The translations under genes were made by a program, and so were the position numbers. From sequence record PP355766.1: DNA of 64,000 bases. One strand, 5' to 3'. Positions 1 through 64,000 of this stretch are shown in pieces (within the stretch, counting starts at the first letter, position 1; each line of letters opens with the position of its first letter). The notes under the pieces were generated by a model. It saw nothing but the letters and a program-made list of their open reading frames with translations, did not search any database and had not been told where the DNA came from.

Positions 1-14
1 ACCTTGCCGATAGA

Positions 15-254
15 ATGGCTAATACTGCTATTAACGTAGCCACAGAAGAATTATCAGCAGCAAAAGAAGAAGTATTAACTCAGATTGAGAAAACCGCTTT
101 AGCGGGTAAGCGTGAGCTAATTATGTATCCGAGTAGTCTAGTTAAGAAACACATTACAAGTGTTCTTAATTATTTGCATGATGAAGGATTTGTTACAAAT
201 TATACCAGTTCCCAGCGTAACGGTGATACTGACTTTATGAAAATCACATTCTAA
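15..254 (+). CDS. Hypothetical protein (79 aa) upstream of RNA ligase 2
   Basis: Clean ORF followed by the AAGGAA RBS of rnlB; position equals the T4 24.2 slot (inference). Confidence 0.7.
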   Translation: MANTAINVATEELSAAKEEVLTQIEKTALAGKRELIMYPSSLVKKHITSVLNYLHDEGFVTNYTSSQRNGDTDFMKITF

Positions 255-264
255 GGAAATTATA

Positions 265-1272
265 ATGTTTGCAAAATATTCTAGTCTCGAGAATCATTAC
301 AACGGTAAGTTCATCGAGAAGATTCGTGGTGCTGGTTTTGATATGCATACTGTTGAGTGGGTGGCTCGTGAGAAGATTCATGGCACTAACTTCAGTGTGA
401 TTATTACTCCTACCGAAATCGTTCCGGCTAAGCGTACTGGACCTATTTTAGAAAGTGAAAGTTTCTTTGGTCATGATATTATCATGAAGAAATATAAGGA
501 TTCTTTCGTTAAGATGCAGAACATGCTGAACGCCATGGATTTAGTATCTGTTCAAATCTTTGGCGAATTTGCTGGCGGTGGCATTCAGAAGGGCGTAGAT
601 TATGGTGAGAAAGATTTCTACGTGTTTGATATCCTGTCGGACTCCGGTAATGAAAAAGTTTATTGGGACGATTATGTAGTAGAATCGTTTGCTACTGGTC
701 TTGGTCTTAAATTGGCTCCACTTCTTGGTCGAGGTTCATTTGCCGAGCTATCTCAGTATGTAAATGACTTTAAATCTATTGTCAATTACTATAATGAGCT
801 TGTTGACACGACTGACCTTGAACACGCAAATAAACATGTGTTCGGTCCGCAGGCTTCTTCTGAAACTGGCGTAGCTGAAGGCTATGTTCTTAAGCCGGTT
901 CATCCTAAGTTCTTCAATAATGGTACTCGTGTTGCTATTAAGTGTAAGAACTCTAAGTTCAGTGAGAAGGCTAAATCCGATAAGCCTATTAAAGCGAAGG
1001 TTGAACTCACCGAGAATGATAAGCGTGTTCTGGAAATCTTTTCTGAATATGTAACCTGGAACCGTGTAAGTAACGTTCTGTCTCATATTGGTACTGTAAC
1101 TGCTAAAGATTTCGGTCGTGTTATGGGTCTGACTATGAAAGATATCATTAACGAAGCAGCACGTGAAGGTCATGACATGCTATTCGCTGATAATCCTTCT
1201 GCTGTTAAGAAAGAAATCACTACTTTAATTCAAAACACTATTCGTAGTAAATGGCATGAGGTTTTAGAATAA
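265..1272 (+). CDS. rnlB: RNA ligase 2
   Basis: Motif I REKIHGTNFS, FGEFAGGGIQK, EGYVLKP, AIKCKNSKF; full-length similarity to T4 Rnl2. Confidence 0.97.
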   Translation: MFAKYSSLENHYNGKFIEKIRGAGFDMHTVEWVAREKIHGTNFSVIITPTEIVPAKRTGPILESESFFGHDIIMKKYKDSFVKMQNMLNAMDLVSVQIFGEFAGGGIQKGVDYGEKDFYVFDILSDSGNEKVYWDDYVVESFATGLGLKLAPLLGRGSFAELSQYVNDFKSIVNYYNELVDTTDLEHANKHVFGPQASSETGVAEGYVLKPVHPKFFNNGTRVAIKCKNSKFSEKAKSDKPIKAKVELTENDKRVLEIFSEYVTWNRVSNVLSHIGTVTAKDFGRVMGLTMKDIINEAAREGHDMLFADNPSAVKKEITTLIQNTIRSKWHEVLE

Positions 1273-1844
1273 TGAGATTGGCGCTTATTGGTTCACGAGA
1301 AGCGCCACGCAGAGTTCTGAGTCTAATGACTACAATAGGTCAACGCCTCTCGGAAGAGGGGCATTTTTCATATTCAGGTGGAGCTCCGGGTTCAGATGAA
1401 GCGTGGTTGGCGAAATACGATAGGTCAAATTCTTGTAGGATTATTCCTTATTCTGGCTTTTGTGGCCATGTTCCTGGTACAGGTGTTGTTGTATGGTCTG
1501 AATTATCAAACGAAGCCAAAATCAAAAGCATCATTAAGGCGAGAGAAGTTACGTCGTACTGGGATGAATGCTCGAAGATAGTGCAGACTTTATTCGCACG
1601 GAATTCTATGCAGGTATTGGGCCTAGAATGCACTGAGCCTGTAGATAAGGTATTATATTGGGCGCCTGAGAAAAGATGCGGGAGTGTATCTGGAGGGACG
1701 AGAGTAGCTGTTGATATAGCTCGCAGGCACGGGATAGAATGTGTTAATCTATACGATAAGAAAGTGTTTAAATCCCTCGAGGAGGAATACTCTCCGAAGT
1801 TTGACATATTTAGTTTTTTCATCGTGTTTCTCTCAGTTTGTTAA
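1272..1844 (+). CDS. SLOG-superfamily (DprA/YpsA-like) protein; 3' end runs into a junction near 1812
   Basis: LALIGSRE and YSGGAPGSDEAW nucleotide-binding motifs, plus GGT..AV..A.R; the last ~10 codons overlap an antisense promoter/start region of another fragment. Confidence 0.6.
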   Translation: MRLALIGSREAPRRVLSLMTTIGQRLSEEGHFSYSGGAPGSDEAWLAKYDRSNSCRIIPYSGFCGHVPGTGVVVWSELSNEAKIKSIIKAREVTSYWDECSKIVQTLFARNSMQVLGLECTEPVDKVLYWAPEKRCGSVSGGTRVAVDIARRHGIECVNLYDKKVFKSLEEEYSPKFDIFSFFIVFLSVC

Positions 1845-1848
1845 TGTA

Positions 1849-1882
1849 GAGCCATTATATAATGGCTCTTTCATAAAGTAAA
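1849..1882 (-). promoter_or_regulatory. T4-type early promoter overlapped by a palindrome
   Basis: Minus strand TTTACT-17 nt-TATAAT; inverted repeat GAGCCATT-ATAT-AATGGCTC at 1849-1868. Confidence 0.7.
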
Positions 1883-1885
1883 TAG

Positions 1886-2053
1886 TTATCGGTGAGAAAT
1901 TTCACATCCAACATCGACGCCGAACAGATACCCAGCTTCCCACCCTTTAGCCATCATAGCCTTGGCCACCAGAACCATCGTTGGAGAGATTTTCGGGAGG
2001 ATTTCCCGGTTGAACCACTCTTCAAAGTTTTCATCGAACTCAAACTCTTCCAT
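1886..2053 (-). CDS. Hypothetical protein (55 aa, MEEFEFDENFEEWF...)
   Basis: Translated by hand; TAATG coupling to the dexA stop. Confidence 0.65.
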   Translation of the reverse strand: MEEFEFDENFEEWFNREILPKISPTMVLVAKAMMAKGWEAGYLFGVDVGCEISHR

Positions 2054-2742
2054 TAGCCACGCCCCTTAGGTAAACTCAAAGGATCGGTATCTTCTGGACT
2101 TGGTGCTTCGCTTAGGCCTAGAGCATAACGTTGAGCATATTTAAGCATTAAAATATCCTTAGCACAGTCATGGATACTATCATGCGCGATAAACCCGTCG
2201 AGCGTACCCTTTGGAAGAGGAGTAGTTGTCAGCCCACGAGTCAGAAGCAGCGATTCAATTGCAGTACGAATGTCACGCTGATTCCAGAACTTGCATGGTT
2301 CTTCTTTAAATGTATCAATTTCTTCTTCGGAAATTCCTTGGGCTCGTTGAACATCGCGAAGACAATCAACAAAAATTGGAAAGTCAAAGCTCTGTCCACG
2401 ACACCAGCCAAAGGAATCCCATGGGTGAATTCCATTATCAATCAGATATTGCTGAGCTTCTTTAATTCCAGCAATTACTGATAAATCGTCTGGCGTTGAG
2501 GCCAGGTTAGCACGGGCCTCAGCTGATTGTTTCTTCCACCACTCAAGAGTAGACTTACCAAACAACCGATGACCTTTCTGGGATTTAAGGTCAAACTTAA
2601 TACGATGACCACGTTTAACCAATTCATCGAAGCTTTCCAGAACTTCAGGGTCAGAATCAAAGGTTATTAGAGCAAGGTCAATCACAGAAGAGCTTGACAC
2701 ATTTCCGAATGTTTCAAAATCAATAATAAAGTCTTTAGCCAT
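2053..2742 (-). CDS. dexA: Exonuclease A (DEDD 3'-5')
   Basis: DFIIDFETFG, RGQSFDFPI, HDSIHDCAKD; T4 synteny with dda. Confidence 0.95.
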   Translation of the reverse strand: MAKDFIIDFETFGNVSSSSVIDLALITFDSDPEVLESFDELVKRGHRIKFDLKSQKGHRLFGKSTLEWWKKQSAEARANLASTPDDLSVIAGIKEAQQYLIDNGIHPWDSFGWCRGQSFDFPIFVDCLRDVQRAQGISEEEIDTFKEEPCKFWNQRDIRTAIESLLLTRGLTTTPLPKGTLDGFIAHDSIHDCAKDILMLKYAQRYALGLSEAPSPEDTDPLSLPKGRG

Positions 2743-2989
2743 TTTGAGCCTCTAGCATAAATTTAATTTCGCGTAACTGGCAACCAATATATTCGCTCAG
2801 ATACACCTTTGGGTCATATCCTGTGAACCAAGTAATAGCATTAGCATTATCTGCTATATCACGAAGCTCATTCAGAACTGTATCAATTTTAATGTTAATA
2901 GCACGCTTAACATTATCCGGTGCTTCAAACTTAGATTCTTGTAAGCCAACAATCATTGTTTGAAGGTCTTCTAATTTCAATTCAAACAT
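2735..2989 (-). CDS. Hypothetical protein between dda and dexA (DexA.1/.2 slot)
   Basis: ORF overlapping the dexA start; synteny. Confidence 0.7.
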   Translation of the reverse strand: MFELKLEDLQTMIVGLQESKFEAPDNVKRAINIKIDTVLNELRDIADNANAITWFTGYDPKVYLSEYIGCQLREIKFMLEAQNG

Positions 2990-2995
2990 ATTACC

Positions 2996-3725
2996 TCACA
3001 CATAGAATACATCATAACGACCACGAGTAGTACCAACATATAATAACTGCTGTGCGAGAGAAGCATCTGCCATGTGAATGCATGGAGTATAAATGAAGCT
3101 TCTGTCAATTGAGATGCCCTGAGCCTTATGGAAAGTCGAAGCTGGTAATGCTTTCACTTTATGAAACTTACGCTTAGCATCCCAGAACTCAGACCAAGGA
3201 GCTTTACCTCCTTTATTCCAATTCTTATATGTATCTGCAGTTTTTGCCAAGAAGAATTGAAACTTATTCATTTCTTCTTCGGATGAGATGACACAGATTT
3301 TCTCTCTAGCGTACTCTTCATCGTCGCCATAGGTTTCAATATCTAATACCCAATGACGAACCAGATATTCACCTGGAACACCTCTGGCACCCAAAAACGT
3401 GGTGGTTTCAACTGCATCTAATATGCGAACAAACTGACCATTATTGAAAAGAATTTCGCTGAATTTCTTCCCTTCAAATTTAAGTTCCTTGGTAAGAGGT
3501 TCTTGCATAACAACAATCTCACCTACTACGAATGGTCGTTCAGTTTCATAGATTCTGCGTCTGATTATTTCATTCAATTTATCCACAGATTTATTCGTGA
3601 ATGCAAGCATTCTGTTTTCAAATAAATCTTCTGGTGTTTTAACTAAATTAAAATAATTTAGCATAAAATCTTTAAGGGCGGTTCCTTTAGTAAAACCACG
3701 GACGCCATGACCATCAACTACACAG
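2996..3725 (-). CDS. dda: Dda helicase, 3' fragment
   Basis: LAFTNKSVDKLN, STFHKAQG, LLYVGTTR; the 5' part lies at 5570-6084. Confidence 0.93.
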
Positions 3726-3756
3726 TCTCTCGAAATAACATACTGAGGAGATTACA

Positions 3757-4200
3757 ATGAAATCGTTACTTGCTGTTATTGTTGCTCTCACGCTGACTGG
3801 TTGTCAAATGCCACAAGGTGATATCGTCCCGGCTTCTTCTGTTGGACAGGTGCGAGCAATTGGCGGTACTGTAGGATACTATCGTGCTAGCAACCAGGTC
3901 TCTGCTGAATCGCTCGCGGTAGAGCGTCGTTTGGCGAAAGAAAAAGCTAATCCTAATCGTCAGCTATCTGCGATGGAACTCGACATGATTGAGCAAAATA
4001 AGCATGAACTGGAAGAAATTAAGCGTCTGCGTAAAACTCAAAAAGAACGTACATGTACTGCTCAAGCGGCAGCAGTGAATGACCAGATTCGTTTAACTGA
4101 TTTTGCTAACGGCGGATTGAGTTATAATGAGCATAAACAACGTATGGAGCAGTTAAAATCTCTCCAAAATCACATCTACAACAAATGCATGTCTAACTGA
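3757..4200 (+). CDS. Putative lipoprotein adjacent to imm
   Basis: Signal peptide with lipobox LTGC; GAGGAG RBS. Confidence 0.65.
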   Translation: MKSLLAVIVALTLTGCQMPQGDIVPASSVGQVRAIGGTVGYYRASNQVSAESLAVERRLAKEKANPNRQLSAMELDMIEQNKHELEEIKRLRKTQKERTCTAQAAAVNDQIRLTDFANGGLSYNEHKQRMEQLKSLQNHIYNKCMSN

Positions 4201-4210
4201 GGAGATTAAC

Positions 4211-4417
4211 ATGGAAGCAGTATTTGGTTTAATCATTCTTTTCTTCATCTATTTTTTGCCGACCTTTGTAGCTTGCAGTCGTAAGCATAAATCACGGGGT
4301 GGAATCTTTATCACAAATCTAGTATTCGGTTGGTCCATTATCGGTTGGTTAATTGCGCTGATTTGGTCTGCTTCTAACGCACAGCAGAATACAATTATTA
4401 TCCAGCAAGTTAAATAA
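4211..4417 (+). CDS. imm: Superinfection immunity protein
   Basis: Two hydrophobic segments, YFLP..A..R.H, NL.FGWS.IGWLIALIWS; next to gene 42 as in T4. Confidence 0.9.
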   Translation: MEAVFGLIILFFIYFLPTFVACSRKHKSRGGIFITNLVFGWSIIGWLIALIWSASNAQQNTIIIQQVK

Positions 4418-4425
4418 GAGGTCTC

Positions 4426-5160
4426 ATGATTGTAACTCCAATGACAGTACAAGATATCCGTCAAGAATTCGCTGATGCTTTGCTCAACAAAGAATTTGTG
4501 ATTGATAAGACGGGTGTGAAGACTATTGAAATCGTAGGTGCATCATTTATTGCAGATGAAAACCTAATTTTTGGCGCAGTTAATGATGGATATATTGCTC
4601 GGGAACTTGAGTGGTATAAATCTCAAAGTTTATTCGTTAAAGATATTCCAGGTGAAACCCCAGCTATTTGGAAAGCAATTGCATCCAAGCATGGTGAGAT
4701 TAATTCTAACTATGGCTGGGCAGTTTGGTCATCACAAAACTATTCACAGTTTGCTAACTGTGCAAAAGAACTTATCAGTAATCCTGATTCTCGCCGCGGA
4801 ATTATGATTTATACACGACCTCAAATGCAGTATGATTTTGAGCGCGATGGCATGAGTGATTTCATGTGTACTAACAATGTTCAGTATCTGATTCGTGATA
4901 ATAAAGTTCATGCTGTTGTAAACATGCGTTCTAACGATGTCGTCTTTGGATATCGTAATGACTATGCATGGCAGCTCTATGTTCTGGAACAGTTAACCAA
5001 ACTTCTGAATGCATCAGGTAAAAATTATTCAGTTGGTGACATTATTTGGAATGTCGGGTCTTTGCACGTGTATGAGCGTCATTTCTATCTTGTTGATAAC
5101 TATGCTCACACGGGTGAAACTCATATTGCAAAGAAAGATTATAAAGGTGAATGGAAATGA
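4426..5160 (+). CDS. 42: dCMP hydroxymethyltransferase
   Basis: SDFMCTNNVQY, MRSNDVVFGYRND, NVGSLHVYERHF. Confidence 0.97.
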   Translation: MIVTPMTVQDIRQEFADALLNKEFVIDKTGVKTIEIVGASFIADENLIFGAVNDGYIARELEWYKSQSLFVKDIPGETPAIWKAIASKHGEINSNYGWAVWSSQNYSQFANCAKELISNPDSRRGIMIYTRPQMQYDFERDGMSDFMCTNNVQYLIRDNKVHAVVNMRSNDVVFGYRNDYAWQLYVLEQLTKLLNASGKNYSVGDIIWNVGSLHVYERHFYLVDNYAHTGETHIAKKDYKGEWK

Positions 5161-5570
5161 TTCAGTTTGTAATTCCAAGTTATAAGCGTGCCGGGGCAGT
5201 AACTGCCCTGACTATGTTTCCTGAAGGTTATGTTCCACATCTTGTAGTACGTGAATCAGAAAAAGAAGCATACGAAACTTGGCACGGTCATGCTGCTAAA
5301 ATCGTTACTGTCCCCGATGATGTTGATGGAATTGCAGGAACTCGTCGTCTGATTACTGAAATGTATGCAGGACAACGAATTTGGATGCTTGATGACGATA
5401 CGACCATTCATCTGACTGAAATTCGTGAACGCGACGATCGCCGTGTTCCACTTGGTGTCGGCGAGGCAATGAGTCAAGAGGTATTTGATGATATGGTCAA
5501 ATACGTAGAGACTGCTATGGATTGTGGTTATTATCATGGTCATGCTCGCTTGCCGATTTTCAAAATTGTA
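5157..5570 (+). CDS. beta-glucosyl-HMC-alpha-glucosyltransferase (T2/T6 type), 5' fragment
   Basis: IQFVIPSY, GIAGTR, RIWMLDDD, GYYHGHARLPIFK; cut at a junction near 5570. Confidence 0.88.
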
Positions 5571-6084
5571 AGAAATCTTTATGAGTGAAGAATGGACTCA
5601 GTGCAGGTTCATTACTTCCAGGTTCTACCGGACGTATCTGAGCCTTATCACCAATGGCAATGACAATACACCAGGCAGGAATAGTTGCCATCAAAATCTT
5701 AAACAGCTTACGGTCATACATTGAAGCTTCATCGCAGATGAGAACTCGAATAGATGCCATATCCGGAACTTTCTTTTGTTCAAACAGAACGTTTTCTTCA
5801 TATGTCGTCGGGTTAATTTTCAGAAGACTATGAATAGTACTGGCCTGCATTCCGCTGAGCTTAGATAAAACCTTTTTGGCCCCATGCGTAGGTGCTGCCA
5901 ACGCAATGCCAGAGATACCCTGAGAAATCAAAGCGTCAATGATAAATTTGGTTAAAGTTGTTTTACCTGTACCGGCAGGTCCATTAATCGTAATATGTTG
6001 ACCTTTAGCTCCTTGTTTGACCATTTCAATGACTTTATTAAAAATCGCTTTTTGACTTTCTTTTAATTGGTCAAACGTAATCAT
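5570..6084 (-). CDS. dda: Dda helicase, 5' fragment
   Basis: Walker A GPAGTGKT, ICDEASM, IGDKAQIRPV. Confidence 0.93.
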
Positions 6085-6395
6085 GCCACTTTTACCCTCA
6101 CTACATGTAGATTTTTAATTTTTGCTTTGAGTTTTTCGCGCTCAACATCGCTAAGTGGTTCATACACCAGCTCAGATGTTTTCCACCAAAGCATCCCTTT
6201 GGTTTTGCTTTTCCCAGTAAAATTCCCTTTTGCTAATTTGTCTGTTAAAACCGACATTGTACGAATCCGTGCTTTATTGGCTGATTCTTCATTAGTGAAG
6301 ACCACACATCGTTCTCCATCGTACATATCAGTTGTGACTGGATGGTCAAATCCGTCTTTATCCTTATACGCTACTACATATCCATAGTGTTGCAT
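6081..6395 (-). CDS. dda.1: Dda.1-like hypothetical protein
   Basis: Synteny srd-dda.1-dda; overlaps the dda start. Confidence 0.75.
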   Translation of the reverse strand: MQHYGYVVAYKDKDGFDHPVTTDMYDGERCVVFTNEESANKARIRTMSVLTDKLAKGNFTGKSKTKGMLWWKTSELVYEPLSDVEREKLKAKIKNLHVVRVKVA

Positions 6396-7153
6396 TACAT
6401 TTTACCTCTCAAAAGTTGGAAGAAGGACGCAGTCAATGGAAGACCTTTTTTCAATTTTAACTTATCTAACATTGAGCATTCTTCTAACCGACGAAGTGAG
6501 TTAACAATTAACCGTATTGATTGTACACGGATTTCAGCATCTGACGGACGATTCGGAACTGACGCTAAAATAGCAGATAACTTACGCTCAACTTTAGCTA
6601 ATTCAGACTTACCACCACTGATACGAGTTCTCAATGCATTAATAAGTTCTAAATCTGCCGAGGTTGCAGTTCCATTCTTTTCTTTTTGCACAAATTGAGA
6701 AAGATGATTTTCGCGATTACGTAAGTTAGTTTTAATTGATGCGATAGTTTTTTCATACTCGCTAATCTTTTCCAAGCGAGACGCTTCTTTATCACTTGTA
6801 GGTTTAACAGAATCAGAAGAGCGAACTATGCGTGCCGCAATTTCATTCGCTTTTCGTTCAAGGCCTTCAATCGTATTATTTCCACGCAAAGTATTATACT
6901 TTTGCTTAACAGGAATAACATTCCCCATTACATATCCCAAGTCATTATTCCAACGCTCGAGCGTCATGCTGTCAGGATGATTTCCTTTAACAGTTCCAAA
7001 CTTTTCGCCTGAGTATGCACAGTGTGTCTGTTGCATGATGTTAAACAGATATTCTGGGGTGAGATTGAACTCCTTGTGCCGACGTTGAGCAGAACCTAAA
7101 GTTGTAATTAAACGAGTATAAACTTTAGCGGTTTCAGCAGTAAATTTCATCAT
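6395..7153 (-). CDS. srd: Srd, putative anti-sigma/decoy protein
   Basis: SAQRRHKEFNL, CAYSGE.F, LER.NN..GY..GNVIPVK and C-terminal LKLKKG.PL match T4 Srd. Confidence 0.88.
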   Translation of the reverse strand: MMKFTAETAKVYTRLITTLGSAQRRHKEFNLTPEYLFNIMQQTHCAYSGEKFGTVKGNHPDSMTLERWNNDLGYVMGNVIPVKQKYNTLRGNNTIEGLERKANEIAARIVRSSDSVKPTSDKEASRLEKISEYEKTIASIKTNLRNRENHLSQFVQKEKNGTATSADLELINALRTRISGGKSELAKVERKLSAILASVPNRPSDAEIRVQSIRLIVNSLRRLEECSMLDKLKLKKGLPLTASFFQLLRGKM

Positions 7154-7230
7154 GTTTTCCTCAAAAATGCTTTCGTCTTACGGACGGTATAATGGGTCTA
7201 GGTCCCTAGTTCTAGATAATCACTAGTTGA

Positions 7231-7385
7231 CTAAGCTATAGTAACACTAAAGTAGTCCATAAGTAAACCAGATTTTTCAACTTTGTTATGACCCACCACT
7301 TTGAACTTAGTTCCCATCGGTAGCATCCTTTCTTGTTCTTTATCAATCATCTCGATGTCAGCGCTTCTGCGCTGAGCAATGTTAT
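7231..7385 (-). CDS. modA: Mod-family ADP-ribosyltransferase, 3' fragment
   Basis: MIDKEQERMLP (E-x-E ART motif); upstream of srd as in T4. Confidence 0.6.
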
Positions 7386-7389
7386 CAAT

Positions 7390-8077
7390 CAACACGGTCA
7401 TTAAATAACTGAACATATTGCCAGTTCTGTCCTTTATCATTTGATACCTTGACCATGTGTTGGAATCTTTCAAACAGATACAAAATTCCGTCTATTTCTC
7501 CCAGCATAGTTCTATTTTTATCAACACACACTGCTTCAATAGGTCCCTGAATTTCATGATATCCAGATTCACCTACAACGAAGTTTTCAATAGCTGATAA
7601 ATGAGAATATTCAGGACTAAACTGAAAAGACTCAGTCATCAAAGATGCCATCATGGCAGATGTGTTGAAGTTAACATACGACATGTTGTTTAAAGAAAAC
7701 TTCTGTTTAATGAATTCTTTCACTAAACTGAATTCTTGCATGTGCTCAAATGTGTATGCGTTTTCTTCAAAAGTTTGGAACTCTTCTGTTTCAACCCATT
7801 CAGACGGCTCAAACCCTGCTGACGTAGTTTGAACACGCATTTTATAATAAGTAAGCGGTTCAATACGATTTTGTTCGAACCAATCATTATCCGCGGTATA
7901 ACCCAGTGAAGACCAACTCAAGTTATCAGCGGGGATAACTTCCCCCGCTCTGTTTCGAGTTTCGGCCAGTTCTACAAAATAGTAGAAGTTTGCACCAACG
8001 TCATCCCAACGAATATTGACCTGATTCGCAGATAGCTTATGAATTCGTAAGCTGGTGACGAACGGTGCAATTGTCAT
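7390..8077 (-). CDS. 7: Baseplate wedge gp7, 5' fragment
   Basis: APFVTSLRIHKLSANQV.IRWDDVGANFYYFVE; follows the gene 6 stop. Confidence 0.93.
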
Positions 8078-8850
8078 TGAGTAATAGGCTCCAATTTAAT
8101 AGTTGTGTATTGAGGACGAAGGTCATTCTCAAATACGATAAGTGTTCCATCGCGGGCGAATATGATATCCTGAGTAGGAGTAGAATAAAGCTCAATACTC
8201 TGGTCTTCAAACTGAAGAGGATCGGCTCCAATAGCTCCAAGGCTCCAGTAAATATTATCACCATAATAATCTACTTCACCGATTTTGTACCAACGAGTTC
8301 TTTCTCCATTAGTAGTTCTATCAAAATCGTCTTCAGTATATGGCTGAATATGAGTATTCTCTTTAATATCACCTGGTTTAAATGGTCCAATGACCATATT
8401 TCCTTTACCATTTTTATCTGGGTCAGTTCCAACGATATTAACTGGATATGAATCTGCAGTTGGAGTGACAGTAAAGACCAAATCACCAGAACGTAACGTC
8501 CGCGGAGTAATAGTATTATAGTATTTAATACCTGCGCTAGGAAGAGTGAAATAGTTGACAATTTCACGAACCATCTGAATATCAACAGAAGAACCGATGA
8601 TTGAATGGTCAGTATCATCAATATAGGTCAATAATTTAGATTTACTGAAATTTTTGTTAAACATTTCAACTTCATCAACGTAATATCTATTAATTGAGTC
8701 TATAATTTTTGACTGTAACCACTGCTCAGATTCTTGTAACTTATTCAGCGCATAAGAAGCTTTAATATTATGACGAATGAATAAGTAATCTGGGCTCATT
8801 ACCGAAGGAGTAATCGGAGCAAGACAGAAAGGTTTTAGATAATCCTGAAT
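8074..8850 (-). CDS. 6: Baseplate wedge gp6, 3' fragment
   Basis: IVFENDLRPQYTTIKLEPITQ terminus. Confidence 0.93.
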   Translation of the reverse strand: MQDYLKPFCLAPITPSVMSPDYLFIRHNIKASYALNKLQESEQWLQSKIIDSINRYYVDEVEMFNKNFSKSKLLTYIDDTDHSIIGSSVDIQMVREIVNYFTLPSAGIKYYNTITPRTLRSGDLVFTVTPTADSYPVNIVGTDPDKNGKGNMVIGPFKPGDIKENTHIQPYTEDDFDRTTNGERTRWYKIGEVDYYGDNIYWSLGAIGADPLQFEDQSIELYSTPTQDIIFARDGTLIVFENDLRPQYTTIKLEPITQ

Positions 8851-8864
8851 GTCTTCTCAAATTA

Positions 8865-8941
8865 CTCCGTATAGCTCAGTCTGGTAGAGCGCTCCATTTG
8901 GGATGGAGAGGTCGAATGTTCGAGTCATTCTATGGAGACCA
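8865..8941 (+). tRNA. tRNA-Pro (TGG)
   Basis: Cloverleaf; anticodon arm CTCCA-TTTGGGA-TGGAG; encoded CCA. Confidence 0.93.
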
Positions 8942-8947
8942 AATTAA

Positions 8948-9091
8948 CGGTATGACACAATACAAGATGGTGTAAGCTGAGTAGCGGGATTGCAGTCTCG
9001 TTCAGATATGCTATCGAGTATGGGTGATATATTAAACACATGGATTCTGCAAAGTCAATGTGACTCGGTTCGAGGCCGGGCATACCGTCCA
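8948..9091 (+). ncRNA. rnaC: 144-nt tRNA-like stable RNA, probable T4 species-1 RNA (RnaC) homologue
   Basis: CGGTATG/CATACCG acceptor stem, T arm CTCGG-TTCGAGG-CCGGG, CCA end; GTAAGCTGAGTAGCG and CGTTCAGATATG resemble T4 rnaC as I recall it. Confidence 0.7.
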
Positions 9092-9116
9092 ATCACTTGC
9101 CATTGAGAATTATATT

Positions 9117-9269
9117 ATGAAATATTACGGCTTCAAAACATCCCATTTCGGGAAAGCATATCGTACAGAAAACATTGATAGACGTCGAGCATATTACGAA
9201 TCACTGCATAAAGCAGGACGTTCTCGTGCACGACAAGAAGGCCAAAAACAAGCGAAGGAAATAGAATGA
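9117..9269 (+). CDS. Small basic hypothetical protein of the tRNA region
   Basis: ORF MKYYGFKTSHFGK..., overlapping the next start. Confidence 0.6.
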   Translation: MKYYGFKTSHFGKAYRTENIDRRRAYYESLHKAGRSRARQEGQKQAKEIE

Positions 9270-9634
9270 ATATTTTTATTGGTGTATCAAATGACGTAAA
9301 TGCTATTACGGTGAAGCTGTCTTTGGATGGACCGGTTAATTTAGCATTAGGGCTTTCATCTTGTGCTAAACGGGATTTAATGATTAACGCTGACTTTGCA
9401 TATGCATTTGATGAACGCAAAGGTATGTGGGTTTGGATTAAATATCGATACGACACATTACTCAAATATGAGTACTTTAGTGAACGTGATATTCAAGAAA
9501 TTATTGCTTATCACTCTGGGTGTAAAATTAATAAACTGCGGCAAGTTACTCCGTTAACCGCTGATACTAATGTAGAGCAACTTGTATTAGATTTTAAACA
9601 AATTTGCCAGGCGAAATATGATGAAAGATTCTAA
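9266..9634 (+). CDS. Hypothetical protein
   Basis: ORF within a tightly overlapping operon. Confidence 0.7.
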   Translation: MNIFIGVSNDVNAITVKLSLDGPVNLALGLSSCAKRDLMINADFAYAFDERKGMWVWIKYRYDTLLKYEYFSERDIQEIIAYHSGCKINKLRQVTPLTADTNVEQLVLDFKQICQAKYDERF

Positions 9635-9851
9635 AGGTCGAGAAGTACAAGTTGGTGATATCGTTTTCTACGGAGAACGCACATACAATAAAGGTGGTCG
9701 CGGTTCTATGAAGTGTGGCCGTATTACTGATATTGCTTCAGGATTGGCTAAAGTAGATAACGACTACGTTGCAATGCGAAGCAAATCATTCGTTAAGGTT
9801 TCTCCTATGTTCGCAACAATGTGGGAAAACGGAACGATTTTCGAGATTTAA
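9618..9851 (+). CDS. Hypothetical SH3-like protein
   Basis: KDSKGREVQVGDIVFY pattern. Confidence 0.65.
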   Translation: MMKDSKGREVQVGDIVFYGERTYNKGGRGSMKCGRITDIASGLAKVDNDYVAMRSKSFVKVSPMFATMWENGTIFEI

Positions 9852-9905
9852 TGCTACAAGAATAACCTGTTATTATTACTACATCAAAACAAACAAGGAA
9901 AAAGA

Positions 9906-10130
9906 ATGAAACGTATCGCACTGATTGTTGACCAAGAAGCTATGTTCGCTGCTACCGGTAAATTTCATCCGGTGAGTAAATTTGTTGCTCGCAGCGAGAA
10001 AATCGTTGGTCTGGTAGAAACTGTCGCAGGTGATGTAATTGTTTCTATTAAAACATCTGAAATTTCTCCGGTGGTTAAAGTAGCAGTTAAAAATGACTTC
10101 TGGGAAGTAGCTGATTTTATGTGTGAGTAA
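9906..10130 (+). CDS. Hypothetical protein
   Basis: AAGGAA RBS; followed by a terminator. Confidence 0.7.
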   Translation: MKRIALIVDQEAMFAATGKFHPVSKFVARSEKIVGLVETVAGDVIVSIKTSEISPVVKVAVKNDFWEVADFMCE

Positions 10131-10163
10131 TTCTGCCTAGCAGGTGGATAAGCCCGACAAGGC

Positions 10164-10183
10164 GCCCTCTTCGGAGGGCTTTT
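10164..10183 (+). terminator. Rho-independent terminator
   Basis: GCCCTC-TTCG-GAGGGC-TTTT. Confidence 0.85.
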
Positions 10184-10208
10184 ATAAAAGTCGTAAGATT
10201 TCTATAAA

Positions 10209-10285
10209 GGCCCTGTAGCTCAATTGGTAGAGCGTTCCCCTCATAAGGGATTGGTTGCATGTTCGAGTCTTTGCCAGGGTCACCA
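10209..10285 (+). tRNA. tRNA-Met/Ile2 (CAT)
   Basis: Cloverleaf with TTCCC-CTCATAA-GGGAT and CCA; 5' GGCCCTGTAGCTCAA resembles T4 tRNA-Ile; T stem imperfect. Confidence 0.85.
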
Positions 10286-10289
10286 AATT

Positions 10290-10599
10290 TACTAGGCTCT
10301 GCTAGCCCAAAAACAACCAAATTAAAGCCTGTTTCCCATATACCTGATAAGGACCCACGAGAATCAAGTAATACGTTCCACGAAGCACTGTTCTTATCAA
10401 TCCAAGCGCCGCGAACCTTAGGTCCTGTCGCAGGGTTGTTACCTGAAATAGTTATACTAGCATTCCAGACGTTTCTTCCGATCATACTAGACATCATAAA
10501 TGGTGTTCCCAACCTTAATTTTGCTCCAGCTGCAATCATTGAAGATTCTCCTGTTACAGCTTTAGCTGAGCTTCCTACATTAGGACCTGTTACTGCCAT
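10290..10599 (-). CDS. 38: gp38 tail fibre adhesin, 5' fragment
   Basis: MAVTGP.VGSSA...LRLGTPF.MS.MIGR attachment domain; directly after gp37; cut at the tRNA junction. Confidence 0.75.
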
Positions 10600-10614
10600 G
10601 ATATCTCCTCAAAG

Positions 10615-10632
10615 ATGGGGCCGAAGCCCCAT
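10615..10632 (-). terminator. UUCG hairpin between genes 37 and 38
   Basis: ATGGGGC-TTCG-GCCCCAT-CTTT. Confidence 0.7.
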
Positions 10633-10636
10633 AACA

Positions 10637-11690
10637 TTATTTAGATTTAAGTTCTTCAATTTCTGCTTTAAGCTCTTTAACAGATTCGACTAATAACGCA
10701 ATTACTGCATTATAGTTTAAACGAAGTAATGCATCTTTATCGTTATCAGTTGTAACTGCTTCAGGAAGAACTTCCTGCACTTCTTGTGCGATAAGGCCAG
10801 CTGATGGTTTAGTATCACCATTTGGAAGCTGTAAATCATAAACATTACCAGATAGCTTCGACACTTTATCAAGAGCGTTATCAATCTTAGCAATATTTGA
10901 TTTCACACGACGGTCAGAACGAATTTCAACGTCCCAGAAATTACCAACACCTTCAACGCGTAGATTAGCAGCACTACCCCAGATTTTTACCCCAGTATCT
11001 GTAAGTGCTAACCACTGGTCAACTCCAGAGGCGTTATAGAAATGCCATCCAGCGCGAACATATTCACCCGACTGCCACGCGTTAAAGCTATCGAAAAACG
11101 TATCACCGCGCTGTAAACGTATTCCATTTACAGTGTTCCCAGTATCTGTGTTTCCTGGTGCTAAGTGGGCTAATTGCAGATATCCATCATTTCTGAATAC
11201 AAGCTCTCGACCACTTTGGTTACGGATAATCATGTCGCCATTTTGGCCGTTAGACCAAATAACGCCTCTGGTGTTACCAGCTGAATCGCGGAACCAGTAG
11301 TTAGAGTTTGTACCAGCTGAACCGGCATCGCAGTAAACATTACCGTTTTTAGCAAAAAGACCACCAGCATTGGTTGTGTCAGCGGCGACTAAGTTTCCGC
11401 TAGAAACTTTAAGACTGCTACTAACATCTAACCCGCCTCTTAGAGTACTTTTACCATCAACTTCTAACTGCCATGTTTTTAATCTGGTGCCAGTTACGTC
11501 AAGGTTACCAGTTACAGTACCACCCGCTAACGGAAGATACGTGTCCCCAGCATTACTAATAGCAGAAGCAACCTTATCATCAACATATTTCTTGTTGGTG
11601 GCTTGGTTATTCTGCGTAGGAGCATCGGCAATTTGCACATACTTGGTAGTAGGAACAATAATACCGCCGTTGGCATTAATAACGCTAAAA
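10637..11690 (-). CDS. 37: Distal long tail fibre gp37, 3' fragment with intramolecular chaperone (S74)
   Basis: SDRRVKSNI, AGLIAQEVQEVLPEAV, LNYNAVIALLVESVKELK. Confidence 0.9.
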
Positions 11691-12945
11691 TTACATGATG
11701 CAGGTTTTTTACAGAAATACCCGTAGAGAATACACCGTAACTTGCGACGATAATAATTCCCTTTCCGTTTTCTGCCATAGCCTTTAAAGCATTACGTGTT
11801 TCAGTATTAACTTCACCTGATACGTAATAAACTTGCTCATGACCAGTAGCTTTAATCATCTCGAATAGCTCTTTACCATGAGCTACATGTTTAAACATCA
11901 CAAAAGCGTTTTCATCACGCGATGCTAGCTTAGCAGCTAGATTAGCAACCCAACGGTTTCTTTTCTTAACATTGGTGATGAATTTAATTTCTTCTTGATA
12001 CGTTTTGCCTTTTAAAGCATTTGCTGCTGCATCCGGGTATCTTAAGAAGATTGTATTAATTTTAAGCTCAGTTACTTGTCCGTCTTCCATTAACTTAGAA
12101 GTTGATACCGGACGGAAGATTTCACCAAACATGCCAACATATTGCATGATATTAGCTTTGCCGTCTTTAAGAGAACCAGACAGTCCGTACTTAAACATGC
12201 AATTGGTGAGACCCGCAATGATTGTTGAAATTGACTTTCCTGTTGCAAGATGGCATTCATCATTCATCATCATGCCGAATTGAGAAAACCATTCTTTAGG
12301 CTGCTTAACAGCGGTCTGCCATGTAGATACATAAACTAATGCGTTGGAATCACGAGCAGTACCACCTCGAATACCCAGCATAGCATTGCGAGGAAATAAA
12401 CGATAATCACAAAAATCATCAATCATCTGGTCAACTAACGCTGTGGTAGGAACGATGATAAGAATTTTGCCTTCGTAATTTTCTACATAATAACGAGCAA
12501 GTAATGCCTGAATAAGAGACTTACCGGCAGACGTTGGAAGATTAAGAATTCTACGTCGATTAACTAGACCTTCATATACAGCATCTTTCTGATACCAGTG
12601 TGGCTCAATCTTAGTTAATCCTGAATAAATTTCTTTAGATGCTAACCACGTGTCAAAATCCTCCCGTGAAAGAGTTTCTTGCTCGAATATAGCTGGATCG
12701 AAATAAGCTTTATATCCGAATTGGTCAGCGAATTTTCTAATTTGGCCAACAAGACCAAACGGTAAGAGACGATTATAATCTAGCAGACGAATTCGTCCAT
12801 CCCAATGTCCATAACGATATTTCGGGTTGAATCTGTATCCATCGGCTTCGAAGCTAAAATAGTCTCTGAGTTCATAGAAAATTGAGTCATCACACTCAAT
12901 ATGAACATGACTAAAATCTTTAAATTTGACTTGGATGTCGTGCAC
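11685..12945 (-). CDS. uvsW: UvsW helicase, 3'-truncated
   Basis: NLPTSAGKS, MNDECH, GLSGSL, FSTGISVKNLHHVI; joined to tail fibre DNA near 11685. Confidence 0.95.
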
Positions 12946-12961
12946 TGTACTATCCTCAGTT

Positions 12962-12969
12962 TATAAATA
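12962..12969 (+). promoter_or_regulatory. T4 late promoter for inh
   Basis: TATAAATA upstream of the inh start MLDKDYIKEI at 13004. Confidence 0.8.
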
Positions 12970-13029
12970 CAATCATATTTATACATTACATGAGGCACAC
13001 CCAATGCTAGATAAAGACTATATTAAAGA

Positions 13030-13153
13030 AATTCAGATTATAGGTAACTTCTTGCTTCCAGAGGGCAAAGACCCGGGAGACCTAGATGCTGAAGAAGTCG
13101 ACCAGCTCATCAGAAACGTAGAAATCTTGATTGCCGAACATGTCAAGATTTGA
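13030..13153 (+). CDS. T5-like DNA primase, 3' fragment
   Basis: LLPEGKDPGDL; immediately upstream of the T5-type pol. Confidence 0.75.
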
Positions 13154-13159
13154 TATAAT
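13131..13159 (+). promoter_or_regulatory. Sigma70-type promoter upstream of pol
   Basis: TTGCCG-17 nt-TATAAT. Confidence 0.55.
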
Positions 13160-13220
13160 AATTGGGTAAGTTTGAGAAGAAACACTGACGTTTTACTTGC
13201 TTACCTAATAGGAGAAATCA

Positions 13221-14358
13221 ATGAAAATTGCAGTTGTAGACAAATCACCGAATAACGTCCGCTATCAGAAACACTTCGAACTCTTCGACCATGAGGTTGA
13301 GACCTTCTTCATGGCTAGTGAGAAAGTAACCGGGCGACTGCTCAAGAAACATATCACTATCGGAACACCGGAGAACCCGTTCAATCCGGAAGATTTTGAT
13401 TACGTTATTCTGGTAGGTGCAGACCCGTTCTTGAAGTTTGCAGCTAAGAAAGGCATTTCCGATTACTCAGGTAAACGTGTTGAGCACGATGGGTACGCTA
13501 ACTGGATTGCAAGTATCAGTCCGGCCCAGCTCCACTTTAAGCCGGAAATGAAGCCTGTATTTGAAGCCACAGTAGAGAGCATTCATGCCATTCTCAATGG
13601 TCGTGAAAAACGCTCCAAGGCAGGTGATTACCGCCCGATTCAGTGCCCGGATGAAGCCGAAGCGTATGTGAAGATGGTGTATACCATGTGTCCTGGCATG
13701 ATCGCATATGACTCCGAAACCAGTGCGCTGTACTGCCGAGATGGTTACATGCTGGGGATCTCAATCTCCCACCAAGAGTATCAGGGCGTGTATATTGATG
13801 CAGACGTCATCACAGAAAATACCGTCTATTACTTACAGAAGCTGTTCGATAGCCCGGAACATGGCGTTGTGTTCCATAACTTGAAGTTTGATATGCACTT
13901 CTACTGCTATCACTTAGGTCTATCCTTTGATAAGGCAGCAGAAGAGAAACGCCTCCACGATACCATGCTGATGCACTACGCCCTAGATGAACGACGTGGT
14001 ACACACGGTTTGAAATCTTTGGCGATGAAGTATACCGATATGGGGGACTACGATTTTGAACTCGACCAGTTCAAGGAGACGTATTGCAAGACGCATAAGA
14101 TCAAGAAAGAGGATTTCTCGTATGATCTCATTCCGTTTGATATCATGTGGCCTTACGCAGCGAAGGATACCGATGCAACACTGCGTCTATCCAATTTCTT
14201 CCTGCCAAAAGTAGAAGCTAACCCTCGACTGAAGTCTCTGTATTACGATGTACTGATGCCGGGATGTGTATTCCTACAGCGTATGGAAGACCGTGGTGTA
14301 CCGATCTCCAAAGATCGTCTGAAAGAGGCTCAGGTTCAGTTAATGACTGCGCTACAGC
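13221..14358 (+). CDS. pol: T5-like family A DNA polymerase, 5' fragment (3'-5' exonuclease region)
   Basis: MKIAVVDK, AYDSETS, FHNLKFD, YAAKDTDAT; in-frame continuation at 63784-63894. Confidence 0.95.
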
Positions 14359-15645
14359 TAATACAGCGGACTTAGGACAAATTAATATTCGCGCAAGAAC
14401 TACTGGAGGCACTTCTTCTGGTGATTTTAGCTTCCGTTCTGACGGCCGACTTGATGTTCCTGTAGCAGTTAAAGTTGGTGGTGCAGCAATGCTAACCAAA
14501 GACGGGAATATTACATCTGGCTCGATGTTTGGCGGTAACCTTAACAACTATTTGACTTCTATTAAAAATGATATCACCACTGGCGATAGTAAGCAAGTAA
14601 GCAAGACTGGTGATACCATGACCGGTAACTTGACTATTAACGCTAACTTAAAAGTCGAAAATCCTAGTGGAACATTTGTTGATTTAGGTTCAGAGAACTC
14701 AGATAAGTACAGCAGATTAACCCTTGCTCGTAAAGTTGGCGATGGCGCTGCTGTGGCAATGCTTAAAATTACTCCTGAAGGATATGTGCAATTTGGTTAT
14801 CAAACTGCAGTTTCTACTCCATCTCCTACTAAGTACATCCGAGTTAAACCTGATGGTCTTGATGTAGAAGGTGATTTAGTTTTTAATCAGACCTATCGCG
14901 GCACTGAAGAGGCAGTTGATATTTCTGATAAGACCATTGACCTTAACAGTCTTATCATTAAAAGAACCGACCCAGGTACTCGTCAACTGTATAAATGCAT
15001 CTCTTCTGGTGGTGGTTCTAAGATAGCAAACAAACCCACATCTGATGGTAACTTTGTTCTCGAAGTTCTGTCTTTGCGTAAAGTTTCTGATACCGATTGG
15101 TCATGTAAGCAGACCTTTACTACAAAGAATAACACCACTGTTGGCACATATGTTCGCTATGCCCAAAATGGCTCATGGACTGCGTGGAAAGAGGTTGTTG
15201 CTGGTGTTCAACCGATCAATTTAGGCGGTACTGGAGCAACTTCTGTAGCTGCTGCTCGTAATAATCTTGGTGTTGGTGAAGGACAAACTGTATCATTCGG
15301 TAATTTAGTTACCAACGACTTAACTGCAAACGGAAACGCTAGATTGGTTGGAAGACTGAACCTTGGTTCTACTTCTGCGACTGGCGTATTACGAGCTAAT
15401 GAAACTGGTGCGGTTGTCTTAGGTTCTGCTAGTGGTCAAAACATCCACATCAGAGCAGGAAGCCCCGATACTTCTACTGGTGAAACCCGCTTTGAGCCAA
15501 ATGGAAACGTTTTAGTTGGTGGAGTTCTGACGTCTTCAGGAAGCTTGCAAGTAAATGGCGAAGCCACGATGAGCAGAAGCTTGATCGTTTCTCAAAACAT
15601 AAAGAATACTAACGATAATAGTTTTATTCTGATGGGAAAAGATTC
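14358..15645 (+). CDS. Long tail fibre, internal fragment (T4-like gp36/37 type)
   Basis: VSKTGDTMTGNL and GGTGATS.A.ARNNLG repeats; no own start or stop. Confidence 0.8.
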
Positions 15646-16875
15646 AGTTAAATTAAAAGATGCTCCAATAGATACTGACCCTTTAAGCCCGACATTTGGT
15701 GAAAAGGTATTTGAAAAGGAAGTATCTCATATAACAGGCAATCCTAAATCTGTATGCTTTAAAATGGATTCCGTTGGAGGCAAAATCTTTGCCCTTATTA
15801 CCGGGGAAGTTAAAACCTTAGGATTAGACCCAACAGACCCACAGAACGTTGTGGATTCTACAACTAAAGGCGTCTATGTTTACCAAGAAGGCACAAATAC
15901 TTGGAAGCGCGTATTTGGTAATACCGATGAAGAAAAACGTCGTATAGAGCATTTATGGACTTCTATGTCAACTGACGGAAAGGAAATATTCTTTTCATCA
16001 GCAAATTTTAAGACAACAGAGTACGCTCAGGATATTGAGCTTGAGACGAAATATCCAGAACTAATTTCTACCGCAGTTAAAAATGTTAACCCAATTCAGT
16101 ATCACTCTGATAAGCATTATCACATGATGAGTTTCCGAGCGGATGAATTTTCAAGATGGGAAACATTTGTTCCTGGACCGATGAGGTTTTATGCTGAGCC
16201 TTGGTTTGTCTGGATGGCTCGTGAAGGTAACAGATGCTGGATAAGTACAGCTGACCATGCAGTTGTCATTTATAATGATATTCTTTATCAAAAAAGAGTA
16301 GATACAGCAGCACAGGGAACTACCGAGCGCATTCTTTCGGAAGTGTGGGATAAAGGCGACGCAACGTTTTATTGCCCTCCGGTTTCATTTAACGGATTTT
16401 TGCAGTATGCTTCTGGTATCATGTTTCACGAGCCAGATGGAAAGCTGATAGGTTATTATGCATTCGATTATCGTGTTCGTGACCAGGTAACGCTTAACTG
16501 GAAACCAACTGATGTAATGTTTAAGGCGTTTCTGCAGAACCAAACCCGTGAAGAAGATTGGACTCCTGAACATACTCCAGGCTTGCGTGACCCGGATTTA
16601 CGTCCGTATCTTACTAAAATGATGCCGGATAGTTACTTGCTACAAGATAGTAATTTTGAGCACTTTTGTAAGTACTATCTCCAATTCCTTTCGGATGGAA
16701 ATGGAACACATTACAACAGTCTCGTTAATCTTGTTAAGAACAAATATCCTCGCGAAGAAAATGCATGGGAATATCTGTGGTCAGAAGTTTATAAACGCAA
16801 CATTTATCTGAGTAAAGACGCTCGTGACGCTGTCGTCCGTTTCTTTGAAGCACGCAAGAATGATTTCTATGCTAC
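15646..16875 (+). CDS. 7: Baseplate wedge gp7, internal fragment
   Basis: KDAPIDTDP...YKRNIYLSK..RD.V.RFFE.R. Confidence 0.9.
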
Positions 16876-16876
16876 A

Positions 16877-17004
16877 AGTATAGCGTCGTGGAGGTGTCAC
16901 CTTGCAGGGTGATTAACAACCGGAGGACTCCTCAGAACCTTGCCGGCAAGGGCTAACCTTCTCTTCTAACACGACGTCTTAATAGGAGAGCTGCAACTCT
17001 TCCT
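16877..17004 (-). ncRNA. Unassigned structured RNA, copy B
   Basis: Homologous to 38314-38426, with covarying P1 CGTCGTG/CACGACG and invariant blocks. Confidence 0.7.
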
Positions 17005-17009
17005 AAAAC

Positions 17010-17183
17010 TTACATTACATCATATTCTTCAACTAGATATTCGGAATAAGAGTTATTTGCTTTTAGTTCGTCTTTATACTCTTCAGCTTCATGCTTAGTA
17101 TGAAAAATTTTCCTAGGTAAAGAAAACTCGTCATATCCATATTCTAAATTCCAGTTAGTTTCTACTACAACATATACTTTCAT
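17010..17183 (-). CDS. Hypothetical protein (57 aa, MKVYVVVETNW...)
   Basis: GAGGA RBS; translated by hand; lies within the tRNA array. Confidence 0.65.
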   Translation of the reverse strand: MKVYVVVETNWNLEYGYDEFSLPRKIFHTKHEAEEYKDELKANNSYSEYLVEEYDVM

Positions 17184-17201
17184 ATTTTCCTCATAAATTT
17201 T

Positions 17202-17279
17202 TGGTATGGGTAGGAATCGAACCTACAAACCATTCAGCGCCAGGGCCTCACGCTCTACCTATTTGAGCTATCACATACC
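17202..17279 (-). pseudogene. Degenerate tRNA-like element (nominal anticodon CTG)
   Basis: Good D arm (GCTC/GAGC) and T arm (GTAGG-TTCGATT-CCTAC); bulged acceptor, unpaired anticodon stem, no CCA. Confidence 0.55.
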
Positions 17280-17285
17280 AGAATT

Positions 17286-17361
17286 TGGTGCCGGTTGACG
17301 GAATCGAACCGCCGACCTTCTCATTACAAGTGAGTTGCTCTACCTACTGAGCTAAACCGGC
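17286..17361 (-). tRNA. tRNA-Thr (TGT)
   Basis: Full cloverleaf, loop CTTGTAA, CCA. Confidence 0.95.
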
Positions 17362-17885
17362 AATTTAAATCTAGTGCAGTTATTATTCAGGTCTTTAATA
17401 ACTGGGAGAATGTCATGAAAGAAAAACCACTCTCCACCTTCTAAATTATTTTTATATTTATCATGGAAATACTTTTCCAGCTTAATAGCTTCTTGAGAAT
17501 ATCTAAATGACAGTATTTTATACGTTCTTCCGGGTGAGAATGTATTAGCGGTTGCTGCTCGCTGATCGGGCTCTATAGAACGACCGATCTTATATAAATT
17601 TGGATGACGAGTATCAACCATTATATAAATGAAGGCTTGATTGTAATTTTTGCTTATGTCAAAACAGTCTTTAAATTTTAGCAAGTTTAACGCGGCGGTA
17701 CGACAGTACAAATTCCACAATGTTTTCTTTTTAGATAATTTTTTATTTTCAAATTCTTTAATATTGTGGAGTTTAAGCATTGCCACACTTTCAATTAGCT
17801 TAGTAGTTACATCAAAGTTTGTATGACTTATTAATCCAGAATCAATAGCTAATTTAATTTGATTCCAATCTATGTCATTTCTCAT
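17352..17885 (-). mobile_element. GIY-YIG/T5orf172-family endonuclease within a tRNA array
   Basis: FIYIM...LYKIGRS...R....NT.SP...LEK.FH....EWF; low GC. Confidence 0.75.
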
Positions 17886-17904
17886 AATTTTATCCTCATA
17901 AATT

Positions 17905-17981
17905 TGGTACCCCTACCAGGACTCGAACCCGGACTACCGACCTTAGAACGATCGTGTGCTAATCCATTACACTATAAGGGC
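17905..17981 (-). tRNA. tRNA-Arg (TCT)
   Basis: Cloverleaf; CGATC-GTTCTAA-GGTCG; CCA. Confidence 0.92.
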
Positions 17982-17983
17982 TT

Positions 17984-18070
17984 TGGTGCGTCGAACGAGA
18001 CTCGAACTCGTACGGGTTTAATCCCGGGAGATTTTAAGTCTCCTTTGTCTACCAATTCCAACATCGACGC
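17984..18070 (-). tRNA. tRNA-Leu (TAA)
   Basis: Long variable arm; GGAGA-CTTAAAA-TCTCC; CCA. Confidence 0.95.
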
Positions 18071-18090
18071 AAATATCATGAGGAAGAACT

Positions 18091-18261
18091 ATGAGTTATG
18101 ATATTGGCGATTTAAAAGCTCCACGCATGGTAACTATTTCAGCAGAAGAGCTTGAACGCTTGCAAGCAATTGAAGAACTGCTGTGGGAAATTGAATGTTC
18201 GCTTCCATCCGGTTTAGAAAGCTGGATTGATGATGAAGATTTACAGAAGCTGCGAGGTTAA
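18091..18261 (+). CDS. Hypothetical protein (56 aa)
   Basis: GAGGA RBS; translated by hand. Confidence 0.65.
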   Translation: MSYDIGDLKAPRMVTISAEELERLQAIEELLWEIECSLPSGLESWIDDEDLQKLRG

Positions 18262-18262
18262 A

Positions 18263-18652
18263 ATGACTAACGCTGAATTAGTAAAAGAAATCAAGCATAT
18301 CGCTGGCGTCACTGGTGGCTGGGACGACAACTACGATTTCGAATATCCGCCTAATGCACCAGACGATGATGCAGAAGAAATCTTTGTTTTAATAGAAGAT
18401 GGAGATTGGACCCAAGAGCACAAGTATCAAGACCGCACTCAAATTTGGTATTATCCAGCGCGCGGCGTTCATTTCATGGTATCAGAATCTCGTTCAGGTT
18501 CATATCATACTGATTGGTATTATAGTCCTCCTGAAGTAGATATCGTTTCTCGCCATGAAAAAGTGGTTACTCGCACTGAAGTTGAATGGCGTATTGAACA
18601 TGATTCTGCTAATGATTCTGAACCAACACCATGCAAAGTAGCAAAGGTCTAA
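18263..18652 (+). CDS. Hypothetical protein; last codons possibly chimeric
   Basis: ORF follows the previous stop by 1 nt. Confidence 0.65.
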   Translation: MTNAELVKEIKHIAGVTGGWDDNYDFEYPPNAPDDDAEEIFVLIEDGDWTQEHKYQDRTQIWYYPARGVHFMVSESRSGSYHTDWYYSPPEVDIVSRHEKVVTRTEVEWRIEHDSANDSEPTPCKVAKV

Positions 18653-18772
18653 AACCCTGGTATGCGGCTCGATGGGAAACTGTCGAGCCAGAGGAAGATG
18701 CTATTCCTGAAGAGGATTATAATACCTCTGAACCCACTATAAACGAATTACTTGATTATGAGGACAAAGTGA

Positions 18773-19225
18773 ATGGGACTTATTGGTAAGCAGTTTGAAG
18801 TTATTGAGAATGATGATGAACTGAGCGAACAATTTCCAGTGTTCATTCCGGGATTTAAGTTCCAAGTCATTTCTGTGGCCAATGAAGATGACCTTGAAAT
18901 GTGTGGAATTACTGCTGTAATTGATTTGCTGACAAACAAAATCATTACTATTAACGACCCAACTCCACACGGCGAATCTTGGTTCTGGTGCTTCTACAGC
19001 GAAGATACTATGCACCAAATTAAAGAAATTGGCCAAGGTGAAGATGTTCCTCTGATTTCTGAAATTAAACTTAATCATTTCCAAGGTGCAATCGTTCCAA
19101 TTACCAGAGCTCTTTATGCCTTTGCTGGGCAGGAAAATTGTGATTCAGAAGAGTATGATTTAATGCAAAAAGCTGCGGATTACATTGTCGCACTTGAACA
19201 ACGTCTTGGAGTTCGCCATGTCTAA
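18773..19225 (+). CDS. T4-like hypothetical protein
   Basis: GAGGA RBS; 150-aa ORF. Confidence 0.7.
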   Translation: MGLIGKQFEVIENDDELSEQFPVFIPGFKFQVISVANEDDLEMCGITAVIDLLTNKIITINDPTPHGESWFWCFYSEDTMHQIKEIGQGEDVPLISEIKLNHFQGAIVPITRALYAFAGQENCDSEEYDLMQKAADYIVALEQRLGVRHV

Positions 19226-19353
19226 TTGTTCAGGCAGGACTCGAACCTGCACGACTGATTCCGTCGGCGATTTACCACCATCGCCAGCATATGATGCAAT
19301 ATGCGAGCTCAAAAGGTGTCCGTCACCATGTCTACCGATTTCACCACTGAACA
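19226..19353 (-). ncRNA. 128-nt tRNA-mimic RNA with four internal hairpins
   Basis: TGTTCAG/CTGAACA acceptor, Leu/Ser-type D arm, T arm GCAGG-TTCGAGT-CCTGC; no anticodon arm. Confidence 0.7.
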
Positions 19354-19364
19354 AGATAATTATA

Positions 19365-19814
19365 TTACTGATTATTTATAGCATTTCTCAAACGATAGAG
19401 TTGATTACAGAATTCGCGTTCAGTCAAAATCGTTTCAGAAATTTTATTTTTGCCCATACTGTGAGTGAGCGTAGCATTCCGGGTAGCAGCCAAAGCTTTT
19501 CTGAATCCTTCATTTTTACTAAGTGCATCGTATGCTCCTGTTAGTAAATTCTGATACGCTTCTGAGGCACGGTGAATAGGAACACCTTTCCAATAAAGCG
19601 TTTGTGTTGGCCACCAACGTTTCTTCTTACCTTTAAACTTAGCGGACTTTCCGACTAGTGTACATACATGTGCTTGCATTTCAGGCGAAGAAAATTTGAG
19701 GGATTGCAAGAATCCCTCCATTGATGCACATTCTACGCCATCATAGATAAATTTATGAGGAGCGAAATTACTCAAAGCACATGATGGATATGAACTACCT
19801 GAACCAATATCCAT
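19365..19814 (-). CDS. NADAR-family protein (T4 gp30.3-like)
   Basis: YPSCALSNF, SMEGFLQSLK, TLYWKG, ETILTE.EF; TAATG-coupled start. Confidence 0.8.
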   Translation of the reverse strand: MDIGSGSSYPSCALSNFAPHKFIYDGVECASMEGFLQSLKFSSPEMQAHVCTLVGKSAKFKGKKKRWWPTQTLYWKGVPIHRASEAYQNLLTGAYDALSKNEGFRKALAATRNATLTHSMGKNKISETILTEREFCNQLYRLRNAINNQ

Positions 19815-20416
19815 TACTTTTCCTTCACGTATTTCAACCAATCAACTTTTAATGGGCTTTCTTTCTGATTATACGTAATTCCAACATGGAATGCAACTGG
19901 AGCATCAGGAATACGAATTTCTTCTTCAATGTTGAAGATTTCTACTTTCTCAAATACTCGCATGAAATCATAGTCATATTCAATTGGATTACCCAACCAA
20001 GCCTGAATAGCATACATAACTTCATTTGAACAAGAATAGTGGTTATCTAAATAAGCATCAAACTCTTCGTCTGTGCAATCATATGCAGGAACATCAACGC
20101 CAAAGAATTTCTTGGAAAATTCAGGAGTTACATACTTCTGTTCAGTGTGAAGTCTTTCAAGAACTGCTTCATGATTATAATCAGCATTTCCCATATACAC
20201 ACCACGGCGGCCATTAGAAGAGAACCATTCAAGAACATGAATTACTTGATTAATCTCTTCTTTTTCTAAGCCATAAACCATTTGGGTAGAATACCGATCA
20301 GCATCATTTTCCCAAGTGGTAATTGCCATTGCTAAACCTTTAGGAATAACTTGTCCAAATTTAACCAGAGGACGATAGAAGAGATTATGTGTGGTGGAAA
20401 GGTAAATGGACACCAT
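19814..20416 (-). CDS. Hypothetical protein
   Basis: 200-aa ORF translationally coupled to the NADAR gene. Confidence 0.7.
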   Translation of the reverse strand: MVSIYLSTTHNLFYRPLVKFGQVIPKGLAMAITTWENDADRYSTQMVYGLEKEEINQVIHVLEWFSSNGRRGVYMGNADYNHEAVLERLHTEQKYVTPEFSKKFFGVDVPAYDCTDEEFDAYLDNHYSCSNEVMYAIQAWLGNPIEYDYDFMRVFEKVEIFNIEEEIRIPDAPVAFHVGITYNQKESPLKVDWLKYVKEK

Positions 20417-20461
20417 ACGAGAAGTGTAGCCTTGAATTATTCATAGCCAAGTGCAGGGCCA

Positions 20462-20490
20462 AATAAATACTCCTATAATTAATAGGAGGT
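20462..20490 (+). promoter_or_regulatory. Gene e leader: late-promoter-like TAAATA and an SD-sequestering hairpin
   Basis: CTCCTAT-AATTA-ATAGGAG pairs over the GGAGG; the same control is established for T4 e. Confidence 0.7.
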
Positions 20491-20494
20491 CCTT

Positions 20495-20989
20495 ATGGAT
20501 ATTTTTGGCATGCTGCGTATTGATGAAGGATACGATAGCAAAATTTATAAAGATACCGAAGGGTATTGGACTATTGGTATTGGCCACTTACTGACTAAAG
20601 ACCCGTCAAAATCTTTGGCTATTTCTAACCTGGACAAGCTTGTAGGTCGTTCTACTGGTGGCCAAATTACCCAGGCTGAGGCAGAAGTAATTTTTGCAAA
20701 GGATGTTGAAAAAGCAATTAAGGGCATTGTGGCTAATGCTACATTAAGCCCGGTATATAATATATTAGATGATGTTCGTAGAGCAGCTCTAATTAACATG
20801 GTATTCCAAATGGGTGTAGGTGGTGTCGCTGGATTCCCTGCTTCCATGAAGCTCTTAGCTGCTAAAAAATGGGATGCTGCTGCCAAAGAACTGGCAAATT
20901 CACGTTGGTATCGTCAGACACCTAATCGTGCTCGTCGTGTAATTGAAACTATGCGGACCGGAACTTGGGCCGCTTATCAAGGAAAATAA
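20495..20989 (+). CDS. e: Endolysin (T4 lysozyme)
   Basis: [33 protein letters not shown]. Confidence 0.98.
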
Positions 20990-21469
20990 ATGAAAACTTA
21001 TCAAGAATTTTTAAATGAATCCCGTTTAGCAACAGTTGGCGTAATGACTGAATCTGTTGGAAGTAATCTTCTGAAATTTAAAAAAGGTCAGAAGATGACA
21101 GCCACGCTAGAAGATGGTACAGAAATTGAAATGGACGTTGTTGGATATAACTACGTAGTAGACGGCAAGTTATATAATAAGAGCCATGCTAAGTTTGATT
21201 CATTCGATGATTTCACCTCTTCTATTGAAGATGAGTCTTCTCGCAAAGCAGTAGCATCTGGCGATGCACGCTCCTTAATGGCATTTGGTCATGAGCGTAT
21301 TAAGTCTAAGCAGAACAAACCTGGTGAAGATAACTTTGCATTAGTAGGTTATCAGTCTGGCAAAACTTCTAACGGTTACCAACGTACTGTTACCATGTAC
21401 ATGCGTAATGGTAAAATTGCGTTCGTAAACGATCGTGGCGCTATTCGTTACGCTAAATCAATTAAGTAG
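20990..21469 (+). CDS. Internal head protein with capsid-targeting sequence
   Basis: N-terminus MKTYQEFLNE; position after e. Confidence 0.8.
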   Translation: MKTYQEFLNESRLATVGVMTESVGSNLLKFKKGQKMTATLEDGTEIEMDVVGYNYVVDGKLYNKSHAKFDSFDDFTSSIEDESSRKAVASGDARSLMAFGHERIKSKQNKPGEDNFALVGYQSGKTSNGYQRTVTMYMRNGKIAFVNDRGAIRYAKSIK

Positions 21470-21821
21470 TGCGAAGACCATACGCCATTACCGGAACATC
21501 GTACAGGTCAACAATTTTGCACAGCTGAACAACATGCTCGGTAGTCAAGAATTGGGCTTCATCAACGAAAACACAATGAATATCACGCTGTGTTTGTGCC
21601 CACTTGAAAAACTCAAGAATATCAATAGATTCGTCTACTGTATTAGCTTCATGACGAAGACCAATACGTGATGTTACCTCGGTGGCAGAATCACGAGTAT
21701 CAATAGCAGGTTTAAGAATGAGAGTTCCCATTCCTCGTTCTTTGTAATTATGCGCCGCGGTAAGAAGGTTAGCTGATTTGCCTGCATTCATGCTCGCGTA
21801 GTTGAAATAAAGCTGTGCCAT
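21470..21821 (-). CDS. tk: Thymidine kinase, 5' fragment
   Basis: YASMNAGKS, VFVDEAQF; middle at 60190-60450, 3' end at 32020-32122. Confidence 0.95.
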
Positions 21822-21988
21822 TAAAGTGTCTCCATAAAATCAGAAATAGCATTCTTAGAACGAATGAGTTCATCGTATTCTTCAGGTAGACCATTTCCGT
21901 AAATGGCACTAATAGCTACTACTTGCTCGGCACCTGCATAATCGTCAATCAACTGCCACAGTTTAGTTTTTTGCTCTTCAGTAATCAT
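21821..21988 (-). CDS. Hypothetical protein (55 aa) upstream of tk
   Basis: Translated by hand; TAATG coupling. Confidence 0.6.
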   Translation of the reverse strand: MITEEQKTKLWQLIDDYAGAEQVVAISAIYGNGLPEEYDELIRSKNAISDFMETL

Positions 21989-22012
21989 CTATTTACCTCT
22001 AACAAGACGGAT

Positions 22013-22480
22013 TTAGCTTTTAGCTTCTTCATATTCTACCACCATAATGTCAATATCAGGTGTTGCTAAATTGATTAATTTCTCAATTAGTTCCCAATCA
22101 CCGCCAGCAATACCAGCTCCAATTTTTGGAATGTACAGAGGACGATTATAAACAATACGACCAGAATTTAGTTCATGGAATGCATTAAAAATTGCGCCGT
22201 AATCAACATTTGGACCTGGAGCATACTGAGTGTATAGATTATAGCAATATGCAGTGCCTTTTTTGTGAATGGCTCGAGTATGAGTTCCAAGCTTAGCTAA
22301 ATTATTGTCATAATAACGGTCTTCATCGATGTCAATATCGAGAATTGGAGGATATGCTTTAGCAAGCTGTCCTGCTACGCCGGCACCCATTGTAGTAAAG
22401 CAATTACACCCATGAGCGATATCGCATTCATGCTTCATGAATAACTCTACAATATTACCCTTGATATATCCAGTAATCAT
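22013..22480 (-). CDS. tk.4: Macrodomain protein (Tk.4-like)
   Basis: IKGNI, AHGCNC...MGAGVA, NLYTQ, PKIGAGIAGGDW. Confidence 0.88.
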   Translation of the reverse strand: MITGYIKGNIVELFMKHECDIAHGCNCFTTMGAGVAGQLAKAYPPILDIDIDEDRYYDNNLAKLGTHTRAIHKKGTAYCYNLYTQYAPGPNVDYGAIFNAFHELNSGRIVYNRPLYIPKIGAGIAGGDWELIEKLINLATPDIDIMVVEYEEAKS

Positions 22481-22554
22481 TTATTCACCTATGGAATTTT
22501 ATATGTTGCATATTCATTAAGATTATTGTATACTCTTAAAAATATAGCATTGTT

Positions 22555-23086
22555 TATGTAGCATTTTATGTTTCTTTAAGAAATGAGCTTTCTCTAGGAC
22601 ATCTGACGCATAAGAGTTTCCTCTTTTGACATTCCATCCTGCGTTATAACTAGCAAGAGCTTTTCGCATATTGCCGTTATGTATATTTAACCAATATGAA
22701 AGCTCAATATATGCCCACTCCGCAGAATTACGTCTGGATTTAAGCATTTTTCTTATTTCAGAATCACTAAGGTTTTTACCTTCCAGTTTAGCTCTGGCCT
22801 TAACGGTGGGTAAGTAATTTTGAAAAACCCCATAAGAATGATGCCCCTTTCCTGCTTTTAAATTGGCTCCTGCCGAAGATTCTTTCCATGATATAGCAGC
22901 CATTATATATCCTAAGCCGTTATTATCGTATCGGTTATGCGGAGATTTTTCCTTTCCGGATTTTTGATATTGTTCACCAAAATTATATGCGTAATGCAAG
23001 TTGTCAAGTTGAACATTACTGAAAGTTGGCTCAGACCCAAAGGCCGTTGAACATAAGGCCATTAGACCGATAAGCGCTTTTTTCAT
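22555..23086 (-). CDS. vs.1: Vs.1-like SLT/lysozyme-fold protein; 3' end chimeric
   Basis: AAISWKESSAG, GVFQ, LASYNAGW; follows regB. Confidence 0.85.
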
Positions 23087-23093
23087 GTTTACC

Positions 23094-23552
23094 TCAATTA
23101 ATGTGTATAACTTTTGTGCTGATTTTACCTTTCAAACGTTTATCATTAACGAATGCCATACGACACTTTATGCTAGGTCCTTTTCCCGGTCTTGGAATAT
23201 CCATAGTAAACCCTAGCCACAGATTTCCATCCGTAATTTCTAACCGCATGGGTTTATACTCGATATTTTCATCAATGTCTTTTGGGTCAATTGGAAGCCA
23301 AGGCATTGCTAAAAATTCATTAATTTCTTTAAGATGATTAGGAATTTTGGAAAGAACAGAGAATACATACTCTTCATCAATTTCACGTTGGATAGCACGG
23401 TCCAACAAATGGTCAGAGTACTTAGTGAAGAAAGGCTCTTTGCCCTCAGCCTTAGCTCGGGCACGAACTGATAAATTCAAAGAGCGAAAAGCTTCCTCAA
23501 ACTTACGACGCAGTTTAGTTCTGCGAATGAATACTTCTGGGTTAGTTGACAT
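23094..23552 (-). CDS. regB: RegB site-specific endoribonuclease
   Basis: EVFIRR.KLRR.FE, YS.HLLDRAIQREIDE, RLEITDGNLWLGF. Confidence 0.95.
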   Translation of the reverse strand: MSTNPEVFIRRTKLRRKFEEAFRSLNLSVRARAKAEGKEPFFTKYSDHLLDRAIQREIDEEYVFSVLSKIPNHLKEINEFLAMPWLPIDPKDIDENIEYKPMRLEITDGNLWLGFTMDIPRPGKGPSIKCRMAFVNDKRLKGKISTKVIHIN

Positions 23553-23574
23553 AGTTCATTCTCCTTTGTTTGTA

Positions 23575-23615
23575 GGGCCATAGTATCATGGCCCGTAAGG
23601 AAAGTAAACTACTTT
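23575..23615 (-). promoter_or_regulatory. T4 early promoter with palindrome over the -10
   Basis: AAAAGTAGTTTAC...GATACTAT; GGGCCAT-6 nt-ATGGCCC. Confidence 0.75.
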
Positions 23616-23647
23616 TTAATATTTTTCTTCTGGTGTGAAATAAATTT

Positions 23648-24335
<688 letters not shown>

Positions 24336-24339
<4 letters not shown>

Positions 24340-24700
24340 TTTTGAATTCCTAATATAGTGTTGATTTTTGAATAAAGTTCTTCTAGAGAACCGTCGTTAG
24401 TTATTACGATATCGCCTTCGCGAATCGGAAGTCCACGCTCTGTGACGTGAGTATCTTTTTTAGAACCTTCTTGCTCAGGACGAACTACATGAATAACTGT
24501 AGCACCCATCGCCCTGGCTACATCAAGTTCATGGTCTTGGCGGGTATCTGGGACAATGAAATAATCATAATCACCAAAAGTATCAGCCATAACCAAAGTG
24601 AATCGTTTCACCCAATACATGCGATCGAGCTTATCACAGACAATGTCAGTCCCAAGGGTCTGCATGAGACGACGAATTGACCATGGCTCAACAGGTTTAT
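24336..24700 (-). CDS. 1: dNMP kinase, 3' fragment
   Basis: RRLMQTLGTD, IVPDTRQDHE, HVTERGLP. Confidence 0.9.
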
Positions 24701-24743
24701 TTATTACAACTTCAAGGAATGGCCCCTTTAACTGGAATCTAAA

Positions 24744-25277
24744 ATGAAACACTTAACTCCCATTTATTTGACCCTGATGCATGCTTTCAGAGACGCTGCA
24801 GACAGACGATTGAATAACCCCAACTATAGCTTTTATGAACCATCTTGCCTTATGCGAGAGTACGGTACCCTTCGTCTAGACGGTGGAAGACAAACCGGAA
24901 AGACCGCAGCCTTATGCCAATTCGCTACCGATTGGTTGCTTGAAGATGGTTCGGTTATAATCTTATCTACTCGATACACACAATCATCTGAACTGATGGA
25001 AGGTATTCTACGAGAATATAATTCATCGCATTTAATTAATAAATTACCGGCTAACGAGATAGCTAAATCAATTGTTCCGATGACAATCAGGGAATTTCTA
25101 TCCAATGATTCCTCTTATAAGTTTAGAGGAAGAAAGTTTGGAAGAGCATTAATTATCATTGAAGAACCAATGAAAGTTCCCGATATGATGAAGTTCTATG
25201 ATATGTACCAGGAAGCTATCAGATGGTCTATGCCTAATGATACCTTACCTTTATTTTTCGTGATAGGAATGCAATGA
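24744..25277 (+). CDS. T4-like P-loop hypothetical protein
   Basis: Walker A-like GGRQTGKT. Confidence 0.7.
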   Translation: MKHLTPIYLTLMHAFRDAADRRLNNPNYSFYEPSCLMREYGTLRLDGGRQTGKTAALCQFATDWLLEDGSVIILSTRYTQSSELMEGILREYNSSHLINKLPANEIAKSIVPMTIREFLSNDSSYKFRGRKFGRALIIIEEPMKVPDMMKFYDMYQEAIRWSMPNDTLPLFFVIGMQ

Positions 25278-25585
25278 TGACACAGACAGAAATTGTTGAT
25301 ATGATTACAGTAATGGAAAATACAGGATTTTCCGATATGAAGCAATTAATAACAATGGTTACGGCTGGAAACCTGCTTGAGTACAAGCGCTACAAGTTTC
25401 TGTCTGGTCCGTTTAAAGGTGCAGAATTCATTTCTAATGCTCCTAACACGAAGTGGATGAATCGCTATCCTAATTTTAGAATTGAGTTTATATCTGGCAA
25501 GCTCAAAGGCGTGATTAGTTCAAGCTTAATCACATATGACCAACGCATTCAAGAGAAAACAATGCAATGGCTGAAATTGTTATAA
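25274..25585 (+). CDS. Hypothetical protein
   Basis: Overlapping operon ORF. Confidence 0.7.
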   Translation: MMTQTEIVDMITVMENTGFSDMKQLITMVTAGNLLEYKRYKFLSGPFKGAEFISNAPNTKWMNRYPNFRIEFISGKLKGVISSSLITYDQRIQEKTMQWLKLL

Positions 25586-25739
25586 AGTGTCCTCCACATT
25601 TAGTTGAAAGCTTCTGCGATTGGTTCAGTAATTCTGGAGAGCAAGATTTCTATGAAGCCCATCAGAATGGAACTTGGAATGAAACCACAAAACAGTGGGA
25701 AGAAGCTACAACGTATATAGGCACTCGCGGATATGGAGT

Positions 25740-26136
25740 TAAAGGATTTTATGCTGAAGCTCCTATTGGAGATAGCATTATCCATATCGATGATGAAGGA
25801 AAACTTACAAACATTCCAATTAGTACTACGGACCCTGAAGAATTCTCCAAAGCAATGGACAAAGTAGTTAAAATTGTTAAAACTGATGAAACCATTGAGC
25901 TTCCTAAAAACTTTAGTCCAAACATGCAATTGCTAGGTAAGAACCCAGGATATATTACTCTTCCATGGTGGATTTACCAATGGATTAAAGATAACCCGGA
26001 CTGGAAATCTCGGCCAACGTCGTTTGAACACCCATCAGCACACCAGACACTGTTTAGTTTAATCTATTACATCAAAAGAAACGGGTCTGTTATGATTCGT
26101 GAAACACGTAATTCTTCATTTGTAACTTTAAAATAA
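25740..26136 (+). CDS. inh: Inhibitor of prohead protease, 3' fragment (fused to an unrelated 5' fragment starting at 25567)
   Basis: LPKNFSPN...PWWIYQWI...RETRNSSFVTLK; precedes hoc. Confidence 0.9.
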
Positions 26137-26145
26137 GGAACACCT

Positions 26146-26730
26146 ATGGCTTATAGCGTATCTATTGCTCCTTTGGCTGCTTCGGCAGTCATTGGAGCAA
26201 CAACCAATTTTACTGCAACAACTTCTGGAGCCACAGCTGAAGGCACAGAAACGTTTGTATGGACTGTAAATGGAGTACCACAGTCTTCTGTTACAGCAGC
26301 TATGAATTATGTTGCTGCAGGACCTGCAGGTAGTAAGACTGTTAAAGTAGTTGCTACTGTTACCCCAGCAGATGGTGAGGCAGAAACTGCTGAGGCAGAA
26401 ACAACTCTGACCGTTAATAACAAAACTATGCCTGCGATTACTTTAACTTTGAGCCCGACTTCTGTTTCTAAAGAAATTGGTCAATCCCAAGTAGTCACAG
26501 CTGATGTTACCGGCGCACCGTCAGGAGCAAGCATTGCTTATGTTTGGAAACGTGGCTCTTCTGTTATTTCCGGTCAAACCGGTAAAACAATTACCTTAAC
26601 TGAATCAACGGAAACCAGCTACACACTGAATTGTGAAGTGACGGTTTCTGCTCCAGACTATAATAATGGAACGGCAACTAAAGGCATCGCTGTTGCTTTT
26701 ACCAAAAAGACCATGAGCGGTGTTTCTGTT
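26146..26730 (+). CDS. hoc: Hoc outer capsid protein, 5' fragment (Ig-like domains)
   Basis: Thr/Ala/Val-rich Ig repeats with Y.W motifs; follows inh. Confidence 0.85.
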
Positions 26731-26734
26731 ACTA

Positions 26735-27007
26735 TATATTTATCAATCATGTCATATTCTTCAGAAACAAGGACGATACTATATTGTCCACTTCAAAGAG
26801 ATGCTTAAACTTGATGGACGTCCAGTAACAATTGATTTAGAAGACATTGCTCGCCGTGATTCTATTGCCCAATTACTGGAACAGTGGGGATTGCTTATCA
26901 TCAATAGAGGGCAAACTCTACATGAAATGCAGAATAATTTTAGAGTTATTTCATTCAAAAGCAAGAATGAATGGACTCTTAAATCCAAATATACGATAGG
27001 GTGTTAA
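26735..27007 (+). CDS. regA: RegA translational repressor, 3' fragment (allele 1)
   Basis: YQSCHILQKQGRYYIVHFKEML.LDG. Confidence 0.93.
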   Translation, partial: YIYQSCHILQKQGRYYIVHFKEMLKLDGRPVTIDLEDIARRDSIAQLLEQWGLLIINRGQTLHEMQNNFRVISFKSKNEWTLKSKYTIGC

Positions 27008-27725
27008 TTGAATTATAGAAAAATCTATTTTCAACTTATTGAGCGGGCAAAAACCCGCTCAGATTTATCTGGATATACAGAAATACATCATGTTATTCCA
27101 AAATCTTTAGGAGGAACTGATTTAAAATCAAATTTAGTTAAATTAACAGCTAGAGAGCATTTCATTGCTCATTGGTTATTGACTAAGGTTTATGATAGTA
27201 ATAAAATGATATTCGCGTTTTGGAAAATGTGCAATGGAAATAATACCAATAGATATGTATCTTCGCACGGATATCAAAGTGCTAAATTAAAATTTAGCAA
27301 CGCTATGAAAGAACGAAAACTTTCCGATTTACATAAAAATAAAATAAGTGATTCTCTTTCTGGTAGAAAACTTTCTATTACTCATGTACAAGCTATTAAG
27401 CATTCTAAATCTTTCGTTTCACTTGAAACTAGAAAGAAAATGAGTGAATCTGGGAAAATAAAAATTTTTACAAAATCACATCGTAAAAATTTAAGTTTAG
27501 CAAAAATTGGACACACTGTATCTAAAGAAACCAAACTTAAAATGTCAAAAGGGCAGAAAATCTCGCAGCGGAAGTATCCGCATTGGAATTATTATGATGA
27601 GCTTTTTGATATATGGAAATGGCTAAATTGCCCAGGTAGAAAGGCTTTCAGAAAAGAAGTTTATAATATTGGATATCCAGATGTAGATTATGCGTCAATG
27701 ATAAGAAATTTTAAAGATGAAAAAT
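27008..27725 (+). mobile_element. Free-standing HNH homing endonuclease (Mob-like, NUMOD3-like repeats); 3' end at a junction
   Basis: YTEIHHVIPKSLGG...NLVKLTAREHFIAH; KLSD.HKNKIS repeats; AT-rich. Confidence 0.88.
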
Positions 27726-28688
27726 GTTACTTCAGCAATTTCACGCCAGTTTTTACGGTCAGTCGCGACGAAATCACCAATATAAAGAGCAGTACGGAGA
27801 GATACGTTACGCAGACGGTTTACGTTATCTTTCATAAATTCCAAAACTTCAATAACTTCGGAATTTCTTAACCCACGGTTCTGTAACATAGAAGTAGTCA
27901 TTATTACATCTTGAACTCGGACCATAATCTCTTCATTAGTGTGAACACCAAGGTCAAGATAAACCGAACGTGATACCAGAGCTTGAAGATGTGGAGCAAG
28001 TTTAGAACCGCGCTCTAATTCACGGTCAATATCAACGTTAGTGATAAAGACCACAGTACCTTCAAACTCAAACTCATTAGGAATTCCTTTATCTTCCAAG
28101 AAAGAAGATGCAGTGCTCCAGCATACTTTACGTTTCTCCCCTGAATCCAAAGCAGCTTTCAGAAGGTTAAGAATGTCCATATCAGAGAATACATCTACAT
28201 CATCAATGAGCAGAACTGAATTTGCTTCACGTGATTCCCAAAGACGGCAGTATAAACCAATTCCTGAGATTTTACCGTTCACTGATTTATAATCAATAGC
28301 GTTAGTATCATGAGCATGTTGTAATGCTTTGTCCAAAGAGTAAGTCTTACCGATACCTGCTGCTCCGGAGATAATCAGAGAACGAATATTCCCATGAATT
28401 AAACCGTTAGTCATTAATCCCATGACGTTAAAGCGTTTCTTGATACGCTCTTTCATTTCATCAACGGATTCAACAACTTCAATTTTAGCAGCTACTCCGT
28501 CAATTGTGATATCATCTTTGAATACCCAAACACCACGCTTTTTACCATTAAGTTCAACAAAGACTTTACCATCACCCTGGCGAGAATCTTCAGCACTTAA
28601 GCTATCCGGGAACCACTCACCGAGTAACTCATAAGTACCTGAAATCTCTTTGCCGAAGTAAATCCCTTTCTTGATGGTGATAGTTTGG
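27725..28688 (-). CDS. nrdC.10: NrdC.10-like AAA ATPase, both ends clipped
   Basis: TI.KGIYFGKEISG, ISGAAGIGKT, LLIDDVD. Confidence 0.88.
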
Positions 28689-29615
28689 TCCGCAGGGTAA
28701 CAAAGGGGATACTGGTCCACAGGGTCCACAGGGTCCAGCAGGTGCTTCAGTAGGTGTTCAGTGGTCTAAGACCGGCAACGCTAGCGATTGGCATACAAAC
28801 TATGCTACTGGTGACATTTACATGCGTCAGCAAGTTAACGGTGTGTGGTCTTCTGCAATTCGTGCAGTTGGGGAGGATGGACAGGTTGGTGCTGATGGTA
28901 AGTATACCTCCCTGAGGTTCCAAGTAGCTGCAACTAAACCTGCTAAACCCACTGGTAATTCTCCGGCTAACTGGTCTGATGCGCCTCCGGATGGCTCTCC
29001 ACTATGGATGGTTAAAGGTGAGTTCAACTCCAGCAACCAACTTCAGGGAGCCTGGTCAGATCCAGTTCGTTTGGACGGTGAGACGGTCAACCTCAACCTG
29101 TTTGCTAACAAAGCATGGATCGCGTCTATAACAGGTGCTAGTGGTAGTGGATCTAGCGTCGCCAAGAATCCTGACGAACTACGCTTACGCATTACTGCAG
29201 GTTCTAGTGCGACTGACGCGTATACCATGCCCAGTGGTGGTGATGGTACGTTCTTCACTAAAGTTACTGCAGGTAAGCGCTACACTATGTCATTCGACAC
29301 GGATAGTGCTCTGGAAATGAGAATGCACGTGTTCTTTATCCAGGCAGGGGCGAATACTACTACTTCATCATTCTCTTGGATAGCATCAACAACTGCTGGC
29401 AGAACCAGCTGGTCGTTCACTGTTCCTGCAGGATGTGATAGGGTATCTGTCCGTGTGTCGCTAAATAACAACCCAGGTGGAACCAACGTTGTTTCCAATA
29501 TCAAGCTGGAAGAGGGAGACTTCGCTACAGCGTTCATTAGGAACGAGCTGGATACTATTGGTGCCGATGGTTCACAAGGTCCACAAGGTCCACAGGGTAA
29601 CAAAGGGGACAAAGG
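28686..29615 (+). CDS. T5-like tail fibre fragment: collagen-like repeats flanking a CBM-like beta-sandwich
   Basis: Starts GPQGNKGDTGPQGPQGP and ends GSQGPQGPQGNKGDKG; higher GC. Confidence 0.75.
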
Positions 29616-29670
29616 AATTTTCATATAACCTCTCTAGTAGAGTTTAATTTTATATTATCCCATGAATAGC

Positions 29671-29689
29671 AAAAAGGGCCCGAAGGCCC
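29671..29689 (-). terminator. Terminator after alpha-glucosyltransferase
   Basis: GGGCC-TTCG-GGCCC-TTTTT. Confidence 0.85.
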
Positions 29690-29694
29690 ATTAC

Positions 29695-30490
29695 TTATTT
29701 TGTCATTAACTCAAATTGTTCTTTAAAGCAATGCTCAGAATCTTGGTGTTCTACCAGGAATTCATATGCTTTATTTCGCTCTTTATCATAGAGCTTCCGG
29801 TCAGATGACAGATGTTTCATTCGTTCAAAGACTTCATTTTTATTTTCATCATTCAACCACAAAATGCCAGAATCATGAGAAGTCAATGGCTTTCCATCAA
29901 CTCGGAATTTCAAAGCATCACCAGTAGCTTTATGGAACACAGGAATAGTTCCACAAGCGCCTAGTTCTAAATGTGTGTATTCCAGCGAACGCTCAAGGAA
30001 TTTATCCGGAAGACGTGACAGCTGATAGCCAAATCCAGACTGAGACATACGCTCAAGCATCTCAGAGTTAACATATCGGTCAAGAACTTGAGGATTCAGA
30101 CCTGGTCCAGTTTTAACCTGATGATAATGGCGGCAATAATCAATTTCATAGCGTTCTTTGATGTTAATAAATGCAGGACTGCGTTCTAACCCTTCCAAGA
30201 TAGTCGTTTTGCCTGCGGGCCGCAGATGACTTTCATGAAAGTCAAACATCAAGAAATAACCTTTCCATGTAGTAGTACGACCAATCCAACGATGGATATC
30301 AAAATCAATGGCAGAGAAGTCTTTCCAATACTTATCACGAATTGCTTTGATGTTCATAGCAGGTTGAAAGTTATAAACCGGAGGAGCTGAGTCAGAATCA
30401 TCAAAGAAACTCAACCCGCCGCTTGGAAAATATTCTTCCATTAGCACGGTTCTAATGAAGAATTTCAGAAACGAGTTAATACTCTGACTG
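29695..30490 (-). CDS. a-gt: DNA alpha-glucosyltransferase, 3' fragment
   Basis: RWIGRTTTWKG, EGLERSPAF, SLEYTHLELGACGTIPVF. Confidence 0.95.
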
Positions 30491-30512
30491 CTAAACTCCA
30501 ACAGGTCATGAA

Positions 30513-30854
30513 ATGATAGAATTATTTTGTTGCGATAAGTGGTACAAGTTTAAAGAAGACTCTGTCGATAAATGGCTAAATAACGCGTCGTCAAAGGATG
30601 TTGAATTCTACAACATGCTTAAATTTAAGCCATTTTTGGTAACAGCTCTGACACAGGACGGGTCTGTTGAACGAGTTAAGACCTTCAACGGTGTTAGCAT
30701 AGATGCTGATGATTTTGATCAGTGGTGTATACTCAATGATGCTGACCGTTGCTATCTCGAAGAAGCCACTGTTGACAAAATTTATCCTATGACTACAGCG
30801 GATAAACTTGAATTAATTGAAAGATTGATTTCTGAGATTAAGGCTGAACTATGA
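30513..30854 (+). CDS. Hypothetical protein (5' end possibly clipped)
   Basis: ORF coupled to the glutaredoxin. Confidence 0.6.
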   Translation: MIELFCCDKWYKFKEDSVDKWLNNASSKDVEFYNMLKFKPFLVTALTQDGSVERVKTFNGVSIDADDFDQWCILNDADRCYLEEATVDKIYPMTTADKLELIERLISEIKAEL

Positions 30855-31153
30855 TAGAAATCTATGGCATCCCTGAAGAAGTTTGGAGATGCCCTGGATG
30901 TAAAGCAGTTCGTGACTTGCTAGATAAGCTGCAACTTCCGTATGAGTTCTATAACGTAATCAACGAGGTTGACGGTCAACCGGTTTATGACCGTCCGTTG
31001 ATTGAGTCACTTGCTAAACGCATCGGGTGCTATCCATCGCTTGCTATTCGGTATCCTGTCATTTTTATGGATAACGTTAAGCAGTATGACATTCCAACAT
31101 TCAAAACCAATCTTATTGCTGCTGGGCATGACCCAGATATCATAGAAGATTAA
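30851..31153 (+). CDS. nrdH: Glutaredoxin (NrdH-like)
   Basis: IEIYG...CPGC...RYPVIF. Confidence 0.85.
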   Translation: MIEIYGIPEEVWRCPGCKAVRDLLDKLQLPYEFYNVINEVDGQPVYDRPLIESLAKRIGCYPSLAIRYPVIFMDNVKQYDIPTFKTNLIAAGHDPDIIED

Positions 31154-31211
31154 CCGGTTCCTTTCTAAGGTCATCTTGGCCACCTTCTGTATATTTCTAT
31201 ACCCTTCATTT

Positions 31212-31237
31212 AGAGGTTCCTATGGGACCTCTCTTTT
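31212..31237 (+). terminator. Rho-independent terminator
   Basis: AGAGGTTCC-TATG-GGACCTCT-CTTTT. Confidence 0.65.
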
Positions 31238-31251
31238 ATTCTAAACTCCTT

Positions 31252-31905
31252 TCACAAATGATTTAAAATTCTTCTTGCTTGAGTGTGACTTACACCAATG
31301 TGTTTAGCATATTTAGATAATTCGCCTCTTTTAGAAAAATCATATAATTTAGAAATTTCCATTCTGTAAGCTCTTTCATCTGTACTAACTCTAGCTAAGT
31401 TTAATTCGGATATCTTTTTCTTGAATTCAGCCGAATGGTGTTTTCCTGCAAATCCGCTTGGCTTACCAGCCATATTATCTTTCCATGTAGGTAAATCCAA
31501 GGATTTCACTGATTTTGAAATCTTTTTCTTATGCTCATCTGATAAAGGTTTATTAGCACAAGATTTTCCAACTTTTGACATATTAGTTCTTCGTTGTTCG
31601 GACAAGATTTCATTATTACATATGTGGTCCCATCCGCCTTCACCACCAAGCTTTAAGTTATATGTATCAGGCCTTTTAATAAATTCTTCATTTACTAGGT
31701 GTCTTTCCGCATCATACATATCTTTAGCATTATCAAAAGTTTCGAGAATTTCTTTTTCAAAATTTTCTTTGCCGTACTTTTTAATAGCACGCTTTAAATT
31801 CTTACCAGAACCCATGTATCCATCTTCCAACTTAGAAGTAGAATGAACTCCAATATAAAACTTTTGATTTATTTTATTTGTAATTTTATAAAGATAGTAA
31901 TGCAT
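31252..31905 (-). mobile_element. Seg-type GIY-YIG homing endonuclease downstream of tRNA-Gly (SegB-like position)
   Basis: YLYKITN...FYIGVH...YMGSG..LKRAIKKYG; NUMOD3-like HKKKIS. Confidence 0.9.
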
Positions 31906-31952
31906 ATCAGTTCCTATTAAAAGAACCGAGCGTCTCTCGACGAGTCACAATT

Positions 31953-32028
31953 TGGAGCATCCAAAGGGAATCGAACCCTTATCAAGTGAGTGGAAGTCAC
32001 CTATAATAGCCGTATTACCGATGGTGAA
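31953..32028 (-). tRNA. tRNA-Gly (TCC); first ~4 nt replaced at a junction
   Basis: GGTGA-CTTCCAC-TCACT arm, T arm, TGGATGC-T-CCA; 5' acceptor half does not match. Confidence 0.8.
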
Positions 32029-32122
32029 GTAGTAGAACTTGGTGGTGAAGATAAGTATGTTTCTCTTTGTCGTAAACACTGGTGCGAACTGGTAGGTGTT
32101 TATAATGAAGCCAAGAACGTAT
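32020..32122 (+). CDS. tk: Thymidine kinase, 3' end
   Basis: GGEDKYVSLCRKHW. Confidence 0.85.
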
Positions 32123-32299
32123 AACACTATCCTGATGCTAATTATGGGTATGCTATTCATTTGGATTGGTGTAGCAGCATCTATACAAAGTGATAGACGA
32201 GAAGAAGCACAAAATCGTCTTGATTCTAGCTGTAAAGTATTAGCACAAGGTAAAGACTTTATTGCTAATATGAATGGGTGTTATATTAAACATGAGTAG
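32096..32299 (+). CDS. Small membrane-anchored hypothetical protein
   Basis: N-terminal hydrophobic helix. Confidence 0.6.
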   Translation: MFIMKPRTYNTILMLIMGMLFIWIGVAASIQSDRREEAQNRLDSSCKVLAQGKDFIANMNGCYIKHE

Positions 32300-32583
32300 C
32301 TTATTTGCTATAGCGGGTGGTATAGTATCAGTACTCGTGATTGGGTTCTTACTATACGTAATATTGCTTTCGTTATTGGTTTAATATGAAAAAATATGTG
32401 ATGTGCTACCGTTGTCTTCATGTATATGATTACAACACTGCTCCAAAGACAGCTACCAAGCGTCTTAAAACCAAAGAACCTGAATGTCCAAAATGTAAAT
32501 GTAAGGTCATCTATTCATGAATATTAAATTTTTCAAATCAGGATTTTACTATCGTTGAGGTAATTTAACTTAACGAGGTAATA

Positions 32584-32765
32584 ATGTCTAGAACAATTCG
32601 CCGTAAAGGCTGGCATGTAGTAAAATCTTCCAAATGGAACGATCAGAATAATAACGAATTTGCTTATATTAAAAGCTATAACGAATACGTTAAAACTCAG
32701 AAAGATAAAGAAACCCAACAGAAATATGTTGAACTGCGTATTTCTGAAAATCGGGAAAGACCGAA
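32584..32765 (+). CDS. T4-like hypothetical protein, 5' fragment (MSRTIRRKGWH)
   Basis: GAGG RBS; probable 3' part duplicated at 58090-58380. Confidence 0.6.
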
Positions 32766-33478
32766 TTTTCTCTCAATTTAAATTCGTTTATCATAGAACC
32801 ATACGGCTCATCTGGATAACCATTCTTTACAGCTAACTTATTAAATCTTCTATACCCAACTTTACCATTATTTTTCCATAGCAAATACAGCTCTTCGAAA
32901 AATTTCCAATTCTCGAGGTGTGCACGTTTAGCTGCCTTAATTCCTGCGATATGCCGTGCCTTTACGTCACTTCTTGCTAATGCCTTAATTGTATTATTTC
33001 TTTGTTTTTCTTTTACTTCTGGACGCTGTTGGGATAACTTAGACGCCATCCCATTACGAGCTTTTACTATAGGATTTGATAAAGTTTTCTTCATTGAAGC
33101 TGACACTTTATCTCTATGGCCAGGAGTAGCCCAAAGCTTTTTAGCATGATTAGAATTCTTTACGCGAGTACTTTTATAAACAGTTCCACCTTCACCGCCA
33201 TCAGATAAATTCATACATAATGAACCATACTTAATTTTACCAGCTTTAATGTATAATGCTTCTGCGTTAGAAGCAAGTTCATACGTACTAAAGAATTCAA
33301 GTTTTCTTACACTAATCTTATATCGTTCAGGATACTTTTTAACATGCCGCATATAATATCCTGAACCTGAATATGAATCGTTTAATCTATTACTTCTGTG
33401 TTTTCCGAAGTAGTGTTTAACTACTCCGGTCTTAAGATTTTCTATCTCAGTGTGATAAATGTAATTATATTTTTTCAT
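32765..33478 (-). mobile_element. Seg-type GIY-YIG homing endonuclease
   Basis: YIYHTE...YFGKH...YSGSG...AEALYI...CMNLSDGGEGG; upstream GATAAATA. Confidence 0.85.
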
Positions 33479-33499
33479 AATATTATTTATCCACGGAGT

Positions 33500-33759
33500 T
33501 GGTTACGGATTTCAAACATTGCTGCATTGGATGCTACATATTGATAATCCGGTTCATCAATAGAAATGCTATTCGCCGCTACCTTAACGATAGTCTTCTG
33601 GATATCTGCAGTGCTCATGCCATCACGCAGATGGGATTTAATAATTTCATACAACTCGTATGGGTCTACTTTAGTTCCTTCGCACGCCCATTCGAGGACT
33701 TTAATGATTTTCTGCATGTCAAATTCTTGACTAACACCTGAGCTCTTAATTACTTGCAT
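33500..33759 (-). CDS. nrdA: Aerobic ribonucleotide reductase alpha, 5' fragment (ATP cone)
   Basis: VIKSSGVSQ.FD..KII..L.WA, EPDYQYVA. Confidence 0.92.
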
Positions 33760-34055
33760 AAGTCCTCTAATTCAAATGTATCTTTAAAAAGTTTATTCAC
33801 TACAAGAGCTATTATATCACCATGGCAAGGAAGCGGTTTGCAGGTGCATCCTAATCTCATTCCTCTTAAAGTTTCTAAGTGCTCTCGCTTTATTTCTCCG
33901 TTCCGAATCTTAGCAATAAAATCGTCCTTAAACGCAGCAATAGCATCAGGACGATTATCGCAATCTTTACCGACGTAATTTCCCCACATTGTTCCGCGTT
34001 GGATATTTACATCGAAGTCGGAATGGTATTTATTAACCACCCGACATATCTTCAT
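33750..34055 (-). CDS. DUF4326-like protein upstream of nrdA
   Basis: I.RGT.WGN, LGC.CKP.PCHGD. Confidence 0.8.
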   Translation of the reverse strand: MKICRVVNKYHSDFDVNIQRGTMWGNYVGKDCDNRPDAIAAFKDDFIAKIRNGEIKREHLETLRGMRLGCTCKPLPCHGDIIALVVNKLFKDTFELEDLCK

Positions 34056-34224
34056 GTTATATCAACTTCAAACCAGCAGATTAATTGTGTTTTACCTATA
34101 GACCATTCATATGATTTAACAATAGACAGAACCCTTTGTTCGATCCCGTCAAAAACTATCTTGTCATTAACTTCAGGCAAATCACTAGAGAATGCATCAC
34201 ACATCTCGCCTAATATTGTTTTAC

Positions 34225-34915
34225 CGTCTATAGTAATACCTGCTATACCGGACTGTATGTTAGGCTTATTACCTTCATGGTATAGGGCAAACCAAGGTCT
34301 TGGACTAGTTCCTGAGTCTGCTCTCAGTGAGCGAACAAATACCCCAAGGGACGTACCACCGTTCCCAGTATTGGAATCGAAGAATATCTGAGATAAACGG
34401 TACTGAGACTGACGAAACGTAGCTATAGTACCTAAGCGCCCGGTGGTATTACCGGGAGTATTTTTGGTTCCGGCTCCCGCCTGTTGTAACTGAACACCCC
34501 TTCCCCACTGATCATTTCCGCTCTCGGTGTTATTGACGTCTAAATCTGCCAAGGCTTCGGAAGTAACACCAGCCTCAGGTGCTCTAGAGCTGATCAAGTT
34601 TATAACTGTGTCCCTACGAGTCAGAACATTGGGCTCATCAACGTTTGCGGCGGTTTGCTTTAGGTTACCATCAGATCGCATTTGTATTTCTGTAGTAGTA
34701 GCACTATCCCCATTGGGCCTAAAAGCTAGGAATCCCGTAGTCTGTCCGCTACCATTGTTCCCTGAAATAACCATTGTGCCGGTATCGTTAGCTCGTATCC
34801 TGGCGCCACCTTGCCATGAAAGAATATGGTTCTTAGTTGCTGTGAGCGGGAAGACTAGATTACCGTTCGGGGCAATTTCTACTGATGCCACAGTATCTTC
34901 AGTACCTGCAGGACG
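34225..34915 (-). CDS. Tail fibre, internal fragment
   Basis: LAFRPNG, W.ALYHEGNKP motifs. Confidence 0.7.
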
Positions 34916-34949
34916 TAGGTAAATAGATTAGCTTTATTAGGAATTAGTT

Positions 34950-35522
34950 TTAATTACGGGCTGCATTAGCAACGGCGTAAGCGTATTGAACATTAGCGTC
35001 TTTAAACGTACCTTTAGTGGTATCTAGATCTGCCTTAAATCCGCCTTTAGCCATAACCTCGGCGAATTCTTTACGGAAAGCCATTGCATCAAGACCTTTC
35101 CATGCTGATTTGTGCTTGGCGAATTCAAGACCAGCGAAGTTGACAGCCTTAGCCAATTTATTATCAATAACCCATTTACCTGCTTTAGGTACAAATACCG
35201 GGCCTTTCTGTTTGGAGAACAATTTTAAATTCCAACGGCGAAGGTCTGCATCGGCTTTAACAAAAGCTGCGTCTAAGTTACTAGCAACAACATCTTGAAT
35301 ATGACCAAATTTAAGCCCATCGGCTTCAATATTTAGATCGTTACGCCAGCGAAGTCCTTCCCAGGCGAAGCTTTTAAAGTCAGAAGCCTTTGTAGCTAAA
35401 TACCGCTCAATAGGAGCTGTTTTAGGGTCAAAGCCGTTTCCTCGGTAGGTCCACTCATCTTTATTAATGCCTTGGACCTTTCCTACAGAAGCTTCAGTGA
35501 TAAATTCTTTATAGGTTTTCAT
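34950..35522 (-). CDS. ipIII: Internal head protein III
   Basis: MKTYKEFITEAS...GINKDEWTYR.NGFDPKTAPIERYLATKASDFK. Confidence 0.95.
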   Translation of the reverse strand: MKTYKEFITEASVGKVQGINKDEWTYRGNGFDPKTAPIERYLATKASDFKSFAWEGLRWRNDLNIEADGLKFGHIQDVVASNLDAAFVKADADLRRWNLKLFSKQKGPVFVPKAGKWVIDNKLAKAVNFAGLEFAKHKSAWKGLDAMAFRKEFAEVMAKGGFKADLDTTKGTFKDANVQYAYAVANAARN

Positions 35523-35692
35523 TTTATATCCTTTAAGTTAATGCGTGTCATAGTAGCCTTCATTTAATAAGGCTACTATACCACATTAACGTCTCAATGT
35601 AAACTATGAACCATAATAACCAAACAACTCACTACGACGATCGTCTGGTGAAACATATGCAGCAAAGGCGTTAGACTCTGTCATTACCCATT

Positions 35693-36127
35693 TCATTTTA
35701 GCACCTCATAGCGAATAAGTTCAATACGATTTTTAAGCTCTTGGTATGATTTACGCCAAGGCTTATAATAAGCATTTAAATCTTGGTGTTGTTTATGCAT
35801 TTCGTCTAAATGCTTTACTGCATCCTGTACATTTGCAAGGAAAGTATCAAATACATTATTAGCGTATTCTTTCCTGAGCTCAATGAATGGAGGAGCACGA
35901 AATACGTTTACCATTACACGTAGTTCATGATAAGAAGAATGGACTTCAGCTAATACATTTTTCTTATCGCCAAAATTAAACTTATAAAGCTTTTCACAGA
36001 TTGCTTCACATGCTTTCTCTGCTTTACCCTTAGGTTTACCTGCAAAGATGTGTCCTGGCGGATATACTTTAATATCGTTTAACCAACATTCAATATCTTT
36101 AATAGCTGCTAAACTCATTGTACCCAC
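35693..36127 (-). CDS. Hypothetical protein
   Basis: 144-aa ORF. Confidence 0.65.
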   Translation of the reverse strand: MGTMSLAAIKDIECWLNDIKVYPPGHIFAGKPKGKAEKACEAICEKLYKFNFGDKKNVLAEVHSSYHELRVMVNVFRAPPFIELRKEYANNVFDTFLANVQDAVKHLDEMHKQHQDLNAYYKPWRKSYQELKNRIELIRYEVLK

Positions 36128-36282
36128 GCTCCATTTTCATCAATGTAATTAATCCACTCGTTAATAGTCCAGGAAGAGGTATCACCTTTAGGAGTATCAA
36201 CGATATACATTCCGCCTTTAAACAAAACACGTTTTACATCATTAGAAATTAAAGTAGCCATTATATTCATCTGGGCTATAAA

Positions 36283-36816
36283 TTACAGTTTCTTATAATG
36301 GCGACCAACATCACCAACGTAGTGTGTCAGTTGCTTCAAACGATTACCGAAATCTTCTGTTTTAGAACTAGTGCTTAAACCATACAGTACTGCATATAAA
36401 TCAGGGGTATCACGTACGTTAACTTTAGATGCGATTGACGGGTCAACAGATGCAACTACTTTTGCATGGAGTTTAGCAGATAATGCCGCAGCTTTTTCGT
36501 ATGCAGTGTGAACATCATCCCATGCTTTATTCAGTGCTTTAACATCAGCGTCGCTAAGAACAGATGACTTTTTAGCAGCTTTAGGTTTAGCAGTGCCTGA
36601 CTTTGGTTTAGTAAAAATTTCACCAGTTACAACCATTGATTTCCATGCGTTTGTAACATCGTTGCCGCGGAATCCAAGTTCTTTCATATCACGTGCGAAT
36701 TGGAATCGTGATTCATCGGAAGTATCTTTGTATGAGTATTTTCCAGCTTCCATAGCTGATATAGCCGCAGCTTTAACATCAGAAGAAGCTTCTATTAAAA
36801 ATTCTTTAAATTTCAT
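36283..36816 (-). CDS. Internal head protein with shortened capsid-targeting sequence
   Basis: MKFKEFLIEA N-terminus; Lys/Ala-rich. Confidence 0.7.
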   Translation of the reverse strand: MKFKEFLIEASSDVKAAAISAMEAGKYSYKDTSDESRFQFARDMKELGFRGNDVTNAWKSMVVTGEIFTKPKSGTAKPKAAKKSSVLSDADVKALNKAWDDVHTAYEKAAALSAKLHAKVVASVDPSIASKVNVRDTPDLYAVLYGLSTSSKTEDFGNRLKQLTHYVGDVGRHYKKL

Positions 36817-36839
36817 TATAATTCCCTAAGTAATAGTGT

Positions 36840-37350
36840 CGATTGCTATACTATTTCTTTTAAAGCCAACGTTATCGGTGCTCCGGAAGGTGCAACTGGG
36901 GTTTATTCTTGGACTAAAGACGGTTCTCCTGTAGAAGGTTCTACTAGCACTTTAGTGATTGACACATCTGATATAGGGTCTCAAGTGATTGGGGTTTCTG
37001 TTGAAGTTTCCGCAGAAGATTACACTCCGATTACAGTCACTACAACCGGTAATGTAACCATTACTAAAAGGGTAGCCCCTGAGCCAGACGGAGAACTTCC
37101 GTATATTCATCCTCTACCGTTCCGTGGAACAGCCTATATCTGGTGTGGATGGTGGGTAATGGATGAAATCCAACGAATGACTGTTGAGGGCAAAGATTGG
37201 AAACTCGACGACCCTGACAGCGACTATTACCTGCATCGGTATACTCTAGCTAAAATGCTAGATGATTATCCAGAAGTCGATGTACAAGAATCTAGAAATG
37301 GATACATTGTTCATCGTACTGCGCTTGAAGCAGGTATTATCTATCCGTAA
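36840..37350 (+). CDS. hoc: Hoc, 3' fragment (last Ig domain and capsid-binding domain)
   Basis: YIHPLP.R..AYIWCGWWV, QESRNGY. Confidence 0.92.
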
Positions 37351-37840
37351 TATTTCCATCCGCCCCGTCCATAGACAGGTCTTCAAAGTGGATATCCGCA
37401 ATAAGCATATAACCCAATGAAGCACCAGAAGTTTTGTTATCTAGCTGGAACCACGGCCAAGCGATACCCTCGTCAGTAGCACCTAGAGTCAACTCTTGAT
37501 CAAAGTACGTCCAAGAACTACTTGGAGCAGGGCCAGTAACCACAGTTCTGGAGGGGTAACCCTTGTTCCCATCCTTACGGTTAACAATAAAGCCTACCCT
37601 AAAGTACGCTTCTTCTAAACCTAGCGGATTGTACCAGAATCTGATACGAACTTTTTGTCCGCCTACTACTGGGATGACGTTTTTACCTTCTAGGTTATCC
37701 CTAGCTGTGATACGCAACGCCTTAGAGATGCTCTGGTTTGCTGGACCGGAAACACCTTGCAGAGTTCCTGCCCACGAACCTTTGTTACCATTTTCGAAGG
37801 TATTGGTAATAACCATCTCGTAGCTCTTGGCTAAGAACAC
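37350..37840 (-). CDS. T5-like tail fibre fragment, second CBM-like domain
   Basis: N.FENG..GSW, V.GGQKVRI.FW; ends DGADG. Confidence 0.65.
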
Positions 37841-37873
37841 TGGTTGGAATAAAGAATCTAATTAAGAGGAAAT

Positions 37874-38236
37874 ATGAAAGCATATCAAATTCTTGAAGGT
37901 GAACTTAAAGGCACCATTTACATCGAAGATGGTGATGACGCACGAGTAATCGTTTCAAAAGTTCTTAAAGAAGATACTATTACGGATGCTGAAACCTTTT
38001 ATGGCTACAAGGCGCGTGAAGTAGAAATTGAATATCAACCAACAGTAAAAGTTGAAGGCGGTCAGCACCTGAACGTTAACGTGCTGCGTCGCGAAACCCT
38101 GCTGGACGCGGTTGAGCATCCGGAAAAATATCCGCAGCTGACCATTCGTGTTTCTGGCTACGCGGTGCGCTTCAACTCCCTGACGCCGGAACAGCAACGC
38201 GACGTTATCGCTCGTACTTTCACAGAGGCACTATAA
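37874..38236 (+). CDS. grcA: Autonomous glycyl radical cofactor (Vs.6)
   Basis: [25 protein letters not shown]. Confidence 0.95.
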
Positions 38237-38312
38237 TGTCAATCGAAGATATTAAAGGATACAAGCCACATACCAATGAAAAAATTGGTAAAGTGAATGC
38301 TATCAAAGACGC
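38236..38312 (+). CDS. vs.4: Acb2 (Vs.4), 5' fragment
   Basis: IEDIKGYKPHT.EKIGKVNAIKDA; its end overlaps the start of the 54233-54433 fragment (gctatcaaagacgc). Confidence 0.85.
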
Positions 38313-38313
38313 G

Positions 38314-38426
38314 AGTATAGCGTCAGGAGGTTATGCTTGCGACAGGGAACAACCGACTAGCGGCAATGGACGAACCATTCTCTTCTATCTGACGACTCAA
38401 CGAGGGCATACGCAAGTTTCCCTTCG
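38314..38426 (-). ncRNA. Unassigned structured RNA, copy A, 4 nt after the tRNA-Thr CCA
   Basis: P1 CGTCAG/CTGACG; invariant blocks shared with 16877-17004. Confidence 0.7.
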
Positions 38427-38430
38427 AATT

Positions 38431-38506
38431 TGGTGCCGATTGCAGGAGTCGAACCCGCGACATCTTCATTACAAGTGAAGCGCTCTACCAGCTGAGCTAA
38501 ATCGGC
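38431..38506 (-). tRNA. tRNA-Thr (TGT)
   Basis: Cloverleaf; CTTCA-CTTGTAA-TGAAG; CCA. Confidence 0.95.
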
Positions 38507-38604
38507 TTAAGACGGAAATAAGGATTCGAACCTTATGTAGTTGCACAGACGTATCTGCCGTTGAATTCCTCACTAAGTTTAAGCAACTATTCCCTGGGTC
38601 TTAA
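38507..38604 (-). ncRNA. T-arm-containing structured RNA between tRNA-Leu and tRNA-Thr
   Basis: TTAAGAC/GTCTTAA, GGAA/TTCC, TAGTTGC/GCAACTA, ATAAGG-TTCGAAT-CCTTAT. Confidence 0.6.
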
Positions 38605-38606
38605 TT

Positions 38607-38691
38607 TGGTGCACCGAGAGGGATTCGAACCCTCAATCCTTGCGGCGGGAGATTTTAAGTCTCCTGTGTATACCAGTTCCACCATCGATGC
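38607..38691 (-). tRNA. tRNA-Leu (TAA)
   Basis: GGAGA-CTTAAAA-TCTCC; variable arm; CCA. Confidence 0.95.
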
Positions 38692-38695
38692 GAAA

Positions 38696-38772
38696 TGGTC
38701 GAGGCAGAAGGATTCGAACCTTCGACCTGCGGATTAGAAGTCCGCTGCTCTATCCAACTGAGCTATGCCCCG
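38696..38772 (-). tRNA. tRNA-Arg (TCT)
   Basis: GCGGA-CTTCTAA-TCCGC; CCA. Confidence 0.95.
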
Positions 38773-38789
38773 AGAACGCGCAGTTCAAT

Positions 38790-39230
38790 CAAGAAGTGAT
38801 GCAAAAGGAGCTTTGCGTCTAGACCAAGATAGAATTTTTACTGTTGCTCTATACAGTACGTTCGACAAAGATTTCAAAGACTTAGTTAATAAATTCGAGG
38901 CATTTGGTTGGTGTCCTTCTGAAGACTATGGAATTATTAAGACTGCCCATGTCTTTGACGTAGATACAGTTCCAGGAAGTCCTGTTTCTATACTGCATGC
39001 TCTCCACTTGAAAGGATACACCAATGTATGTCATGAAACTAGCTTATATGAATACGAAAATGACATAATTTCAAGAGGCAAAAAGATTATCATTGATAGC
39101 ACAGATTCTCTAATAGAATTTACCAAGTTAGTTTGGTTATATATGGGCGCAGATTTTATCAAACTGACTCCAAGCCCGCTGTTACAAAAAGCAGCTGATG
39201 GATATAACAGCAGTAGTTGTCTGTATCGCA
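38790..39230 (+). CDS. Hypothetical protein fragment, paralogue/allele of 40110-40575
   Basis: Shared FTVA.Y...FK.LVNKFEA.GWCP...KTAH.FDV...PGSP..IL.ALHLKGYTN. Confidence 0.65.
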
Positions 39231-39630
39231 ATACTTCAGAGAAAGTGCACTGACCAGTAACATCGGTGCTTCCGTACCAAACTCTCATCTGACCTTTGGC
39301 GTTTTCGTAGCTCTGGCAATACCCGGAGTAGTTAGCAAGTACCGTAGCCGCCTCATTTGTCATAACAGCGGTCAACACGTTCTCGCCGTCCTGCAAACGA
39401 ACCACTGTAATCTGATCAGACAAACCATCACAGGTTGCTGTTACCGTAACCCACTTAGAAGTGCCGAAGTTCGCAGCGGTTAGCTGACGGTTATCTCCGG
39501 AGTTCATCAGTGTTACTGCAGCTCCCTTATCGTTTACAGCACTCCACGTGATCCCTGCAGTGGTATTCTGTTTTAGTCCCTTGAACAGAATAGTAGTAGC
39601 GGATTTAATGTCCCCCACAGTATCGTACAC
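39230..39630 (-). CDS. T5-like tail protein fragment
   Basis: TVVRLQDGENVLTA..TNEA; higher GC. Confidence 0.55.
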
Positions 39631-39669
39631 GAATGACTGGTAATCTGACGTTAGAGCGAATCCTTTAGC

Positions 39670-40115
39670 ATTTTCTCCCGCGTTACCTTTGTGTCAGCAT
39701 CTTTACCATATTTGTTGGCTTTGATATGCTTAGCTACTTTGGCTTTCTGTGCCTTTTTAGCAGCTTTAGTTTCAGCAGCTTTCTCTGCAGCAAGTTTACG
39801 AGCTAACATCGCCTCAATAATCGGCATATGAATATCTTCTGATTTCATAATAGCGTTAGCAAGTTTCTTATAATCAATATCAATATGGCTACGAATTTCT
39901 CCCCAAGGAGAAGTCAAACGCTCTTTAGTCTGAGAATCAAATCGCATGTTAGACATATCACGAATAAACATGATGACAGTTAGGCATTCTTTAATTCGTG
40001 CTTTATTAACTTCTAACTTGTACTTACGTTTTAATGCTGGAATGAGTTCATTGCTCAGTTCATCGAGAACTAGGTCAACGTGCGTGCCACCGTTTTTGGT
40101 GTGAATGTTATTAAC
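39670..40115 (-). CDS. 39: Type II topoisomerase large subunit, internal fragment
   Basis: NNIHTKNGGTHV, FDSQTKERLTS, AKHIKAN. Confidence 0.92.
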
Positions 40116-40575
40116 ATATGAAAGTTGGCGGAACCCGCGCAAACTAAAAGAAGGTTTTGATTCTGATAAAGTATTCACTGTAGCAATTTACAATTATTCT
40201 TATGACGAGTTTAAAGAACTGGTCAATAAATTTGAAGCACGCGGGTGGTGTCCTAATAGTAAATATGGACTTGTCAAAACAGCCCATACTTTTGATGTTT
40301 CACACATGCCAGGAAGTCCAATTAATATTTTAGGTGCTTTACACCTTAAAGGATATACCAATGCATATCATGAGACCGATCTGTTTGAATATGCAAATGA
40401 TAAAATCGTTAACGGCAAAAGTATCGTCATTGACAGTGAAGACGCTTTTATAGTATTTACTCAGTTAGTATGGTCATTTATGCAAGCTGATTTCGCCAGA
40501 TTTACTCCGAGCGATTTGCTTCAAAAAGCTGCTGATGCATATAATAATAGTAACAGTCAATATCGTCGGATGTGA
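40110..40575 (+). CDS. Hypothetical protein fragment, paralogue/allele of 38790-39230
   Basis: See partner. Confidence 0.65.
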
Positions 40576-41395
40576 TTCTGCCTCCGATGCTGATGCTTCA
40601 TTTGATTTTTACGCTAAGGTTCCTCGATACTCCAATGACCTTTATGTCACAGTACTAAACACATCTGGGTATAACGGACAGGATTCTGGAAGCGTAGTCA
40701 TCTATGAAACTAACCAAGATATTGGTGCCACCGGACCGTCTGGAAGTATTCTTGTTTCGATGAAACAAATTTTTGACAGTTACTCAAAGCCAGATTTCGG
40801 CGATACTACAGGTACTCTTCCGGTTAACCGAGGTGGTACAGGTGCTACTAACGCAGGAGACGCTCGAAATAACTTAGGTCTTAGAACTGCAGCTGTTCGC
40901 GATGTTGGTGAATCTAGCGGAAACTTGATGGAAGTTGGTGCCTTTGGTATTGGCGGTAACGGAAAATCACTGGTAGATATTACTCGATTCTGCTACTGAT
41001 GCGGATGCGTCATTTGATTTTTATGCTAAGATTCCTCGTTATGGCAATGGCCTTTATGTTACAGTGTTGAACACTGCTGGATACAATGGCCAAGATAGCG
41101 GTAAAGTAATTATCTATGAAACTGGTCAAGATACTGGTGCTACTACACCATCTGGAAACATTCTTGTTTCAATGAAACAGATTTTTGATAGTTTAGCAAA
41201 ACCAGATTTCGGTGATACCACAGGTACTCTTCCGGTTAACCGTGGTGGTACAGGTGCTACTAATGTAGGAGATGCCCGAAACAACCTGGGCCTTAGAACT
41301 GCGGCTGTTCGCGATGTTGGTGAATCCAGCGGAAACGTGATGGAAGTTGGTGCATTTGGTGTCGGTGGTAACGGAAAATCACTGGTAAATATTAC
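40570..41395 (+). repeat. Two tandem alleles (~410 bp each) of one tail fibre segment
   Basis: Both run from ASFDFYAK to GGNGKSLV.IT; both end in the identical ggtaacggaaaatcactggta. Confidence 0.9.
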
Positions 41396-41455
41396 GTATT
41401 CTCACGATATTCCTATTCCGGTAAATCCGGAGGCTCCTGGACCGAGAGGTGAAAA

Positions 41456-41815
41456 ATGAGTGAATTACAATTAGATATGGCTAAATTACTAGACATCGAA
41501 GGAATTCCCGGAATAGAAGGGCAAGAAATTCCGGTTTATGAAAAACTTGAATTAATTGAAGTTAAATCTAATCCAAATGACCGTAAGCCTGACCTCGAAG
41601 ATGACTATTCGGTCGTTCGCAAGAACATGCACTTTCAGCAACAAATGTTAATGGACGCAGCTAAAATATTTTTGGAAACTGCAAAGAACGCTGATTCTCC
41701 TAGACATATGGAAGTATTTGCAACCCTTATGGGTCAGATGACCACAACTAACAAAGAAATTCTTAAGCTTCATAAAGAAATGAAAGACATTACTTCTGAG
41801 CAGGTTAACTCTTCA
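41456..41815 (+). CDS. 16: Small terminase, 5' part (preceded by the gp15 3' end)
   Basis: [28 protein letters not shown]; 3' end alleles at 63565-63785. Confidence 0.93.
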
Positions 41816-42215
41816 AAATCAACTTGCCCTGTGACAGGATAAGTCAGTTTTCTGTGCCATGTGATTTCATTAGGGACGAAATCAAAGGTTGATAATTCAG
41901 TGTCTTGAACCCAGAATCCGCGTGGGTCGTTCTCGTCACCCGCTGTAAGCGTCCAAGGCGTTCCGATGTACTTAACGTTTGCTGCGCTTGAGATGGTGTG
42001 GAAGTGTCCAGACCAAACTTGCTTGTACTTTTTGAGGAAATCTGGTTCCAACCCATGAGATTTCATACCTTTATAAAAATAGAAGCCATTAAGCTCCCAG
42101 TGACCAATGCAGTATTCAGCAGACGATTCTTTGATATGCTTCATGATTTCTGATGTGTTCTCTTCACACATCCATGGACACAAGTCAATCAAAGTCCCAT
42201 CAAAATCCATAGTCC
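41815..42215 (-). CDS. 47: Recombination nuclease gp47, internal fragment
   Basis: GHWEL.GF, SGHFHT, YIGTPW. Confidence 0.9.
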
Positions 42216-42261
42216 AAGGAATGGCCCCATTTGATTTAAACTTACTATCTTAGGATTTAAA

Positions 42262-42567
42262 ATGAAAACTTACAAAGAATTTATCACCGAAGCAAAAGCA
42301 CCAAAAGTATTCCAGATCTGTACCCAAGGAAATTTGGATAAAGAATTCGTCGATGCTATTGTGTCAAATCTTCGTAAGGAAGGCGTGCAAGTAGATTCAG
42401 TTGAATGGACCAAAGGCAGTGATAATTTTATCATTACTGTATCTAAAGGTTCTTTGGCTAAAATTAAAAAGTCTTGGGGTGTAATGCGTGCTTATGATTT
42501 AAGCCATGACGGCCCTCAAGCCAAAGTACGAATGAATACCCTTAAGGGAGGCCGTGAATACGTTTAG
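42262..42567 (+). CDS. Internal head protein with capsid-targeting sequence
   Basis: MKTYKEFITEA; AGGA RBS. Confidence 0.8.
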   Translation: MKTYKEFITEAKAPKVFQICTQGNLDKEFVDAIVSNLRKEGVQVDSVEWTKGSDNFIITVSKGSLAKIKKSWGVMRAYDLSHDGPQAKVRMNTLKGGREYV

Positions 42568-42617
42568 ACCTTACTGTCTATACCTATTAAGAATATTACT
42601 AGGACTAAGCACGCGCT

Positions 42618-43375
42618 AATAAGAAGGACTCTGTAGTAGAATTATGGATGGAGTATGACGGCCATAGTTTCTACATAAAGCGAGGACAGAAACCAAACGT
42701 CTTTGAAATTTTACGAGACGGAAACAAGCTTGATGAGGCTGCAAGTTCAAAGGATTTCCAATCATACTTTGAAAGCCTCATCGGAATGTCATACTCATCA
42801 TTTAAGCAAATTGTTGTGCTAGGAACTGCTGGATATACTCCATTCATGGGATTGTCCACTGGGAATAGACGTAAGCTCGTTGAAGACTTGCTTGAGGTGT
42901 CTCTCCTGGCTGATATGGACAAACTGAATAAAACCCAAATCAGAGAAATTAACCAGCAAATTCAAGTTAATGATGTTCGTCGTGAAGCATTAACCCAATA
43001 AGAAGGACTCTGTAGTAGAACTGTGGATGGAGTATGACGGTCATAGTTTCTACATTAAACGTGGGCAAAAACCGAATGTCTTTGAGATTTTACGAGATGG
43101 CAATAAGCTTGATGAAGCCGCAAGTTCAAAGGATTTTCAATCCTACTTTGAAAGTCTCATCGGCATGTCATACACATCGTTTAAGCAGATTGTCGTATTA
43201 GGAACGGCAGGATATACTCCGTTCATGGGGTTATCAACTGCCAACAGACGAAAACTCGTTGAAGATTTGCTTGAAGTGTCTCTTTTAGCTGATATGGACA
43301 AACTGAACAAGACACAGATAAGAGAAATCAATCAGCAAATCCAGGTTAATGATGTTCAGCGTGAAGCGTTGACTG
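42618..43375 (+). repeat. 46: Two tandem alleles of the same gp46 (Rad50-like) segment
   Basis: Both start with the identical 24-mer aataagaaggactctgtagtagaa; SFKQIVVLGTAGYTPFM; mostly synonymous differences. Confidence 0.92.
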
Positions 43376-43436
43376 TTTACATGCTTACTCGGTTGTGGTA
43401 TTATAGCAATATCAAAACACCACGGAGTAAAACAAA

Positions 43437-43700
43437 ATGATTACATCATTAAAATCTGATATCAAAAACATTCTTTATATTTCTACTCAAGCTGATGGCA
43501 CTCGACTGAGCCACTATGTCAAAGGTAACATTGTGGTGCTTGATGTGTTCGAAGTTAATCGCGAGTATCCTATGCGCCAGGTAATTCAAGCGAGTAACTA
43601 TGAAGACGGTGAAGAGTATCAAGTCGTTCTTTGTGTATATGATGATTTCTGGGTGCTTAAACTTGAGAATGGCGATAAGTTCTTGATCTTTAACGTATAA
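43437..43700 (+). CDS. Hypothetical protein upstream of a mod gene
   Basis: GGAG RBS; 87 aa. Confidence 0.7.
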   Translation: MITSLKSDIKNILYISTQADGTRLSHYVKGNIVVLDVFEVNREYPMRQVIQASNYEDGEEYQVVLCVYDDFWVLKLENGDKFLIFNV

Positions 43701-43746
43701 CATTTTTACTGCTCTTTGAAGAAAATTTTTCAGAGAGCAGAATAAA

Positions 43747-44098
43747 ATGAATCGTTTTGACTGCAAAGAACAGTCAATTCTGTGGCAGTGCATGAACAAT
43801 AAAATTGGCGAAGAATTTCATAAGAAACTTGACTCTATCGTTAGGCGCCATCAAATTGATAACAGAGACATTCTCTATAGAGGTCTATCATGCCGTGAGG
43901 CTAAAGCCTTTTATGACGCTCTTATTAAAGGAGAGAAATTTGACTTTGGAAAGGTAGCATCATTCACAACAGATGAAACGATTGCCCGAGAATTTGCAGG
44001 CAAATGGCATTACTCGACCTTCGTAGTCATTGAAGTCAATAATTGCCATCAATCATTTGATTATCATACCAACATGAAATCACTTTTAATTACTGCCT
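43747..44098 (+). CDS. modB: Mod-family ADP-ribosyltransferase, 5' fragment
   Basis: EQSILWQC, LYRG, VASFT....AREF, FDYH. Confidence 0.8.
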
Positions 44099-44762
44099 AC
44101 ATACTGGCGATTGGCACTTAGGTGTCCGCAACGATGACCCGTGGGTTCAAGACGTTCAACGTCATGGAATTCAACAGGCGATTGAATATTCAAAAGAAAA
44201 TGAAATCACTACTTGGATTCAGTATGGTGATATTTTTGACGTTCGTAAAGCCATTACTCATAAGACAATGGAATTTGCTCGTGAAATTGCTGAATCCCTT
44301 GAAGGAGAAGGAATTAATTTAATCACTATTGTAGGCAACCATGATATGCACTACAAGAATACGTTGACACCCAATGCATCAACTGAAATTCTTGGTAAGT
44401 ATGACCATATCACGGTGATTGATAAACCTACATTCACTCAGGCGATTGGCATTTAGGTGTCCGCGCAGATGACCCGTGGGTACAGGATGTACAACGACAC
44501 GGAATTAAGCAGCATATTGATTATGCCAAAAAGCATGGAATTAAAACTATCATTCAATACGGTGATATTTTTGACGTTCGTAAAGCTATCACTCATAAGA
44601 CAATGGAATTCGCTCGTGAAATTGCAGAGTCTCTTGAGAAAGAAGGAATTAACTTAATTACGATCGTCGGAAATCATGACATGCACTACAAGAATACGTT
44701 GACGCCTAATGCATCAACCGAAGTTCTTGGTAAGTATAAGCATATTACTGTTATTGAAAAGC
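44098..44762 (+). repeat. 47: Two tandem alleles of the gp47 N-terminal segment
   Basis: IGDWHLG, YGDIFDVRK, IVGNHDMHYKN in both copies. Confidence 0.9.
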
Positions 44763-44769
44763 CCGTCTG

Positions 44770-45090
44770 ACACCTAGTTCAATTACCGCTGAAAAAGGAG
44801 CAGAAGCATCTTTTACAGCTGCTGTTACTGGAGCGCCCGCAGGAGCATCTGTAGCTTATTCTTGGACCAAAGACGGGTCTCCTGTTGATGGCTCAACGAG
44901 TACTTTAGAAGTTGATACATCTACTATCGGGTCGCAGGTAATTGAGGTTTCGGCTGTTGTTTCTGCTCCAGATTATAAACCTGTCACAGTTACTAAAACA
45001 GGTAATGTAACGATTACCAAAAAGACCATGAGCGGAGTTTCTGTTTCTCTGACTCCTGAGTCTATTACGACCGAGCAGGGTTCTGAGGCG
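44770..45090 (+). CDS. hoc: Hoc internal Ig fragment, second allele
   Basis: WTKDGSPV.GSTSTL.DTS.IGSQVI matches 36840-37050. Confidence 0.75.
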
Positions 45091-45715
45091 CTATCATCAA
45101 CATATTTTTTATTTGTTAAGTGAGCATTATCTGTGGGGGCTTGACCCGCTATAACAAATTTACCTGAAGCAACGGAAATGTTACCTTTAGTTTTAATATC
45201 GCCATTGCGTAGATTAAAGACGATAGTTACACCTTCAGTACCATATGAAGACCCAAATCCTAACCCATACCATGTTTGTATTTTTGCGTTAACTGTGGTA
45301 TAATCAGCCCCATCTCCTGGACCTGGTATAAACTCAGCTGACCCGCCGCGAGCATTAAGGCTTAAGCCTTCTACAAAATGAACATTTTTAGCATACTCGC
45401 CACCACGAGCTTTTGACACAAAGTCGAGCAGCCCATCAACATAATCTTTGCGAGTTAAATCGTCTACACCAGATGGTTGTTGTTTAGAAGTAAATACGTT
45501 AGCAGTAATTCTACCAGTCTGTGCTGTTAAGTTACCGTTTTTGGCAATTTCAACTATGCCGCTGGAATCTTCTGTTCCGCCACCGCGTAATTGAATTGTT
45601 GAATTGCCTCCGATGATAAGAACTTCACCATTACTACCGCCGGCTCTAATTCCAACGTTTGCTAATGGACCCATGCTCAGTTTACCAGCGGCGCCATAAG
45701 CTATTTTTATTTCGC
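45090..45715 (-). CDS. Tail fibre internal fragment
   Basis: LTRKDYVD, LTNKKYVD repeats. Confidence 0.7.
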
Positions 45716-45739
45716 CCGTGTATGTACCGCCGCGGGACG

Positions 45740-46355
45740 GAAATCCGGTTTCTAGAGTGGTAATTTATCAATCTAAAACTACTTCTTATGTTTTAGGATA
45801 TGATAAAATCTTTTACGGAAGGAAATCATCTGACGTACGTTGGTCATCGAATGAAGTTAAGTTTAGCGATAACGAAGTTACATTTGCTAAATTGGGAGAC
45901 CAGTTAAAGCTTGGCTTTGAAGTAGAGTTATTCGGAACGTATGCGTCATTGCCCGCTGACGTTACCAAATATGCTGAAGCGTTTACCTGTAATGATGACT
46001 ATTTGTACGTTGTTGCAAAAGACACTGTCCGTAAAGGAAATCCTGTTTCACGAGTAGTCATTTATCAATCAAGTACCACATCATATGTTTTAGGCTATGA
46101 TAAAATCTTTTACGGAAGAAAATCATCTGACGTACGCTGGTCATCAAATGAGGTTAAATTTAGCGATAACGAAGTCACGTTCGCTAAATTGGGAGACCAG
46201 TTAAAATTAGGATTTGAAGTAGAGCTATTTGGTACATATGCATCACTACCTGCTGATGTTACCAAATATGCAGAAGCCTTTACATGCAATGATGACCACT
46301 TATATGTAGTTGCAAAGGATACAGTACGCAGAGTTAAATTAAAAGATGCAGAGTT
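45740..46355 (+). repeat. 7: Two tandem alleles of a gp7 segment
   Basis: GNPVSRVVIYQS...LYVVAKDTVR twice; leads into KDAP at 15655. Confidence 0.9.
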
Positions 46356-46672
46356 AAATTAAAAGATGCGCAGTCTGACGTTGATTTAATGACTCGCCTT
46401 AAGGCTCTTGGTGGTACAGTGTTCAGAGCCAACACAGCGAGTGGTTATACTGGGGCTCCTTATTACTCCCATGGCACCGGATTTTACGGAAGAGCTTCTG
46501 ACACAATGGCTGCGCTTAATATAGATTATGCAACTGGTAATGTCAGAGTATTTGCTATAAACGATAGTGGTTTAGCAAGTGGAAGAGTAAATTCTAATGT
46601 TCTCTACGGCACAGCAAATAAGCCATCTAAGGCTGACGTCGGACTTGGTAATCTGACAAACGATACCCAAAG

Positions 46673-46706
46673 TTGTTTACAACCGGTCCTAGTGGTGATA
46701 CTATAG
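46673..46706 (+). promoter_or_regulatory. T4 early promoter
   Basis: AAAGTTGTTTACA...GATACTAT; a similar AAAGTTGTTTACA follows the gene at ~46965. Confidence 0.7.
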
Positions 46707-46741
46707 CTCCATCAAAAACAAACTAACAAAACGGAAGCAAC

Positions 46742-46966
46742 ATGAAAACGTACCAAGAATTTATTACAGAAGCTAAAAGACAGGATGATGAACTGCCGAT
46801 TGTTACAAAAACCGTTGACGGGACATTAGCCGATTTTAAAAAAGTTCCTAGTGATAAACTTTCTAAATTGACTGGCAGCATCGGTGAAAAAGATGGTAAG
46901 GTAACTTTTTCAGCCCGAGGTTCTGCTAATCTTAAAAAGCTTTTAAAAGCCGCTGGCGCTGAATAA
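46742..46966 (+). CDS. Small internal head protein with capsid-targeting sequence (IPI-locus type)
   Basis: MKTYQEFITEA; flanked by near-identical promoter boxes. Confidence 0.82.
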   Translation: MKTYQEFITEAKRQDDELPIVTKTVDGTLADFKKVPSDKLSKLTGSIGEKDGKVTFSARGSANLKKLLKAAGAE

Positions 46967-47289
46967 AGTTGTTTACAACGGGTTGTAGTAGTGAATAGAG
47001 TGGTTCATGTGATGGATTTGTTTGAAATGATGGAAGAGCCTCAGGAAGAGGTTCAAGTTCATCCGGTGATTTCTAAGGACATTAAAGACGAATACCGTAT
47101 AATTATACAGAAGTATGGTATTAAAGCCCCAGAAGCTCTTCTAGACGAACTAGCTTCAATCTGGTCTGACCCGCCGCCCTGGTCTCCGTGGGCAAAATAA
47201 TTTCACAAAGTAGTTTACTCTTCTAAAAAGCCATGATATGATACCTCTCGTAACCAAAATGGAGAATATCATGGCTATTTCATTAAACC

Positions 47290-47597
47290 CAGCCTTGATT
47301 TAGATTTTTTGCCGGATTTTTGGGGTCTTTGGATTGAGTGACAACATTTTTAAGGGTTTTAACACGAACCCACTTACGTTCAAAGCTTTCTTTAACATTG
47401 TTAGTGTCTTTAAACTTCAAATGTTTTGCAGGAACTACAAATTTTTCTAAGCAATGAATATAATCACCATAATCAGAATGAATTTTATAACCTGCTTTAC
47501 CATCATTACGATTAGCAACTTTAACGATCACACCAGTATGACCAACCCACTTGCCACCAGTAACTTCTACAGCATCGCCTACAATCAAATTTTTCAT
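47290..47597 (-). CDS. KOW/SH3 MotB-like protein, 5' fragment
   Basis: VGDAVEVTGGKWVGHTGVIVKV; relatives at 50690-50905 and 53250-53450. Confidence 0.55.
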
Positions 47598-47909
47598 CGT
47601 GTTTCACAATAACGAGCCTATTGAAATTGTGGAATACGATAAAGAAACTGATGAAGAAATACTTTATGCTAATGATGCCAGAGAACGCTTATGGCGAGAA
47701 TCTGAATTAGAAGCAGAAGTTATTCGTCTTAAAGAAGAATTAAAAGGACCAACGGGTTTTGCTACATGGAAAGACGCTGCTATTTCTGAACGTTTAGCAC
47801 GGGTAAAATTGATGCCAGAAGGTAAAATCTCGTACTTACAGGCTGCATCCAAGTTCCATTCTACTGAGTGGAATACTATGGACGTAATTACCGCGTACAT
47901 GCGGTTATA

Positions 47910-48200
47910 GCTCCTTGCACCTTTTCAAACGGATGAAGGCCGTAAACGCGTACTCGCACTCTTCCTTGCTTTAACGGGTCTTGTCTGTCTTCAACAACAC
48001 CAGTAAACCATTTTAATGAATCGTTCATTTCAATCATAAAACTTCTCCGATGGTAGTCTGGGATTTGTACCGGCCTGATTCGTATTCACTGTCAGGTGCT
48101 TTTTCCATTTCTCGTATAATATCAGAAAGAAATGCTTCAATATCACTAGGATTGATAATGTTTATTTGGCGCAGTTTTTCATTTTCTATAATAGATATGG
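47910..48200 (-). CDS. 5: gp53 3' end and gp5 5' end
   Basis: ENEKLRQI.IINP.DI..F (gp53); WFTGVVEDRQDPLKQGRVRVRV.GLH (gp5, ATG 48037). Confidence 0.88.
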
Positions 48201-48789
48201 TGAAATTATGAAATACCCAATTGAGTTTGTTTTTCTTGAAGGCGACCAAGTAGATTTAGAACGTAATCTTCGTGAAGCAATGATTGAAAGAGCTATATCT
48301 GATCCACAGTATGCTTTCATGCACCAATGGGGTGAATTCTTTGTAAAGCAAGGAAATACCATTCATGGTGTTCAGTGGAGTTATATTGGTCTTGAAATTG
48401 ATTACGATGATGCTGGTAATCCGTTAGGGTCTTGGCGTTGGGAAGATGAAGACCTTGGTCCAGACTTTGAAGTTGACTGTTCTTGGTTTGGTTTCCTCAA
48501 GCAGCTTGTACGTTAAGAGCAGAAATCAGGCGATAATCACCGTTTGCGTATACTAACATTGACACATTGCCATCATTGTTTTTGAATGGCTCAACAACTA
48601 CTAAAACTGTATCGCCTTCATCTAATGCTTTTCGTACTACGCCATCACAACGCAGATTAGCATATGGAGATTTAACTACTTTGCTTCCAACTACCATACC
48701 ACAATGCGGTACGGTTTCCGCTGATTCATCTTTATTCTTAAAGACTACGTCTAATGCTTTTTCAATTGTCCACATGATGTTGTCCAGCT

Positions 48790-49366
48790 ACTATATACAT
48801 TATGATTAGATTCTTTGATGCAGAACGAAGTACAGAAAGCATATATGCCTTCATAATCGTCTACAGTGAACTCAATGTATGAATTAGTTTCTTCATGAAG
48901 AAGACTCATTTTAGTCCAAGCCATTCCATTGATGTCATCGTCGTAATAGCCTCCACTAAATTCTACTATATCGCCAACTTCATACCAGTGACTGCGTAAA
49001 ATTTCTCTTGTAACACGATGAATATCAGCGAAATCGAGAATTTTTACTGTAATAGTTTTAGTAATGCACGATACTACCATACATATTTTTAGATGATTCT
49101 TTAATACAGTATGAGGTGCAGAACGCAAAAATTCCAGTGATATTATCTGTATGATAACTATAGACTTCGTTGCTATTCGCATCTACAAGTTTGACGCTTT
49201 TCCATGCCATTCCGTCAATTTCATCTTCATAATAACCATCTGAAAATTCAATGATATCTCCAACTTTAATTCCATGGTCTTTAAAGACGCTTTTAATCTG
49301 ACGATGCAGCTCAGACAGGTCTAGGAGTTTAACCTTAATTGATTTAGAAATGCAAGTATTAGACAA
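48790..49366 (-). repeat. Two diverged paralogous hypothetical ORF fragments
   Basis: VGDI.EFS.GYY.D.I.GMAW...GI.AFCTS.CIKES in both. Confidence 0.65.
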
Positions 49367-49380
49367 GTACGGAGAATAAA

Positions 49381-49596
49381 ATGAAAACTTTAGAAATCGT
49401 CGTAAACAACATTGATAAAGCCTTTAAAGCTGCTGAGGCTCACGGCGTAGAATTTGAACCGATGATGGTAGGAGAAGCGTTCTCTAAACTTGCTATCATC
49501 CGTGGTGAAACTGACAACTTGATTGATTTTGTTGATGACTTCTATCTCGGTTCAAAGGTTCGTCCTTACTACATCAATGAAATTTTAGAAAAATAA
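49381..49596 (+). CDS. Hypothetical protein
   Basis: GGAG RBS; followed by an early promoter. Confidence 0.7.
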   Translation: MKTLEIVVNNIDKAFKAAEAHGVEFEPMMVGEAFSKLAIIRGETDNLIDFVDDFYLGSKVRPYYINEILEK

Positions 49597-49649
49597 TTAA
49601 AAAGTAGTTTACTTTGGAGCTGTAGAATGATACTATAGCTCCATCAAAT

Positions 49650-49922
49650 AAATACTGTTAGCAACGTAGCTAACGCAGCAGTAAAGAAAGCTGGTGATAC
49701 AATGACCGGTGTACTTAGGGCTAACGCTGGCGTAGTTATAGTAAATAAAGCAACATCCGGTGAATATGCTCCTAGATTAGATCAGGTTATTTCACGCGGG
49801 GTAACAATAGATTTTGGCACATACTAAGAGGTAGCCATGGCCGATCAAAACTTAAAACAAATACAATTTAAAAGAACTAGCACAGAGAATAAAGCACCAG
49901 GTGCAGATATCGTAGCCCGTGG
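49650..49922 (+). CDS. 37: gp36 3' end and gp37 5' end
   Basis: VISRGVTIDFGTY stop, then MADQNLKQIQFKRT. Confidence 0.8.
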
Positions 49923-49924
49923 GG

Positions 49925-50196
49925 TACTATATCAAAGCTGCCACATTCTTCAGAAACAGGGTCGTTATTATATCGTTCACTTTAAAGAAATGTTGAAGCT
50001 TGATGGTCGTCCTGTTACTATTGATTTGGAAGATGAAATTCGTCGAGACTCAATCGCACAACTGCTCGCTGACTGGGGTCTACTGAGTATTAATCGTGGT
50101 CAAACTCTTGCACAGATGCAGAATAACTTCCGAGTAATTACATTCAAACAGAAGCATGAATGGACTTTAAAATCTAAGTACACAATCGGTGCGTAA
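49925..50196 (+). CDS. regA: RegA, 3' fragment (allele 2, no HNH following)
   Basis: Same YQSCHILQKQG start as 26735; different C-terminal residues. Confidence 0.92.
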
Positions 50197-50223
50197 GACA
50201 GCATAATAAAATAGCTGCTTTTT

Positions 50224-50455
50224 TCATTTTGACGATAGTCCTGACATATAACGAGCCATTAATTGGTCACGATACATTAAACATATATTTTCGTTAGGAG
50301 CATTAACACATAAATCTTTCATGCTCTTAGCCTTACGATTTATTAGTGTTGTCCACTGAGCCGGGCTACGTGAATCTTTTACTCCATCGCTGAATGCCGA
50401 ATCTAATTCAAGCGCTAATATATCAACACATTCAGAGTTCGTATTCAGATCATAG
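50224..50455 (-). CDS. vs: Valyl-tRNA synthetase modifier, 3' fragment
   Basis: Cys pattern and C-terminal Y..GLS.K resemble T4 Vs. Confidence 0.55.
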
Positions 50456-50680
50456 TCAGTTTTAGACACGCAACGCATTTGAGATTCGCGCTTAATCTGG
50501 GCGAGCTCACGAATACGCTCGATGTCTTCAGGTTCACCACCGCCATCAGCTCCAACATAATCAGGAGAATCTGACCAGTTTTCAATGATTTTGTTTACTA
50601 CGATATATTGCAGGGTATCAGCATAGCTGAAATCAGTCGCACCATTCGCAGCTTCACCATCAGTACGAATATATTCAATA
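50455..50680 (-). CDS. 6: gp6 internal fragment
   Basis: GADGGGEPEDIERIREL..IKRE.Q.RCV..DYD. Confidence 0.9.
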
Positions 50681-50904
50681 ACGTGCACCCACTTGCGCAG
50701 ATAGCTTTCGTTAAACATAGAATCAAGCAAATCACGTGATTCGAGAGCAACTACGAATTTTTGCAGCGAATACACTGCTTTGTCTTCATTTTCCAGTTGA
50801 AGCAAATATGAAGACATTTTGTTAGAACGGTTAAAGATTCCAACAATTACGCCTTCCTTTCCAGCGTGTTTTCCACCGATAACCTTAACGTTTTCACCTA
50901 CAAC

Positions 50905-51335
50905 TACAACTTTACCAGCTTCCAGAGCAGCAGTAACTGCGGCGTCCAGTTTAGCAGCATCGGTAGCACCAGCGTCTACAGTGAAATCTTCAACAACCTG
51001 CAGATGAGCACGACCGGTCTGTGCGAAATCGTGAACAACGATATCACCAACAGTCAGAGCAGCACCAGCTTTAACTGCTTCGAACTTCTCAGTTGCACCC
51101 TGACCGGAGAACATTGCGAACTACTTCGCCAGCTTCCAGACGCTTAGTGACTTCAGCATCCAGTTTAGCAGCATCAGTAGCAGCAGCATCAACTGTAAAG
51201 GCTGTTACAACCTGCAGGTGAGCACGACCAGTCTGTGCGAAATCATGAACTACGATATCACCAACATCCAGAGAAGCACCAGCTTTAACTGCTTCAAATT
51301 TCTCGGTTGCACCCTGACCAGAGAACATTGCATCC
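50905..51335 (-). repeat. Two alleles of an Ala/Val-rich hypothetical protein segment
   Basis: MFSGQGATEKFEAVKAGA...RAHLQVV twice. Confidence 0.75.
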
Positions 51336-51790
51336 GGATTGCAGTCATCTGAGCGACCGATGGCAATAGCACAAGTATCAGAATCCTGTACTACAGCATT
51401 TTCGTCATACATCTGTGCGTAAGCTTTAAACTTACCTTGAACGCGTTTACCCATGAATTTGAATTCAATATCAGGATAAACTACTGCTAATGTCATCAGA
51501 CGATCGTGAATGATTGATTGGTCAACATCAGTCAATCCTGTGCTTTCAAAGTGACTGAAATCTGGAATGAATGACTGATCATCTGAGCGGCCAATAGCAA
51601 TAGCACATGTATCAGAATCCTGCACTACAGCGTTTTCATCATACATGTGGGCATAAGCTTTAAACTTGCCTTGAACCCGTTTACCCATGAATTTAAATTC
51701 AATGTCAGGATAAACTACAGCTAACGTCATCAAACGGTCATGAATGATGGATTGGTCAACATCAGTTAAGCCATCAGATTCAAAGTGACT
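51335..51790 (-). repeat. 39: Two alleles of a gp39 segment
   Basis: IIHDRLMTLAVVYPDIEFKF twice. Confidence 0.85.
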
Positions 51791-52199
51791 AAGCGGTGAA
51801 ATAACTCGTCATATCGTTGGCAAATGTGCTACTAATGATGGCTGGTACATTGGTGCCGGTGGTACAAGCAACAGTGGTATTCTTGAAATCGGTACTATTG
51901 ATGATGGCGCTGAAACTATTCAATTCGTACAACGCGGTGCAGGCAACGTTGAAGCCCGAAAATTGGTCTTGCTTGACGGCTCGGGTAATACGACTCTTCC
52001 TGGTCCTGGCAAGGTGTATTTGCTGTAAAAACTGGACTAGGCAGGTATACGATTAAAGGGAGTTTAGGCTGGAACACGGAGGGCTGGAAATTCGAATTAC
52101 CAAGAGATGACAATGGTAATATGCTGTGCTTCGTGGAATCGGATTGGAACGAAGAGGAGAAGGAGCTAAACATACAGGTATTCACTCGTAAATTTGATA

Positions 52200-52640
52200 T
52201 TAACACAGGTAATATTGATTTAAGATTATCTACCAATAAGACTGTTAAAATTAACAGTGGAAGCACTCTTGTTCTTGAAATGGGTGTAGGCTCTAACGAC
52301 GTCTATATTAAAAACCAAAGAGGCACTGGTGTTCTTCAATTAACTAATGACAGCAATTTAACGTTCAGAAATTCACAGGTTTATTACGCTATGAGCGGAA
52401 GAGGTCCTGGTAAATCCGGTACTCTTCCGGTGCCGGATTTACCAGGACCTCTTCCGTTCATGGCGTAATAAACCTGGTAATTTCTGAAGGTCAAATTGCT
52501 ATCATTAGTTAATTGAAGAACACCAGAGCCTCTCAAGTTTTTAATGTATGCATCATTAGCACCTACACCCATTTCTAAAGTAAGAGTAGACCCATTTGAG
52601 ATTTTAACGGCTTTATTGGTGGTTAATCTTAAATCGTAAA
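52200..52640. repeat. Inverted pair of tail fibre alleles
   Basis: DLRL.TNK.VKI..GSTL.LEMGVG...GRGPGKSGT on opposite strands. Confidence 0.85.
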
Positions 52641-53075
52641 TCAGTAGTTTCAAAATTGATCGCTTTATTCGGAGAAATAGTAACGTTGTCTTTTAATGTA
52701 GTGATTCCATCAACACTGAGAGTACCAGAAGTATCTAAAAATGGAACACCTTTACCAGCTAACTGTACTACGGCATCATTTTCATCTTTAGTATAAATGG
52801 CAAGAGTACGACCATGTGTGTTCAACGCGATTTCACCACGGGCTACGATTTCACAAATCAGTAGTTTCAAAACTAATTGCTTTATTCGGAGAAATAGTTA
52901 CGTTGTCTTTTAATGTAGTAGTTCCATCAACGCTAAGAGTTCCGGAGGTATCTAAGAAAGGAACCCCTTTACCTGCAAGCTGAACAACGTTATCGGCTTC
53001 ATCTTTAGTGTAAATGGCAAGAGTACGCCCATGTGTATTCAACGCGATTTCGCTTTCATTATACATTCCTCATAT
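52640..53075 (-). repeat. 37: Two alleles of the gp37 N-terminal segment
   Basis: EIALNTHGRTLAIYTKDE twice; continues 49837-49922. Confidence 0.85.
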
Positions 53076-53439
53076 CTATTCGTTCTAAGGTATATTCTTT
53101 AAGAACAATCTGTTGACCACTTTTCAACAAGAATAATTGAATAGGATTTAATCCAAACCCGTGTTCTAAATCATGGTCAGTTAAATTTCTGTCGCAATAA
53201 TTGAAATACATGTCAATTCTAACGAGAATGGTTTTCATAACTCCTCACACGATGTACCCACTTGCGCAGATAGCTTTCACTAGATTCAACGAATTTTTTC
53301 AAGCAGTGGATGTAATCACCAAAATCTTCACGGTAAATCTTATACCCAGATTTACCGTCATTACGATTAACTACTTTAACGATTACACCATTGTGACCAA
53401 CCCACTTACCACCAATTACTTTAACGTTTTCGCCTACAA

Positions 53440-53830
53440 CTAAATCTGGTATAATTCTAGTCTTATCTCGGATTAATTTGGCCAACTTCTTAGCCGCCTC
53501 ATTACCGGACTTATCATTGTCCAATATGATGACTACGTGAGTCGTACCGGCGATTTGGAACGGCATGAATTTATCAGCAATGTTATCTAGTGAGAACTGG
53601 TGAGTACCAAAACAACATGAAACGTTATGGCAACCTTTACGGTATAATTCTGGTCTTATCACGGATTAATTTGGCCAATTTCTTAGCTGCCTCGTTACCG
53701 GACTTGTCATTGTCCAATACGATGACTACATGAGTCGTACCTGCAATTTGGAACGGCATGAATTTATCTGCTATGTTATCTAGAGAGAACTGGTGAGTAC
53801 CAAAACAACAAGAAACGTTAGAGCAACCTT
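53440..53830 (-). repeat. Two alleles of a T5-like primase TOPRIM segment
   Basis: SCCFGT...LDND.SGNEAA twice. Confidence 0.8.
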
Positions 53831-54235
53831 TGTTGGTGCTCCATGATGTTAAATTTCGTCCTGATAACGTGATAAAATCAACGTAATGTTTGCCATGTCC
53901 AGAATCAATACCACCGCTAATCATTAAATCCAGCTGTGAAGAAGCCATTCCTGGGTGCTTCATTGTAGCTACTTTTACCCACCGTGGAGTTAAAGCAGTT
54001 GCAGCTGAAATTGTGTATTGCCATCTGGTGCTCCAGGATGTTAAATTGCGACCAGATAACGTGATAAAATCAACATAATGTCTTCCGTGTCCAGAATCAA
54101 TGCCACCGGTAATCATTAAATCTAACTGTGAAGACGCATCTCCTGGGTGTTTAATTGTAGCTACTTTAACCCAACGTGGAGTTGCAGCAGTTGCAGCAGA
54201 AATTACGTATTGCCACGCCTGACGGTTGCCACCTG
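53830..54235 (-). repeat. Two alleles of a tail fibre segment
   Basis: WQY.ISAATA.TPRWVKVAT.KHPG twice. Confidence 0.8.
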
Positions 54236-54433
54236 AAACACTGAACGACATGCCCACATAGAAGCTTCCTTCAGGTGCTGAATAGCATTGCGAATTTGAG
54301 TAATGCGTTCATTAGCCAAGTCAAATTCCTTGTCGCTCATTGTACTAACATCTAAGCTCATGTACTTTTCAACATGTTCTTCTTCCAACGCTTTGAAAAT
54401 TAATCCAAGACGGACTTCTGCGTCTTTGATAGC
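54233..54433 (-). CDS. vs.4: Acb2 (Vs.4), 3' fragment, variant 1
   Basis: AIKDAEVRLGLIF...LKEASMWACRSVFQ. Confidence 0.88.
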
Positions 54434-54439
54434 TTCTGG

Positions 54440-54625
54440 TGAAGAAGTAGAAGTTAAAAGCTTATTGGATTTAATGGAAGAATATATCCAAGCACTTGAA
54501 GACCTATCCGCAGATGATATCAAAGCCTTAAAGGTTATGTCTAAACAGTTATACATTGAGGCACAAAATCAGTGAAGACTTTTAAACTAAATCGTGTCAA
54601 GTATAAGAATATAATGTCAGTTGGT
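54440..54625 (+). CDS. 46: gp47 3' end and gp46 start
   Basis: LYIEAQNQ stop overlapping MKTFKLNRVKYKNIMSVG. Confidence 0.85.
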
Positions 54626-54802
54626 GAAACACGTCTTGGTCTTATCTTTACTGCTCTTGAAGAAGAGGCATTAATCAACTACCAAGAGTCAGCCAATGAA
54701 CCCAAGCAGGTACTCGATGAAGCATACGAACGTATTGCCCAGATTCGTACAGCAAAACAGAAACTGAAGGAAGCTTCTATGTGGGCTTGCCGTGCAGTGT
54801 TT
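54626..54802 (+). CDS. vs.4: Acb2 (Vs.4), fragment, variant 2
   Basis: ETRLGLIF...AKQKLKEASMWACRAVF. Confidence 0.85.
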
Positions 54803-54819
54803 TGTTACCTGCGCGCCCT

Positions 54820-55145
54820 TAGTAGGTTTTAATCCACCAATGAAATTACTTTCAAGAACTCCTCCTGCTACAGAGGCTTCTGCCACGCCTTCACCAAAGA
54901 AGAATTCGGTATTTCCGTCGACAGTTTCACGCATATAATAAATTGTTGAAATGGATGAAGCATGAACCATTGACCTCGATCAATGGTTCATGCTTCGTCT
55001 ATTTCAACGATTTATTATATGCGTGAAACTGTCGATGGAAATACAGAATTCTTCTTTGGTGAGGGTGTGGCAGAAGCATCTGTGGCAGGAGGAGTTCTTG
55101 AAAGCAACTTCATCGGCGGATTGAAGCCTACTAAGGGTGCGCAAG
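54820..55145. repeat. 6: Two alleles of a gp6 segment on opposite strands
   Basis: MVHASSISTIYYMRETVDGNTEFFFGEG twice. Confidence 0.85.
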
Positions 55146-55518
55146 TCTCAACGTTTGTTAAGCGTTTTCGATATACAACTTTCTCTTTTTGTTTAAACCG
55201 CTCATGTGCTTTCTCAACAGAGACCCACAGCTTAGCGGCTTCGGCTGGAGTGATATCTAACGCCCTTGCAATTTCTTGAAAATCCTTTCCGCTTTCATGC
55301 ATCAAGTGAGCTTGTAATGCTTTCGTAATGCTTTTGTAACCAACGTTTGTTAAGCGTTTCCGATAAACGACTTTTTCTTTTTGCTTAAATCGTTCGTGTG
55401 CTTTCTCAACTGAGACCCACAATTTAGCAGCTTCTGCTGGAGTGATATCTAATGCTCTCGCAATTTCTTGGAAATCTTTACCACTTTCATGCATTAAGTG
55501 AGCTTGTAGTGCTTTCAT
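55145..55518 (-). repeat. srh: Two alleles of Srh-like HTH protein
   Basis: LMHESGK.F.EIAR.L...KVVYRKR twice. Confidence 0.7.
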
Positions 55519-55689
55519 TGTAGAAAAATGTTCTTGTCACTGATGAGTGGGAAGAAGACGGTAAAACCCTAGTAAACGTAGTGTTTCAAGGCAACTATGC
55601 AGTTCTGCCTAAAGCCGATGTAGAGCCTACAGAATCGCAACGTCAAGGTTTAGTATAAAAAGTTGTTTACTTTGCCACAAGGATGTGGT

Positions 55690-56040
55690 ACGTCATTGAT
55701 AGAAGGTGTTTTTACTTCAAATCCCGGGTCATTTACCTTAGGGGTTTCTTTATAAAAACCTGGGTCAATATCATGAATTTTAATACCAGCATTAACCGGA
55801 GCGTCAAACAGTAGTTTTGCCTCATCAGACGCTTCATTTTTAAATACTGCTTTACCCATCATTGATAGAAGGAGTTTTTACTTCAAATCCAGGGTCATTT
55901 ACTTTAGGTGTTTCTTTATAAAAATCTGGGTCAATATCATGAATTTTAACACTTGCACTTACTGGAGCATCAAACAGTAGTTTTGCTTCATCAGACGCTT
56001 CATCATTGAAAAGCGCTTTTCCTAATTTCATTAAATCCTG
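55690..56040 (-). repeat. inh: Two alleles of an Inh internal segment
   Basis: EASDEAKLLFDAP twice. Confidence 0.6.
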
Positions 56041-56349
56041 GACATAACTTTTCTGCCATGTAATACGACGATTTTGCATACTCACTATCACTGAAGACAT
56101 ACCGTGACTTCATTAGTATACGCGACATTTTATCCCTAGGATGAAATATGCTAATCCATCTTCCGTCACGAACAAATCGTAGCTCATGTGCATGAGCTAC
56201 GATTTATTCACGATGGAAAATGGGTTAGCATATTTCATCCTAGAGATAAAATGTCGCGTATACTAATGAAATCACGATATGTCTTCGGTGACGGCGAGTA
56301 TACAAAATCAGCATATTATATAGCAGAACAGCTATATCCGGGATTTAGT

Positions 56350-56700
56350 GAATTGGCATCGAGGTATCTTTCGTGAGAACGCATACGCTTATAGTCCGCT
56401 TCAGAATCAGTTTCTTTATAAGAAATACGAAGTGCTGAAATAATATGCCCAACCTCAAGTCGAATTTCGTCTAATTGAGAAATGGTCAAATTACGGAGTT
56501 GCTTATGTGACAAATGCTTCATATGCTTTCTTTGAGGTATTTTTCCAGCTTACGTTTACGGGTATAATCTGCTTTTGAACTGTGCTGACGAATTTCTTCC
56601 TGAAGGTGCGAAATACCATGCCCAATCTCACGACGAAGTTCGTCCAGTTGTTCTACAGTAAGATTACGAAGTTGTTTTTCACTTAAATGCTGCATATACA
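56350..56700 (-). CDS. Two RI.1-like small paralogue fragments
   Basis: KQLRNLT..QLDE.R.E.G in both. Confidence 0.65.
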
Positions 56701-57779
56701 CCTCATCAGTTGCTGTGGAGTTGCCCAAATTACACCGCGTTCGTTACCGTCTGTTCTAAACCACACATGAGCATTTCCGCTTCCTGCATTAACATATACT
56801 GATGCAGTACCCGGGCCGGAAGCATGTAAATTAGGAACAGTTAAATCACCAGTCATGGTGTCGCCGGCTTTCTTGACTTGGGTATCGTTTGTCAGATTGA
56901 CTAGGAGTTGCCCAAATTACACCACGTTCATTGGTGTCTGTTCTAAACCATATATGAGCATTTCCGGTTCCTGCGTTAACATAAAACGACGCAGTTCCAG
57001 GCCCAGAAGCATGGAAGTTAGGAGCAGTTAAATCGCCGGTCATGGTATCACCAGCTTTCTTGACCTGGGTATCGTTTGTCAGATGACCCCCAAAATCCGT
57101 TGTTGTCTGTACAGTTATAACAACGGCGGCCCATATAATCCCTAGAACTAACAAAATGCCATTGTCTGCCGTCTTCTGTATCAACCCGCCAGTTAACGTT
57201 AAAGTTTCCACTGCCTTCTAGAACAAGGGCATCATTATATCCGTCCCATCTACTAGGCTCTGCCATCTCCAAAAAGCATTTGGGTCTGTACAATTATAGC
57301 ATCGTCTTCCTCTATAATCTCTAGAGCTGTTAAAATGGAACTGACTTCCATCTTCAATATCAACGCGCCAATTTACATTAAAATTCCCACTGCCTTCTAA
57401 AACGATGGCATCATTATAACCGTCCCATTGGGCGGAAGAAGTAACGTAACCCCTAGCATCAACTCTACGAATGGAAACTACTCCGTTACTGGTATGTCAG
57501 ATGGAACTGATGTTACTGAAGGTTGGGTGGACGTTAAGGCTACTCATCCGAAATACGGGGCAATTACCAAGCGGTTTGCGGTAACTAAGTTTAGTTACCG
57601 CAAAACGCTTGGTAATTGCTCCATATTTTGGATGCGTAGCCTTAACATCCACCCAACCCTCAGTAACATCGGTTCCGTCCGACATACCAGTAACGGAGTA
57701 GTTCCCATTTGTGGAGTTGATGCTAGGAGTTACGTTACTTCTTCCACCTTCAGAGAAAGTCCACCTGCTGTGCTCTAGT

Positions 57780-58090
57780 TTATACCCTACCAGATCTTTC
57801 AGCCCGGTAATTAAGATATCTAGATCCGCTACTTCTTCTGCAACTAAGGACAGTTCAGCCTGGATCTTGTCAAACTCCTGCTCGGCCTTTTGAATCTGCT
57901 CACGCTTAGCTTCATACTTCGCAACTATGCTCCAGTTTATACCCTACTAGGTCTTTCAGTCCGGTGATCAAGATATCCAGATCTGCTACCTCTTCCGCAA
58001 CTAAGGACAGTTCGGCTTGGATCTTATCAAATTCCTGCTCGGCCTTTTGAATCTGTTCACGCTTAGCTTCGTACTTCGCGTGCTTCGTCC
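57780..58090 (-). repeat. Two alleles of a T5 D13-like (Rad50) segment
   Basis: VADLDILI.GLKDLVGYKLEHS twice. Confidence 0.7.
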
Positions 58091-58715
58091 CAGTTATATT
58101 CTTCATCATACTTCAATGCACGTTTAATTTCGGCTTTATGAAATAAACGCGGAACCGGCATTGCATAGCGCGTCCAGCGCAGAGTTTTCCAGAATCCATC
58201 ACGCTTTGATTTAGCGATCAGTTTCTTGGCCTCTAACTAGAGGCCAAGAAACTGATTGCTAAATCAAAGCGCGATGGATTCTGGAAAACTCTACGTTGGA
58301 CCCGTTATGCTATGCCGATCCCACGTCTATTTCATAAAGCTGAAATTAAACGCGCATTGAAGTATGACGAAGAATATAACTGGGACGAAGCTCGATGTAG
58401 CTATAGTAACCGAGTTGACTGGCGTTGTAAACAACTTTGTGCACAAATTTTCAAATAATTTTAGGGAATCTGGAAGGACTTTATGGAGGGTAGAATGGAT
58501 TTATACAGCTTGGGATATAGAAATGCCCAGACGACCTCTAGAAGGCATCTGGAAGGGACGAGCCTATTGAAATTGTAGAGTACGATAAAGAAACTGACGA
58601 AGAAGTTACTTATCATGAAGATAAAATAACTTATCTAGAAGCAGCTGCGAAGTTTCATTCAGACGAATGGAATAAAATGAGTGTAGTTACTGCATATATG
58701 CATGGTTGATATGCA

Positions 58716-58861
58716 CCAACATCTGCACGAATCTGCTGAGCTACTTCAGATTCATCAGCTGTCATTGACCATTCGCATAGGTCTTTATCATAGTTGGCCA
58801 TAGCAGGAACTGCAGAGCAACTTGATACTGCGAACACTAAAGCAAGTACAATCTTTTTCAT
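58716..58861 (-). CDS. sp: Spackle periplasmic lysozyme inhibitor, 5' fragment
   Basis: Signal peptide followed by YDKDLCEWSMTAD. Confidence 0.88.
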
Positions 58862-60189
58862 CGATTTAGGTTTCGTTAAAAAATCTAACTCAGGCTCTAA
58901 ACTTGTATTTGCTTCAGGAAAATCGTTTACTGTCGCTAAATCGTCAGCAACTGCCATAGCTAATCCAGCTTCGGAAACTTACACTGATGTGTTTAAAGTT
59001 GACGCAGATGGACGCAGGATTTAGGTTTCGTTAAAAAATCTGGTGCAGGTTCTAAACTGGTCTTTGCTTCAGGAAAAACATTCACTGTTGCTAAATCGTC
59101 AGCAACTGCTATAAGTAATCCGGCTTCGGAGACTTATACTGATGTGTTTAAAGTTGATGCTGATGCTGATGGATGCGCCCTATTTACATAGATAACATCA
59201 GTATCAAAACCTGTAGTTCTCCACGCAGGGGATGTTCCGTCCACCAAAGGTCCGGTAGGTGGGGTAACAGATATGGAGCCGGATAAGAATGCCATCTTAG
59301 GGTCTCTGAAACTACTACGTTGCGTTGCCGAAGAAGCCGTTAAGGGGCAGTCTTGGTGGGGCTCAGATGGTACAGTTAATCGTAAGCCAACGGAACTAAT
59401 TACATTCACCGATGAAAATGGCGAATCATGGACTTTTCCTAAAAGCGCTGCTATTAGTGTTCAGGAAGTGTTGACGATGATAGCAGCCTTTTTAGGGAAT
59501 GTCCATGATTCGCCATTTTCATCGGTAAACGTAATCAGTTCAGTTGGAGTGCTATTAACTGTACCATCTGAGCCATACCAGGATTTTCCTTTGACTGCTT
59601 CTCGGGCAATACAGTATGAACCATACAGCAGTTTTTCATCTTTCTTAATAGGATTAATCCAGTCAGAAATAATGATGAGAACAATAAATGGAATAGCTAC
59701 GAAAGCACCTGCGGTTAACGCAACCAGTGCAATAACATTAGAAATAAATTTACGAATAGCATTGACATTAATGCTATTCGTAAATTTATTTCTAACGTTA
59801 TTGCTTTGGTTGCATTAACGGCAGGTGCTTTCGTAGCAATTCCGTTTATTGTTCTTATTATCATCGCAGATTGGATTAATCCTACCAAGAAAGATGAAAA
59901 GTTACGCATTTTCAGTTAATGCCTGGGAAAAACTCCCAGGCTATCCTGAAACTGTACTTGCAGCACAGGGTACTAAAATAGAAAGCAATGGCCCATTCAA
60001 GAACAACATTGAAATAGCATTTGTTCCTAGCAGTAGAAAATTGCTAAAAATTGCATTTTCAGTTAATGCCTGGGAAAAGCTCCCAGGCTATCCTGAACCT
60101 GTACTAGCGGCGCAGGGGACTAAAATAGAAAGCAACGGTCCATTCAAGAACAATATTGAAATAGCATTTGTGCCTAGTAGTAGAAAACG

Positions 60190-60450
60190 GCATTTCCGTT
60201 TTCATCAATACGAGCAACCATAGTAGCTTTACGGCCGCAATGGCAAACCCCCTTAAGCTCGACCAGTTTATCAGCCACGGCCAAAAGTGCTTTAGAGCCT
60301 TCGAATAACTCTCCACGAAAATCAAGCATTTCCGTTTTCGTCAATACGAGCTACCATTGTAGCCTTACGCCCACAGTGGCAAACGCCCTTGAGCTCAACA
60401 AGTTTATCGGCTACAGAAAGAAGAGCTTTAGAACCTTCGAATAACTCGCC
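60190..60450 (-). repeat. tk: Two alleles of the tk middle segment
   Basis: [34 protein letters not shown] twice. Confidence 0.9.
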
Positions 60451-61499
60451 GCGAAAATCTGTCTTCAGACTCGACCGAGTTATCTACCTTAGAAACAGTT
60501 CTTAATTCATGGACTACTTTTTCGAGCTCGGATTCAAACTTTGGAAGATTTTCATCTACTGCAGTAACAATAATTCGCACTGCAAGATTTCTGATCTTCA
60601 GACTCAACCGAGTTGTCAACTTTAGAAACAGTTCTTAATTCATGTACTACCTTTTCAAGTTCTGATTCAAACTTAGGAAGGTCTTCATCGACCGCAGTGA
60701 TAATAATGCGTACTGCGAGATTACGATAGTGGCAAAGATACAACTGCTGACTACATTATGGATAACTATAACGCAACAAAGCATCAGTTAGCAGGTCCAA
60801 TTAAAGATGCGTTGGCTGATGCAATGCTTACTGAGTGGTATCGCGATACATCACGTCCAGTGGTAAAGACACTACTGCTGATTACATTATGGATAACTAC
60901 AATGCAACAAAGCATCAGTTAGCGGGTCCAATTAAAGATGCACTAGCTGATGCTATGCTTATTGAGTGGTATCGTGATACGTCTCGTGTCTATTTCAGTA
61001 AAATTATCAAAGGTTATTCCTATCGAAGAACCCATTCGTTCCATTGATGTTCTTAACTTCGCGCGAGAAAGCAAAGGATTACCTTTATATGATTTAAGCG
61101 TATGGGAAGCATTAGCCAATCGTTTTGACTGCAAATAGCCAGATTTGAGGTATACATCGTAGGTCACGTTGCTCCCATCTATATTGGACTTAAGTCCCAC
61201 CATAAACCCATTCGTATTGGCCGGACCTATTACTCGGTGACTAAGGAAGCTGCCAATGTTATCCGCACGCGGACAACATCGGCAGCTTCCTTAGTCATCG
61301 AGTAATAGGTCCGGCCAATACCAATGGATTTATGGTGGGGCTTAAGTCCACTATAGAGGGGAGCAACGTAACTTACGATGTCTACCTTAAATCCTTGTTA
61401 TTCAGTGAGATTATTCCACCAGTAGGCCTTGCGGTAAGCGTGAGATACTCGTTTCCGGAGTCACCAGTTACTCTTAAAGCCTTGAGTTTAGCCAGGCTA

Positions 61500-61770
61500 A
61501 TGCCATCATCAATTACTTGCGCGAAATGGTTTTCCAAATAGAGCAAAGGTGATGGCTTCAAGCATAGTACTTTTACCTCCACCATTCTTGCCCGTGATTA
61601 AGGTCTTTTGACATTTATCAAGTTGAATGTCAATAGCCGCCTGAACGGAACGGTTTACCAAATAAGGCAAAAGTAATAGCTTCGAGCATAGTACTTTTGC
61701 CACCACCATTCTTACCTGTGATTAAGGTCTTTTGGCATTTATCAAGTTGAATGTCAATGGCCGCTTGGAG
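61500..61770 (-). repeat. 46: Two alleles of the gp46 Walker A segment
   Basis: LITGKNGGGKSTMLEA twice. Confidence 0.88.
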
Positions 61771-62266
61771 CCTCTGCGTTACACCCTACGTAGCCTCCTA
61801 CAGTTTCCACACCTGTCCAGAAGAACGAATCCTCTTTGCTAGGAATTTCTGCGATGAGCTTGGCTATCGGGGAGGCTTTCTTGACAAAACCATGCCTCTG
61901 CGTTACACCCTACGTACCCTCCCACAGTTTCCACTCCTGTCCAGAAGAACGAGTCCTCTTTGCTAGGAATTTCGGCGATGAGTTTAGCGATAGGAGAGGC
62001 TTTCTTGACAAAACCGAAATTTCCTCAATCATGTGTCCAGGTAGAACCGTTTCTTACCCAGAGTCTTTGGTTATCAGAACCACGCCAATTTTTAGTGGTT
62101 GGCAGTGATTGCTCGTATTTCCCATCAATTATAACATCACTATTTCCTCAATCGTGTGTCCAGGTAGAACCATTTCTTACCCAGAGTCTTTGGTTGTCAG
62201 AACCACGCCAGTTTTTAGTAGTTGGCAGTGATTTCTCATATTTCCCATCAATTATAACATCGAACA

Positions 62267-62356
62267 CGACCTCTCCTCATGAACGTCGAGTCCTCTGAGT
62301 GAAGTAGCTTTTCCTACCTGTAATAAGGTCGAGCCCAAGTGCGGTAAGGGGTTTAC
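62267..62356 (+). other. Non-coding three-way-junction element followed by a GTTTACA box
   Basis: CGACCT/AGGTCG enclosing CTCA/TGAG and GTAG/CTAC stems. Confidence 0.35.
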
Positions 62357-62849
62357 ATAGTGTGTCGATGGATTAAACATGTGCAGTGATAGTTCCACAT
62401 GTTGAGTATAATGCTCGCGGATGCGGAATGCAGAGTGACGGTGTTTCTGTTGATGGAGTAATGCATCCTAAAGAACAAGGAGTGCTGAACCCTATCCTTA
62501 ATTGCGGTAATAGTTCCACTTGTCGAATATAATGCTCGTGGATGTGGAATGCAGAGCGATGGCGTTTCTATTGACGGAGTAATGCACCCTAAAGAACAAG
62601 GCGTGTTAAACCCTATCCTTAACTGTTATTGCTGGTGAGCCTATGGAAATACCACAAGGTCGTTGGATTGACCTGCGTCTGGAAATGCCAAAAGTGGAAA
62701 TCCCGGAAGTGGAATTTCCAGAAGATCCAGAGGTAGAATAAAATAGATTTCTTCGCTAACAGCAAAGAGTTAACCCCAGAAGGAAACTTTGAATCAGTAG
62801 ATAGCGAAGTCACTCCACGAGATGTTCAACACGAAAATTGGGATGGTTC

Positions 62850-62990
62850 TAGTAAACAAACTCCCAAACACCGATGTTCCTTCTACCATTCCGGTTATAG
62901 ATGAGCCAACTCCAGAAATCCCAGCTGAGTTGGTAGGCTGAATCACTGACATCCAGGGAAGGTCTTCAGTAGGAAGACCTATATGCTGAC
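62850..62990 (-). CDS. 5: gp5 OB-fold fragment
   Basis: GLPTEDLPWMSVIQP..SA..SG.G.S.TG.VEGT.V.G. Confidence 0.85.
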
Positions 62991-63564
62991 TTACAAAATT
63001 ATGTTTACCCTGAACCACATGGCTACTGAACTGTTTGGACCAGAATTTCTGGCTATGACAGCATTCATCTTAACTATTTAAGGAAAATTATGAAATTCTA
63101 TAAAATCTCGTCATAAGAAACTTGTTAAACACATGAGGACTTTATAATGTCTAAAGTAGATAAAAAGGTAGTAGAGAAATTTGAGATGTTCCTAGAGCGT
63201 AAGTTTGCTCCTGCCTTTGGATGAGACTGATGCCTCCGAGTCCAAAGGAATGAATTTAGCAGGTCATCTGCCAGTAGGTGATGCTGTCGATTCTCAGAGC
63301 CCTGTCTTCGGACGGGGCTTTTTAGTATAGTCCCAATTAGATTCTTCACGGGCTTTAGCACGGTTCTTTTTATAATAATATGCTACATCCCGGCGCCAGT
63401 ATCCGTTGATTGCATTATCAACACAAATGACAATTTTTGTGTATCCTTGTGATCTTCGTAAATGTCAACGCCAGCCAAAGCGCCAGTATATTGAGGATAC
63501 TGATGATTAAAGTCACCTTTATCATACCAAACACCTGAATTTTCAGGGTACTGTTCTAGATTGC

Positions 63565-63785
63565 GCTTCATAGGCATCACCGAATTCATCCATCATATCA
63601 GCGGTAGACCCTACAAAGACTGTTGCATTTTGAATATTCATTCCTTGCTGAGGATTAGCTCCCTTTCCGGTGCCTGCTTCATAGGCGTCTCCAAACTCAT
63701 CCATCATATCGGCAGTAGAACCTACAAAGACTGTTGCGTTTTGAATATTCATTCCTTGTTGAGGATTAGCTCCTTTTCCGGTACT
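63565..63785 (-). repeat. 16: Two alleles of the gp16 3' end
   Basis: [26 protein letters not shown] twice. Confidence 0.85.
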
Positions 63786-63894
63786 CGCAAAAGCTAAGCT
63801 GTATGAGTATCCAGAAGTCCGTAAGCTAGAGGAAGATCAAGGCTCGGTGTTTAACGCAGCCTCTGTAGTCCAGCTTCGTAAGCTCCTGTTCGAC
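63784..63894 (+). CDS. pol: T5-like DNA polymerase, continuation fragment
   Basis: [37 protein letters not shown] follows TALQL at ~14358. Confidence 0.9.
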
Positions 63895-64000
63895 TGAAGG
63901 ATTTTATTTCCTGATGCTCAATGATGGCAAAGCAGGTTATATCGGTGCATCTGCTCGTTTCTTTGTAGCTAAACAACGTTCAAAAGCAGGGTTTGAGAGT

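Follow-up and report, generated by a model that had tools for sequence, protein, structure and literature searches.

A structured RNA motif that occurs twice beside tRNA arrays in sequence record PP355766.1 is probably the 5′ domain of a two-domain, structured non-coding RNA of about 240 nt, which belongs to the tRNA regions of T4-like phages and is cut by joins in this record. The underlying RNA family is unannotated and absent from Rfam 15. The window analysed here is a 64-kb stretch (64,000 nucleotides) that corresponds to positions 224686-288685 of PP355766.1 and forms the final part of the record.

PP355766.1 (Klebsiella phage vB_Kpn_AM_K4, 288,685 bp) is recognized as chimeric because the two native loci are scattered, some pieces are reversed and a length of 288.7 kb compares with ~167 kb in its relatives. 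The record consists of joined assembly fragments from at least two co-assembled Jiaodavirus strains, and in the window itself pieces of two syntenic Jiaodavirus (T4-like) genomes are joined in shuffled order. In the piece map, the native tRNA loci are present in the window as seven and five dispersed pieces, some of them reversed. Sequence common to both strains is present once and strain-specific sequence is present separately, and the final 1.4 kb is mosaic, each relative matching it at 5-8 places. Two joins bound the copies of the motif, here called A and B:

16875/16876, no strand: assembly join that cuts the copy B RNA just 3′ of CUAUACU (query split, piece map)
38312/38313, no strand: assembly join with the grcA region on its left and a JD18/JEC-type tRNA region on its right

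To the left of 16875/16876 lies the 3′ part of a baseplate wedge gene, which is 99% identical to Jiaodavirus at a distant genome position, and to the right positions 16876-18076 are 100% identical to the tRNA region of Klebsiella phage KP1079. To the right of 38312/38313, array A is 100% identical to vB_KpnM-JEC and 99.8% identical to JD18. Both copies end at CUAUACU because the assembly joins fall there, and the apparent duplication and truncation of the RNA in the window are products of the chimeric record. The doubled tRNA arrays and fused ORFs of PP355766.1 should not be read as biology.

Two chimeric ORFs, 14264-16912 (+) and 38236-38478 (+), cross the joins and continue antisense to the RNA. 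The former is a truncated baseplate wedge gene, annotated as ‘hypothetical protein’ in PP355766.1, and the latter is the start of the gene next to grcA, reading across the join.

Copy B is the longer of the two in its P3 stem and comprises the following parts:

16882-17004, minus strand: copy B, 5′ domain (sequence; match of model R1 at 16880-17010, 136 bits; pair counts)
16984-17004, minus strand: P0 hairpin, AGGAAGAG-UUGCAG-CUCUCCU (sequence)
16976-16970 with 16890-16884, minus strand: P1, CGUCGUG/CACGACG (sequence)
16970-16979 with 16882-16890, minus strand: P1a (sequence, pair counts)
16961-16963 with 16891-16893, minus strand: P1b, GAG/CUC (pair counts)
16948-16960, minus strand: P2, GG-UUAG-CC hairpin (sequence)
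16919-16947, minus strand: P3, UUGCCG...CGGUUGUU around a longer insert (sequence)
16897-16912, minus strand: P4, UCACC-CUGCAA-GGUGA (sequence)
16991-16996 with 16902-16907, minus strand: candidate loop-loop contact UUGCAG/CUGCAA (complementarity)

The minus strand of copy B also carries UAGAAGAGAA, the internal loop UUAGAA, ACCUCC and CUAUACU. The sequence blocks listed for this copy by a first-pass annotation, made from the window alone, were all found on the minus strand in their places, and its structural reading is largely correct: copy B is a second, diverged copy of one structured RNA, and the helices covary. The inner hairpin GAGG-AGU-CCUC that it drew is not kept in relatives; the comparison favours a longer P3 stem with a tetraloop. 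Array B as a whole spans 17010-18070 (minus strand), upstream of the copy B RNA, and ARAGORN, Rfam and a domain match return the gene order that had been claimed for it:

17984-18070, minus strand: tRNA-Leu (ARAGORN, Rfam)
17905-17981, minus strand: tRNA-Arg (ARAGORN, Rfam)
17352-17885, minus strand: ORF with a T5orf172/MUG113 (GIY-YIG-type) nuclease-type domain (domain match)
17286-17361, minus strand: tRNA-Thr (ARAGORN, Rfam)
17202-17277, minus strand: degenerate tRNA (21.3 bits on the tRNA model, cut-off 29)
17010-17183, minus strand: small ORF between the degenerate tRNA and copy B

With tRNA-Arg on one side and tRNA-Thr on the other, the inserted T5orf172/MUG113 ORF runs at its 3′ end into the beginning of tRNA-Thr. 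Its presence in array B parallels that of segB among the T4 tRNA genes. Such an ORF may be the reason that tRNA cassette and 5′ domain pass between phages as a unit.

Copy A and its array are organized differently:

38317-38429, minus strand: copy A, 5′ domain, JD18/JEC type (sequence; R1 match, 83.7 bits)
38411-38416 with 38336-38341, minus strand: candidate loop-loop contact CUUGCG/CGCAAG (complementarity)
38696-38772, minus strand: tRNA-Arg (ARAGORN, Rfam)
38607-38691, minus strand: tRNA-Leu (ARAGORN, Rfam)
38507-38606, minus strand: spacer of ~100 nt (no model matches)
38431-38506, minus strand: tRNA-Thr (ARAGORN, Rfam)

Copy A has CGUCAG/CUGACG as P1, a short P3 and a weak P4, and is 64% identical to copy B over aligned positions. 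The spacer at 38507-38606 (minus strand), matched by no model, contains a T-arm-like GGUUCGAAUCC.

It had been proposed that the arrays may stem from phages of two families, possibly one T5-like and one T4-like; the different tRNA order in the two arrays and the T5orf172-domain ORF in array B fit this. The arrays do come from different phage genomes, as claimed (array B matches KP1079 and array A matches JEC, both at 100%). However, both donors are filed as Straboviridae, Tevenvirinae, Jiaodavirus, nothing T5-like occurs in the window, and the two loci are syntenic, with flanks ~97% identical and a differing cassette made up of the tRNA array and the 5′ domain only. T5orf172 is a domain name only, and T4 itself has the homing endonuclease segB among its tRNA genes. 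The matches and the synteny refute the idea of donors from different families. As the first-pass annotation had foreseen for arrays that map to one locus, the cross-family argument is weakened and the covariation stands; the latter is strengthened by relatives from other genera.

The suggestion that the element continues 3′ into sequence collapsed in the assembly proved correct. The motif and its continuation are contiguous in intact genomes, where the RNA extends ~115 nt beyond CUAUACU, straight into two hairpins (H1 and H2) and a terminator, and the corresponding sequence was found on the other strand of the window:

63215-63329, plus strand: common 3′ half, a single collapsed copy with unrelated flanks (sequence match, piece map)
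63215-63248, plus strand: H1, with apex GAGACUGAUGCCUCCGAG (covariation)
63259-63288, plus strand: H2 (covariation)
63299-63318, plus strand: terminator-like hairpin, then a U run at 63319-63323

An HMM match to the 3′ half covers 63215-63294. Among Jiaodavirus genomes the 3′ half is ~95% or more identical. Across genera, the H1 stem of ~12 bp varies freely and stays paired, its 18-nt apex is invariant in five genera (EcS1 carries a variant), and H2 reads GCAGGYCAUCUGCCAGURGGUGRUGCUGUC. Changes on both sides were found in 14 of the 27 predicted pairs of the 3′ domain. In Jiaodavirus and Karamvirus, H2 is followed by a GC-rich, UUCG-looped hairpin plus a U run, and a ‘terminator’ feature is annotated under the 3′-half match in phage Mineola. 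A simple terminator scan made no call on this hairpin and U run, which are plain in the sequence. In Muldoonvirus, tRNA-Gly lies directly 3′ of H2, and in Moon another structured RNA takes this place. The 5′ domain lies 5′ of H1/H2 in all complete loci examined.

Comparison with relatives confirms that the motif is the genuine 5′ domain of a conserved, folded non-coding RNA, with a predicted structure that is well supported. Relatives drawn from GenBank phages, viral contigs and metagenomes gave ~16 distinct sequences of four types, namely type A (JD18, JEC, EnA02, EnC15), type B (KP1079, Pet-CM3-4, Moon, BovinicusUrsus and others, with EcS1 as an outlier), the Cronus type (Roskildevirus and one metagenome contig) and the Muldoonvirus type. 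The fold, described for types A, B and Cronus, is a four-way junction that is closed by P1a/P1b and from which P2, P3 and P4 branch, with the 5′ hairpin P0 outside. P1a consists of 6-7 bp and 2 more beyond a bulged base, with the internal loop UUAGAA on its 5′ strand; P1b is GAG/CUC, P2 is a hairpin, and the P4 hairpin loop is CUGCAA(A). P3 has 4 bp in type A and is a long stem in type B, capped by the tetraloop UGAG, UGCG, CGCG or UACG.

In a MAFFT alignment of 13 relatives, which was not fitted to structure, 93.1% of the pair cells were standard compared with 29-52% in slid controls, and 15 pairs were changed on both sides compared with 1-4. In the alignment fitted to R1, 93.5% of cells were paired (29-51% in slid controls) and both-side changes occurred in 27 of 39 pairs (4-6 in slid controls); some of these covariation counts are not independent events because the ~16 distinct sequences come from few lineages. 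R1 also recovers relatives that were left out of model building, namely the metagenome contig L064 (E = 1e-5) and phage Cronus (E = 3e-3). In these two, P1b is CGG/CCG, which is the sole covariation for P1b, as this helix is invariant within types A and B. Cronus-type sequences further alter most of the ‘invariant’ junction letters. P4 has only 2 bp in copy A and is weak, and the single-sequence folding energy of the 5′ domain is unremarkable (z = -1.3 and +0.8). Pairing of the P3 GGAG with ACCUCC in a pseudoknot was ruled out, as relatives have GGAG inside the P3 stem. The pattern of paired changes shows selection at the RNA level on a predicted, defined fold.

The P0 loop appears able to pair with the P4 loop, and the matching changes in the two loops argue for a tertiary contact that would dock P0 on the junction. 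The cognate loops form 6 bp in type B (UUGCAG/CUGCAA), type A (CUUGCG/CGCAAG) and the Cronus type (UUACAG/CUGUAA), whereas non-cognate P0/P4 loops among these three types form 3-5 bp only. The pairing amounts to two compensating double changes and rests on three lineages. As the loops are out of register in the alignments, complementarity was counted with a custom script. EcS1 loops keep the palindromic core UGCA alone (4 bp), and the contact is absent from Muldoonvirus-type 5′ domains.

The element is present in ~190-210 phage records, and the genera given for the loci examined are Jiaodavirus, Karamvirus, Moonvirus, Kagamiyamavirus, Roskildevirus and Muldoonvirus. In all of these loci it lies on the tRNA strand, inside the tRNA region, and after a tRNA or a small ORF that follows a tRNA; copy A follows tRNA-Thr, and copy B follows the small ORF after tRNA-Thr. 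It is usually found 3′ of the last tRNA of the array, and between tRNAs in Muldoonvirus and Moon. Among 45 metagenome stretches with an exact 18-mer match, six are in the family (L035, L038, L039, L064, L066 and L077), five of them full-length, and the remaining stretches failed the family check. A neighbour-protein search of viral contigs returned one locus only. Contigs from RNA libraries also contain the element; they are assembled, show presence only and carry no transcript-end information, and because the flanking genes are covered at similar depth they may reflect DNA carry-over or ordinary transcription.

With a query over both domains, the KP1079 element is ~86% identical to Karamvirus phages. 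A further block that Muldoonvirus phages conserve, CAACUAUGUGAGAUAGCAYAGUGAGAGAAAUCAACAACUGUC..., occurs ~60-100 nt upstream of P0 (L022 ~300-395, L023 ~295-370).

Small stable RNAs of T4 have been known since the 1970s, and one of them, rnaD, accumulates as a discrete stable RNA of ~120 nt that is processed from a tRNA precursor. At the equivalent place after tRNA-Arg, T4 carries rnaD (species 2; 119 nt, NC_000866 71053-71171) and rnaC (species 1; 139 nt), both described as stable RNAs of unknown function (PMC3014915, PMC9697503, PMC12685909). The present element is of the same kind, a small structured RNA of a T4-like tRNA cluster. Rfam 15 holds no family for the motif, the 3′ half, T4 rnaC or T4 rnaD, and searches with it (gathering score; E up to 10) found only tRNAs in the window and in the native, T4 and six related loci. 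Below threshold, the native locus gives at best a 24-bit match, which lies across the terminator and the sequence 3′ of it, and none reaches half of its family's gathering score.

The element and T4 rnaD are both small RNA genes directly 3′ of a tRNA in a T4-type tRNA cluster; they are similar in size and lie on the same strand. By eye, each has a 5′ hairpin and then AAGUCGUC, with which a closing helix that has one bulged base begins. They share (A/G)AGUCGUC on the 5′ strand and ...G(A/G)CGC on the 3′ strand of this helix (...GGCGC in T4 rnaD), and a P0-P1 scaffold may be common to both; on inspection, the AGUCGUC likeness is too short for significance alone. The element might accordingly be an ortholog of T4 rnaD that has diverged beyond easy recognition, a reading that would fit the same position next to a tRNA or small ORF and the occurrence of the two kinds in different sets of genera, Moon excepted. 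We regard it as rather unlikely. Neither R1 nor a broader model R2 (P0 and P1 only) matched any of five T4-type rnaD loci with filters off and E up to 10, the best nhmmer match of the element to T4-type rnaD had E = 9.5, and the reverse rnaD HMM missed the motif. Further, T4 rnaD folds internally into a long irregular rod, whereas the element has a four-way junction there, and T4 rnaD is without P4, without the loop-loop pairing and without the H1/H2 module, with no 3′ half after it.

Phage Moon bears on this question, as one tRNA cluster there holds an rnaD-like RNA, an rnaC homologue (E = 2e-23) and, after tRNA-Gly, the element. The rnaD-like RNA shares the blocks AAGUCGUCC, GUUCCCUG, AUCACAGCA and GGGCGCAAAC with T4 rnaD. 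Since it and the element occur together, the element is not simply rnaD. T4 rnaC has a tRNA-like T arm that sets it apart from the element, and nhmmer searches with T4 rnaC found no match to the motif or the 3′ half. Homologues of rnaC were found in Moon, EcS1 and L017, a Karamvirus-like viral contig (E = 2e-23 to 8e-26), and the existence of these separate homologues beside the element indicates that the element is not rnaC.

Several of these neighbouring RNAs are unannotated. They include the rnaD-like RNA of Moon, after tRNA-His (L007 ~86-179, a weak nhmmer match with E = 0.21), and the rnaC homologues of L017 (8493-8629), EcS1 (L010 5309-5445) and Moon (L007 474-612). A 95-nt ‘tRNA-Met’ called by ARAGORN is part of the L017 copy. 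A further conserved structured RNA of ~85 nt, GACCAYGGAAAAUCGCCGARGACC..., has no Rfam match and lies just after H2 in Moon (L007 918-1000) and after the next tRNA-Gly in Muldoonvirus (L023 650-735, L031 12940-13045). Three of its stems covary between Moon and Muldoonvirus phages.

The element also resembles a tRNA in its four-way junction, its closing helix of ~7 bp, its place in a tRNA operon and, probably, its excision by the same enzymes. A decayed tRNA gene, leaving a functionless cloverleaf remnant among tRNA neighbours, would account for these features, and a true degenerate tRNA does lie nearby at 17202-17277. We consider this origin very improbable for the motif, as neither ARAGORN nor the Rfam tRNA model (gathering score; E up to 10) matches the element and compensatory changes are found in every helix. 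Moreover, the element differs from a tRNA in its extra P1b, its long junction strands and a P0 outside the junction, and it lacks an anticodon-arm or T-loop signature.

In T4, the stable RNAs are released from the tRNA precursor by host tRNA and RNA processing enzymes. By analogy with the T4 tRNA cluster, the element would be transcribed together with the tRNAs, would be freed from their precursor by host tRNA and RNA processing enzymes and would persist as a folded stable RNA. Its invariant junction and loop nucleotides would then act, most likely by binding a protein or another RNA. The presence of invariant junction strands and an invariant H1 apex within freely covarying stems argues for such recognition by protein or RNA rather than for a passive spacer. 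When the window was scanned for possible targets with complementarity to the conserved loops, matches were no more frequent than expected by chance.

An anti-Shine-Dalgarno mimic, suggested by ACCUCC and by CCUCC in the H1 apex, is not the main reading. In the consensus both CCUCC strings have their CUC paired with GAG, and the idea was dropped for this reason; P1b is CGG/CCG in the Cronus type, and the H1 apex has CCUCU in EcS1.

The element could instead serve only in cis, as a processing platform or exonuclease barrier for the upstream tRNAs with no role of its own. Its constant position 3′ of tRNAs on the same strand, its frequent ending in a terminator and the start of the copy A P0 only a few bases after the CCA end of tRNA-Thr all fit such a function. 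However, a barrier needs no invariant 18-nt apex, no invariant junction strands and no covarying contact across six genera, and in Muldoonvirus and Moon the element lies between tRNAs and not at a transcript end. A purely cis-acting role is therefore a possibility that we hold to be doubtful. A new class of self-cleaving ribozyme or ligand-binding aptamer appears less probable still. The multi-helix junction, the invariant unpaired strands UAGAAGAGAA and GUUGUU and the tertiary loop-loop contact speak for it, and a processing site would be needed near CUAUACU if the two domains are separated. Yet searches at E up to 10 matched none of the known ribozyme or riboswitch models, no consistent regulated gene lies downstream, where a terminator, a tRNA or another RNA follows, and in Cronus-type sequences most of the ‘invariant’ junction letters differ.

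For the two-domain RNA preferred here, we tentatively entertain a further possibility, that of an undescribed phage RNA family in which a loop-locked four-way junction is joined to a two-hairpin module and which is trans-acting or a new catalytic or ligand-binding RNA. If the trans-acting reading were true, the RNA would target a factor of the host or the phage; it could, for example, bind a tRNA-acting enzyme as a decoy or partner.

In most GenBank records this region is unannotated or lies under spurious ‘hypothetical protein’ ORFs. The element gives the class of T4 small stable RNAs its first comparative, covariation-backed fold, including a candidate tertiary contact that can be tested by mutation. 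T4-like tRNA clusters carry sets of several distinct structured RNAs, with at least four in one cluster in Moon.

Follow-up and report, generated by a model that had tools for sequence, protein, structure and literature searches.

Two small RNAs of the phage T4 tRNA region, RNAC and RNAD, were described about fifty years ago and, to our knowledge, still have no assigned function. Both are discrete RNAs whose roles are unassigned (PMC3014915). RNAC has been detected by northern blot (PMC9697503), while evolution of a T4-like phage on a semi-permissive host has been reported to yield a convergent SNP in rnaD (PMC12685909). Rfam holds no family for T4 RNAC or RNAD, and a missing Rfam match is therefore uninformative with respect to these two. 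Elsewhere, phage RNAs encoded near tRNA islands form homo-oligomers (PMC12286853), and the pRNA of the phi29 family multimerises through kissing loops (PMC4201828).

The element characterized here, which we call RNA-1, is a structured RNA of approximately 115–135 nt belonging to the tRNA clusters of T4-like phages. Like T4 RNAD, it is encoded by a small gene that shares the orientation of the tRNAs and occupies the promoter-distal end of their cluster, the surrounding region being syntenic; it also appears to begin in the same way, with a 5' hairpin followed by a closing stem (opened by AGUCGUC in T4 RNAD). The function of RNAD is likewise unassigned (PMC3014915). The two differ in that RNAD is predicted to fold into a long, irregular single arm, there is no significant model match in either direction, and rnaD is found in phages of Escherichia, Shigella and Yersinia, whereas RNA-1 is found in phages of Klebsiella, Enterobacter, Citrobacter, Cronobacter and Erwinia. 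RNAC (species 1 RNA) is, like RNA-1, co-located with tRNAs in the same cluster, and in the genus Karamvirus a clear RNAC homologue lies within the tRNA array, at a site separate from RNA-1 and from a second conserved RNA (RNA-2, below). However, RNAC has a tRNA-like 3' domain, its Karamvirus homologue is called as a tRNA by ARAGORN, and it gives a weak Rfam tRNA-Sec match, while RNA-1 carries no tRNA signal; alignment of RNA-1 with RNAC shows no similarity.

Three further systems share parts of the RNA-1 architecture. Firstly, tRNAs also have a four-way junction, a terminal stem and a 7-nt loop in tertiary contact (in RNA-1, the predicted loop of hairpin P4 in one allele, the B type), and RNA-1 is encoded among tRNAs and presumably co-processed with them. 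Unlike a tRNA, RNA-1 has no CCA end, its junction linkers and arm lengths differ, and the P4 loop partner is an extra 5' hairpin lying outside the junction. Secondly, ROOL and GOLLD are structured phage and prophage RNAs, often found beside tRNA islands and with no assigned function (PMC12286853), in which long-range loop contacts are central to the architecture, as in RNA-1. Yet these are RNAs of 400–800 nt and more that form homo-oligomeric cages, while RNA-1 is about 120 nt long and matches neither of them by sequence or model. Thirdly, the phi29-family pRNA is also a phage RNA of about 120 nt with two covarying, mutually complementary loops (PMC4201828). In small podoviruses, the pRNA loops pair between molecules and so build a ring on the packaging motor; RNA-1, in contrast, belongs to the tRNA cluster of T4-like myoviruses, has no Rfam match, and has helix lengths that fit pairing within one molecule.

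RNA-1 was identified in a 64,000-nt stretch of DNA (hereafter, the window) that is identical to the corresponding part of record PP355766, a 288,685 bp sequence deposited as Klebsiella phage vB_Kpn_AM_K4. The phage is T4-like (Straboviridae) rather than T5-like. The window contains two versions of the element, copy A and copy B, each accompanied by a tRNA array (positions are those of the window):

38314–38430, minus strand: RNA-1 copy A (A-type allele), the full extent of the covariance-model match
38401–38426, minus strand: copy A 5' hairpin H0; its loop CUUGCG (38411–38416) is the 5' half of the loop-loop pairing
38389–38397, minus strand: copy A P1, 5' strand, with its partner at 38319–38326
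38380–38382 (GAG) with 38327–38329 (CUC), minus strand: copy A P1b
38365–38379 and 38352–38364, minus strand: copy A P2 and P3, respectively, of the four-way junction
38334–38344, minus strand: copy A hairpin P4; its loop CGCAAG (38336–38341) is the 3' half of the loop-loop pairing
38431–38772, minus strand: tRNA array A (Arg-Leu-Thr), directly upstream of copy A
16877–17009, minus strand: RNA-1 copy B, B-type allele with the extra hairpin P3a, identical to that of phage KP1079
16983–17005, minus strand: copy B 5' hairpin H0, with loop UUGCAG (16991–16996)
16919–16947, minus strand: copy B P3 and the inserted P3a, the latter missing from copy A
16897–16912, minus strand: copy B hairpin P4, with loop CUGCAA (16902–16907)
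17010–17183, minus strand: 57-aa open reading frame (ORF) in the gap between tRNA-Thr and copy B
17286–18070, minus strand: tRNA array B (Leu-Arg, a T5orf172-family ORF, Thr), upstream of copy B

In copy A, the CCA of tRNA-Thr ends at 38431 and is followed by AAUU and, from 38426, the 5' hairpin; the element closes with CUAUACU at 38314. The motifs listed for copy A in the original prediction all lie where they were placed, on the minus strand, and copy B (first delimited as 16877–17004, and here as 16877–17009) does have UAGAAGAGAA, UUGCCG, CGGUUGUU, GCAAG, ACCUCC and GACGCUAUACU in common with copy A. The 57-aa ORF next to copy B is present in the B-type loci of KP1079, Pet-CM3-4 and CW742, and not in those of UTI-K4 and Moon.

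The presence of two copies says more about the record than about the phage. Native T4-like Klebsiella phage genomes are about 166 kb long, versus 288 kb for PP355766, and one contiguous native stretch is broken into six pieces scattered through the window on both strands. Copy A and its tRNA array are 100% identical to many native Jiaodavirus genomes (e.g., Roth01), and copy B and its array match Klebsiella phage KP1079 exactly; the native genomes each have a single RNA-1 locus, at a constant map position. In both copies, the match to native genomes breaks off right after GACGCUAUACU—that is, the 3' boundary given earlier for both is also a join in the record—and the native downstream sequence of both copies is found as an isolated block at 63214–63330 on the plus strand. 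The joins in PP355766 fall where the sequences of the two strains become alike again after diverging, the kind of point at which an assembly graph breaks. Each of the three protein genes adjoining the three RNA blocks is cut once by a join, and the long plus-strand ORFs that enter both copies are read-through from these cut neighbouring genes. We conclude that PP355766 consists of concatenated contigs from at least two co-assembled Jiaodavirus strains, and therefore that copies A and B represent two allelic forms of a single locus rather than paralogues. A homologue 21 kb away in a different tRNA array, as originally described, is thus correct for PP355766 and incorrect for native genomes, which carry one copy at one locus. 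Likewise, the copies do not mark the ends of two arrays within a single genome; that there are two of them at all results from the scrambling of the record.

The displaced block contains two features that natively follow RNA-1:

63214–63295, plus strand: RNA-2, a second conserved RNA, whose native place is directly after RNA-1
63296–63330, plus strand: a G+C-rich, terminator-like hairpin followed by a U run (−18.5 kcal/mol, z −4.7)

The native order is thus tRNAs, RNA-1, RNA-2, and then the terminator-like hairpin and U run. RNA-2 consists of two covarying elements, a stem that encloses an 18-nt loop of invariant sequence and a further hairpin, with double changes at 11 of 27 pairs. A scan for consensus terminators made no call at the hairpin after RNA-2, which is revealed by folding, and no promoter-like site was seen between the tRNA array and RNA-1 in the native locus. 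RNA-1 is in every case downstream of, or amid, tRNA genes and on their strand. The original prediction had the RNA always ending a tRNA array; this does not hold for phage Moon, where RNA-1 and RNA-2 sit mid-array between tRNA-Gly and tRNA-Pro. In Muldoonvirus, RNA-2 adjoins tRNA-Gly. RNA-1 and RNA-2 behave as members of the array, and an array-terminating position is not general.

In native records the locus is either blank or overlaid with small ORFs. In the Roth phages, for example, a 30-aa ORF on the locus is labelled 'anti-CBASS protein acb1'; the start codon (ATG) of this ORF is missing in phage KMB17, and none of the small ORFs annotated over RNA-1 has a PHROG match.

A covariance-model search bears out the relationship between the two copies. 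A model built from nine B-type sequences, without copy A, scores copy B at 146 bits and recovers copy A at 38.2 bits (E=1e-6); it also recovers the relatives in Erwinia phages (E 1e-5 to 1e-7) and, run with filters off, finds no match in the 64-kb window besides copies A and B. The similarity between A and B thus lies far beyond chance. Models R1 and R2 recover the A, B and Erwinia-phage types at E-values between 1e-5 and 1e-36. The collection of RNA-1 sequences holds 15 distinct members of three types: (i) A-type (copy A, KMB17 and one metagenome variant), (ii) B-type (copy B, Pet-CM3-4, Moon, UTI-K4, PG7, CW742, Ursula, EcL8g and one UViG), and (iii) Erwinia-phage type (Cronus, FBB1 and one metagenome contig).

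By BLAST against 50,697 phage records, the locus is present in approximately 190 genomes of the genera Jiaodavirus, Karamvirus, Moonvirus, Roskildevirus and Muldoonvirus, the hosts of which are Klebsiella, Enterobacter, Raoultella, Citrobacter, Cronobacter, Salmonella, Erwinia and Serratia. The A and B alleles are both found in Jiaodavirus and in Karamvirus, indicating that alleles move between genera. A degenerate pattern run against 185,579 bacterial and archaeal species genomes gave 24 matches, none of which was confirmed by the model, and the family therefore seems to be restricted to phages. Scans of IMG/VR, metagenomes and genomes added few members, the 18-mer and pattern matches being mostly chance matches in coding DNA.

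The element had been reported to match no common ribozyme or riboswitch, and this is supported by our cmscan searches. Of the 4227 families in Rfam release 15, those matched in the window were limited to its nine tRNAs, with neither copy matched at E≤10; at the native loci of RNA-1 and RNA-2, tRNAs alone were matched at both gathering and permissive thresholds. No cloverleaf was called at either copy by ARAGORN or by Rfam RF00005. A literature search found no paper on RNA-1, nor on the transcriptomes of Jiaodavirus or Karamvirus. That RNA-1 is a real structured RNA family, undescribed in Rfam, GenBank annotation and the searchable literature, is well supported.

The consensus fold proceeds from the 5' hairpin H0 through P1, a bulge and P1b into a four-way junction with P2, P3 and P4. 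P1 is the closing stem, of 8–9 bp, and is followed by a conserved 6-nt bulge and the 3-bp P1b; in the B type only, the extra hairpin P3a is inserted into P3. Independent folds of single sequences recovered H0, P1, P2, P3 and P4, with seven members agreeing on most elements. Across 14 distinct sequences, standard pairs occupy 97.0% of 572 cells, compared with 33–43% when partners are slid by 1–3 columns, in alignments that were fitted to the model and so are biased towards the structure. Double-sided changes are seen at 29 of 44 pairs in the model-fitted alignment of the 14 sequences, where the variation comes from three clades only and many of the counted changes are inherited rather than independent; none of 500 shuffles equalled the covariation score. 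The pair counts overstate the number of independent events; nevertheless, the gap to the controls is large. Single-sequence folding energies are non-significant on their own (z +1.0 for copy A and −1.3 for copy B), and the evidence for the RNA-1 structure is comparative, not thermodynamic.

The pairing also identifies the strand. G-U pairs are found at the closing pair of P3 in 11 of 13 informative sequences and in P3a in 8 of 10, and are frequent in H0 too. On the opposite strand these would be A-C mismatches; RNA-1 therefore lies on the tRNA strand. With helices kept by compensatory changes and G-U pairs that are specific to one strand, the central proposal of the original prediction—a conserved, covarying structured RNA on the tRNA strand—stands.

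Conservation is uneven along the element. The P2 loops and the entire tip of P3 are free to vary in length and sequence, whereas constraint falls on P1, the bulge, the pairing between the loops and the CUAUAY tail at the 3' end. The CUAUAY tail and P1 are stricter than an RNase E-type linker needs, which could reflect a specific cleavage or recognition event. The shared motif ACCUCC is present as described but is mostly helical: its CUC pairs with GAG in P1b, and this GAG/CUC pair becomes CGG/CCG in the Erwinia type. We thus rejected an anti-Shine-Dalgarno-like role as the main role of ACCUCC. Two further structural details concern the alignment. MAFFT followed by RNAalifold recovered, from 15 sequences, the 5' hairpin alone, because the A-type and Erwinia-type rows are misaligned in the middle of the element. 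An RNAalifold helix for the B type, GGUUAGC/GUUAAUC, was discarded; UTI-K4, PG7, the A type and the Erwinia type support local P2 and P4 hairpins.

The best single line of evidence is the pairing between the loops of H0 and P4. These two loops show perfect 6-nt Watson-Crick complementarity in all 15 sequences, in three versions: CUUGCG/CGCAAG (A-type), UUGCAG/CUGCAA (B-type) and UUACAG/CUGUAA (Erwinia type). At two positions of the loop pair the changes are fully compensatory (G-C to A-U, and A-U to G-C). The contact spans 5–6 bp. The kissing loop that had been raised as a possibility is thus borne out and extended. The P4 hairpin, first read as capped by a GNRA tetraloop in copy A, instead carries the kissing-partner loop, which in the B type is 7 nt long, and the tetraloop reading was dropped.

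Among the closest known RNAs to RNA-1 is T4 RNAD (species 2 RNA), and we considered the possibility that RNA-1 is a diverged RNAD orthologue, i.e., a member of a known family whose inner domain has expanded. Synteny with T4 extends over tRNA-Arg, rnaD, rnaC ... e.6, and an e.6 homologue lies downstream (61% identical, E=5e-86); e.8 and trna.3, also compared for synteny, show no similarity. RNA-1 lies where RNAD lies—on the tRNA strand, at the distal end of the cluster, in the syntenic region—and the slot has the same composition in both cases: tRNAs, an RNA, a second RNA, and the e.6 homologue. The two RNAs appear to have an outer frame in common, comprising a 5' hairpin, a closing stem opened by AGUCGUC or AGACGUC, and a closing ...CGC.... 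The opening of this stem occurs at the same structural place in copy A (GAGUCGUC), copy B (AAGACGUC) and T4 (AAGUCGUC), in a motif too short for model significance. Moreover, the rnaD-like RNA of Muldoonvirus is directly upstream of RNA-2, the place that RNA-1 takes elsewhere.

Against this stands a series of model searches. R3, an RNAD model of six homologues (T4, T2, a Mosigvirus and three Dhakavirus), scores T4 itself at E=1.9e-30 and, with filters off, has no match at E≤10 to copy A or copy B. Yet it detects in Moon an rnaD-like RNA that had escaped annotation (L007:82–180, E=2e-5); Moon carries RNA-1 at L007:702–832, and both RNAs thus coexist in one phage. In the reverse direction, the RNA-1 model R2, also with filters off, finds nothing at the RNAD positions of the T4, MX01, IME08, PS2, VP8 and SP1 loci at E≤10, leaving the T4 and Dhakavirus RNAs and the upstream RNA of Muldoonvirus unmatched. 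The fold predicted for rnaD, as one long arm, has neither a four-way junction nor complementary loops. Orthology with RNAD is hence unlikely, though it deserves to be kept in mind; RNA-1 and RNAD may be distantly related in the outer frame only. We regard RNA-1 as a family of its own, similar in general kind to the stable RNAs of the T4 tRNA region.

A different question is whether the loops pair within one molecule. Covariation is blind to this distinction, and two covarying complementary loops fit pairing between molecules equally well. RNA-1 might then form head-to-tail dimers, rings or filaments, possibly together with RNA-2, as a miniature counterpart of ROOL and GOLLD or in the manner of the phi29 pRNA; homo-oligomers (PMC12286853) and kissing-loop multimers (PMC4201828) provide precedents. 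However, by our estimate H0, the loop helix and P4 amount to about 18 bp, versus about 12 bp for P1 and P1b with two linkers of 3–6 nt, lengths that fit an intramolecular arrangement. In addition, RNA-1 is, at about 120 nt, much below the size of ROOL or GOLLD, and pRNA, ROOL and GOLLD were all unmatched in the Rfam search. We give intermolecular pairing a low probability.

Lower still is the probability that RNA-1 is a self-cleaving ribozyme that cleaves the precursor either behind the tRNA or between RNA-1 and RNA-2. A ribozyme would be in keeping with the compact junction, the tertiary contact between loops and the invariance of junction and tail nucleotides, as well as with a location exactly where the precursor has to be cut. 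Host RNase E and RNase P, however, already account for the processing of T4-type clusters; no Rfam ribozyme family matches at E≤10, and a cleavage site is not recognisable from the sequence. A cis-acting leader (a riboswitch or attenuator) controlling read-through into RNA-2 or downstream genes is highly improbable. In Klebsiella and Enterobacter phages an aptamer-like junction fold is indeed followed downstream by a terminator-like hairpin, but RNA-2, independently covarying and with its invariant 18-nt loop, intervenes before the hairpin; the Moon unit is followed by tRNAs, without a terminator; and no alternative pairing of the P1 3' strand with downstream sequence was seen. Finally, it is scarcely credible that the locus is no RNA gene at all but the remnant of a protein-coding sequence, a site acting at the DNA level (such as the target of a homing endonuclease or of recombination) or an artefact of assembly: although both copies end at joins of the scrambled record, plus-strand ORFs run into both, and a nuclease-family ORF lies within array B, the sequences are intact in about 190 independently deposited native phage genomes, the helices show compensatory substitutions and strand-specific G-U pairs, the plus-strand ORFs are read-through from truncated neighbour genes, and the annotated small ORFs are unconserved and without a family match.

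On balance, we favour the reading that RNA-1 is a passenger of the tRNA cluster: a small, stable, structured RNA that acts by its shape. The tRNAs and RNA-1 would be transcribed as one precursor, from which host tRNA-processing nucleases would free RNA-1 at the flanking A/U-rich linkers. RNA-1 would then persist as a compact, stable RNA, like T4 RNAC and RNAD, and act in trans by virtue of its shape. A host or phage protein would be its most likely binding partner, the obvious candidates being enzymes that handle tRNAs or process RNA. Action by shape is proposed because the constrained parts of RNA-1 are those that define the fold, with no long conserved single-stranded segment for antisense pairing. 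An antisense or cis-regulatory role is less likely; a search of the window for antisense targets of the purine-rich bulge gave four matches, comprising the two copies themselves and two one-mismatch sites of no evident meaning. The split of RNAD and RNA-1 according to host, together with the convergent rnaD SNP (PMC12685909), suggests a host partner for RNA-1.

The work described here places RNA-1 in a wider, modular set of RNAs carried by the tRNA clusters of T4-like phages, consisting of at least four families (RNAC, RNAD, RNA-1 and RNA-2) that are swapped between genera and between alleles. Of these, RNA-1 is the one whose structure emerges most clearly from comparison: a four-way junction that is locked by covarying contacts between two loops. 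This makes it a well-defined object for structural biology and expression studies. About 190 deposited genomes of Klebsiella/Enterobacter-group phages, many of them therapy candidates, carry the locus, and an RNA-1 model would correct blank or spurious protein annotations such as 'anti-CBASS protein acb1'. That Escherichia phages carry RNAD while those of Klebsiella and Enterobacter carry RNA-1 may point to a host factor with which these RNAs interact.

RNA-2 is the second structured RNA of the locus, and is without annotation in the records.

Window 63214–63330, + strand: RNA-2 block; natively after RNA-1, the structured RNA of the tRNA clusters (native counterpart L001:2628–2765, in phage Roth01)

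RNA-2 consists of a covarying stem that encloses an 18-nt loop, together with a second covarying hairpin; the 18-nt loop is invariant from Klebsiella phages to Serratia and Erwinia phages. No match for RNA-2 was obtained in Rfam. Soil bacteria also have the invariant 18-mer within unrelated genes for proteins (metagenome contigs L030, L039, L041, L053, L056, L065 and L066, among others), and several groups of near-identical soil contigs carry it. The remainder of RNA-2 is absent from all soil metagenome contigs with the 18-mer, the presence of which in these coding genes is a chance occurrence.

In Roth01 and other Roth phages, GenBank places a coding sequence over each of the two RNAs:

L001:2526–2618: 30 aa, over RNA-1, named "anti-CBASS protein acb1"
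L001:2664–2816: 50 aa, over RNA-2

Neither has a match in PHROG, and both calls look spurious.

The RNA directly preceding RNA-2 is not the same in all phages: in Muldoonvirus, this place is taken by an rnaD-like RNA rather than by RNA-1. Three RNAs in other phages resemble the rnaD and RNAC RNAs of the T4 tRNA region:

L007:82–180 (Citrobacter phage Moon): unannotated rnaD-like RNA directly 3' of tRNA-His; rnaD model, E=2e-5
L010:776–895 (Serratia phage PS2): RNA upstream of RNA-2 in Muldoonvirus; weak rnaD-model match, E=0.41
L024:4570–4665, − strand (Enterobacter phage KMB19): RNAC homologue within a Karamvirus tRNA array

The PS2 RNA is like that of Moon at both ends, though the likeness is only weak. 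The KMB19 element is clearly a homologue of T4 RNAC; ARAGORN reports it as a 96-nt tRNA-Phe, and the equivalent place is labelled tRNA-Met in one record.

The source record, PP355766 (288,685 bp), was entered in the database as a complete genome. In a comparison of the window with the native loci L001 and L002, one contiguous native Jiaodavirus stretch corresponds to six scattered pieces, some on each strand, and the tRNA locus is present in two allelic forms. PP355766 is a patchwork record, and gene order or copy number read from the window is unsafe. Two ORFs reach the RNA-1 copies, and a further gene adjoins one of these ORFs:

Window 38236–38478, + strand: ORF into copy A; its beginning is Acb2/Tad1-family-like (weak, E=9e-4)
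Window 14264–16912, + strand: ORF into copy B; baseplate-wedge-type, according to the annotation of native counterparts
Window 37874–38236: glycyl-radical (grcA-like) gene, adjoining the 38236–38478 ORF

Both ORFs enter the RNA-1 copies solely because a record join cuts their genes.

Two further elements lie within the tRNA arrays:

Window 38507–38606, − strand: spacer of ~100 nt between tRNA-Leu and tRNA-Thr, array A
Window 17352–17885, − strand: ORF of 177 aa inside array B

The spacer, found in the window, Metamorpho and UTI-K4 and missing from Roth01, contains a hairpin resembling a T arm, and its ends are complementary. It is not called as a tRNA by ARAGORN or by Rfam, and may represent a degenerate tRNA or some other small RNA. 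The 177-aa ORF, which has a 10-nt overlap with the start of tRNA-Thr, matches T5orf172/MUG113, of the GIY-YIG-related nuclease superfamily (E about 2e-7); the T4 tRNA cluster carries the homing endonuclease SegB in a comparable position.
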